IMG/VR virus record: IMGVR_UViG_3300021387_000082
Coordinates: 1-36,894 of that record
Direction: 5' to 3' (one strand)
DNA length: 36,894 bases
From: a virus
Both the position numbers and the translations under genes were made by a program. The number at the start of each line of letters is the position of its first letter. The first letter of the stretch is position 1. Shown here one piece after another: positions 1 to 36,894 of the stretch. The notes below the pieces were generated by a model. The model was not told the DNA's origin, made no database searches, and was given only the letters and a program-made list of their open reading frames with translations.

Positions 1-107
1 TATTTCGTCAGATTGCGCGTCAGACGCAAAATGTGAGAATAGGTGGCACAAAACGGCCAATTCTTTACCCGATAACGGAAGGGAGGTTCTTGCAAAGGAT
101 AAATTAG
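1..107. repeat. Terminal direct repeat copy A (assembly overlap of a circular or terminally redundant molecule)
   Basis: Bases 1-107 (tatttcgtcagattgcgcg...ggataaattag) are identical to 36788-36894. Confidence 0.95.
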
Positions 108-943
108 GTAACACCTTACTTGCGAGGTATGATGGTGAGGGTTGGGATGTTAGTGTGTATGATGATGAGGACTATCGTTGCCATAATGGTATTTCTAAAT
201 GGTGCGAAATCCCTTCGGAAAAGCAGAAAGAGCACCAGAATAATTCTGATGCTCCGGAAAAAACTCTTGGACGGGATTTGACTTTTCCGCAAGACAAAGA
301 TAATGATTTAGATGAAATTGCACAAGATTATGTAGATGGTGTGAAGGAGTATAATTCCGAACCTACTTGGGACTTGATGCAAACCGCTGTATGTTATGGA
401 TACCATCTTGGAGCAAATCATCAAGTTCTTGATAATGAACATTTGCTTTCAGCAATCCAAGTCCAATTTGCATCTCACGCTAAGGTTGAAAATGGAAAGA
501 GATATGCAAAACTAACTTGGGATGAGTTTAAGAAAATTATCTTTGAACTTTATAGCTGTAATAAGCAGAAAGAGCAGAAGCCCGCGGAGTGGGATGAACT
601 TCAATCAGAATTCAAAAACATAAACGAAGCGTTTGAAGATGGGAAGAAGGAAGTAATTGATCATCCCGAGAAATATTGCCTATGCAAGTCCGCAGAGTGG
701 AGCGAGAAGGATGAGGACAAACTGGAGCAGTGTATCAAAATAGTCAGCGGTTGGGAGGGAGATTATGATATTGTAAAATCACCTTATTCTAATTTCCTCA
801 AATCCCTCCGTCCTTCTTGGAAGCCCAGCGAGGAGCAGATGGATAGACTCTCGTCTATTATAGCAGCATTGCGTAAAGATTATTGTGATGATATGGCAGA
901 CTTCCTTGCCAATCTTTATGCTGACCTCAAGAAACTGATGTAG
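2..943 (+). CDS. C-terminal part of the junction-spanning ORF (starts at 36555). DUF551-like segment, function unknown.
   Basis: Frame 2 is open from base 2 and continues the ORF opened by ATG 36555 once the overlap is collapsed (233+943 nt = 392 codons). Track ORF 155..943 is only its GTG-truncated tail. The peptide RWHKTANSLPDNGREVLAKDKLGNTLLARYDGEGWDV...ISKWCEIPSE resembles DUF551. Confidence 0.6.
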   Translation: MSSDCASDAKCENRWHKTANSLPDNGREVLAKDKLGNTLLARYDGEGWDVSVYDDEDYRCHNGISKWCEIPSEKQKEHQNNSDAPEKTLGRDLTFPQDKDNDLDEIAQDYVDGVKEYNSEPTWDLMQTAVCYGYHLGANHQVLDNEHLLSAIQVQFASHAKVENGKRYAKLTWDEFKKIIFELYSCNKQKEQKPAEWDELQSEFKNINEAFEDGKKEVIDHPEKYCLCKSAEWSEKDEDKLEQCIKIVSGWEGDYDIVKSPYSNFLKSLRPSWKPSEEQMDRLSSIIAALRKDYCDDMADFLANLYADLKKLM

Positions 944-945
944 AT

Positions 946-1389
946 ATGGACAAGATAGAAAAGATACGCAAGGAGATTGAACGGTTGAAATCAACAAATC
1001 CGAGCGAATATAACTACCAAAATGCAGAGGGTTATATTTGGGCACTGGATGACCTCCTTTCCTTCCTTGACACCCTTTCGGAAGAACCTGTATGCCTTTA
1101 TGATGGAGAAGCTCCCAGCAAGCAGAAGTGTGGAGATTGCACGATTGCTTGTAGTGTTAGGGTAGAGGAAGAACCCAACAAGAGTCTGGAGGAAGAAATC
1201 AATAGGTATCTTGAGCCTATTCACGCTGCCGACATTCAGTTTGAGCCATTCACGCAAATGACAAAATGCGCCCGCCACTTCGCGGAGTGGGGCAGGAAGC
1301 AAGTTCTTCAAGAAATCTATGAAGGGAAAGTCGAACCAGTTGACAAGATAACTGCCGCATGGCTTGATGATGAATCAAAAGACAAGTAG
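946..1389 (+). CDS. Hypothetical protein (147 aa)
   Basis: ATG lies 2 nt after the preceding stop. The ORF has protein-like composition and tight packing. Confidence 0.6.
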   Translation: MDKIEKIRKEIERLKSTNPSEYNYQNAEGYIWALDDLLSFLDTLSEEPVCLYDGEAPSKQKCGDCTIACSVRVEEEPNKSLEEEINRYLEPIHAADIQFEPFTQMTKCARHFAEWGRKQVLQEIYEGKVEPVDKITAAWLDDESKDK

Positions 1390-1398
1390 AACAAGTAA

Positions 1399-1644
1399 AT
1401 GGAACAAGAAACATTATTCAATCTTCTCACGGGACAATACGGAGAAATCCTCGAAACCCATGCAATGTGGGAGTGCATTTCCGCTCTTGGGGTTAAGCCG
1501 TTCAAAGATGGGAATCAGTGGTGCTTCCTTTACGGCGAGAACATTCAAGAAGGGATCTGTGGATTCGGCGAAACTATATTTAAAGCCGCATGGGATTTTT
1601 ACACAAACATTAAAACGGAAGAAGCAAGGCTGGAGGACAAGTAA
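1399..1644 (+). CDS. Hypothetical protein (81 aa)
   Basis: ORF with ATG start. Its stop abuts the next start (TAAATG). Confidence 0.6.
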   Translation: MEQETLFNLLTGQYGEILETHAMWECISALGVKPFKDGNQWCFLYGENIQEGICGFGETIFKAAWDFYTNIKTEEARLEDK

Positions 1645-1872
1645 ATGAGCAAGACAAAACGAGGGGGCGCACGGCCCGGAGCGGGCCGACCCCTGCAAGG
1701 AACAGGACGAAAGAAAGCCGCCGCGATAATGCTGACCCCGGAAGGCTGGGCGGCGCGTGAACACCTCCGGGATGCCGGGCTGGATGTCAATGGAATGGTA
1801 GACGCCTTTCTCCGGCGGTACTTGCCGGATTCAAAAGAAATGACTACCTTTGCACCATCGCGTAATTCATAA
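1645..1872 (+). CDS. Small basic putative DNA-binding protein with an N-terminal RGGARPGAGRP motif
   Basis: MSKTKRGGARPGAGRP... is a motif common at N-termini of small phage DNA-binding proteins. It is the last gene before a strong terminator and the att/int region. Confidence 0.5.
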   Translation: MSKTKRGGARPGAGRPLQGTGRKKAAAIMLTPEGWAAREHLRDAGLDVNGMVDAFLRRYLPDSKEMTTFAPSRNS

Positions 1873-1894
1873 GGCGCGAGTGTTAAAGGAAAGA

Positions 1895-1930
1895 GCGGGG
1901 CGGGCCGGGAGGTTCGCCCCGCTTGTTCTT
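1895..1930 (+). terminator. Rho-independent-type terminator
   Basis: 8-bp GC stem gcggggcg (1895-1902) / cgccccgc (1915-1922), followed by ttgttctt. Confidence 0.6.
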
Positions 1931-2106
1931 CGCAGTTTTGGTCACGATGATGTCATACTTCTCCAGCCCGAAATCCGTAAATAGTTAGCACCCAACCTCC
2001 CGGCAGGGTGCTAACGCAATTCTAACCTAATCTCTCCCCCGCGCCCGGGTGCGCGTGCGCGGAATCCTATTCTACCATCCTATGGCCGTCCATCCGAATC
2101 GGGAAA
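1931..2106. other. Putative attP region
   Basis: 176-bp non-coding stretch immediately upstream of the integrase. It holds a perfect 9-bp inverted repeat TTAGCACCC-N12-GGGTGCTAA (1985-2014) and direct repeats ATCCTAT (2064-2070 and 2077-2083). Confidence 0.4.
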
Positions 2107-2148
2107 GTGACCCTTGATGGATTCAAAATTTATCACTATTTTGTCAGA

Positions 2149-3384
2149 ATGATAACCTTCAAACCCATCGTAATCCCCGGCAACCGCCGGAAGGACGGCA
2201 CATACCCCGTCAAAATTCGCGTCACGTTCCGGGGTAAGACCCGGCGGCTGGCCACAACACTTGTAGCCCGGCAGACAGACCTTTCCCGGTCATTACATAT
2301 CAAGTCCCCGGACATACTCAACCGGGCAAACGAACTGATAAAGGAGATGCGGGCGGCGGTGTCCGACCTCTCCCCTTTCGTCATTGAGGGCTGGGATGTG
2401 GACAGGGTGGTGGCGCACATACATACCAAACTGCGGGAGGAAAACTTCGCGCTGGACTTCTTCGCGTGGAGCGATTCGTACCTGTCTCGAAAATCGCCCA
2501 GCACCCGGCGGGCCTACGATATGGCACTCCGGGCTTTCGATCGGTTTCTTGGGAGACGGACGATAGATATAAACGACATCACGAAAGCCCTACTGCTGGA
2601 CTTCGTGGAGAAGAACGACTCGGAAACCAAGATGCAGTACAACCCCCGGACGGGGGAATGGATTGATACCGGGAAACCGAGGAAGGGCGGTGCGAGTTCC
2701 CGGCATCTGGCCAAACTCGCCCACTTGTTTAACGCCGCGAAGCAAAGGTACAATGATGATGACAAGATACTGATTCCGCGCAGTCCGTTTGATGCCATCC
2801 CCAAGCCCGTCCCTCCATCCGAGGGAGCGCGTGCGCTGACCGCCGAGGAATTGCAGATGGTCATTGATTCCGGGCCTGACTTCGCCCGCGACATCTTCCT
2901 CCTTTCCTTTGCCACAATGGGCGCGAATCTCGCGGATATGTACGCCGCCAAACCCCAACTATCCCGCTGGGTCTATAACCGCCGCAAAACGGAACACAGG
3001 CGGCAAGACGGGGCGATTATGAAGGTGGATATTCCCGGCGAAGTGTCCGGGATTATTGGGAGGTTACAGGCTGGCCCGGCGGGATGGTGGATCCCGGCCC
3101 TGCATCGGTACTCCACCTGTAACGGCTGCACCGCACGGGTGAACGCCGGGTTGAAAGAATGGGCCACGGAAAACCACCTCCCTGACACGGAACATATCTC
3201 CTTCTATTCGGCCCGGAAAACGTGGGCTACGATTGCCCGGAAACTTGGTGTAGAAAAGGCCACGATAGATGAGTGCCTGTGCCACGTTGGGGACTATCGG
3301 ATGACGGATATTTATGCGGAAAGAGATTTCGACTTGATGAACGCCGCGAACAGGAAGGTGATAGAATCCTTCCGCTGGCCGTAA
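2149..3384 (+). CDS. int: Tyrosine recombinase / phage integrase with a Bacteroidota-type Arm DNA-binding N-terminus
   Basis: MITFKPIVIPGNRRKDGTYPVKIRVTFRGKTRRLAT is Arm-domain-like. The C-terminal catalytic region reads ...FYSARKTWATIA...CLCHVGDYRMTDIYAERD (R..H..Y). ATG 2149 is preferred over the track's GTG 2107. Confidence 0.85.
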   Translation: MITFKPIVIPGNRRKDGTYPVKIRVTFRGKTRRLATTLVARQTDLSRSLHIKSPDILNRANELIKEMRAAVSDLSPFVIEGWDVDRVVAHIHTKLREENFALDFFAWSDSYLSRKSPSTRRAYDMALRAFDRFLGRRTIDINDITKALLLDFVEKNDSETKMQYNPRTGEWIDTGKPRKGGASSRHLAKLAHLFNAAKQRYNDDDKILIPRSPFDAIPKPVPPSEGARALTAEELQMVIDSGPDFARDIFLLSFATMGANLADMYAAKPQLSRWVYNRRKTEHRRQDGAIMKVDIPGEVSGIIGRLQAGPAGWWIPALHRYSTCNGCTARVNAGLKEWATENHLPDTEHISFYSARKTWATIARKLGVEKATIDECLCHVGDYRMTDIYAERDFDLMNAANRKVIESFRWP

Positions 3385-3467
3385 CAAAATCGGGTCAAGA
3401 TCTATTTATGGATAGAAGCAGGGGAATTTCTTTTCTCATTGTTTTAATGGGTTAGATTGGTTATAGT

Positions 3468-3500
3468 CCGGGGATGCAGCGATGCACCCCCGGTTCTATT
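3468..3500 (+). terminator. Terminator after the integrase
   Basis: Hairpin ccgggg-a-tgca-GCGA-tgca-c-ccccgg (3468-3493), followed by ttctatttt. Confidence 0.6.
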
Positions 3501-3551
3501 TTAAGATGAAGACTTTTTCATTTGTGGATTGTTTTTTAGGTTTCAAAGATG

Positions 3552-3573
3552 CGGGCCGCAGGGATGCGGCCCG
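3552..3573 (-). terminator. Terminator of the leftward repressor transcript
   Basis: Perfect 9-bp stem cgggccgca / tgcggcccg with loop GGGA. It lies 7 nt beyond the minus-strand stop at 3580. Confidence 0.55.
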
Positions 3574-3579
3574 TATTCG

Positions 3580-3708
3580 TTAACTCTGTACGGGTTCCTT
3601 CTCCGACAGGAGGAATAGGAGGTCTACCAGCCGGAGGATGAGTTCGGGGTGTTGCTCAATATCGGGGCACTCCCGGATGGCCCTTTCGAGGGGTGATTCA
3701 CTTTCCAT
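3580..3708 (-). CDS. Possible small ORF (42 aa) downstream of the repressor
   Basis: The internal ATG of track ORF 3580..3843 gives MESESPLERAIRECPDIEQHPELILRLVDLLFLLSEKEPVQS. It overlaps the repressor stop by 11 nt and ends just before the terminator. Confidence 0.3.
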   Translation of the reverse strand: MESESPLERAIRECPDIEQHPELILRLVDLLFLLSEKEPVQS

Positions 3709-4081
3709 TACGATAGAAGTTTTTTTCCAAGTTCGACCCGACCCCGACCGAGATACCAGCCCGGCGGAGAATGTCGGAGAGGTCTGCGATGGCCCGGGCC
3801 ATATTGTTATACAAGTCCAGAGTTTCGGCGGGGATAACGACATCGGGCCGCTTCTCCTGCTTGGGCAGTTCCCCGCCGGGAAAGGTGCGTTCTTCCCACC
3901 GCTGGGCCTTTGTGATAAGGGATTTTGTTAGATGTTTCTCCGAGCCATTCAGCGCCGACGATATGCCGGACACGTTCATTTCAAGAGCCTCTGCAAACTC
4001 CTTGACTGTCTTAACTACCCCCAGCCCCAGGGCCTTGCGGTAGATGGAAGTCAAAATTTCTAATCTTTCTTCGTGTGACAT
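3698..4081 (-). CDS. CI-like HTH repressor
   Basis: This is the only leftward gene and is divergent from the early operon. LGVVKTVKEFAEALEMNVSGISSALNGSEKHLTKSLI looks like a phage CI-repressor-type HTH. Confidence 0.7.
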   Translation of the reverse strand: MSHEERLEILTSIYRKALGLGVVKTVKEFAEALEMNVSGISSALNGSEKHLTKSLITKAQRWEERTFPGGELPKQEKRPDVVIPAETLDLYNNMARAIADLSDILRRAGISVGVGSNLEKNFYRNGK

Positions 4082-4194
4082 AATGGATTGATTTTGTGGT
4101 TGTTTTCTATGGTTTTCAAACTTTCATCGAAATTTTTTAGATGAATCGTTGAATTATTCAAAAATAATATATATATTTGCATTGCATTTACATA
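4082..4194. promoter_or_regulatory. Divergent switch region with back-to-back Bacteroidota-type -7 boxes
   Basis: AT-rich region. TATATTTG (4172-4179, + strand) matches TAnnTTTG. CAAAAATA (4159-4166) reads TATTTTTG on the - strand. An inverted repeat TGAAT-N9-ATTCA lies at 4142-4160. Confidence 0.55.
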
Positions 4195-4392
4195 ATGATA
4201 CGAAAAAATATGAGAAAAACGAACTCGATTAGAAGTCAGATAATCGCCTTGCAGAAGGGCGGGCAGATTATCTTCCGGGGTGTCCACGAAGGGACTTTGC
4301 GGAACACCTGCTCGACCATCGCCAACCTTTGCGACAAGACATTCTCGGTCAGCAAGAAGGGTGACACGTTTATCGTAAACCGCTATGAATAA
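4195..4392 (+). CDS. Hypothetical small protein, first gene of the early operon
   Basis: ATG 4195 (or 4210) lies downstream of the predicted transcription start. The track start at 4177 sits inside the -7 box. Confidence 0.5.
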   Translation: MIRKNMRKTNSIRSQIIALQKGGQIIFRGVHEGTLRNTCSTIANLCDKTFSVSKKGDTFIVNRYE

Positions 4393-4642
4393 TTCCGAGG
4401 TTGCACAGGTGGTGGCAGTTGTCCTTGAACAACTGGGATTAACTGCCGGGGAAATGTCCCAGCGGCAGGCCAAAAAGGTCTACGGGGGTTACTTTGTGGA
4501 ACTCGTTAAGGCCGGAAGAATCACCCCTGTACACACGGAGAAAGGCCACGCCGGGACGAAGTTCTACCGGGTCGCGGACATCCTCTCCTGCAAGGCCGAG
4601 GACACAAGAAAAGCACAACTCCTTAATACTCATACCTTATGA
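4385..4642 (+). CDS. HTH_17/excisionase-like DNA-binding protein (Cro or Xis candidate)
   Basis: GEMSQRQAKKVYGGYFVELVKAGRITPVHTEKGHAGTKFYRVADI resembles MerR/excisionase-type HTH proteins. It has an 8-nt overlap with the previous gene. Confidence 0.45.
   Translation: MNNSEVAQVVAVVLEQLGLTAGEMSQRQAKKVYGGYFVELVKAGRITPVHTEKGHAGTKFYRVADILSCKAEDTRKAQLLNTHTL
4622..4641 (+). promoter_or_regulatory. Pre-start box, copy a
   Basis: cttaatactcataccttATG. Confidence 0.5.
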
Positions 4643-4803
4643 AAAAGATTTACAACACTCTCGCAGTTCTCGCAATTATTGCGGGGCTTGCCCTCTCCGT
4701 CATCGCCCGCTGGTGGGTCGTTTGGCTGGTTGCCTTCCCGCTCCTGTACGCAGGTGCAATCTCCCTCATTAAGATAAATACGCATTGGATTGAAAAGTAT
4801 TGA
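4639..4803 (+). CDS. Small membrane protein (54 aa), missing from the ORF track
   Basis: ATGA overlap with the upstream stop. MKKIYNTLAVLAIIAGLALSVIARWWVVWLVAFPLLYAGAISLIKINTHWIEKY has two hydrophobic helices. It is preceded by the conserved pre-start box. Confidence 0.55.
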   Translation: MKKIYNTLAVLAIIAGLALSVIARWWVVWLVAFPLLYAGAISLIKINTHWIEKY

Positions 4804-4805
4804 AA

Positions 4806-5015
4806 ATGAAAAACGAGATACGAAGAATCCTTGCCGGGCAAGCGGATAACATTTCCTTTGAGGAAAAGAACGGGAATATCCTTGTGAACCTTGACTGCTA
4901 CGCCATCGCCGGGTACGCCGCGAAGGAGATTGCAGACCTCGCACGGAAGAACGACCGCACTTGCGTTTTCACCATCCAAGCCATTAACAACCCGCACCTC
5001 CAGATTGTCTTATGA
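4806..5015 (+). CDS. Hypothetical protein (69 aa)
   Basis: ATG 4806 lies 3 nt after the previous stop. The track's TTG 4800 start is less likely. Confidence 0.6.
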   Translation: MKNEIRRILAGQADNISFEEKNGNILVNLDCYAIAGYAAKEIADLARKNDRTCVFTIQAINNPHLQIVL

Positions 5016-5536
5016 GAACCTGCACCAATATAGCCCTCGCCGACGGGATGCGATCGATAGTATTCACTATTAAGGCCGGGCGGCAGACCGAGGAAATCAC
5101 AATGCGACTTCCCGAAAAGCACTTCAAGGGCGGGGATTTCCGGCCCTCCATCACTACGAAGGTGCTGGACACCCTCTTGGAAGCCGTCTATCCGGGAATG
5201 ATCGAGCAAGTGGAGTTATTTAAGAGATTCCGCACGGAGGTAAGAAATAACGCCCTGCTAATTAATTCCTCCCCGGCCCGATTCCGAGACACCCTCGAAG
5301 GTCTGCAGAACCTTATCGAACTCGGTCAGCAGATTACCCCGGAGGGCGAGGAAGCCTACCTGTTCTACCGCTCCGCGCTGATGAAGATGAACTCCTTTGC
5401 CAGCGGTTCGGAATCCGATGAACTTCCCGAGGTCGTACAGGCCCGCCGGGAAGCCTACGAATTGAAGAAAGCCGAAACCGGGAAGAAGAATATCTCCCGG
5501 GCAATCGAAACCCACAAAGCAAACCACGCAAAATGA
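5012..5536 (+). CDS. Hypothetical protein (174 aa)
   Basis: ATGA overlaps at both ends. Confidence 0.65.
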   Translation: MRTCTNIALADGMRSIVFTIKAGRQTEEITMRLPEKHFKGGDFRPSITTKVLDTLLEAVYPGMIEQVELFKRFRTEVRNNALLINSSPARFRDTLEGLQNLIELGQQITPEGEEAYLFYRSALMKMNSFASGSESDELPEVVQARREAYELKKAETGKKNISRAIETHKANHAK

Positions 5537-5913
5537 ACTACGCCCCGTCAAGATACCAATTCCGCAGCGACCTCGAATTTGAGACTGCGATGAACGAATG
5601 GCTGGCCGAGAACGAGCCGTCCTATATCGTTACCCGATTCAACTACGATACCCTTAAATGGGAGCAGCATCACTTCAATTTCCTGTTTGAAGCGATGGCA
5701 GACTTCCGGCAGGGACAGAAAGACCAGCAGGAGCACCAAGATGTGCGAAAACCCGCCATAGAGACGCATTACCCGTCCGCTTGGGGAAATATACCGATGC
5801 GGTATTCAAGGCCCGGAGAATCGAAAAATAGCGGGCAATACGGCGGGAATCCCGACAACCTCCCCGGCGGGTCACGGAGTGACTACCGAATGGCTGGATA
5901 CAACAGATACTAA
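5533..5913 (+). CDS. Hypothetical protein (126 aa)
   Basis: ATGA overlap at the start. It contains one copy of the 15-mer AGAATCGAAAAATAG. Confidence 0.6.
   Translation: MNYAPSRYQFRSDLEFETAMNEWLAENEPSYIVTRFNYDTLKWEQHHFNFLFEAMADFRQGQKDQQEHQDVRKPAIETHYPSAWGNIPMRYSRPGESKNSGQYGGNPDNLPGGSRSDYRMAGYNRY
5817..5831 (+). repeat. 15-mer AGAATCGAAAAATAG, copy 1 (intragenic)
   Basis: Exact match. Confidence 0.9.
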
Positions 5914-5915
5914 CC

Positions 5916-5936
5916 CTTTAACATTCATATCTTATG
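5916..5936 (+). promoter_or_regulatory. Pre-start box, copy b
   Basis: ctttaacattcatatcttATG. Confidence 0.5.
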
Positions 5937-6584
5937 GAACAAAAGAAATCCGTTTTCGCAGTATTGAACGAAATCAACTGCAATGACCACACCGAGCAGA
6001 AGAAGGCCGGGTACTCAACTCTTACTTATCTCTCTTGGGCTTGGGCCTGGCAAATCTGCAAGCAGAATTTCCCCGATGCCACCTATACCATCTACGAGAA
6101 TGACAAGGGGTGGAACTATCACACCGATGGCCGGACGGCTTGGGTCAAGACCGGGGTCACGATTAACGGGCTGGAGCATATCGAATACCTCCCGGTTATG
6201 AACTCCCGGAATCAGTCCATTATCCTTGACGATGTGACAAGTTTCGATGTCAATAAAGCCATCCAGCGGTCACTCACCAAAGCCCTCGCCCGGCACGGCT
6301 TGGGCCTGTACATCTACGCCGGGGAGGACTTACCCGATGCCGCCGACGATGAAGCCCGCGCCGAGGTTAAGAAGACCCGCCAGCAGCACAAGAAAGATGC
6401 GATACAGAACTCCGAGTATTGGGCTATCGTCCGGGCCTACGCCAGCGGTAAGCCCACGAAGTCCGGCGGTGATTATCGGCAGACTTGGATAGAGAACTAC
6501 AACCCGAGCCAAGAGGACATCGCCAAGTTCGACGCAGATGTGGAAGGATATAAGGCCGCACAGGCCGGGCAAGCAATCCTGTAA
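5934..6584 (+). CDS. Rad52/Sak-type single-strand annealing protein (DUF1071-like)
   Basis: LTYLSWAWAWQ...VKTGVTINGLEHIEYLPVMNSRNQ...FDVNKAIQRSLTKALARHGLGLYIYAGEDLP matches the Sak/DUF1071 signature as I remember it. Confidence 0.7.
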   Translation: MEQKKSVFAVLNEINCNDHTEQKKAGYSTLTYLSWAWAWQICKQNFPDATYTIYENDKGWNYHTDGRTAWVKTGVTINGLEHIEYLPVMNSRNQSIILDDVTSFDVNKAIQRSLTKALARHGLGLYIYAGEDLPDAADDEARAEVKKTRQQHKKDAIQNSEYWAIVRAYASGKPTKSGGDYRQTWIENYNPSQEDIAKFDADVEGYKAAQAGQAIL

Positions 6585-6587
6585 ACG

Positions 6588-7352
6588 ATGGGGAAAAATT
6601 CACATTCTTTCAGTGTAGACCTTGCCAAAGAGATAGGGCTGGCCGAAGCGCTTTTGCTCCAGCACTTCTACTTTTGGTATCAGCACGCCCGTAACCTCCC
6701 GGATATGCACCGGGAGGGGCGGGTTTGGTTTTTCCGCTCGGTCAAGGAAATGCGCGAGGTATTCCCGTACCTCTCCGACGCGAATATCCGCACCGCCATC
6801 CAGCACCTTATTGACCGGGGTTTGGTTGTTAAGGGAGACTTCTCCAGCGCGTCTATGTATAAGGCCACTTGGTACTCGCTGAATAATTCCGCGATTCAAG
6901 AATTCGATACTACACAATCGCAAAATCCATTTGTTGAATCAAGAAATGGATTTGTTGAATCCGGCAAATCTATAAGTAATAAGAACAAAGATAATAGGAA
7001 AGATAGTAGTAAAAAGAATAATATTATAGATTTCGATTTCCGTTCTCAATTACTGATGCTTGGTGTTTCGGAAAAGACCGCCGATGCGTGGCTGGCCGTC
7101 CGCAAGATGAACCGGGCCGCGAATACTGAGGTAGCCTTTGAGGGGATTGTCCGGGAAATAAACAAAACAGGACTACCAGCAGAAGAATGTATCCGTACCG
7201 CCGCCGAGCGCAGTTGGCGTGGATTCAAGGCGGAATGGATGCAGCCGAAAACCCCTACCCCCCAAGCCCCCCGTCCCCGGCAGGAGTCCGTCTATGAGCA
7301 CAACGCCCGCGTGTGGGCGGAAATGTTTGGCCCTAAACCCGACGAGCAATGA
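6588..7352 (+). CDS. Replisome organiser / replication initiator (winged-helix N-domain, DnaD-like C-domain)
   Basis: LAEALLLQHFYFWYQHA...VKEMREVFPYLSDANIRTAIQHLIDRGLV resembles a phage rep-organiser N-domain. A low-complexity linker is encoded by an AT-rich iteron patch. Confidence 0.55.
   Translation: MGKNSHSFSVDLAKEIGLAEALLLQHFYFWYQHARNLPDMHREGRVWFFRSVKEMREVFPYLSDANIRTAIQHLIDRGLVVKGDFSSASMYKATWYSLNNSAIQEFDTTQSQNPFVESRNGFVESGKSISNKNKDNRKDSSKKNNIIDFDFRSQLLMLGVSEKTADAWLAVRKMNRAANTEVAFEGIVREINKTGLPAEECIRTAAERSWRGFKAEWMQPKTPTPQAPRPRQESVYEHNARVWAEMFGPKPDEQ
6927..7045. repeat. Candidate origin of replication: iterons plus an AT-rich tract inside the initiator gene
   Basis: ATTTGTTGAATC occurs at 6929-6940 and 6950-6961 (21-bp period), followed by a roughly 80-bp strongly AT-rich tract. 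Confidence 0.45.
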
Positions 7353-7840
7353 ACGAAGTTACTATCTACCAGCAGCCGCAGAACGTTTCCCTTGTGGATA
7401 TGCGGGCCGATTCAAGACGATTCCCCCGGCTGGCCACCATTGACCAAGAAACGGCCCAGCACCGCTTGCAGGGTATCGTCGCAATGGCCTACACCTATAC
7501 GGGCAGACAATACCAGCCCGCAGACCTCACCCTTGTCGCGCACGGCCTGTATACCGAGTTAATGCTGGACGAGGACGGAGTGGGAACGAAGAATATCTCC
7601 GTTGAAGAAATCGGCTACGCCATTCGCCGGGCCATCCTTTCCACCGAGATGTACGGAATTAACGTGGTCAGCCTGTACAAAGCAGTCCGATCCTATTGTG
7701 TCGGCGAAGGGCACTACGCCCAGCAGCAGGCCAATGAACGTCGGGCCGCTGAACGGAAAGCCCAACTGAAAGCATCCGCCCCCGGGGCGATGCTGGATTC
7801 TTATGCCGGACAAATGTTACTTAACACTCATACCAAATGA
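7349..7840 (+). CDS. Hypothetical protein (163 aa)
   Basis: ATGA overlaps at both ends. The C-terminal codons are dictated by the pre-start box (LLNTHTK*). Confidence 0.6.
   Translation: MNEVTIYQQPQNVSLVDMRADSRRFPRLATIDQETAQHRLQGIVAMAYTYTGRQYQPADLTLVAHGLYTELMLDEDGVGTKNISVEEIGYAIRRAILSTEMYGINVVSLYKAVRSYCVGEGHYAQQQANERRAAERKAQLKASAPGAMLDSYAGQMLLNTHTK
7819..7839 (+). promoter_or_regulatory. Pre-start box, copy c
   Basis: acttaacactcataccaaATG. Confidence 0.5.
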
Positions 7841-8193
7841 ACACTACCGAAGCCCTCGCCGTCCTCCGCAAATCGGCACAGACTCTCCCGATTGGGAGAA
7901 GAAACCAAGTCATCAATCGCTGCGACCGCATCTACCTCCTGCTGAACGGCAGGAGCGCGAAACAGGTGCAGTCCCAAGTCCTCGATCACTATTCCTCCAC
8001 CCGGAAGGTGGTGGCCGCTCTCATCGCCGGGCGAACCCTGTCCTACAAGGATGAATCCGAGTTCGATACCAGCGAGTTCCACACGCGAATCTGCGAAGCC
8101 CGGAGGATTATCGCAAAACAATATCCGCAGTACACCTTCCGCGCCGAGTGGGCCGCAGACGGCAGGTACAAACTCTATTGGCTGGAAGTATGA
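7837..8193 (+). CDS. Hypothetical protein (118 aa)
   Basis: ATGA overlaps at both ends. Confidence 0.6.
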   Translation: MNTTEALAVLRKSAQTLPIGRRNQVINRCDRIYLLLNGRSAKQVQSQVLDHYSSTRKVVAALIAGRTLSYKDESEFDTSEFHTRICEARRIIAKQYPQYTFRAEWAADGRYKLYWLEV

Positions 8194-8312
8194 ACCTCGT
8201 AGAAATTATCTTCGCCGTCCTCGCGGGGCTGGTGCTCCTTATCGGCGGAACTCTTGTAACCATCATCGTATTACTCGCCCTCGGGGCAAAAGACAATAAT
8301 TCAAATTCATAA
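8190..8312 (+). CDS. Small single-pass membrane protein (40 aa), missing from the ORF track
   Basis: ATGA overlap at the start. Sequence: MNLVEIIFAVLAGLVLLIGGTLVTIIVLLALGAKDNNSNS. Confidence 0.45.
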   Translation: MNLVEIIFAVLAGLVLLIGGTLVTIIVLLALGAKDNNSNS

Positions 8313-8317
8313 CAATT

Positions 8318-8587
8318 ATGGCAAACCTTTATCTTGACATCTGCCTCTCCGATATTCCGAAGGAGAGAATCAAAACCGCCGCAAACGGCAAGAAGTACCT
8401 CAAAGCAATCATCCGCCCCCGGAAGCAGACAGACCGGGACGGCTACGACCACTACATCGCTGCCTTCATCCCGAAGGAGGAAAGGACGGACGGCCCGTGC
8501 TTTATCGGCCGGGCGCAACTCAAAGAGTACGACCAGCAACCCGCCCAGCACCACACCGAGAAAGACGATAACGACCTCCCCTTCTGA
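8318..8587 (+). CDS. Small putative ssDNA-binding / SSB-interactome protein with an SSB-like acidic C-terminal tip
   Basis: It ends ...EKDDNDLPF, compared with the bacterial SSB tip DDDIPF. It sits in the recombination/replication operon. Confidence 0.45.
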   Translation: MANLYLDICLSDIPKERIKTAANGKKYLKAIIRPRKQTDRDGYDHYIAAFIPKEERTDGPCFIGRAQLKEYDQQPAQHHTEKDDNDLPF

Positions 8588-8590
8588 CAT

Positions 8591-8773
8591 ATGCCCGGAT
8601 ATAATAACCCTTCAATGATTGAGCTGGAGAACTCCGTCCTCCGTGATCGGTACGCCGCTCTGCTCAAAGCATCCAAGAAGATGGTCGCAACCATTGACCG
8701 ATACGTGGAACAGGGGTGCTTGCGCTCCGAACTACTGAACACCAAAAACGAACTCCAAAGTTTAACGAAATAA
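8591..8773 (+). CDS. Hypothetical protein (60 aa)
   Basis: Tightly packed ORF with a TAATG junction to the next gene. Confidence 0.5.
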   Translation: MPGYNNPSMIELENSVLRDRYAALLKASKKMVATIDRYVEQGCLRSELLNTKNELQSLTK

Positions 8774-9156
8774 TGGCATACAAATTCGTAGACTTTAATG
8801 ACCCCAGCATCCCGATTGGGAAACGGAAACAGGCGTATGTTCGCTACGCCGTTTCCCACGGGACACCGCTGGAGGTGGCAAAAATTCAATGCGGGCGCAA
8901 ATTCAAAGCACGCCCGACCGGGCAAGTTGCTCCCCCGATGCACTACTATATCGTGGAATGGGATGGCCGTCTACAACTCCGAAATTGCTCCGAGCGAATA
9001 ATGTCCGATGAAGAAGTTATTATGCTCCTACACAAACACGAATGGTACGCGCTGGAGGAATTGGCCCGACAGGATGGCAACCCGCTCAATACACGGGATG
9101 ATTTTTTGAAATGCTATAACCGCCACCGCGACAAATTAGCAAGTTTGAATATTTAG
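8773..9156 (+). CDS. Hypothetical protein (127 aa)
   Basis: ATG 8773 (MAYKFVDFNDP...) overlaps the upstream stop. The track's N-terminal extension from 8716 is unlikely. Confidence 0.6.
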   Translation: MAYKFVDFNDPSIPIGKRKQAYVRYAVSHGTPLEVAKIQCGRKFKARPTGQVAPPMHYYIVEWDGRLQLRNCSERIMSDEEVIMLLHKHEWYALEELARQDGNPLNTRDDFLKCYNRHRDKLASLNI

Positions 9157-9323
9157 TTAGTCCAAGCGGCGCGGTGTCAGATGCAGCACCCCGGCCCGTC
9201 CCCAACAATCGTTCTATGTGGTAAAATTGGGAGACTTCATTCGGCTGGCGCGAGGAGGTGGAGGTACGAAACCCTCCCGCCGCAAGGATTAACTACCAAG
9301 ATAAACTATCAAGATAAACAGAT

Positions 9324-9569
9324 ATGAACAAATCTATGAAGCCGAGCGGGCCGAAGCCCCTCACCCCGGAGGAAAAGAAAAACCAAATCCTCCGTTTCCT
9401 CTCCCAAAAGCGGGAGCAGTACGCAACCTCCATCCTGTTCGGGCTGGTACATAACCCGAACCTCGGAATGACCGCGGAACAGGCCGTAGAATGGTCTATG
9501 AAGGCCGCCGACCTGATGATGGAAAAACTATTCCCGATTGCCGAACAACCCGCTGAAAACGAAAAGTAG
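9324..9569 (+). CDS. Hypothetical protein (81 aa)
   Basis: First ORF after the 167-bp non-coding gap. Confidence 0.55.
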   Translation: MNKSMKPSGPKPLTPEEKKNQILRFLSQKREQYATSILFGLVHNPNLGMTAEQAVEWSMKAADLMMEKLFPIAEQPAENEK

Positions 9570-9577
9570 GAGGTATT

Positions 9578-9799
9578 ATGAAGCAGAAATTTACCAAGCA
9601 AAGGAAGGCCCGCCGCGGTCCGAACATCACGGCTTATTATCTGTATTCTCTCAGTGTGTTCTGGCGGCGCGTCCGCGGAATCTACGGGATGGACAACCGG
9701 GATTTCTCCGTCAAGCACCCGCGCCTTGAAGACGCAGTGCAGGGCTACTTGTCCAGAGTCAAGGCGCAACACCAAACTGCAGCAAGGAGTAACCCGTAG
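9578..9799 (+). CDS. Hypothetical basic protein (73 aa)
   Basis: AGGAGG (9568-9573) lies 4 nt upstream of the ATG. The ORF fills an otherwise empty gap. Confidence 0.5.
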   Translation: MKQKFTKQRKARRGPNITAYYLYSLSVFWRRVRGIYGMDNRDFSVKHPRLEDAVQGYLSRVKAQHQTAARSNP

Positions 9800-9802
9800 A
9801 AG

Positions 9803-10264
9803 ATGCCCTACTACATCAAGCGCAAACCGAAGACCCCGAAGTCGGGTATCAAGGAACGGAAACCCAGCACCGCCGCCCTTGTGCGGAAATTGGATAAGGT
9901 TTTCTCCCTTTTTATCCGGCTTCGGGATTCGGCTGCGTACAACTACCAGTACTTCCGTTGTATCTCCTGCGGGCAAATCAAACCCTTTGAGCAAATGGAC
10001 TGCGGGCACTTCATTTCCCGGACGCACCAAGCCACCAGGTTCGATGAGGAAAACGCACACGGGGAGTGCAGGTTTTGCAACCGCTTTTCCGCTGACCACA
10101 TTATCGCCTACCAGCGCAACCTCGAAGCCAAAATCGGGAAAGACCGCGTGGATATGCTATTAGCAAGGGGACGGATGACAAAGAAGTGGAGCGCGTTTGA
10201 ACTGCAACTCCTTATCAAGCACTACCAGCAGGAAGTTGACAAGATGCAGGGAAAGTCTATTTAA
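9803..10264 (+). CDS. ninG: NinG/Rap-like recombination endonuclease
   Basis: FRCISCGQIKPFEQMDCGHFISRTHQATRFDEENAHGECRFCNRF matches the lambda NinG Cys/His pattern. The N-terminus is basic. Confidence 0.7.
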   Translation: MPYYIKRKPKTPKSGIKERKPSTAALVRKLDKVFSLFIRLRDSAAYNYQYFRCISCGQIKPFEQMDCGHFISRTHQATRFDEENAHGECRFCNRFSADHIIAYQRNLEAKIGKDRVDMLLARGRMTKKWSAFELQLLIKHYQQEVDKMQGKSI

Positions 10265-10575
10265 TGACGATGACGAAGATTGAGATAGGCGCGGCACTCG
10301 CTCGGGACAGGGTGGTGGAGCAGATGGTCTGCAACATCGCCCATACCCGCCTATCCCAGAACCTCAAAGACCTCTGCCAAATGGTCTACCTTATCCTACT
10401 GGAATACGATGAGGACAAAATCATAGACCTTTGGGAATCGGGCCAAATCCGCTTCTTCTTGGCACGGGTTATCGTCAATCAGTTGCGATCCCCGCGCTCT
10501 CCCTACCACGCCGTCATCCGGCGATTCTCATCCCGGACAGACGACATAACGGACAAAGACTTCGCCGATGAATGA
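10264..10575 (+). CDS. Sigma-70/ECF-like factor, region-2 half
   Basis: DLCQMVYLILLEYDEDKIIDLWESGQIRFFLARVIVNQLRSPRSPYH resembles sigma region 2.1-2.4. Confidence 0.5.
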   Translation: MTMTKIEIGAALARDRVVEQMVCNIAHTRLSQNLKDLCQMVYLILLEYDEDKIIDLWESGQIRFFLARVIVNQLRSPRSPYHAVIRRFSSRTDDITDKDFADE

Positions 10576-10864
10576 TGTACTACGGGACTACAAGGAAATC
10601 CGCAAGGACTTCGAGATAGACGATTCTATCTTCAACGCCGAGCCGGACAAGGTACGCCGGATAAAGGAAATCGTGCTGAATCGGCTTGACCAAGTGGAGC
10701 GCACCCTTATTCTCCTGTACGCCGACTGCGGAAGCCTGCGGGATTTGGGGAAAAGATTGGGGATGTCCTACGGGAGTGTCAAGCGGGTACTTGACCCAAT
10801 CAAGGAGAAGATACTTACTGAATACTACGAAATGACTGCAAAGGAAATCAAGGAACGATTATGA
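10568..10864 (+). CDS. Sigma-70/ECF-like factor, region-4 (HTH) half
   Basis: LDQVERTLILLYADCGSLRDLGKRLGMSYGSVKRVLDPIKEKI resembles the sigma region 4 HTH. It starts in the ATGAATGA overlap with the region-2 ORF, in the +1 frame. Confidence 0.5.
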   Translation: MNDVLRDYKEIRKDFEIDDSIFNAEPDKVRRIKEIVLNRLDQVERTLILLYADCGSLRDLGKRLGMSYGSVKRVLDPIKEKILTEYYEMTAKEIKERL

Positions 10865-11148
10865 GACCATTTGAAGTTGAACATATCCGCGAGTTCGGGG
10901 ATGGGTGTTGCCTTCTCCGCGCCGTAAAAATAAAGCCCGGATTCACGACCGGAGACCTAATTGATTATGTACTGACCCGCCGGGACGATGTCGGCTATAT
11001 CCATCGAGCCGGGGATAACCACCCAGCCGAAAGAGTGGAATACTCACGGGGGAGGCTGCTGAACGCATTTATTATTCCGAACAAGCCGATAAAGAGTCTT
11101 GAAATTTACGGAGGCTACCATCGCTGGGATTATATCTACGAAGTATGA
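10861..11148 (+). CDS. Hypothetical protein (95 aa)
   Basis: ATGA overlaps at both ends. Confidence 0.6.
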   Translation: MRPFEVEHIREFGDGCCLLRAVKIKPGFTTGDLIDYVLTRRDDVGYIHRAGDNHPAERVEYSRGRLLNAFIIPNKPIKSLEIYGGYHRWDYIYEV

Positions 11149-11324
11149 CCATAGAACAGACAATCGCAGAGCAGGCCTTGCGGGCCTTTATGGAAAAGGT
11201 GGAGACCCTGCCGCCCCCACCGCCCGGCTACTACTATGCCCCGGGCGACGATTTTAATGTTCGCCACGAAGGGGAGAAATACTATGTTGACGGAATGATA
11301 GTTCTTAAACCGATAATCGAATGA
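11145..11324 (+). CDS. Hypothetical protein (59 aa), missing from the ORF track
   Basis: ATGA overlaps at both ends. Sequence: MTIEQTIAEQALRAFMEKVETLPPPPPGYYYAPGDDFNVRHEGEKYYVDGMIVLKPIIE. Confidence 0.55.
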   Translation: MTIEQTIAEQALRAFMEKVETLPPPPPGYYYAPGDDFNVRHEGEKYYVDGMIVLKPIIE

Positions 11325-11641
11325 CCATCTACGCACAACTCCCTATCGTGGCCGCGATTGTCGTTTATATCGTGGATGTATCCGGCTTCACGCAGTCGTG
11401 GAGGGATGCCCTCGCCCGGAAACTTAAAGTCCGGGAACTGCGCCCGCTGAAACCCTTTGACTGCGGACAATGTATGACGTGGTGGGCGTGTTTAATCTAC
11501 TCTATTTGTGTGGATTTCTCGCTGCTCGCCGTTGCTGAATCCGCTGCGCTCTCGTTGCTCTCCGTAACAATCGCCGCCGCGCTGCTATTTATTCGTGAAG
11601 GCTCGTTGTGGATTTTTGACAAACTCACGCCCAAATGGTAG
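11321..11641 (+). CDS. Multi-pass membrane protein (106 aa)
   Basis: Hydrophobic segments IVAAIVVYIVDV, WWACLIYSICVDFSLLAV and ALSLLSVTIAAALLFI. Confidence 0.6.
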   Translation: MTIYAQLPIVAAIVVYIVDVSGFTQSWRDALARKLKVRELRPLKPFDCGQCMTWWACLIYSICVDFSLLAVAESAALSLLSVTIAAALLFIREGSLWIFDKLTPKW

Positions 11642-11889
11642 ACTATATCTCCGTTATCGTTGAGAACCTGACCGGGTTCGACCCGCTCAAAGACACGCGC
11701 AAGCGGGGGAACGTGGAAGCCCGGGCCTTATTGGCCAACGCCCTGCTGACGATGGGAATGACCGAAACGGAGACCGGGGACTTGCTGGGGAAGAACCACT
11801 CCACCATCCACCACTACCGGGACTTGCTCAAAGACCTCCCCGGCCTTCAAAAGACTTGGGAACGACTGAAAAAGATACTTGATATATGA
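11635..11889 (+). CDS. DnaA-domain-IV-like HTH DNA-binding protein
   Basis: KRGNVEARALLANALLTMGMTETETGDLLGKNHSTIHHY resembles the DnaA C-terminal HTH. Confidence 0.45.
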   Translation: MVDYISVIVENLTGFDPLKDTRKRGNVEARALLANALLTMGMTETETGDLLGKNHSTIHHYRDLLKDLPGLQKTWERLKKILDI

Positions 11890-12203
11890 CTGACCGCGAT
11901 TTCAACTACCTCCAGCAGTACGAAGATAACCTCCGTACCGCCGTCCGCTCCGGCTGGGCACGCAACCCCGGACGAAGCGCCCTGCAAGGCATCTACGACA
12001 TCGTACACGAAACAGAGCAGCTGCCCCGGTTCAACCCCGGCTGCGCGTCCTGTGTCCTCTCCATCTTGCAGAAGGCCGGGCGGCTGTACTTCATAGAGAA
12101 GGCCGATCGCGAAAATAAGGCCCTAAACGCGCCATTAAAGCCCGCGCCGGATAATTCCCCCAAGAAACCCGGAAGGGCCGGGAAATCGAAAAGTAAAGCA
12201 TAA
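11886..12203 (+). CDS. Hypothetical protein with a basic C-terminus (105 aa)
   Basis: ATGA overlap at the start. Confidence 0.6.
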   Translation: MTDRDFNYLQQYEDNLRTAVRSGWARNPGRSALQGIYDIVHETEQLPRFNPGCASCVLSILQKAGRLYFIEKADRENKALNAPLKPAPDNSPKKPGRAGKSKSKA

Positions 12204-12215
12204 ATATCAAACGAT

Positions 12216-12794
12216 ATGAAGAAATCCAAAATACAGGAAATCGACCTTTCCCGTATCCAAATGAATGAGGGGCAAATTGATTGGCTCCCCCGGAATCCCC
12301 GACAGGCCACCAAAGAGGACATCGAAAAGACAGTCAAGTCTATCCAAGAGGATGAGGACTTCCTGGAGGATAGGCCAGTCCTTCTCACGCCGTCCGACAC
12401 CGCGCTGGTGTCCTTCGGCGGCAATCTTCGCAGCATCGCCGCACGAAAGGCCGGGAAGAAAACCATCCCCGGAGTTATCTATATCCCGGAGAACGATGCC
12501 GACCGGGAAACAATCAAGCGCCGCGCCCTCAAAGATAACGGGCAATTCGGAAGCTGGGACTATGACATCCTCGCCAACGAGTGGGAAGGCCCGCTCCAAG
12601 ATTGGGGCGTACCCGCGTGGGCCGCACCGAGTTTCGCCCCGAACCTCAATCCGGTGGATGGCGTTGACCCCGTGACGGATGAGGACATCGCCGAAGCGGA
12701 AGGCAAACTATCCGAGGAAGTGACCCCATCCGAAAAACAACTCATCGAAATTGTCTGCCCGCATTGCGGCAAAGTATTCGAGTTCCGTATATGA
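12216..12794 (+). CDS. ParB N-terminal (ParB/Srx-fold) domain protein with a C-terminal zinc ribbon
   Basis: IQMNEGQIDWLPRNPR...ALVSFGGNLRSIAARKAGKKTIPGVIYIP is ParB-box-like. The C-terminus contains CPHCGKVFEF. Confidence 0.65.
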   Translation: MKKSKIQEIDLSRIQMNEGQIDWLPRNPRQATKEDIEKTVKSIQEDEDFLEDRPVLLTPSDTALVSFGGNLRSIAARKAGKKTIPGVIYIPENDADRETIKRRALKDNGQFGSWDYDILANEWEGPLQDWGVPAWAAPSFAPNLNPVDGVDPVTDEDIAEAEGKLSEEVTPSEKQLIEIVCPHCGKVFEFRI

Positions 12795-13003
12795 GCAACT
12801 TCGACCAATTCCTGCTCCGCGCCAAGTGGAACTGGGCCAAGACCTACGAAAAGAAAGCACCACACTGGTATGTAGTCCGCGCCGAGTTCGCAGACGATGA
12901 ACTATTCAACCGCGTGGTCGAAGAAATTAGGCAGAAAGCCGTCCCGGAAAAGTTCTTTTCCAAGACTTTCCACTACTTCTATCACGGCGGCTATAAGTAC
13001 TGA
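12791..13003 (+). CDS. Hypothetical protein (70 aa). An in-frame TGA is followed by 17 more open codons reaching 13057.
   Basis: ATGA overlap at the start. After TGA 13001-13003 the same frame reads TMGNPIEQTTIINRAKV and ends in a TAATG overlap with the next gene. Confidence 0.55.
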   Translation: MSNFDQFLLRAKWNWAKTYEKKAPHWYVVRAEFADDELFNRVVEEIRQKAVPEKFFSKTFHYFYHGGYKY

Positions 13004-13056
13004 ACGATGGGAAACCCGATTGAACAAACCACCATTATAAACCGCGCAAAGGTCTA

Positions 13057-14268
13057 ATGGAATACTACTACAATGAGGATGTATTGAGCGCGGCCCGGCG
13101 GCGGGTCGCGTGGGTCTTTGATAACTTCCCGCATATCGTGGTAGGTTTCTCCGGGGGCAAGGATTCGACATGTGTCCTGCACCTCGCACTCGAAGAAGCC
13201 GAGAAACGCAACCGCCTTCCCCTCGAAGTGTTCTTCATTGACCAAGAGGGCGAATGGGACTGCACCATTGATTATGTCCGGCAAGTGATGTACGACCCCC
13301 GCGTGAAACCAGCGTGGTTGCAAGTCCCGATGGTGCTTTTCAACGCCACCGCCACCAACGGATACGACCAATGGCTGCATTGCTGGTATCCCGGCGAAGA
13401 CTGGCTCCGTGAGAAAGACCCAATCTCCATCAAAGAAAATACTTTCGGCACAGAACGATTCCACGAATTGTTCACCGCGTGGCTGGATAAGACCTACCCC
13501 GATACACCCGTTGCGTATCTCTCCGGGGTGCGCTGCGAGGAATCCCCGAAACGGAAGATAAATATAACAGGAGGCAAGAAGGGCAATCCGTTCTATAAGT
13601 GGGTTTTTTGGGGGCGGGGTACAAACGAGGCGATGCACCATTATACTTTCTACCCGATTTACGATTGGGGCTTCGCCGATGTTTGGAAGGCTATCCACGA
13701 CCACAACTGGCCGTACTGCAAACTCTATGACTACCAATATATGCACGGGGTCAAAGTGCGTGATATGCGCGTGTCGAATGTACACCACGAAACCGCCATA
13801 CAAAATCTTTGGTATATGCAAGAAGTTGAGCCGGACTTATGGAATCGCTTAACCGCCCGGCTGGACGGCATAAATACTTCCGCAGTCTTGAATAAGGAAC
13901 TATTCGAGATTAAGGAACTGCCGTATATGTTCAAGGACTGGGAAGAATACCGGGACTATCTGCTTGACCACCTCATCGAAGAAGAAGAACGGCGCAAGGC
14001 TTTCGTTGACCTTTGGGCCGTGCATTTCCACGGCTTCAGAAGTTCTTGGGAGCGGTGCAAGGTGTGCAACTATTGGCGTGAGGAATTTATGAAGGTCTGC
14101 GTGAAGTGCCTGCTCAAAAACGATTTTGAGGGGACTACCATCGTGAACTTCTTTATGAACTCAGCGACTACCGACTTGAACACTTACATAAAGACTGGCG
14201 CAGTAAAGAAAGGGTACAAGCCGGAAAAGTACACACTCGCATATATGAAACAAATCGGCGTAAAATGA
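13057..14268 (+). CDS. PP-loop ATP pyrophosphatase of the PAPS-reductase family (IbrA/DndC-like)
   Basis: VVGFSGGKDSTCVLHLALEEAEKRNRLPLEVFFIDQEGEW carries the SGGxDS PP-loop and a PAPS_reduct-like core. It has a long C-terminal extension. Confidence 0.75.
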   Translation: MEYYYNEDVLSAARRRVAWVFDNFPHIVVGFSGGKDSTCVLHLALEEAEKRNRLPLEVFFIDQEGEWDCTIDYVRQVMYDPRVKPAWLQVPMVLFNATATNGYDQWLHCWYPGEDWLREKDPISIKENTFGTERFHELFTAWLDKTYPDTPVAYLSGVRCEESPKRKINITGGKKGNPFYKWVFWGRGTNEAMHHYTFYPIYDWGFADVWKAIHDHNWPYCKLYDYQYMHGVKVRDMRVSNVHHETAIQNLWYMQEVEPDLWNRLTARLDGINTSAVLNKELFEIKELPYMFKDWEEYRDYLLDHLIEEEERRKAFVDLWAVHFHGFRSSWERCKVCNYWREEFMKVCVKCLLKNDFEGTTIVNFFMNSATTDLNTYIKTGAVKKGYKPEKYTLAYMKQIGVK

Positions 14269-15011
14269 CAAAGACTTTCATAATCGTTTCCGTGTCAGAC
14301 AGGGTGCAGGAGTTGAATAACTTGGTGGATTCAATCATCGCCAATGGCTTCGATGACTACCACATCGCCCTGTATCTTCAAGACCCGGAAGGCCGGGCCG
14401 GGGAGATACGCAACCGGGGCAGATACTCGGACATCTTTGTTGTGCCGGAAAAGGAGGGATGCCACGCCGCCCGCGTTCATCTTCTTCGCAAGGTGCGCTC
14501 GGACATCTATATCAATCTTGATGACGATATGCTACTCACTCCGTACACGCGGTATGACCGGGCTATCGTCAAGGCCCTTGAACGCGGGACGGGATTCGTA
14601 CTGACTAACTGGGCGCGGACGCAGAAACTTATGATGGCAAAAGTCCCGAAGATGCGGGAAAAGTTTATCCCGCAGATTATGTGCTATCAAGGTGGCGGTA
14701 TGGTCTACGCGGATAAGATAGCCGAACTTATGCGGGGCCTCCCGGCAGACGGATTCCGATACGATGACCTTTGGAGCCTCACCGCATACATTAACGGCTA
14801 CACGAATTATGCGTACAAAGGGTCTCTGGCGATTCACATGGTCTGCACCAAAGGAGGTATGCGGAGTTGGATGGCCGATACCAACCCGCCCTATGCTTGC
14901 GCTCGTTTCATAAACTACCGAAAACTCAAAGACGGTGTTTATGCCATAGGGATGGATTCCGATGTAAACGACTACGCGAGGGAACTACACAAACGCAATG
15001 CAAGGGGCTGA
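14265..15011 (+). CDS. Putative GT-A fold glycosyltransferase
   Basis: FIIVSVSDRVQELNNLVDSIIANGFDDYHIALYLQD is a GT2-like beta-alpha-beta start. INLDDDMLL is a DxD motif. No TM segment is present. ATGA overlap with the PP-loop gene. Confidence 0.5.
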   Translation: MTKTFIIVSVSDRVQELNNLVDSIIANGFDDYHIALYLQDPEGRAGEIRNRGRYSDIFVVPEKEGCHAARVHLLRKVRSDIYINLDDDMLLTPYTRYDRAIVKALERGTGFVLTNWARTQKLMMAKVPKMREKFIPQIMCYQGGGMVYADKIAELMRGLPADGFRYDDLWSLTAYINGYTNYAYKGSLAIHMVCTKGGMRSWMADTNPPYACARFINYRKLKDGVYAIGMDSDVNDYARELHKRNARG

Positions 15012-15200
15012 AAACCAGCGATTTGCCGCAGGAATGGAAATTTAATTTTAGGCCGTTTTAGGGGGCATAAAGGAGCGAAACGATACGGAATACCAAAAAT
15101 GATTTCGCGCTCGCTGGCACCGCATTTTTTTTCGGGGACGAAAAAGCCACGGCAGACCACGGAGCAGTAGCGATTTCTGAATTATTAAGATTATTTTTTA

Positions 15201-15228
15201 TCTCATTTTGATATGTAACATATTGATT
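15201..15228 (+). promoter_or_regulatory. Possible promoter/operator in front of the IbrB-like gene
   Basis: AT-rich region. TCATTTTG (15203-15210) is a near TAnnTTTG match. A 13-bp palindrome ATATGT-A-ACATAT lies at 15211-15223. Confidence 0.35.
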
Positions 15229-15903
15229 ATGAACTATAAAGAAATAATACTCGCAGAGGCGGAAGAGGCCCCGGACAAGTTCGCATTTCTAAACGAGGTG
15301 CAGGACTTCATCTACAAGAATCTCAACCCTACCGGGCAGCCCATCGGCAATGTGCGCTGGGTGCCGATTGATATGGTAGAGCCAAACGACTACAACCCCA
15401 ATTCAGTCGCGGTAAAGGAAATGTCCCTGCTCTACACCTCAATATCGCACGATGGATATACGCAGCCAATCGTCACGATATACGACCCCAAACGCGGGAA
15501 GTACATAATCGTTGACGGCTTCCATCGCTACTTCACGGCGAAGCGGCATAAAGACATCGCGGAACGAAACCACGGGATGCTTCCGATTGTCGTAATCGAA
15601 AAGGACATCAATGAACGGATGGCAGCGACTGTCCGCCACAACCGCGCCCGTGGCAAGCACTCCATCGCGGGTATGTCATCAATGGTATTTCAGATGCTCA
15701 AAAACGGAATGAGCGATGCCGACATCTGCAACGAACTTGGGATGGAGCCGGAGGAACTTTTGAAGCTGAAACATATCACGGGATTCAGCAAACTATTCGA
15801 GAATCGGGAGTATGGAAAGGCTTGGGAATCACAACGCCAAATGCAGACTCGCCTCGAATACAACCGCGAACACCCGGAGGAAAAGCCCTTCACGATGGAA
15901 TAG
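15229..15903 (+). CDS. IbrB-like ParB N-terminal domain protein
   Basis: VEPNDYNPNSV...SISHDGYTQPIVTIYDPKRGKYIIVDGFHRYFTAK...VRHNRARGKH. ATG 15229 is preferred over the track's TTG 15208. Confidence 0.65.
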   Translation: MNYKEIILAEAEEAPDKFAFLNEVQDFIYKNLNPTGQPIGNVRWVPIDMVEPNDYNPNSVAVKEMSLLYTSISHDGYTQPIVTIYDPKRGKYIIVDGFHRYFTAKRHKDIAERNHGMLPIVVIEKDINERMAATVRHNRARGKHSIAGMSSMVFQMLKNGMSDADICNELGMEPEELLKLKHITGFSKLFENREYGKAWESQRQMQTRLEYNREHPEEKPFTME

Positions 15904-15973
15904 CAGAAAACCACACAGGCGGGCATAAACAACCGGGTCGGCGCAATCCACCGACGGAGTCGTTCACGCCCGC

Positions 15974-15988
15974 AGAATCGAAAAATAG
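15974..15988 (+). repeat. 15-mer AGAATCGAAAAATAG, copy 2
   Basis: Exact match, 8 nt upstream of the TerS ATG. Confidence 0.9.
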
Positions 15989-15996
15989 AACGCATT

Positions 15997-16395
15997 ATGG
16001 CAAACGAGAAAAACATCATCCCGCACCAGTTCAAACCGGGAGATACCAGTGACAAAGCAGCGAATGGACGCAAGGGTGGCATCGCTTCCGGGAAGGCCAA
16101 ACGGAAACGCCGGGAACTGCGCGAAATCTTTGAAGCCATCCGCAAGACCCCGGTACAGGTTGCGATGCCGGATAGCACCATCAAGGAGGTAGACTTCGAT
16201 GAAGCCGCCGTCCTCGCTATGTACCGCAAAGCGATGAACGGGAACGTAGAAGCGATGAAACTTATAGCCACGATGCTCGGAGAGTATGAGCAGAAGGTAA
16301 AGGTGGAAGGCGCTAACCCCGTACTTGTGACCGATGGCGAACTGGCCGCGCTTAAAAAGTGGGCGAAGAACGATGACGAGGACTCCGGTATATGA
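15997..16395 (+). CDS. Terminase small subunit
   Basis: NGRKGGIASGKAKRKRRELREIFE is a typical TerS N-terminus. The gene lies immediately upstream of, and overlaps, TerL. Confidence 0.6.
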   Translation: MANEKNIIPHQFKPGDTSDKAANGRKGGIASGKAKRKRRELREIFEAIRKTPVQVAMPDSTIKEVDFDEAAVLAMYRKAMNGNVEAMKLIATMLGEYEQKVKVEGANPVLVTDGELAALKKWAKNDDEDSGI

Positions 16396-17590
16396 TAAGC
16401 TGATAGATGCGCTGAACTGCACGGGGAGTTACATATCTTCGTGCGGCGGTACTCGTTCCGGAAAGACCTTCGCCAATCTGCAACTCATCTACAAGCTGGC
16501 CCTCGCGGACACGAAGCCATCCATTACCTCGGTCGTGTCCGAAACCTTCCCGCACCTCAAACGCGGCGCGATTCGTGACTTTCAAGAAGTGCTTGGGGAT
16601 TTGTGGGATGAATCCTGTTGGTCGAAGGGCGGGAGCATCTATACCCTGCCAAACGGGTCAATCATTGAATTTTTCAGCGCGGACTCTCCCGGCAAGGTAC
16701 ACGGCCCGTCCCGTGACCGCCTGTTTCTCAACGAGGTGCAGAACATCCCGTGGGAGATTGCCCGGCAACTCTTTGTCCGTACCAAGGGGCTGAAAATCTT
16801 GGACTACAACCCGACTCACGAAGGATGGGTGCAGCAGAAGATTGAGCCGCTCCCCGAATGTGTGACCATCCACTCCACCTACAAGGATAACCCGTTTCTC
16901 ACGAAGGAGCAGGTCAACGTAATAGAAGCGAACAAAGACGATGCGAATTGGTGGCGGGTTTACGGGCTGGGGTTGGTAGGTTCGCTTGACGGGCTGATAT
17001 ACCCCGACTTTGAACTGATAGACGAAATGCCCGACCCGGAAGGGCTGCACGAAGTATGGGGGCTTGATTTCGGCTTCGCGGCAGACCCTACGGCCATTGT
17101 TCGGGTGCTGGCAGACAAGGCCCGGAAAACCTTGTATGTGGACGAGAAGTGCTACAAAGCCGGGATGTTCAATAAGGACATCTCCGACTTGCTGGCCGGG
17201 GAGGATATTCCCCGGTTCGTGAATATTTGGGCCGATGCCGCAGAACCGAAAGCCATCGCGGAAATCGGGCAGCAGACACGGCTGAAAATCAAACCCTGCG
17301 ACAAATCCGCGCCGACCCGCTCCGACCGCTTGAAATTCCAACTGCAATGGATGCAGGGCTGGAAGATAAAAGTGACGAAGCAGTCTCTGAACTGGATACG
17401 CGAAGCACGAAACTACACTTGGGAGAAAGACCGGGACGGCAATATTCTTGACCACCCGATTGACGGCTTCGACCATCTCCTTGACGCCACGCGCTACGCC
17501 ACGTTCTCCGAATTTGCGGGCCGGAATACGGGCGAGTATGTGGTAGGTTTTGCAAAGAAAACGATTCATTATGATACCTTGCATAGATAA
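16373..17590 (+). CDS. terL: Terminase large subunit (PBSX/XtmB-like)
   Basis: Walker A is CGGTRSGKT. Other motifs: DRLFLNEV and the nuclease part WGLDFGFAADPTA...DGFDHLLDATRYA. ATG 16373 is preferred over the track start at 16334. Confidence 0.85.
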   Translation: MTRTPVYDKLIDALNCTGSYISSCGGTRSGKTFANLQLIYKLALADTKPSITSVVSETFPHLKRGAIRDFQEVLGDLWDESCWSKGGSIYTLPNGSIIEFFSADSPGKVHGPSRDRLFLNEVQNIPWEIARQLFVRTKGLKILDYNPTHEGWVQQKIEPLPECVTIHSTYKDNPFLTKEQVNVIEANKDDANWWRVYGLGLVGSLDGLIYPDFELIDEMPDPEGLHEVWGLDFGFAADPTAIVRVLADKARKTLYVDEKCYKAGMFNKDISDLLAGEDIPRFVNIWADAAEPKAIAEIGQQTRLKIKPCDKSAPTRSDRLKFQLQWMQGWKIKVTKQSLNWIREARNYTWEKDRDGNILDHPIDGFDHLLDATRYATFSEFAGRNTGEYVVGFAKKTIHYDTLHR

Positions 17591-18170
17591 CTACAAAGAC
17601 CTGTCCCTCGGAAAGTACGAGGACATCATCAAGGCCAATTCGATCGAGAGCGACATTGACCGCCAAGTGGCCGTCCTGTCCATCCTCACGGGCCTGTCGG
17701 AAAGAGAACTGCTGAACCTCCCAATCGCGGAGTACTCGACCCTCGCAGCAAAGACCAACTACCTGCAAACGCCCGTGACCAAGACAGGGAGGATTGCATC
17801 GAAGTACCACGCCGGGAAGTTCACCCTTATCCCGACCGGGGACTTGCGGAAAATAACCACGGCGCAGTACATAGACTTCCAGACCTTCGCGCCCGAAGGC
17901 GACGCCCGCCTGGTGGAGATTCTTTCCTGCTTCCTTGTCCCGGAGGGGATGAAGTACAATGACGGCTACGATGTGGTTGAAGTGCAGAACGCCATCCGGG
18001 AGGACTTGTCCGTGCAAGACGCGCTGAATCTGTCGGCTTTTTTTTTGAACAAGTACGCCGCCTTAATTCGGGCTACCCGACACTCTTTGGAGAGGACAAT
18101 CAAGCGGGAGACCAACCCGAAGCGGAGGAAGAAGATGTCAGCCCTTTTGCGAAAAGATGGGGATGGATAA
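17571..18170 (+). CDS. Virion-assembly protein, possibly a tail-assembly-chaperone-like protein (0-frame product)
   Basis: ATG 17571 (MIPCIDNYKDLSLGKYEDI...). It contains a T9 run at 18038-18046. Confidence 0.55.
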   Translation: MIPCIDNYKDLSLGKYEDIIKANSIESDIDRQVAVLSILTGLSERELLNLPIAEYSTLAAKTNYLQTPVTKTGRIASKYHAGKFTLIPTGDLRKITTAQYIDFQTFAPEGDARLVEILSCFLVPEGMKYNDGYDVVEVQNAIREDLSVQDALNLSAFFLNKYAALIRATRHSLERTIKRETNPKRRKKMSALLRKDGDG

Positions 18171-18322
18171 GTTGCGTGGATGCGGTGAGCGAGACCCTGC
18201 GCTGCGAGTGGGACAAGGTGTGGAATCTGCCCGCGCTGGAGTTTCTGAACCTCCTTGCGTATCGGAGGGACAAGCAGGCCGAGGAAAAGGCCAAGATTGA
18301 GAAGTGGAAAAAGAATCATTGA
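18038..18322 (+). other. -1 frame extension of the preceding gene (candidate programmed frameshift product)
   Basis: T_TTT_TTT sits in the correct register at 18038-18044, with an A_AAA_G alternative at 18152-18156. The -1 frame is open to TGA 18320-18322 and reads ...WISCVDAVSETLRCEWDKVWNLPALEFLNLLAYRRDKQAEEKAKIEKWKKNH. There is no ATG for this frame in the 152-nt gap. Confidence 0.4.
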
Positions 18323-18325
18323 TAT

Positions 18326-18817
18326 ATGGAACTGATGAACCTTGACAACCTCCGAAAAGTCTTGGAGGAATACGCCGAAGCCGTCCGGCAGGAGTACATC
18401 GCCAACCTTGAAAGGGATGGCCGTCCCGCGTCCGGGGGACTGATTAACACGATGACCGCCCGCGTGGAGTACGGGGATAACGCCTTCGAGGTGGTGCTGA
18501 ACTTGAAGGAGTACTGGAAATATATTGAATACGGCACGAAGGGCTGGTACACCGGGAATCCGGGAAGGAAGTTCCCGCCCGTCAGCAAACTGCTGGAGTG
18601 GATTCAAATCAAGCCGGGATTCCCCCGCCCGGCCACACTCCCGGAGCAGCGATCACTCGCCTACGCGCTGGCCCACAAGATTCAGCAGTTCGGCACGAAA
18701 GGCCGGGCAGACCTCACAGAAGCGAAGATGAACGTGACGGAGAGGTACAGGCAGAGAATTGCGGAAGCTCTGGGCCACGATATGAAAGACTATATCCGCA
18801 AAATAGTGGCCAAATAG
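18326..18817 (+). CDS. HK97 gp10-like head-tail joining / tail completion protein
   Basis: RPASGGLINTMTARVEYGDNAFEVVLNLKEYWKYIEYGTKG...PPVSKLLEWIQIK follows the gp10-like pattern. Confidence 0.45.
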   Translation: MELMNLDNLRKVLEEYAEAVRQEYIANLERDGRPASGGLINTMTARVEYGDNAFEVVLNLKEYWKYIEYGTKGWYTGNPGRKFPPVSKLLEWIQIKPGFPRPATLPEQRSLAYALAHKIQQFGTKGRADLTEAKMNVTERYRQRIAEALGHDMKDYIRKIVAK

Positions 18818-18883
18818 CGGCCTTAAAGCAAAAGACGATAAATTATACCCACAAACCTTTCAAGGCCGGGAAATCGAGTTTTA

Positions 18884-18915
18884 GAGCGCATTCGGAAACG
18901 ATTTGCGCTCGTTTT
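18884..18915 (+). terminator. Terminator-like hairpin
   Basis: gagcgca (18884-18890) pairs with tgcgctc (18904-18910), followed by gtttt. Confidence 0.45.
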
Positions 18916-18926
18916 CTATTTCACGG
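18916..18926 (+). promoter_or_regulatory. Late box CTATTTCACGG, copy 1
   Basis: Exact 11-mer, 13 nt upstream of ATG 18940. Confidence 0.4.
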
Positions 18927-18939
18927 AAAAGACTACGAT

Positions 18940-19902
18940 ATGCAACCGATTTGGAAGGACTACTACATTGACCTTGGAGCGAACGCGGCCCGGGACTATG
19001 AGGTGCAAGTGTACGGGGCGGTCATCTTCTCCGGGCGGGCCTACCTCCGTCCCGATGAGGACACCATCCGGGTCAAGATAAACGACATCGCGGCTGACTA
19101 CCTCGCACACCTTCTGCCGCCGGGGCAGGGGTTCACGCCCTTCGCAATGGCGCAGCAGTTCGACATCTACGTCGGGGGAACTTTGGTGGAATCTATTATC
19201 TTCTACAACGACTGGTCTTACGATTTCAGTTTCGACCCGGACACGATGCCCCTGTCCGTTCCGCTGGGGGCGCTTGATTCCCGCCAGCCGCTCATCCTCT
19301 CCGCGATCACGGGGACGCAGATAACGGCTACCCTCTACTTCGGGGACGGAACAAGCGCACAGGTGGTAAGACCCATCCAAAGGACGGCAGACTTCAATAA
19401 CGATTTCAACGAGGATTTCTCCACGGAAGCATCCAGCGCAATCGGCGGGGCTGCTATCATAGACCTCGCCCCCTTTGATAATCTGGTGTCCGTTCAAGTG
19501 GGGACTATCACTTATCAAGTCAAGAAAACGTGCGCCCGGTATGCGGTCTATTATATCAACGCCTACGGCGGCTGGGATTCGCTGGTGCTGGCCCACGGCA
19601 AGAGAACGGATAACCTCACCCGGCACACCACGAAGTACGATTATGACAACAGCGACCCGTCCAACCGGGGCGCGAGGGACTACGCCGTCGAGGTGTCCCC
19701 TTCGTGGGAATTGATTACCGATTGGCTGACCTGCGGGGACAAGATGCACCACTTGCTCAATTCTCCTTTCGTCTACCTCTACGACTTGGAGGAACAAGTA
19801 TTTATCCCGGTCAACCTTGAAAACACGGACACCGAGTACAGGGAGAGGTTCACGAACTACACTTTCAATGCCCGGCTGGCCCGGGAGCAGTACAGGCGAT
19901 GA
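18940..19902 (+). CDS. Virion structural (tail/baseplate-like) protein (320 aa)
   Basis: ATG 18940 (MQPIWKDYYIDLG...) lies just after the late box. The track's extension from 18598 crosses an intergenic terminator. Confidence 0.6.
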   Translation: MQPIWKDYYIDLGANAARDYEVQVYGAVIFSGRAYLRPDEDTIRVKINDIAADYLAHLLPPGQGFTPFAMAQQFDIYVGGTLVESIIFYNDWSYDFSFDPDTMPLSVPLGALDSRQPLILSAITGTQITATLYFGDGTSAQVVRPIQRTADFNNDFNEDFSTEASSAIGGAAIIDLAPFDNLVSVQVGTITYQVKKTCARYAVYYINAYGGWDSLVLAHGKRTDNLTRHTTKYDYDNSDPSNRGARDYAVEVSPSWELITDWLTCGDKMHHLLNSPFVYLYDLEEQVFIPVNLENTDTEYRERFTNYTFNARLAREQYRR

Positions 19903-22523
19903 GATTGACACTTTACATCGGAGGTCAGAAAGCGGATATGACTGAGGACGGGTTCGTCCTCTTGAACTATGCCATTACTGACCTCACCAACCCGGCGGTC
20001 TTAAAGAACTCTTGGACGCAGGATATAGACCTTCCCGCGACCCCGGCGAATGACAGGATATTCGGGCACTCCTTCCGGGCTGACCGGCTGGCCGGGGGTG
20101 GTGGTACGGGTGCGCAGTTCAACGCATCACAAAGAACCTCCTTCGCCCTCTATGCTGATTCCGGGGAGATAATCTACGCCGGGTATTTGAAACTCAACTC
20201 CGTCACGAAAGACACCTATTCCGTGTCCCTGTTCGGGGGGCTTGGGGATTTCATCTACAATCTGTCTTTCACCCCGTCCGGGGAGAAGATGACCCTTGCG
20301 GACTTGGACTACGGCGTGGACTTGGACTTCGTTATCAACAAGGAAGCCGTCGCGGATGCGTGGGCGCGATTGGAGGGGGACACCAGCAAGCCGGAGAAGT
20401 GGGACGTTATCAACTTCGCGCCCTGCTATAACGGGATCCCGGAGAACTTCTCCGCTGATAAGGCCGTGGCAGAACCAAGTGTTTTTGGGCTGCAGAGTTC
20501 AATAACCAAAGACGGCAAGACCTACACGACCAACAACGGGGTTTGCTTGATTAATTATCCCAATGATGTAGACGAATGGGCGGCGAAAGACCTTCGCTCC
20601 TACCTCCAGCGGCCCGTCCTCTCGGTTCGGAAACTGCTGGATGCCATCGCGGACGGGAATAATAACGGCGGGTGGAGTGTTGACCTCTCCGACCTCTCCG
20701 ATGTGCCATATCTTGACACTTGGATAACCCGGCCCTTGCTTCCGAGTCTGGGAACGTACAAGCAGATGACGGAATCCATTACGGGAACGTTCGTACAGTA
20801 TGCCGCCGGGAAGATTGTGGGAAGATTTACGCTGGCGAATGTCCCCAGCGGAGCGGAAGTTACTGCCCGGGTCAGGTGCAATCTGCGTTATTCTGTGCCG
20901 GGGGCATCGCCGAGAACGCCCCTGCGGTCTTGGGATGAGAAGCGGGCGCAGTCGTATGTCCCAGCCGGGATTGAGCAGCAAGTCCTGTTCGTGCAAGCGG
21001 TAGGATATGCAAGCGATAACACACAGGTAGCCGCTGGCCCGGTCAAGGCGTACTACAAGAGCGCGAATGTGGCCGATGCCGAAACCCTTGCAAGCGCCTT
21101 TGGGTTCATCCCGAAAGGGAATGCGGGCTTCGCTTCTGCAGATGTTGACCATTCCTACTCGCTGGATAATGGCTACTATGTCCGGCAGCGGGATTTGGAG
21201 TGCGAGATAACCGGGGTGAACATTGCGCGGATTGACATTGAGGTCACGGCATACCGCGCCTATATTCTCTTGGGTGGCGGTGTCTATTCGTTCGCGGGCG
21301 GAACCGGCTCCGGGACTATCCTGTGGTATGATTCCGCGAATGCCTACAACCCCGATGCTTGGGCGGCAACGGAGGGCAGTTGTACCGCCACCAGCACTTC
21401 GACCGAAACCCTGCGGAGCGGCGCGTATATCACCAAGCGGATGCTCCTTTCGACCTCCGGAACTCCGGCAGAATACCTCCTTGCCTTGTGCAAGTCCTTT
21501 GGGTTGTATATCCTCGCGGATAGTGCTACCAAGCAAGTCGCCATCCTCAAACGCAAATCCTTCTTCGTGAATGAAACCGAGGACTTGACGGACAGGATAG
21601 ATGCCGATTCCGTTGTTATCAATCCCGTGGCCTTCGATTCCAAATGGTACGAGTTCAAGACGGAGAGTGTCGGGGGGAGATTCGAGGAAGAATACCTCAA
21701 TACCGAGGGGGTGCAGTACGGCATCCAGCGAGTTGACACGGGCTACGATTTTGATGCGGAGGTCAAAGACCTTCTTGCGGGATTGGTGCTGAAATCCTGC
21801 GCAGCCGTGCAAGACCGGGGCAAGTATTGGTACTCCATCTTGGATAATAACGACTTCTATCCGTCCCCGTTCATTGACGGCGGGACTTATACCCTATGGA
21901 ACGGAAGCGAGAATCTGGACACCGATATTGTCCTTCCCGCCGGGGCGAGCCTTGACCCGCTGAACACCACTTATCCGGGGTATGACCTTATGAGCCGGGC
22001 CGAGTTCCGGGACGGCGAGAACAAGGGGATAGACGGGGCAGATGTGCTTCTGTTCTTCAACTACTCTTTGAACTACCCGCACTTCGGATTGTCCGATGAC
22101 CTCCCGGTGATGGATGCCGTGAACGGCGGGCCGTGCTGGATTGCGGCCTTCAACGAGTACGGGTTGGATATTCCCCAATTCACAAGGTACACCCACCGGG
22201 GGCAAGACCCGGAGTTGCTGCTGGACTTCGGATCCCCGCGGGAGGTGGATATTCCCGGCATCCGATACGCGGCGGGTTATACCATCTACGAACAGGCGTG
22301 GCAGCAGTATATCCGGGACAGGCTGAACGTTCACGGGAAGGTGATGACCTGCAAGGCGTGGATTGACCGCCCCGGCCCGGAAGCATTGCGGAAGTTCTAC
22401 TGGTACAGGGGAAGCCTTTGGATGCTCAACAAAATCTCCAACTACTCGCTGACCACCTTCGACCCTTGTGAGTGCGAGTTCGTACAGGTTCGTGACATTG
22501 CTAACTACAAGAATCAATACTGA
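19899..22523 (+). CDS. Large tail / host-interaction structural protein (874 aa)
   Basis: Long ORF with an ATGA overlap at the start and a position within the tail block. Confidence 0.6.
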   Translation: MRLTLYIGGQKADMTEDGFVLLNYAITDLTNPAVLKNSWTQDIDLPATPANDRIFGHSFRADRLAGGGGTGAQFNASQRTSFALYADSGEIIYAGYLKLNSVTKDTYSVSLFGGLGDFIYNLSFTPSGEKMTLADLDYGVDLDFVINKEAVADAWARLEGDTSKPEKWDVINFAPCYNGIPENFSADKAVAEPSVFGLQSSITKDGKTYTTNNGVCLINYPNDVDEWAAKDLRSYLQRPVLSVRKLLDAIADGNNNGGWSVDLSDLSDVPYLDTWITRPLLPSLGTYKQMTESITGTFVQYAAGKIVGRFTLANVPSGAEVTARVRCNLRYSVPGASPRTPLRSWDEKRAQSYVPAGIEQQVLFVQAVGYASDNTQVAAGPVKAYYKSANVADAETLASAFGFIPKGNAGFASADVDHSYSLDNGYYVRQRDLECEITGVNIARIDIEVTAYRAYILLGGGVYSFAGGTGSGTILWYDSANAYNPDAWAATEGSCTATSTSTETLRSGAYITKRMLLSTSGTPAEYLLALCKSFGLYILADSATKQVAILKRKSFFVNETEDLTDRIDADSVVINPVAFDSKWYEFKTESVGGRFEEEYLNTEGVQYGIQRVDTGYDFDAEVKDLLAGLVLKSCAAVQDRGKYWYSILDNNDFYPSPFIDGGTYTLWNGSENLDTDIVLPAGASLDPLNTTYPGYDLMSRAEFRDGENKGIDGADVLLFFNYSLNYPHFGLSDDLPVMDAVNGGPCWIAAFNEYGLDIPQFTRYTHRGQDPELLLDFGSPREVDIPGIRYAAGYTIYEQAWQQYIRDRLNVHGKVMTCKAWIDRPGPEALRKFYWYRGSLWMLNKISNYSLTTFDPCECEFVQVRDIANYKNQY

Positions 22524-24445
22524 TGGAAGACGTTTATATCCTCAAAATAGGCACGGATGAGGCCGTGCGGAATATCAACGACCTCAAAGACAATATCAAG
22601 GAGTACAAGGCCGCGCTCAATGAACTTGAAATCGGCTCGGAGGACTATCAGAACGTTCTCTCCGCTTTGCAGGTCAATCAAGCCGCGCTGAAGAACGCGA
22701 TGCACGGCACGGCCGCTTCGATGGAGGAAGTCGCCCGCGCCGCGAAGGGGGATAACGTTATCTTCGATGAGCAGAACAAGCTCATCAAGGGGATGGACTA
22801 CTCCTACAACGGATTGGTCAAGCGGATGGCCGAACTTGACCAGCAATTTCGCGCCACGGAGGATGCCGCCACGCGCAAAAATCTTGGAGAACAGATAAAG
22901 TCTATTAACGATGAGTTAAAGAAGTTTGATGAAGACCGCGGTAAGTTTGGGCGAAATGTGGGTAACTACAAGTCCGCACTTGATGGAATATCAGATGGCT
23001 TCAAAAAGACCGCCGGGAATGCCGCATCGGTTATCAATCCCATCTCCAATATGACCGCCGGGTTGAAGGCCCTGTCCGCTACCCCGGTCATCGCTGTCTT
23101 GGGGCTTTTGGCGAATGTGCTGAATAAGGTGATGGAAGCGATGTCCTCCAGCGAAGGGGCTACCAACCGATTCAACACGGCACTTGCCGCCTTCAAGCCA
23201 CTCGCGGATGCCGCGCAACGTACCCTGCAAGCCTTCGCCAACGCCATCGCGGGCGTGGTGGAATGGGTAGGAAATCTGCTTATCAAGTGGGGACTTCTCA
23301 ACAAGGAGTTATCCGATGCCCGGATGCAGATGGAGAACGAATCGCAGGAGATTACGAAACTGAACCGGGAGTATATGGTGGCCAATGCCCGGCTCCAAGC
23401 GGAAGCGGATGAATTGCGGGCGGAAGCCGCGAAGAAAACCGAACACACGGCAAAGGAGCGGGAGAAGATGCTGCGGGATGCCGCCGCGAAGGAAGAACAG
23501 ATATTCCAGAACGAAGTGGATTTGGCGTACCGCCGCTGGCAACTCGCACTGCAGGAGTCCCAACTGACCGAGAATAGCAAGGAGGTCAACGACAAACTCG
23601 CGCAGTACGAAGCCGACTATATCCGCAAGCGGAGTGAATTTGCCAAGACCCGCCGACGGCTGAACCGGGAAATCGAAACCACCCTCCGGGAGCAGCAGTC
23701 CACCGCCATAAAGACGGCAGAGAAGGAGGTCGAAGCGGCAAAGATTACCCTTGCCACTTGGGATGACTTGGAGAAGGAGCGGAAGCGCCGGGAGTCCCTG
23801 CTGGCCGATGCCCGGAAACTGCAAGAGGAAAATGACAAACAATTCTTTGATTTCTTGGAGCAGTTGAACGAGAACGAACTGGACGTGGTGACGGAAACCC
23901 TGCAAGCGGAGTTGGATGCCGAGTGGAACGCCCTTGAAGAAGAAAAGAGAATCAAGCGGGAGCGGCTGGCTACGTTTATGGGTTACACCTCCACCCTGTC
24001 CGATTTGTCCGGGGCGATTGCCGACATCTACGAAGCCGATGCTGATGCGGACGAAGCCGCCGCGAAGAAGGCAAAGGGGTTCAAGATTGCGAGTGCCATC
24101 CTTTCTACTATCAATGGATCGGTATCCGCCTTTACCTCCACCTGGTCTGCGGCCGAACTGCCCCTCTCGGTTAAGGCAGTCCTCGCCCCGATGAACGCAG
24201 CCGCCGTCCTCGCAGCCGGGTACGCACAGGTGAAGCAAATGAACTCAGTCAAGGTAGGGAATGATCCCTCCAGCGCAGCCGTGCCCGCCCCGGCCTTCTC
24301 CCCCTATGTGGCCCAAGTGCGAAACGTGACCGGGCAAAGGGAGGAAGAACGATTGTACCAAAATCAGCGCGTATTCCTCGTCTATAGCGACCTTGAAATA
24401 GCCAATACCGCCCAGCGCGTTAAGGTGCGAGAAACGGAGTTTTAG
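22523..24445 (+). CDS. Tape-measure-like / internal virion protein (640 aa)
   Basis: Coiled-coil-rich, with central hydrophobic stretches (PVIAVLGLLANVL...) and a C-terminal hydrophobic region. Confidence 0.45.
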   Translation: MEDVYILKIGTDEAVRNINDLKDNIKEYKAALNELEIGSEDYQNVLSALQVNQAALKNAMHGTAASMEEVARAAKGDNVIFDEQNKLIKGMDYSYNGLVKRMAELDQQFRATEDAATRKNLGEQIKSINDELKKFDEDRGKFGRNVGNYKSALDGISDGFKKTAGNAASVINPISNMTAGLKALSATPVIAVLGLLANVLNKVMEAMSSSEGATNRFNTALAAFKPLADAAQRTLQAFANAIAGVVEWVGNLLIKWGLLNKELSDARMQMENESQEITKLNREYMVANARLQAEADELRAEAAKKTEHTAKEREKMLRDAAAKEEQIFQNEVDLAYRRWQLALQESQLTENSKEVNDKLAQYEADYIRKRSEFAKTRRRLNREIETTLREQQSTAIKTAEKEVEAAKITLATWDDLEKERKRRESLLADARKLQEENDKQFFDFLEQLNENELDVVTETLQAELDAEWNALEEEKRIKRERLATFMGYTSTLSDLSGAIADIYEADADADEAAAKKAKGFKIASAILSTINGSVSAFTSTWSAAELPLSVKAVLAPMNAAAVLAAGYAQVKQMNSVKVGNDPSSAAVPAPAFSPYVAQVRNVTGQREEERLYQNQRVFLVYSDLEIANTAQRVKVRETEF

Positions 24446-24485
24446 ACGGCAAAAACGGGGCGTTTTAACAAAAAGGGGTCTTTGT

Positions 24486-24496
24486 CTATTTCACGG
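24486..24496 (+). promoter_or_regulatory. Late box CTATTTCACGG, copy 2
   Basis: Exact 11-mer, 11 nt upstream of ATG 24508. Confidence 0.4.
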
Positions 24497-24507
24497 AAAG
24501 TGAATTG

Positions 24508-25716
24508 ATGGCAAAGACCTCTACTATTGACGGAATCCCCGTATACGAAGCCCTGCTCTCCGACGAGGAGTGCGGGATGATTCGGATTTCCCTTGTGGAT
24601 GCCCCGGCGGTTCTCTCCGGCTGGCAGACCTTCAAGAAGATACAGATGTACGCCGTGCAGGACGAGGAACAGAGACTTGTCCGGGGCGTGGTGATGCGGG
24701 CCGATTTCCCTATCTATCGAGTGGATAACAAGGGCGGCGAGTATTATATCATCTACCGGGCTGACACCATCCGGGAAATGGCCGAAAAGTACCTTGCCGA
24801 ATCCCGGCAGAACAACGTGGACACGATGCACGACGGCAACGAGGTGGACGGCGTGGAGATGGTGCAGTTCTTTATCAAGGACACAAGCAAGGGTATCAAT
24901 CCCGAGGGCTTCGACGACATCGCGGACGGCTCCCTGTTCGCGGAGTTCCACGTTACCAATGACGACGTGTGGGCCGCAATCAAGGACGGCACTTATCAAG
25001 GCTTCTCCCTTGAAGGCGTTTTCGGGTTCGCCACCGAACCCAACCAGCAGGACATAGACGAAATCGTGGACGGGCTGGCCGGGGAATTTTCAGCAGCAAA
25101 CAAAGACACCAAGAATACGATTATGGCAAAGATTGAACGCATTTTAGAACTTCTCCGCACCCGGCTGGAAGCGGAGCAGAAGGCCGATCAGAAGTTTGGC
25201 CGTGTAACCACCGACAAGGGCATCATCGAATGGCCCGGCGAGGAGGACTTGAAGGAAGGTGATTCCGTGGAGGTCGTCACCGAGGATGACACCCGCGAAG
25301 CCGCCGCCGCCGGGGACTACAAGACCGAGGACGGCAAGACCATCGTGGTCGTGGACGGCAAGGTCGCGGAGATTCGTGACCCGGAAGCCGAGGTCGCACC
25401 CGAGGGCGAGGAAGTCGCCGAGGTTGAACCCGAAGCCGAACCCGATTACAAGGCTCTGTACGAAGAAGCCCTCGCAAAGATTGCGGAACTGGAAGCGGCC
25501 CTCGAAGAAGTCCGCAACGCCGGGGTCGAAGCCACCCAGCAGGCACAGGCCGAAGCCGAGACCCTCGAAGCCGAGGTCGAATCCCTTCGGGCACAGGTGA
25601 CCGAACTGAAAGCCCAGCCCGCCGCCAAGCCCGCCCACGAAGAAGTGAAGGAGCAGTCCTTCCGCAAGACCGGGGCAAAGGGCCTTGACCGCGTGGCCGA
25701 ACTGATGAGCAAGTAG
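24508..25716 (+). CDS. XkdF-like prohead serine protease fused to an acidic coiled-coil scaffolding domain
   Basis: ISLVDAPAV...EEQRLVRGVVMRADFP...VDTMHDGNEV...VWAAIKDGTYQGFSLEG aligns by eye with B. subtilis XkdF. The C-terminal half is E/A-rich coiled coil. Confidence 0.7.
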   Translation: MAKTSTIDGIPVYEALLSDEECGMIRISLVDAPAVLSGWQTFKKIQMYAVQDEEQRLVRGVVMRADFPIYRVDNKGGEYYIIYRADTIREMAEKYLAESRQNNVDTMHDGNEVDGVEMVQFFIKDTSKGINPEGFDDIADGSLFAEFHVTNDDVWAAIKDGTYQGFSLEGVFGFATEPNQQDIDEIVDGLAGEFSAANKDTKNTIMAKIERILELLRTRLEAEQKADQKFGRVTTDKGIIEWPGEEDLKEGDSVEVVTEDDTREAAAAGDYKTEDGKTIVVVDGKVAEIRDPEAEVAPEGEEVAEVEPEAEPDYKALYEEALAKIAELEAALEEVRNAGVEATQQAQAEAETLEAEVESLRAQVTELKAQPAAKPAHEEVKEQSFRKTGAKGLDRVAELMSK

Positions 25717-25742
25717 GTTTTTTAACACTCGGTGTTACAACT

Positions 25743-25753
25743 CTATTTCACGG
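25743..25753 (+). promoter_or_regulatory. Late box CTATTTCACGG, copy 3
   Basis: Exact 11-mer, 27 nt upstream of ATG 25781. Confidence 0.4.
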
Positions 25754-25780
25754 CAGAAATCACTCAAAAACTGAAAAGAT

Positions 25781-26692
25781 ATGGCAGTTACCAATTTCCT
25801 CGTCACCTCCCTCCCCGCCTATGTGCAGGAGAGCCGTGACCTCATCATCAAGAACTTTGCGCTGGTAGGTTCCGACACCCGCCGCCGCATCGGTCTGCGC
25901 ACGGGCATCAAGTCCGGCGAGCATCTTCCCTTCCTTGACTTCAACCTCGTCCTTCAGTCCGGCTCCGGCTGCGGTTTCAACCCGCTTGACGAGGCTACCC
26001 TCACGCAGAAGACTGTCAATGTCGTGGCCCTCAAGCACGACGGCCAGCTCTGCCCCGAGACCCTGCTGGGCAAGTACGCCGAGTACCTTGTCCGCATCAA
26101 CGCCACCGAGAACGACCTCCCGTATGAGGCCTATCTGATGGACGTGATGGGCCGCGAGGTCAACAAGGTCATCGAAAAACTCATCTGGCAGGGCAACACC
26201 ACCAGCGGACAGGGCAATATGGCAATGCTCAACGGCTTCCTTGCGCAGTTCGCGGGCGACACCGATGTCCTCACCGCCACCGCTGGCAATGACATCTATG
26301 AGTCCGTGCAGAATGTCTATATGGCGATGCCGGATGAGACCCTTGACCGCGGCGGTATGATTTTCATCTCCCCGGCCAACTACCGCGCCTTCCTCCAGGC
26401 AATGGTGGCGAAGAACTACTACCACTATGCTGGCCCGAACGATGCCGCCCCGGAGACCTTCGTGTTCCCCGGCAGCGATGTCGTGGTGGTCAAGACCCCG
26501 GGCCTCGCTGGCAGCAACGCCATCGTGGGCACGTTCGCCGACAACCTTACCTATCTCACCGATGTGGATGGTGACGAGGTGGATGTTGACCTGTGGTGGT
26601 CGCAGGATGACCGCCTGTTCAAGTGGCAGGTCAAGTGGACTTCCGGCGTGGCCTACTACTTCCCGGCACAGATCGTCCTCGGTACGGCTTAA
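25781..26692 (+). CDS. Major capsid protein
   Basis: 303-aa ORF directly after the protease-scaffold gene, followed by the strongest terminator in the genome. Confidence 0.65.
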   Translation: MAVTNFLVTSLPAYVQESRDLIIKNFALVGSDTRRRIGLRTGIKSGEHLPFLDFNLVLQSGSGCGFNPLDEATLTQKTVNVVALKHDGQLCPETLLGKYAEYLVRINATENDLPYEAYLMDVMGREVNKVIEKLIWQGNTTSGQGNMAMLNGFLAQFAGDTDVLTATAGNDIYESVQNVYMAMPDETLDRGGMIFISPANYRAFLQAMVAKNYYHYAGPNDAAPETFVFPGSDVVVVKTPGLAGSNAIVGTFADNLTYLTDVDGDEVDVDLWWSQDDRLFKWQVKWTSGVAYYFPAQIVLGTA

Positions 26693-26715
26693 GCACACCG
26701 AAACCGAAACCAAGA

Positions 26716-26745
26716 GGGGCGGGCCGCAACGCCCGTCCCTTTTTC
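26716..26745 (+). terminator. Strong rho-independent terminator after the capsid gene
   Basis: 9-bp stem ggggcgggc / gcccgtccc with loop cgcaac, then TTTTT. Confidence 0.75.
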
Positions 26746-26772
26746 TTCGATAACACAAAAAAGTTAATAGAT

Positions 26773-27285
26773 ATGCCTTGTAGTCAAGTCCTTTCCGCAA
26801 TCCCGAAAGATTGCGAATCCAACCTCGGAGGCATTAAGCGGGCTCTTCTCGCCAACTTCGACGATGTGACCGCCGTGGCCGTGACCGACAATATCATCAC
26901 GGCTATCACGATGACCGCCAGCAAGAAGTTCCTGGAGTATAACTTCCGCCCGAACACGGGTTCGATTTCCTCCAACTACCAAGTGTCCGACACGGGCGCA
27001 AGCAACTACGTGCAGACCGACCTCGTTATGGCCTTCAACCGAATGGAGACCGCCAAGCGGGCCGCGATTGTCGCGCTGGCACAGGCCGACCTCGTGGCTA
27101 TCGTGGAGGATATGAACGGCAAGTACTGGTATCTCGGCAAGGATGCCCCGCTTCGCCTGTCCGCTGGTGCCGCCCTGTCCGGCACGGCCCGCGCCGACCG
27201 CAACGGGTACGATGTCACCCTCATTGACGAGAGCGCGGAACTCCCGTTCGAGGTGGAGGAATCCATCATCTCCGACCTCCTGTAA
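26773..27285 (+). CDS. Virion structural protein (possible major tail/tube protein, 170 aa)
   Basis: ATG 26773 (MPCSQVLSAIPKDCESNLGGIKRALLANF...). The track's N-terminal extension runs through the terminator. Confidence 0.5.
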   Translation: MPCSQVLSAIPKDCESNLGGIKRALLANFDDVTAVAVTDNIITAITMTASKKFLEYNFRPNTGSISSNYQVSDTGASNYVQTDLVMAFNRMETAKRAAIVALAQADLVAIVEDMNGKYWYLGKDAPLRLSAGAALSGTARADRNGYDVTLIDESAELPFEVEESIISDLL

Positions 27286-27306
27286 AAGCTGCGTTTCTAT
27301 GCGATT

Positions 27307-27333
27307 GACCCCGGCTTCGGCTGGGGTCTTTCC
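27307..27333 (+). terminator. Terminator with a UUCG tetraloop
   Basis: Hairpin gaccccggc-ttcg-gctggggtc, followed by tttcc. Confidence 0.6.
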
Positions 27334-27371
27334 GTTATATGAAAAAAATCTTCACATTTTTTTGAAAAAGT

Positions 27372-27402
27372 TTTGGATATTCAATTATTGTTTGTATATT
27401 TG
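27372..27402 (+). promoter_or_regulatory. Bacteroidota-type promoter of moron cassette A
   Basis: TTTG (27372-27375), a 19-nt spacer, then TATATTTG (27395-27402). About 85 bp is paralogous to 34950-35050. Confidence 0.7.
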
Positions 27403-27431
27403 CATACGAAAACAAAAACAAACAACGCCTT

Positions 27432-27596
27432 ATGAAACACGAAATCAATTTTGACAAACTGACCTACTTGGGGGTTAAGATGGTTCTTGATTGCACACCC
27501 GTCGGAATGGCGGTCGCGGTTCTCTCTGCCACCAATCACCTCTCTCCGGCACAGGCTGTTGAACTGAAATCCCGAATCATTACCGCAATCCGATAA
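27432..27596 (+). CDS. Small protein (54 aa), cassette A gene 1, missing from the ORF track
   Basis: Sequence: MKHEINFDKLTYLGVKMVLDCTPVGMAVAVLSATNHLSPAQAVELKSRIITAIR. Its start context CGCCTTATGAAA is shared with cassette B. Confidence 0.5.
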   Translation: MKHEINFDKLTYLGVKMVLDCTPVGMAVAVLSATNHLSPAQAVELKSRIITAIR

Positions 27597-27598
27597 CC

Positions 27599-27618
27599 CT
27601 TTAATCTCATACCTTATG
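27599..27618 (+). promoter_or_regulatory. Pre-start box, copy d
   Basis: ctttaatctcataccttATG. Confidence 0.5.
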
Positions 27619-27795
27619 AAACTGCAAGACATTATCCGCGAAGGGATGCTCCCCGGAGATACCGAAATCTGCTGCCGCGCCTGTCGGAATTGGACACCCC
27701 GGAGCGATGGAAGCCACGCCGGGTACTGCCGACGGAAAACCAACTCCCTATACTCCGACGATTGGTGCTGCATTCGCTTCGATAGCAAAGACTGA
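27616..27795 (+). CDS. Cys-rich small protein (59 aa), cassette A gene 2, missing from the ORF track
   Basis: Sequence: MKLQDIIREGMLPGDTEICCRACRNWTPRSDGSHAGYCRRKTNSLYSDDWCCIRFDSKD. It is preceded by the pre-start box. Confidence 0.5.
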   Translation: MKLQDIIREGMLPGDTEICCRACRNWTPRSDGSHAGYCRRKTNSLYSDDWCCIRFDSKD

Positions 27796-27822
27796 CCTTT
27801 CTCCCTTTCCAATCTGCAATCC

Positions 27823-27846
27823 GGCCCGCAAGGTCGGGTTTTTTCG
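27823..27846 (+). terminator. Terminator of cassette A
   Basis: Short GC hairpin cccg-N6-cggg, followed by T6. Confidence 0.5.
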
Positions 27847-27848
27847 TG

Positions 27849-27863
27849 CTACTTTTCGATTCT
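27849..27863 (-). repeat. 15-mer variant AGAATCGAAAAGTAG (inverted copy)
   Basis: 14 of 15 match on the minus strand, and it shares the CCGC 5' flank with copy 2. Confidence 0.8.
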
Positions 27864-27951
27864 GCGGCCTTCAAACCTTTTCCCAATAAATTATACACCG
27901 GAAGCCTTCAAGGCCCTCAAATCGGCCTAAATAACAAATTCGGCGGCAAGT

Positions 27952-27962
27952 CTATTTCACGG
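27952..27962 (+). promoter_or_regulatory. Late box CTATTTCACGG, copy 4
   Basis: Exact 11-mer, 7 nt upstream of ATG 27970. Confidence 0.4.
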
Positions 27963-27969
27963 AAAAGAT

Positions 27970-28269
27970 ATGATATACCTTGATTCCGATACCCTGTACA
28001 TTCCGAAGCCGTGGGAAGCCCCGTCGGCAGACCGCTTCGTGCTGGTGAACAATGTCGGGTTGCAGGTCTATTCGGAGGCCGTCGAACTGACGGAAGGCCC
28101 GCTCTATTTTTCCGGGCAGATGGCCTTCGACCTCCCGGACGGGGAGTACACTTACAGGCTGATGGCCGGAGAAGAAATCATATCCGAGGGGTTGGCAATC
28201 AAGGGCGATTACACCCCGGACAGGACGGAATTTGAGAAAACGATAGAATATGAGCAATACGGAAGTTAA
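27970..28269 (+). CDS. Hypothetical virion-module protein (99 aa)
   Basis: ATG follows the late box. The gene overlaps the portal start by 20 nt. Confidence 0.55.
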   Translation: MIYLDSDTLYIPKPWEAPSADRFVLVNNVGLQVYSEAVELTEGPLYFSGQMAFDLPDGEYTYRLMAGEEIISEGLAIKGDYTPDRTEFEKTIEYEQYGS

Positions 28270-29338
28270 GCGGCTGACCTTCGCGGCGATTGACCCGTAC
28301 TTGGAGCAGAACATCGTGACCCCGGTGGAGCGCAAGCACGGCAACCGGGTGGATTGGGGAGAACTGAACAAGTACCCGGACTATCTGTGGGACCTGTACC
28401 TCAATGTCACGACCCTGCAAACCATCGTGGAGGGTTCGGCGAAGTTCGTGGCCGGGGACGATGTGCTGGCCACCCGGAGAATCAACGGGGACGCCCCGCG
28501 CAAGATGGTGCAGGCCCTCGGGCTTGATTCCTTCCTGTACGGAGGTAGGTGTTACCAAATTATCCGCAGCCGGGACGGAGGGATAGCGGAAACCCACCCC
28601 CTGCCCGTTCGGTATATCCGCAGCGATGAGGACAACGAGAGTTTCTACTACTCCGAGAAATGGGGGAAGGGTGCACGGGATTGCGTGGTATATCCCAAGT
28701 TCTACCCCTTCAAGCCGGAGGAATGGGCCGCGCTGGAGGATGAGGAAAAGAACCGCCACGCGAGTTCCATCCTGTTCGTGAAGAACGTGGGCGCGGGGAC
28801 TTACCCTATCTCCCCGGTTCAGTCTGCCGTCAAGGACTGCGAAATCGAAAGGGGCATTGCGGACTACCACCTCAATGCGCTGGAAAACTGCTTCACGGGT
28901 TCGGTGCTGGTGAACTTTAATCAAGGCCGTCCGACGGAAGAAATGCAGAAGGAAATCGAGCGGGATATGACGGAGAAGTTCTCCGGCCACCAGAACGCGA
29001 TGCGAATGATGTTCAGCTGGAATGAATCGAAGGACACGATGACCACGATAACGCCGCTAAAGGTGGAGAATTTCGGGGAGCGGTATGATGCCCTTTCCAA
29101 GTTCAGCCGCCAGCAGATTTTCACGGCCTATCGTGCGATCCCGGCCCTGTTTGGACTGATGGACGAAAGCACCGGGTTCTCGGAGCAGGAATTTTCCGAA
29201 GCCTTCAAACTCTACAACAGAACCGCTATCCGTCCCGTCCAGCGGGACATCGCTGACGAGTTTAAGTATATCTACGGCGAGGAAGTGTTAACCATCCGGC
29301 CCTTCACCCTTGAAGGCGCGGAGCAAAGTGTGCAGTAA
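28250..29338 (+). CDS. Portal protein
   Basis: 362-aa ORF with portal-like features (...YPDYLWDLYLNVTTLQTIVEGSAKFVAG...FSEQEFSEAFKLYNRTAIRPVQ). Confidence 0.65.
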   Translation: MSNTEVKRLTFAAIDPYLEQNIVTPVERKHGNRVDWGELNKYPDYLWDLYLNVTTLQTIVEGSAKFVAGDDVLATRRINGDAPRKMVQALGLDSFLYGGRCYQIIRSRDGGIAETHPLPVRYIRSDEDNESFYYSEKWGKGARDCVVYPKFYPFKPEEWAALEDEEKNRHASSILFVKNVGAGTYPISPVQSAVKDCEIERGIADYHLNALENCFTGSVLVNFNQGRPTEEMQKEIERDMTEKFSGHQNAMRMMFSWNESKDTMTTITPLKVENFGERYDALSKFSRQQIFTAYRAIPALFGLMDESTGFSEQEFSEAFKLYNRTAIRPVQRDIADEFKYIYGEEVLTIRPFTLEGAEQSVQ

Positions 29339-29892
29339 TGGCAGAGGTTCTTCTTACCAGCGAGAAGTTCGTCAAGAGTGTGACGAATATCTCCGACAAC
29401 GTGGCCGGGAAGTTCATCCAGCCATCCATCCGGGAAGCGCAGGAAATCAACCTCCGGGGCATCCTCGGAAGTTGCCTTCTTGATGCCATCAAGTCTTTGG
29501 TAAAGGAGGGGACAATCGGGGACGAGGGGAACGAGAAGTACAAGGACTTGGTAGATGAGTGCCAATACTTTTTGGCTTACCAAACCATCGTGGAACTGAT
29601 ACCGAAAGTCAGTTACAAGGTCGGGAACTTCGGGCTTTCAAAGTCACAGGACGAGAACCTGTATGTGGCGAGTGTGGAGGAATTGGCTCGGCAGCAGTAT
29701 TACTACCAATCGAAGGCCGACGCGCATTGTCTGCTCTTGCAGCAATGGGTCTACGACCGCCGGGCAAGTTTCCCGGAGTTGGATGAGTGCGACTGCAACC
29801 GAATCAAGGCGAACCTCTATTCTGCCGCCACTTGTGGGGTCTTTTTAGGAGGCCCACGCGGGAAGCAAATCAAGAAGGGAGGGTGCTGCTGA
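29338..29892 (+). CDS. Head-tail connector / head completion-like protein (184 aa)
   Basis: Follows the portal gene with a TAATG overlap. IQPSIREAQEINLRGILGSCLLDAI is a gp6-like connector pattern. Confidence 0.45.
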   Translation: MAEVLLTSEKFVKSVTNISDNVAGKFIQPSIREAQEINLRGILGSCLLDAIKSLVKEGTIGDEGNEKYKDLVDECQYFLAYQTIVELIPKVSYKVGNFGLSKSQDENLYVASVEELARQQYYYQSKADAHCLLLQQWVYDRRASFPELDECDCNRIKANLYSAATCGVFLGGPRGKQIKKGGCC

Positions 29893-30332
29893 TGACACTC
29901 TTGGAAACCATACGCATCTTCGAGGGCGTGGCCAGCCGCCAGCCATCCGTCAATATGATTGTGCGGAATGATGTCTTTCGACTCAACACCATCCCCAATG
30001 CCAAGTACGGGGTTTTCGCTTGGACGCAGGGCCAGCACGAAATCCGGGAGGACTTGCAGACCTTCGCGTTTACTTTTTTCTACGTGGACAGATTAACCGC
30101 CGACAAGGGAAACGAGATTGAGGTGCAGAGTGTAGGTGTGCAGACCTTGGGAAATATTCTCCGCAGTTTGGATGATTTGGGTATCTTTCCCGGAACGATG
30201 TGGACGGCACAGACCTTCAATCAAAGATTCTTGGACGAGTGCGCCGGGGTCTTCGCGAGTGTCCGGCTGGAAGTCCCGACGGGCTGGGTCTGCCCGGAAG
30301 AATTTGATAAAAATGAAATAACGACGATATAA
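29892..30332 (+). CDS. Virion structural protein (146 aa)
   Basis: ATG 29892 sits in a TGATG overlap. The track's extension from 29787 lies inside the previous gene. Confidence 0.55.
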   Translation: MTLLETIRIFEGVASRQPSVNMIVRNDVFRLNTIPNAKYGVFAWTQGQHEIREDLQTFAFTFFYVDRLTADKGNEIEVQSVGVQTLGNILRSLDDLGIFPGTMWTAQTFNQRFLDECAGVFASVRLEVPTGWVCPEEFDKNEITTI

Positions 30333-30333
30333 T

Positions 30334-32697
30334 ATGGCAAACTATGCAAATCTGCTGGCTGCGATAGCCGCAAATATCTACACCAACGGCAACCAAGAGG
30401 TAACTGCCGCAATGGTCAAGACCGCGATGAACGAGGTCGTGAATACTCTCGGGGCGGGCTATCAGTTTATGGGCGTGGCGCACCCCGCCGACACGCCGAG
30501 CGGTTACGCAGACCTGCGAGCCTTTTGGCTGGCGGGCGAGGCAGGGACTTACACCGACTTCGGATCGCTGGTAGTCAATGACGGCGAGGTGGCTATCTTG
30601 AAGTACAACGGCAGTTGGAGCAAGGAGGTAACGGGGGCCGCAAGCGCCGCGCAACTCAATCAGTTAGGCCAACAACTGCGCGGGATTATTGGTGTTGATG
30701 TCGCACTTCCGAACTTCACGCAAGGATATATCGCCAATGCGACAACGCTTATAAAGCAATCTTCTTCAAGTTGGAGTTTATCCGCCCCAATTTTTCTGAA
30801 AGCGGGAACACTTATCACTATCAATACATCGGGAAATAATTGCAGTCTTGTGTTATATGCCTTCCGATCCGATGAATATAATATGCCGTTGGTTGTAGCG
30901 AATGACCAAAACAATGTCAAGATATACAACTATCTCGTCCCACACGATGGGAATTATATTATAAGTTATAAACACGCCGCAACAGGGGCTTATGTGAAAT
31001 TGACATATTATGAGTTTTTGGGGACGGTCATAAAGGCGCAACTTAAAGGAGAACAACTTGTACCTGTATCTTGGGCCTCGGGTGTTCTTATTTCCTCAAA
31101 CGCATTTGTGAGTAATTCTGCATATCGGACGAGTTGCCCGTTCAAGTTGGGGCAAGGCGATGTACTTGAAATATACACTGATTCTAATAAGAATCTTCCC
31201 CTTGTATGCGATGCGAGCAATCCGGCCTCACTTGTTGATTTGATAACTACGCCAGCCGATGCTTCGGTGGGAACTATGGTTAGATATACATATTCGCCGG
31301 ATTCAGATAAGACTGTTCTCGTCTGTTATCGTTTCGTGGATGCATCCTCTTATGTTTATCTTCATCGTAAAAGTTACTTTGACAAGGTACTTGATGATGA
31401 ACTGAACAAGGACGCATTTTCCGAGTTATCGGTGAATTATCCCAATCACAAGGCTATAACCGCATCAAACTTCTATCAAAGCACGAATGCGAGTTACGAT
31501 ACGACCGCCGCGATATTCTTAAAGAAAGGGACTACTATAAAGATAAATACAAGCGCGGGGTCGGGGATTGCCCTTGTTTGTGGAGCGCTCCAAAACGGTA
31601 CACTTGTATCGGCTTTGCTTGTCGTGCCTTCAAGTGTGGATACAACCGTGAATACGGTATATAATTATTCCGTAGCAGATGACGGATATTATGTCATATC
31701 GTACAAGACCTCGGTTGCCGGGGCATATTGTACTCTCATCGTCCCGCCTGAAACTCCTTGCGTGTCCACAAGGTTGGACGATATTGAGGCGGCTATCGGG
31801 AAGATTGGGAAAAAACATCTGCGAATCCTCCTGCTTGGGAATAGTTACGCGAGTGATGCGTGGGGATATGTACCATTCATCTTAAAAAATTATGGGATAA
31901 CCTGCGACATATATATGTATTGGCGCGGTGCGTTATCTCTTGATGACCTTGTAACGTTTTGGGAAAGCAGCGACCAGCAGGACGCTACAAGCCCACAAGC
32001 ATCGCAAGGAACATACAGGTATCTATATCATATTGATACAAGGACAATGACATCGTGGGCTTCACTTCCAAGGCAGAGTGCGAAAGAACTTGTTGCTATG
32101 GGCAGCTGGGATATTATTACCCTCCAACAATGGTCGGTATATACAATCAGCAATACAATGACAAATCCGTACTTTGAGCAAGTCGTGGATTTGATTCGCC
32201 AATCTCTCTCAACGCCTTATACTCTTGGCTGGCAAATGTCTTGGACGCGCCCGGTATATAATGGCGTAGATGTTGATAAAAAGCAGGATAATCTTGATGT
32301 TGCGGAATTAATTAACAAGCAACACGCGGCAAATATCGTTTTCCCGTGTGCGTCTGCTATCTTTAACTGCCGCGAGAATCACACCCTTGCTGCAATCGGG
32401 GATTCGACCTATCACAACCTTTGGGCGAGTGACAACGTGCATCTTGAAGAAGGACTGCCGTGCTATATTGCCGGTCTTGCGGTCGTACAGGCGTTATTCA
32501 ATAAGTATTACCCGGAGAAATGTGTACTCGGCGATATTACCCGCCCGACAAATTCAAATATAACCGCTTGGGACAATCCGCAACGACAGATGCCTACCGG
32601 GGGAACAATCACGAGTATAACCGATGAAAATTGCTTATTAGCGCAGAATGCGGCGATTATCGCAAATAAATTCCCTTACGAAATTAACGGCGTTTAA
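30334..32697 (+). CDS. Tail fibre / receptor-binding protein with three tandem roughly 100-aa repeat domains and a C-terminal SGNH/GDSL-like esterase domain
   Basis: Conserved fibre N-terminus MANYANLLAAIAANIY... Repeats lie at about nt 30697-31005, 31060-31365 and 31429-31737. LRILLLGNSYASDAW...DNVHLEEG is SGNH-like (about 31810-32697). Confidence 0.65.
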   Translation: MANYANLLAAIAANIYTNGNQEVTAAMVKTAMNEVVNTLGAGYQFMGVAHPADTPSGYADLRAFWLAGEAGTYTDFGSLVVNDGEVAILKYNGSWSKEVTGAASAAQLNQLGQQLRGIIGVDVALPNFTQGYIANATTLIKQSSSSWSLSAPIFLKAGTLITINTSGNNCSLVLYAFRSDEYNMPLVVANDQNNVKIYNYLVPHDGNYIISYKHAATGAYVKLTYYEFLGTVIKAQLKGEQLVPVSWASGVLISSNAFVSNSAYRTSCPFKLGQGDVLEIYTDSNKNLPLVCDASNPASLVDLITTPADASVGTMVRYTYSPDSDKTVLVCYRFVDASSYVYLHRKSYFDKVLDDELNKDAFSELSVNYPNHKAITASNFYQSTNASYDTTAAIFLKKGTTIKINTSAGSGIALVCGALQNGTLVSALLVVPSSVDTTVNTVYNYSVADDGYYVISYKTSVAGAYCTLIVPPETPCVSTRLDDIEAAIGKIGKKHLRILLLGNSYASDAWGYVPFILKNYGITCDIYMYWRGALSLDDLVTFWESSDQQDATSPQASQGTYRYLYHIDTRTMTSWASLPRQSAKELVAMGSWDIITLQQWSVYTISNTMTNPYFEQVVDLIRQSLSTPYTLGWQMSWTRPVYNGVDVDKKQDNLDVAELINKQHAANIVFPCASAIFNCRENHTLAAIGDSTYHNLWASDNVHLEEGLPCYIAGLAVVQALFNKYYPEKCVLGDITRPTNSNITAWDNPQRQMPTGGTITSITDENCLLAQNAAIIANKFPYEINGV

Positions 32698-32734
32698 CTC
32701 AACCCCAAACTCGGTAACTTACGATTTTTGAAAA

Positions 32735-33040
32735 ATGGAGCGACTGACAAGATTACGCAACCTGACGAAGAACATCCGCACCAGCACCTCGGTACTCCTG
32801 TGGGTGTTCTCGCTTGGTGCCATCGGGATCGGCATCGCCTCCTTCATCATACCGCCCACCGGGGTGATTGACCCGTCGGTGTTGCGCTTCGTGGCCGAGC
32901 TGTTCGCCATAATGGCCCTGCTCGAAGCGAGGGAGGCGATCCTGGAGGGCCTGGGCGTGAAGATTACGCACGGGGAGACCTCCATGGAGATAAAGGACCA
33001 GGACGGACAACCAAAGGACGAAGGCGATGCTGAAGATTAG
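32735..33040 (+). CDS. Holin candidate (2 TM)
   Basis: Hydrophobic helices VLLWVFSLGAIGIGIASFIIPP and LRFVAELFAIMALLEA with a charged C-terminus. It overlaps the lysin start. Confidence 0.5.
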   Translation: MERLTRLRNLTKNIRTSTSVLLWVFSLGAIGIGIASFIIPPTGVIDPSVLRFVAELFAIMALLEAREAILEGLGVKITHGETSMEIKDQDGQPKDEGDAED

Positions 33041-33506
33041 AGTCATACGCAACCAGTATGAGAGCGCCGCGGGCTACACGCACGCGCGCCTGAGCACGGA
33101 CGAGGGCGGCTTTATCTGCTGGACCCTCGAACCGGAAGACCGGGGGCTCCGCCAGGACATGGCGCTGCCGCAGATCCAGTCCCGGAAGGTGAAGGGCAAG
33201 ACGGCCATCCCGAAGGGTACATACCGGGTGCAGTTACGGGTGTCCCCCAAGTTTAAGGATAAGTGGTACGCGAAGGAGTACGGGGGCAAGTTCCCGTACT
33301 TGTGCGATGTGCCGGGATTCAGCGGGATTATGATTCATCCATTAAACCGCCCGGAGGAAACGGCTGGCTGCATCGGGCCGGGGATGCTGCAGGCCGGCAT
33401 CCGGGGGCGCATTTTCGATAGTGTGCAGGCGTGGCAGGATTTGATGCGTTTCTACATCTGGCCAGCCTACCAACGAAAGCAAGAGATATGGATTACGATA
33501 GAATAA
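33027..33506 (+). CDS. DUF5675-like protein, endolysin candidate (YkuD-like L,D-peptidase-type active site)
   Basis: CWTLEPEDRG...AIPKGTYRVQLRVSPKF...VPGFSGIMIHPLNRPEETAGCIGPG. It sits between the holin and the spanin-like gene. Confidence 0.45.
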   Translation: MLKIRVIRNQYESAAGYTHARLSTDEGGFICWTLEPEDRGLRQDMALPQIQSRKVKGKTAIPKGTYRVQLRVSPKFKDKWYAKEYGGKFPYLCDVPGFSGIMIHPLNRPEETAGCIGPGMLQAGIRGRIFDSVQAWQDLMRFYIWPAYQRKQEIWITIE

Positions 33507-34006
33507 AGAACTGCCTCCTTTGCGTGGCGGCGGGGCTACTTCTCGCGGCCCTGCTTTTCGTTGCCTTCAAAACGGGCCAAAAATACCATCTAAAACTCGA
33601 TTCTGCGGCCACAAAGACCGATTCGGTAGTAGTTATTAGGCGCGACACAATACGCCTTGAAAAGCCCGTTTTTGTGACCAAGTATGTTGACCGGGTGCAG
33701 TTGGTTAAGGTGACCGATACCCTCCGTTTGAAAGACACCCTGTATGTGGCGATGGAGCGGGAGGTAAAGGGCTATGAAGGAGAAGATTACAAGGCCCAAG
33801 TGTCGGGGATTGAACCCTGTTTGGATTGGGTCGAAGTTTTCCCCAAGACCATAACCATCCAGCAGCAAGTCCCCGTCCCTTCTCCCCAAAGATGGAAGCG
33901 GATAGGCTGGGGCGTGAGTGCCGGGCCGGGTGTCTTTTGGCAACCCGGGATGGACAACGTGACCCCCGGTGTCGGAATTGTCGTAGGATTGAGGGTGAAT
34001 CTTTGA
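33488..34006 (+). CDS. N-terminally anchored membrane protein, spanin-like
   Basis: ATG 33488. The TM segment is LLCVAAGLLLAALLFVAF. It overlaps the lysin end. Confidence 0.45.
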   Translation: MDYDRIKNCLLCVAAGLLLAALLFVAFKTGQKYHLKLDSAATKTDSVVVIRRDTIRLEKPVFVTKYVDRVQLVKVTDTLRLKDTLYVAMEREVKGYEGEDYKAQVSGIEPCLDWVEVFPKTITIQQQVPVPSPQRWKRIGWGVSAGPGVFWQPGMDNVTPGVGIVVGLRVNL

Positions 34007-34126
34007 TTATTCAAAGAAGTTTCGTACCTTTGATATGTTATGAGGTCGGCCCGAAAGGGCCTAAAGGGGAAGCCCGTAGCCGCGAGGTTGCGGGCTATTT
34101 CTATTGCATAATTCAAGGATTTTTCG

Positions 34127-34134
34127 TATATTTA
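34127..34134 (+). promoter_or_regulatory. Possible -7 box for the lipoprotein gene
   Basis: TATATTTA matches TAnnTTTG at 7 of 8 positions. It lies 33 nt upstream of ATG 34167 and is followed by TTAATCC-TTAATCC-TTAATCG. Confidence 0.35.
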
Positions 34135-34166
34135 ATAGTCTTTAATCCTTAATCCTTAATCGTATT

Positions 34167-34901
34167 ATGAAGAAAATGTTACTTGCGCTTCTCGCGCTGG
34201 CGTCAGCCGTCGCCTGTACCAAACAGGCTCCCACCACCACACCAATCGTCCGCGTGTCCTTCTCCGTGGGCGAGTTCGGTTACTTCCCGACAAAGGGCCT
34301 TCCCGAAGCCATTTCCGCGACACTCCCGGAGACCCTTGACCTTACCCTTACAAACTCAGAAACAGGGGCAGTCTACACAACCACAACAGGGACAAGCACC
34401 GAACTCCCGGTAGGCACTTATGCGGTCACAGGAGGATACACCCCGGAAGCCACGACCGCCATCTACGGCAATTCGGTTTTCCTCTCCAAAACACCGAAGG
34501 TAAGTGTTTCCCAAGATATGCAGATTATGGAGGGCGTTTCGTCCTACACATTGCAAGCGGTTTATCAATCCTGCGCATTGGCCGTCCGGGCTTCGGAGGT
34601 TACCAAATGGACGGGCGCAGCGAACCGGGAAGGGTTCACGATTGACGCGATGGAAACGGACGGCTACCTATGGACATTCCTGTCCGGGGAACTGGGTTCG
34701 TCCCGGTATTTCTATACCTACCTCCAGCCCGTGACCGGGCAGCAGAAGTCCTTTACCATCGTAGCAGACCCAGCCTTGCAGATGAACTTCTCCGATGCGC
34801 TGGTGGTTTCGCCGGGAAGGTGGTATATCCTCCGGGTGTCGGACACCGCTACGCAGTCAGGTTCTTTCGGGATTGCGTGGCCGGAATGGTCACAGGGTTA
34901 G
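34167..34901 (+). CDS. Secreted lipoprotein (moron, possible lysogenic-conversion or exclusion factor)
   Basis: MKKMLLALLALASAVAC carries a signal peptide and lipobox Cys. It has its own promoter-like and terminator elements. Confidence 0.7.
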   Translation: MKKMLLALLALASAVACTKQAPTTTPIVRVSFSVGEFGYFPTKGLPEAISATLPETLDLTLTNSETGAVYTTTTGTSTELPVGTYAVTGGYTPEATTAIYGNSVFLSKTPKVSVSQDMQIMEGVSSYTLQAVYQSCALAVRASEVTKWTGAANREGFTIDAMETDGYLWTFLSGELGSSRYFYTYLQPVTGQQKSFTIVADPALQMNFSDALVVSPGRWYILRVSDTATQSGSFGIAWPEWSQG

Positions 34902-34907
34902 CGAATC

Positions 34908-34932
34908 TCCCCGGCTTCGATCGGGGATTTTT
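34908..34932 (+). terminator. Terminator after the lipoprotein gene
   Basis: Stem tccccg / cgggga, followed by TTTTT. Confidence 0.65.
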
Positions 34933-34982
34933 CGTATTCTGCGAAGTAACTTTGAATAAATTGCAAATTTTTCTGAAAATAT

Positions 34983-35013
34983 TTTGCATATTCAAAAAAT
35001 GGTTGTATATTTG
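34983..35013 (+). promoter_or_regulatory. Bacteroidota-type promoter of moron cassette B
   Basis: TTTG (34983-34986), a 19-nt spacer, then TATATTTG (35006-35013). Paralogous to 27372-27402. Confidence 0.7.
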
Positions 35014-35050
35014 CATACGAAAACAAACAACGAACAAAACACAACGCCTT

Positions 35051-35206
35051 ATGAAAGCATACAAAATTATCAAAAAGGAATTTGGTACGGACATCACCTC
35101 CATCGTTAAACTGGTTTCCGGCAATGATGGCTGCTGGCACATCTTCGATGAGTTCGGGATTGACATTACCAAGTCTTGCAGATTCGTTGAAGTCAAGAAC
35201 AACTAA
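35051..35206 (+). CDS. Small protein (51 aa), cassette B gene 1
   Basis: Sequence: MKAYKIIKKEFGTDITSIVKLVSGNDGCWHIFDEFGIDITKSCRFVEVKNN. Only this tail of track ORF 34670..35206 lies downstream of the promoter. Confidence 0.5.
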   Translation: MKAYKIIKKEFGTDITSIVKLVSGNDGCWHIFDEFGIDITKSCRFVEVKNN

Positions 35207-35223
35207 TCCCTTAATGATTAACC

Positions 35224-35244
35224 ATTTAACACTCATACCTTATG
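35224..35244 (+). promoter_or_regulatory. Pre-start box, copy e
   Basis: atttaacactcataccttATG. Confidence 0.5.
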
Positions 35245-36144
35245 AACAACAACGTCTATCAAATGGTCACCGACCGCATCTGTGAAATGCTGAACAAGGG
35301 CATTATCCCGTGGCAGCAGCCGTGGCACTTCAACACCCTCTCCGACGGCGAGGATTGCGCAATCTCCTACACCACCCGCCGGGCGTACTCGGTGCTGAAT
35401 CAGTGGCTGCTCGGCGAGCCGGGCGAGTACCTTACCTTCAACCAAATCCAAGAGCGGAAGGGCCATATCAAGAAAGGAGAGAAGGCCCGGATGGTGGTTT
35501 TCTTCAAGCAGACCCAGTACAAGGAGAAAGACCCGGAGACGGGCGAGGAAGTACTGAAATCCTACCCCCTGCTCCGCTACTACAATGTATGGCACATCAA
35601 GCAGACGGAAGGGATTGAATCCAAAGTCAAGACCGGGGAGCAGGAAGTCAAGACCCTTGACCCGATTACCGAAGCGGAAGCCGCCATCCTCGGCTACTTG
35701 ACCCGCGAAGCCGACCTCAAATTCTTCAATGACAAGCCCTCCGGGAAAGCCTACTACTCCCCCGCCGAGGACAAGGTGGTCGTTCCGATGCTGGGGCAGT
35801 ACGACATCGCCGCCGAGTATTACTCCACGACCTTCCACGAACTTGTCCACTCCACGATGAAGGAATCCCGCTGCAACCGGGTGGCCGATAATAAGCGGTC
35901 ATTCTTCGGAAACTCCGAGTACTCCCGCGAGGAGCTGGTTGCCGAGATGGGCGCGGCGATGCTCTGCTCCAACTCCGGGATAGATTCTGCCAAAGCCTTC
36001 CGCAATTCGGTGGCCTACATACAGGGATGGCTTAAAGAATTGAAGAACGACCCCAAGATGATTGTCTGGGCCGCTGGCCGGGCCGAGAAAGCCGCCCGGT
36101 ACATCGTCGGCGGGCCGGAGGCAATCAAAGTGAAAACCCTTTAA
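35242..36144 (+). CDS. ardC: ArdC-like anti-restriction protein (N-terminal ssDNA-binding DUF1738 domain plus zincin metalloprotease domain)
   Basis: VTDRICEMLNKGIIPWQQPW...YSVLNQWLL...LTFNQIQERKGHIKKGEK... and the HELVHS zinc motif with SREELVAEMGAAMLC. Confidence 0.8.
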   Translation: MNNNVYQMVTDRICEMLNKGIIPWQQPWHFNTLSDGEDCAISYTTRRAYSVLNQWLLGEPGEYLTFNQIQERKGHIKKGEKARMVVFFKQTQYKEKDPETGEEVLKSYPLLRYYNVWHIKQTEGIESKVKTGEQEVKTLDPITEAEAAILGYLTREADLKFFNDKPSGKAYYSPAEDKVVVPMLGQYDIAAEYYSTTFHELVHSTMKESRCNRVADNKRSFFGNSEYSREELVAEMGAAMLCSNSGIDSAKAFRNSVAYIQGWLKELKNDPKMIVWAAGRAEKAARYIVGGPEAIKVKTL

Positions 36145-36159
36145 TCTCATACCGAAATG
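36139..36159 (+). promoter_or_regulatory. Pre-start box, copy f
   Basis: ctttaatctcataccgaaATG. Confidence 0.5.
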
Positions 36160-36471
36160 GAACACGCAAAACAAATTCCGATGGCCGAGATCGCGGCCAA
36201 GTACAAAAGGACAGGTATACGCCGTAGCGCAATCTTCGGGTCGCGGAAGGCATTGATGGAAGAACTCTACGCAACCGGGATTCCCATCTACTGCGACCAA
36301 TCGTACTATATACATGAGCAGAAAGTCGACCTTGTCGAGAAGGTGGGCGAGCATTTCAAATGCGAGGTTTATACCACCTTTGAAGAATGGCGCGACTGTC
36401 ACTACTACTCCCTGTGCGAAGATGCCGACGGGAACAAGATATGGCTTATGACTGGTGGCAGATACGATTGA
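36157..36471 (+). CDS. Hypothetical protein (104 aa)
   Basis: ATG is preceded by the pre-start box. Confidence 0.55.
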   Translation: MEHAKQIPMAEIAAKYKRTGIRRSAIFGSRKALMEELYATGIPIYCDQSYYIHEQKVDLVEKVGEHFKCEVYTTFEEWRDCHYYSLCEDADGNKIWLMTGGRYD

Positions 36472-36530
36472 TTTCTTCCGCGTAAACAGGAATCCGGGGC
36501 GGGAATACCGACCGTCCCTTTAACCCCCGT

Positions 36531-36545
36531 AGAATCGAAAAATAG
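36531..36545 (+). repeat. 15-mer AGAATCGAAAAATAG, copy 3
   Basis: Exact match, 9 nt upstream of ATG 36555. Confidence 0.9.
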
Positions 36546-36554
36546 CAAGCAAAA

Positions 36555-36894
36555 ATGGACACTGCATTTGAAAAGGCCCGCGCCGCCTACGGAACAGGCG
36601 CATACGATGACGCTACATTGGAGTTCTTGTTCCCTCAGTTGAAGGAGAGCGAGGACGAGAAGATAAGGAAATGGTTAGTGGATTATTTCACCGAAATTGG
36701 TGAAAATTGGATTCATCGTGAATTTAACTGCAAGCAAATTGTTGACTACCTCGAAAAGCAGAAAGAGAATTCCAAATCCGCCGATTCTATTTCGTCAGAT
36801 TGCGCGTCAGACGCAAAATGTGAGAATAGGTGGCACAAAACGGCCAATTCTTTACCCGATAACGGAAGGGAGGTTCTTGCAAAGGATAAATTAG
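36555..36894 (+). CDS. N-terminal part of the junction-spanning ORF (continues at base 2)
   Basis: ATG 36555 (MDTAFEKARAAYGTGAYDDATLEFLFPQLKESEDEKIRKWLVDYF...) is open to the window end. The 15-mer motif lies 9 nt upstream. This ORF is not in the track. Confidence 0.6.
   Translation, partial: MDTAFEKARAAYGTGAYDDATLEFLFPQLKESEDEKIRKWLVDYFTEIGENWIHREFNCKQIVDYLEKQKENSKSADSISSDCASDAKCENRWHKTANSLPDNGREVLAKDKL
36788..36894. repeat. Terminal direct repeat copy B
   Basis: Identical to 1-107. Confidence 0.95.

Follow-up and report, generated by a model that had tools for sequence, protein, structure and literature searches.

An IbrA/IbrB-type gene module with a glycosyltransferase gene in a variable cargo slot upstream of phage terminase genes

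Genes of the module and their neighborhood

The window analyzed here is the complete 36,894-nucleotide IMG/VR virus record IMGVR_UViG_3300021387_000082. The open reading frame (ORF) list confirmed five + strand ORFs, A (12216–12794; 192 aa), B (12791–13003), C (13057–14268), D (14265–15011), and E (15229–15903), at the coordinates given in an earlier note made from the sequence alone, and profile searches and a structure model upheld the domain calls made there for A, C, D, and E. A candidate gene for the small terminase subunit (DUF5681; 15997–16395, +) matched PF18932 with 27.5 bits, which is exactly the cut-off value, and phrog_2412 (6.9e-18). The large terminase subunit gene (16334–17590, +) matched Terminase_3C (8.7e-14), Terminase_6N (1.2e-5), and phrog_2 (1.3e-37). 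The Pfam and PHROG matches agree with the TerS and TerL genes already placed 3′ of the module. The phage is temperate, and the module lies where the early genes give way to the packaging genes. The previously described coupling of A to B and of C to D by ATGA overlaps stood; the B/C junction (TAATG) couples its two genes only if the TGA at 13001–13003 is read through.

In PHROG profile searches, A, a stand-alone protein, showed similarity with phrog_17622 (2e-18), with ParB-like and ParB-methyltransferase families (1e-9 to 1e-11), and with phrog_498 (ParB-DNA methyltransferase; 1.2e-9). It also has a box-II-like motif (GGNLRSIAARKAG), and its match to Pfam ParB_N was weak (E 0.061). The ParB/Srx fold of A was therefore retained by its PHROG matches, but the zinc ribbon claimed with it was not, because A has a single C-terminal CxxC and no four-Cys ribbon (Pfam Zn_ribbon, E 0.08). 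This CxxC was found in 67 of 72 distinct A-type proteins and is a hallmark of the family. An A-type gene is kept at the 5′ end of the module in related loci.

B encodes the 70-codon N-terminal part of an approximately 88-aa domain and ends at the TGA at 13001–13003. The frame runs on as TMGNPIEQTTIINRAKV (13004–13057, +) to a TAA at 13055–13057, which overlaps the ATG of C. Homologues of B are approximately 90 aa long and carry ...GYKYWTMGN...INRAKV. Their alignment over YKYW indicates that the TGA replaced a conserved Trp codon, so that the in-frame TGA reported earlier was confirmed and assigned to a conserved position. Two related loci (L001 and L002) have TGG at this site, a homologue 96% identical to B (P0171) is intact, and the remainder of B aligns to the C-terminus of intact homologues; this remainder would be translated only if the TGA is read through. 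An ENA contig (L114) encoding an identical D protein has the same 70-aa B gene call. At least 372 proteins are homologous to the B domain (FAKT..PHxY ... YKYW-TMG ... INRA); all are unnamed and lack a Pfam domain. The AF2 model of B (pLDDT 95.8) had no fold match in the PDB. The domain is fused to class I SAM methyltransferases in L003 and L014 and to a SET domain in L082.

C, an IbrA/YbdN-type PP-loop ATP pyrophosphatase, matched PF01507 (PAPS_reduct; 6.3e-16), PF11922 (DUF3440; 1.8e-9), and phrog_2302 (1e-82), and its SGGKDS motif is intact, in accordance with the first assignment to the PP-loop, PAPS-reductase family. Among 78 sequences of the C family, SGGKDS, DQExE, GxRxxE..R, and RxS...HE were invariant, and no invariant Cys was observed. 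CysH, CysD, and DndC models scored far below their respective cut-offs on C. TilS, QueC, and NadE models gave weak matches to the PP-loop region, that of QueC being limited to the PP-loop (E 0.08). Since the C family has no conserved cysteine, C is expected to perform neither phosphorothioation nor PAPS reduction, and the proposed analogy with DndC fails chemically.

D matched PF00535 (Glycos_transf_2) with 26.6 bits against a cut-off of 23.3 bits. Its AF2 model (pLDDT 94.3) has a GT-A fold, and NLDDD (DDD, D86–88), H191, and YQGGGM are invariant in its family, so that the earlier call of a soluble GT-A-like protein with a DDD motif was borne out. Foldseek matched D to GalNAc-T2, B4GALNT1, TarS, K4CP, and AvpGT, each at about 1e-8, and known DNA glycosyltransferases scored no better than generic GT2 enzymes. 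The structural matches in BFVD included a TET-associated GT at rank 21 and, at rank 35, a T-even glucosyl-HMC transferase. None of the 148 proteins of the D family is named. The family had no match in 50,697 GenBank phage records and was found in one of 185,579 species genomes.

E, an IbrB/YbdM-type ParB/Srx-fold protein, matched phrog_2159 (6.6e-73) and ParB_N (1.3e-5). Residues 126–197 at its HTH-like C-terminus weakly matched the invertase-HTH family phrog_125, and weak matches to SerK and SbnI models were also observed. NDYNPNSV, DGFHR, and HNRARGxH were invariant in 14 E-type sequences, including those of cultured Flavobacterium, Streptococcus, Mycobacterium, and Faecalibacterium phages; thus both motifs (DGFHR and HNRARGKH) on which E had been called a second ParB-fold protein proved invariant. 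At least 589 E-related loci are present in IMG/VR. An AT-rich non-coding gap (15012–15228) separates D from E; it is absent in L001, and a GNAT gene takes its place in L002 and L118. Sigma-70 and terminator scans of the gap gave nothing above background on the + strand, no Rfam hit was obtained, and an inverted-repeat scan found nothing longer than 6-bp arms. The palindrome noted earlier is present (ATATGT-A-ACATAT, 15211–15223), but its 6-bp arms are at chance level. The gap may hold a promoter.

The IbrA/IbrB pair and its variable cargo slot

From the profile matches and architectures of C and E, the cluster is an IbrA/IbrB-type phage module with homology to E. coli YbdN/YbdM, which upholds the IbrA/IbrB analogy of the earlier note. 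The earlier note could not name the expanded system, but its core pair can be named (IbrA/IbrB, YbdN/YbdM type): it is already annotated in 214 cultured phage records and is covered by a SEED subsystem and PHROG families. Cultured phages that carry the module include FCL-2, 1H, Kamiyu/Pipefish, CHPC1148, and Taranis. C and E neighbor each other in phages of Flavobacterium, Streptococcus, Mycobacterium, and Faecalibacterium as well as at dozens of IMG/VR loci, and their identities co-vary (rho 0.78). They form a genuine co-evolving pair.

In a census of 113 loci, the genes run ParB (A)–B–variable cargo–IbrA–IbrB–terminase. The joint presence of a PAPS-reductase-like gene, a GT-A gene, and two ParB-fold genes beside the terminase was conserved across loci, a pattern that the earlier note had proposed to look for, and because the same genes stand together in dozens of diverged loci, the arrangement is far beyond chance. 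The cargo comprises GT-A-like genes, DNA methylases, GNATs, sugar O-methyltransferases (TylF-like in L007 and FkbM in L113), and AdoMet and arginine decarboxylases. Bona fide DNA N6/N4 methylase domains occur as cargo in 16 of 80 loci. About one-third of the IbrB-seeded loci have a GT-A-like gene, from either of two families, in the slot. Pyruvoyl arginine or AdoMet decarboxylase genes were found in independent lineages (L003/L004, L033, L005/L006, L057/58/62, and L072/82). L118/L119 have an SPL/PA0069-type radical SAM enzyme, a member of a DNA-acting family, between IbrB and TerL. In sister loci, A precedes either a DPPW DNA methylase or a B domain fused to a class I methyltransferase.

D relatives with identities down to 44% stand beside IbrA/IbrB, in rearranged gene orders, wherever the flanks are visible, and the D–IbrA distance was at most about 3 kb in all 22 census loci in which both were detected. 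D does not diverge in step with IbrA or IbrB and may therefore act independently. In contrast to the first reading, the glycosyltransferase is not a constant fourth part but cargo for which many alternatives exist. D is confidently a GT-A protein, belonging to an unnamed, phage-restricted family in the variable cargo slot; the core is not new, and the GT-A gene is a variant cargo of a known pair.

Comparison with known systems

C shares with E. coli IbrA the two-domain structure (PAPS_reduct and DUF3440), and E corresponds to its ParB-like partner. In contrast to the E. coli pair, C and E are split by the GT-A gene and a gap of about 218 nt, and a second ParB-fold protein (A) and the B domain are encoded upstream. 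Membership in the IbrA/IbrB family does not by itself specify a mechanism. Mycobacteriophage Kamiyu (cluster B3) has in gp1–gp6 a ParB-like protein, gp2, gp3, a PAPS-reductase-like protein, a ParB-like protein, and the terminase. Here too, small ORFs and an IbrA-type gene lie between two ParB-fold genes, immediately 5′ of the terminase, and homology extends to C (2.7e-21) and E (1e-22) with 26–35% identity. However, Kamiyu lacks a glycosyltransferase, and its gp1–gp3 have no BLAST-detectable similarity to A or B.

Phage ParB folds bind ATP, CTP, or GTP and occur in fusions with N6_N4 and Methyltransf_23 methyltransferases or with GNATs (PMC12704722). A is of the same ParB type (phrog_498), which is fused elsewhere in phages to DNA or SAM methyltransferases. 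The sister loci are split versions of these fusions, whereas the present window has no methyltransferase partner and its B is truncated. In the DpdA/DpdB 7-deazaguanine system, a DNA-modifying enzyme is assisted by DpdB, a ParB-like ATPase that drives the exchange of bases, and the PP-loop protein QueC acts in the pathway; in contrast, no TGT/DpdA homologue was found here, and the QueC model matched only at the PP-loop. D shares its GT-A fold with the TET-associated and base-J DNA glycosyltransferases and T4-type hmC glucosyltransferases, but no TET/JBP enzyme, dNMP hydroxymethylase, or other acceptor-making enzyme was found in this genome. Since many ORFs had no family match, this absence is not conclusive.

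Possible functions of the module

We tentatively propose, as a reading that may well prove wrong, that the module, guided by ParB-fold proteins and activated by ATP, modifies phage DNA and that its decorating enzymes are interchangeable. C keeps a complete PP-loop and the other invariant polar residues, and E keeps the ParB/Srx DGFHR box and an HTH-like C-terminus. The closest characterized PAPS_reduct relatives paired with ParB-like proteins (DndC with DndB) act on DNA, as do the relatives BrxP and SspD; DpdB is a further ParB-like protein that serves DNA modification. The DNA methylase and GNAT cargo, the SPL/PA0069-type enzyme, and the ParB-methyltransferase fusions elsewhere also count for this reading, as do the confident GT-A assignment of D with its invariant DDD and its proximity to IbrA in all shared loci. 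The genome moreover had no recognizable methyltransferase, in agreement with the first inspection. On the other hand, TylF, FkbM, SET, and decarboxylase cargo fits glycan, protein, or polyamine chemistry equally well or better, no acceptor-making enzyme was found, B is truncated, the divergence of D is uncoupled from that of C and E, and Foldseek places D no nearer to known DNA glycosyltransferases than to generic GT2 enzymes. In addition, Sandt et al. (2002) reportedly found that IbrA/IbrB activates prophage gene expression, and the pair is not known to carry out DNA chemistry.

A role in regulation or packaging control is a less probable alternative: IbrB would bind a phage DNA site near the late operon or pac region and, with IbrA, switch on late or packaging genes or license packaging, the slot enzymes being passengers. 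The pair always lies beside terminase or portal genes. It is located 3′ of sigma-like or RinA-like regulators (10568–10864 in the window; Taranis), E has an HTH-like region, and E. coli ybdNM has a dedicated repressor of its own. In Kamiyu, the ParB-like gp5 gene and the terminase gene overlap and a TerS annotation is lacking, but most loci have a separate TerS gene. This alternative also leaves unexplained the strict conservation of the full PP-loop catalytic site, the confinement of an unnamed GT family to the module context, and the clustering of DNA methylases and ParB-methyltransferase-type parts in the module.

About equally improbable, D may be independent cargo that glycosylates a non-DNA target (a virion protein, a small molecule, or a target on the host surface or in the cytoplasm) and rides a recombination-permissive hot spot by IbrA/IbrB. 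Glycosylated mycobacteriophage capsids are known. The slot is highly variable, D lies directly 5′ of structural genes and diverges independently of IbrA and IbrB, its best structural matches are protein or polysaccharide GTs (GalNAc-T2, TarS, and K4CP), and the TylF-like, FkbM, and GNAT co-cargo is typical of glycan tailoring. However, a free-standing moron would be expected in further contexts, whereas D is found next to IbrA/IbrB wherever the flanking sequence suffices to show its neighbors, is lacking in cultured phages, and is nearly absent from species genomes.

It is rather unlikely that the module modifies a nucleotide, polyamine, or RNA/tRNA by PP-loop adenylation followed by amine or sugar transfer (cf. 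TilS, QueC, and NAD synthetase), which could supply packaging counter-ions or reprogram translation. For many PP-loop enzymes the substrate is tRNA or a small molecule, decarboxylase genes recur in the module, and ParB/Srx folds include small-molecule kinases, with which the SerK and SbnI matches of E are in line. Nevertheless, the window contains no decarboxylase, tRNA, or tRNA-related gene, the TilS and QueC matches are limited to the PP-loop, and both the combination of ParB and HTH regions and the linkage to DNA methylases favor DNA. DNA phosphorothioation of the Dnd/Ssp/BREX type 4-like kind by C is effectively refuted, and membership in DndB–DndC (also SspD and BrxP) was rejected: both comprise a PAPS-reductase-family enzyme with a ParB-superfamily partner (DndB is ParB-like), but the PADLOC DndC and SspD models and TIGR03183 match only the PP-loop region (25.8 against a 290-bit cut-off), the cysteine dyad needed by DndC has no counterpart among the conserved residues of C, and neither a cysteine desulfurase nor a DndD/E homologue was found in the window.

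For DNA modification, we infer that DNA is the substrate, how the steps are ordered, and that the phage benefits by evading restriction; adenylate activation followed by glycosyl transfer, suggested in the earlier note, is purely conjectural. E would bind phage DNA and a nucleotide and position or activate C, which would use ATP to adenylate an oxygen of a target that most probably lies in or on phage DNA. Whichever cargo enzyme is present would then decorate the activated or modified site, here D with a nucleotide-sugar donor. A and B would form a second, accessory sub-unit, which elsewhere is fused to or paired with SAM methyltransferases. DNA covalently marked just before packaging would thus escape host restriction.

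The IbrA-type protein C and its IbrB-type partner E

The five plus-strand ORFs (A to E) were found exactly at the coordinates that the earlier note had given. C (13057-14268, +) carries a PAPS_reduct domain (PF01507, 59.3 bits; cut-off 22.5) followed by DUF3440 (PF11922, 38 bits; cut-off 25) and matches phrog_2302 (1e-82). In an alignment of 78 family sequences, the PP-loop (S32-G33-G34-K35-D36-S37) and the polar motifs DQExE, GxRxxE..R, and RxS...HE were invariant. The reading of C as an SGGKDS PP-loop protein of the PAPS-reductase family is thus confirmed, and its motif predicts an ATP pyrophosphatase.

We compared C with models of the characterized members of this family. C scored 27.9 bits with the CysH model TIGR02057 (cut-off 254), 25.3 with TIGR00434 (cut-off 165), 31.9 with the CysD model (cut-off 195), and 25.8 with the DndC model TIGR03183 (cut-off 290.4; residues 20-45 only). 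Alignment of C with these models was confined to its PP-loop or to a short C-terminal segment. Likewise, PADLOC gave a DndC match at residues 19-77 only, and its DndC/SspD matches were at the level of the PP-loop. No invariant Cys column was present in the 78 sequences (best column, 58% Cys), and the C-terminal catalytic Cys of PAPS/APS reductases was not conserved among them. Because the scores lie far below the cut-offs and no Cys is invariant, C is predicted to be neither a PAPS reductase nor a DndC-type sulfurtransferase; with the equivalog scores missed and no catalytic Cys, the label "auxiliary sulfur metabolism gene" is unsupported. DNA phosphorothioation by C was rejected on the same grounds, and the kinship with DndC that had been invoked does not extend to its chemistry.

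E (15229-15903, +) is an IbrB-type ParB-fold protein (phrog_2159, 6.6e-73) with 52% identity to a CHPC1148 protein annotated as IbrB. Its motifs NDYNPNSV, DGFHR, and HNRARGxH are invariant and common to the IbrB proteins of cultured phages, and its C-terminal half shows a weak HTH-type match. Together with the PHROG ParB families that match A, this bears out the presence of two ParB-fold proteins in the cluster. A canonical ParABS partition ParB was considered and rejected: E reached 24.8 bits with the partition model TIGR00180 (cut-off 58.45), A gave no match, and no ParA-type gene was among the hits of the window ORFs. PDB sequence searches returned no solved structure of an IbrA- or IbrB-type protein, and C, D, and E gave only trivial motif-level matches.

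Among cultured phages, 214 records contain a C-type gene (Flavobacterium, 90; Mycobacterium, 60; Streptococcus, 21; and others), which goes by the names IbrA, "PAPS reductase," or DUF3440 protein. IbrB-type genes occur in at least 589 IMG/VR loci. In most loci the two genes are direct neighbors; in the window, only D and a 218-nt gap lie between them. FCL-2 carries the pair between TerL and the portal gene, and Taranis has a nuclease gene followed by IbrA, IbrB, a pair of small ORFs, TerS, and TerL. Mycobacteriophage Kamiyu encodes, in sequence, a ParB-like protein, gp2, gp3, a PAPS-reductase-like protein, a second ParB-like protein, and the terminase. The same pair is ybdN/ybdM in E. coli K-12, where YbdO is its repressor (PMC9068703). 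By every testable sequence criterion, C and E are assigned to the IbrA/IbrB (YbdN/YbdM) family. The earlier note had likened the pair to IbrAB, which holds, but could not name the expanded system; for the core this was overstated, since the pair matches IbrA/IbrB and cultured phages already have annotated examples in which two ParB genes and a PAPS-reductase-like gene accompany a terminase. The literature found on IbrA/IbrB and DUF3440 consisted of annotations, with no functional or biochemical study; for the activation of prophage genes that is ascribed to the family, an annotation label was what the searches showed. No near-identical DNA of the cluster was present in 50,697 GenBank phages.

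The AT-rich gap between D and E (15012-15228, 218 nt) is absent in L001, a related locus, and its position is occupied by a GNAT gene in L002 and L118/L119. Since the gap retains no similarity to the GNAT gene of these relatives, it is possibly a deletion scar or a promoter region. The palindrome reported there is present but has arms of only 6 bp; the gap shows no promoter or terminator signal above background, and a promoter and terminator scan of 11500-16500 gave background levels. TerS (DUF5681 match) lies downstream of E and is followed by TerL (family profiles).

The A-type ParB protein and the B domain

A (12216-12794, +; 192 aa) showed a weak match to Pfam ParB_N (E 0.061) and clearer ones to PHROG families of ParB-like proteins and ParB-DNA-methyltransferase fusions (phrog_17622, 2e-18; phrog_940, 9e-11; phrog_498, 1.2e-9). 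Phages fuse A-type ParB domains to DNA or SAM methyltransferases (PMC12704722). The zinc ribbon ascribed to A is reduced to one C-terminal CxxC, a conserved motif kept in 67 of 72 distinct family members.

B (12791-13003, +) ends at the in-frame TGA (13001-13003) that had been pointed out, and the frame beyond reads TMGNPIEQTTIINRAKV up to a TAA (13055-13057). Intact homologues are ca. 90 aa and contain ...GYKYWTMGN...INRAKV. The codon at the TGA is TGG in the closest loci, and P0171, a protein 96% identical to B, is intact; the interruption of B thus falls on a conserved Trp codon. In an ENA contig encoding an identical D protein, B was again called as 70 aa. Recoding of the TGA was set aside as unlikely because A and C themselves stop at TGA. 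The gene could be a pseudogene or a strain variant, or the TGA could be read through at a low level.

The B domain (ca. 88 aa) matched no Pfam family and has at least 372 homologues, all unnamed, with the motifs FAKT..PHxY, YKYWTMG, and INRA. It is modeled with confidence as a small alpha/beta fold (pLDDT 95.8), for which a PDB fold search returned no significant neighbor (best E 0.2). The domain is fused to class I SAM methyltransferases (L003:5176-5922 and L014:2740-3522), to a SET domain (L082:2647-3378), and to an N-terminal region without an assigned family (L113:8911-9906). From these sequence features, B is a candidate new adaptor domain.

The glycosyltransferase D and the cargo slot

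D (14265-15011, +) passed the gathering cut-off of the GT2 family (PF00535, 26.6 bits; cut-off 23.3; residues 6-120). In an alignment of 41 family sequences, NLDDD, H191, and YQGGGM were invariant, and N84-D86-D87-D88 constitutes the DxD metal/nucleotide-sugar motif. The AF2 model (pLDDT 94.3, pTM 0.91) gave 625 PDB matches at E<=1e-3 in Foldseek; the top ones were all GT-A enzymes (TMq 0.52-0.63), and neighbors included GalNAc-T2, B4GALNT1, TarS, K4CP, and the nucleoside GT AvpGT (E ca. 1e-8). Viral GT2-like proteins resemble D structurally to the same level; in BFVD, TAGT ranked 21 and glucosyl-HMC transferase 35, scoring no better than generic GT2 enzymes. The proposal of a GT-A protein with a DDD motif is thus upheld: judged by modeled fold and motif, D is a real GT-A enzyme, with its activity predicted. 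Its family has 148 members in 5.8 billion proteins, all ca. 250 aa and all unnamed. A tblastn search of 50,697 GenBank phage records gave no match, and among 185,579 species genomes the family is present in a single Planctomycetaceae MAG.

IMG/VR searches seeded with D and with C yielded 21 loci, across which A, B, C, E, and TerL stand in the same order at 30-85% identity; conservation of PAPS-reductase-like, GT-A, and ParB-fold genes by the terminase, as anticipated, is therefore real. A clustering census of 113 loci gave the canonical order ParB (A), B, cargo, IbrA, IbrB, (ParB), TerS, TerL, where cargo denotes the enzyme genes of the variable slot. Among the 80 loci seeded with IbrB only, IbrA was found in 71, a second ParB in 46, and B in 49, either by itself or as a fusion with a class I methyltransferase or SET domain. 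Cargo in these 80 loci included DPPW N6_N4 DNA methylases (16 loci), GNATs (16), D-type GTs (5), TylF-type methyltransferases, AdoMet decarboxylases of two families, a cupin-like protein, and the internally homologous clusters c9, c44, and c137 (22 in total). The latter resemble the D family (hhalign probability 77%, E 2e-5), and the c9 profile gave only weak GT matches in a PDB search (E 0.04-0.7). The cupin-like protein has an invariant H..D...H (L094:1799-2320 and cluster c35 in L045, L070, L080, and L097); it co-occurs with the GT-like c9 cargo directly upstream of IbrA and may serve as a hydroxylase working alongside a transferase.

The C-D order was found in the window, L001, L002, and L118, and the D-C order in L003-L012, while L022, L025, and L033 show IbrA, ParB, ParB, (methyltransferase), GT. 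L118 and L119, whose D is 76% identical to that of the window, have an extra GNAT and, between IbrB and TerL, a radical SAM enzyme of the spore-photoproduct-lyase (SPL)/PA0069/Rv2578c group (L118:11626-12465). The Planctomycetaceae locus L113 encodes GT, the B fusion, a class I methyltransferase, IbrA, an FkbM methyltransferase, and IbrB. Genes for an AbiEii-type AAA_21 ATPase, a RloB-like protein, and a RelA/SpoT-domain protein adjoin this module (L113:1360-4530), a neighborhood that looks like a defense island or a prophage-borne defense cassette.

Possible functions of the module

The window is a temperate siphovirus-like genome with an integrase (2107-3384), a Sak annealing protein (5934-6584), NinG (9803-10264), and portal, protease, and structural genes. 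Upstream of the module lie two small overlapping ORFs (10264-10864), of which the second (10568-10864) matches sigma-70 region 4/HTH families; by sequence, the pair may encode a phage sigma-like late regulator. An anti-restriction-type gene (ArdC-N plus the zincin MPTase-PolyVal) was found at 35242-36144, and a homologue lies upstream of the module in L118. Such ArdC-N-type genes are more typical of conjugative elements. Neither tRNA genes nor Rfam matches were found in the window.

We tentatively favor a model in which phage DNA is modified ahead of packaging, under ParB guidance and with activation by ATP. A ParB-fold protein would guide the enzymes to phage DNA, the IbrA-type PP-loop protein would activate the DNA with ATP, and in the window's phage D would attach a sugar ahead of packaging. 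The facts under this proposal are an intact PP-loop ATP pyrophosphatase motif in a protein family without invariant cysteines, a ParB/Srx+HTH partner that co-evolves with it, another ParB protein bearing CxxC, an adaptor-like B that occurs fused to methyltransferases, a slot for transferases and amine-forming decarboxylases, and a constant place upstream of packaging genes. DNA modification is preferred because the nearest characterized analogies act on DNA, namely DndB-DndC (a ParB-superfamily partner with a PAPS-reductase-family PP-loop enzyme), DpdB-DpdA (a ParB-superfamily partner with a TGT homologue), and BrxP, another enzyme of the PAPS-reductase family. DNA as the substrate, the order of steps, and an anti-restriction benefit are all inferred.

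The known systems differ from the module. Of a phosphorothioation enzyme such as DndC, SspD, or BrxP, conserved cysteines, a nearby desulfurase, and DndD/E-type partners would be expected, whereas no cysteine desulfurase or DndD/E-type partner was among the Pfam hits of the window ORFs. The Dpd/phage 7-deazaguanine pathway was rejected, since family searches of the window ORFs found no TGT-like DpdA, QueD, or QueE, and the QueC model matched only the PP-loop of C (E 0.082). For a DNA glycosylation system of the T4 a/b-gt or TET/JBP-associated GT kind, an enzyme that makes the hydroxylated base acceptor would be expected in the genome, whereas neither a dNMP hydroxymethylase nor a TET/JBP dioxygenase was detected in the scanned window ORFs, many of which have no family match. 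The earlier note had recognized no methyltransferase, and family searches of these ORFs detected none either.

A broader proposal, to which we give less credence, is that IbrA/IbrB modules form a widespread, hitherto undescribed class of platforms for the (hyper)modification of phage DNA, with interchangeable adduct cargo. The ParB-fold protein would target DNA, the cysteine-free PP-loop enzyme would adenylate a site in this DNA, and swappable cargo (GT-A enzymes such as D, GNATs, and methyltransferases) would install differing adducts before packaging. AdoMet or arginine decarboxylases would make amine donors, and B would recruit transferases as an adaptor.

Regulatory or packaging control by the module, which the earlier note had offered beside modification, is unlikely. 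In Kamiyu (L030, 2151-4474), the IbrB-type ParB gp5 overlaps the terminase gp6 and a small terminase is not annotated, so in some phages IbrB-type proteins possibly help to recognize the DNA that is to be packaged.

We equally doubt that D is an independent cargo gene aimed at a glycan or protein. In all 22 census loci in which both genes were detected, no more than about 3 kb separates D from IbrA, whichever of the gene orders above is present. Joint divergence of D, C, and E was expected, but only C and E co-vary (rho 0.78, p 0.008), and D identity tracks neither. A GT-IbrA fusion ORF (L005:2854-4788, 644 aa) differs from the separate genes of L006 (2213-4142) by one A in a homopolymer run; this single case is probably an assembly or sequencing artefact and was dropped as Rosetta-stone evidence. 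D is therefore regarded as cargo faithful to the module and not as a core subunit.

A small molecule, polyamine, or RNA as the substrate is improbable. Two lineages unrelated to each other (L003/L004 and L033) carry a pyruvoyl arginine decarboxylase gene inside the module. Such arginine or AdoMet decarboxylases lie at L003:7888-8400, L033:2102-2593, L005:2217-2585, and L072:5721-6104, in several unrelated phage lineages, and hint at amine donors (agmatine, decarboxylated AdoMet) or polyamine supply for packaging. Phosphorothioation is highly improbable, being effectively refuted by the lack of an invariant Cys in the C family.

Compared with the literature found, the new elements are a module defined with a cargo slot, a phage-exclusive D family faithful to it, the B domain with its methyltransferase and SET fusions, and the apparent exclusion of sulfur chemistry for the IbrA-type enzyme. 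The core was already catalogued, B is truncated here, and function in the window's phage is a matter of inference. Cultured phages with an IbrA/IbrB-type pair number in the hundreds; at least 589 IMG/VR contigs and E. coli K-12 (ybdNM) have one too, and IbrA-type genes are routinely mislabeled "PAPS reductase" and taken for auxiliary genes of sulfur metabolism. Around the pair, a conserved module is built in which one enzyme slot is swappable, and a phage-exclusive GT family has been captured there. A vague annotation thereby becomes a testable hypothesis of a new nucleic-acid modification or packaging-linked system, for which FCL-2, Kamiyu/Pipefish, CHPC1148, and Taranis are tractable model phages. 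If true, new chemistry would be added to phage anti-restriction and many metagenomic "AMG" calls would be corrected; the IbrA/IbrB system is widespread, mis-annotated, and experimentally approachable.
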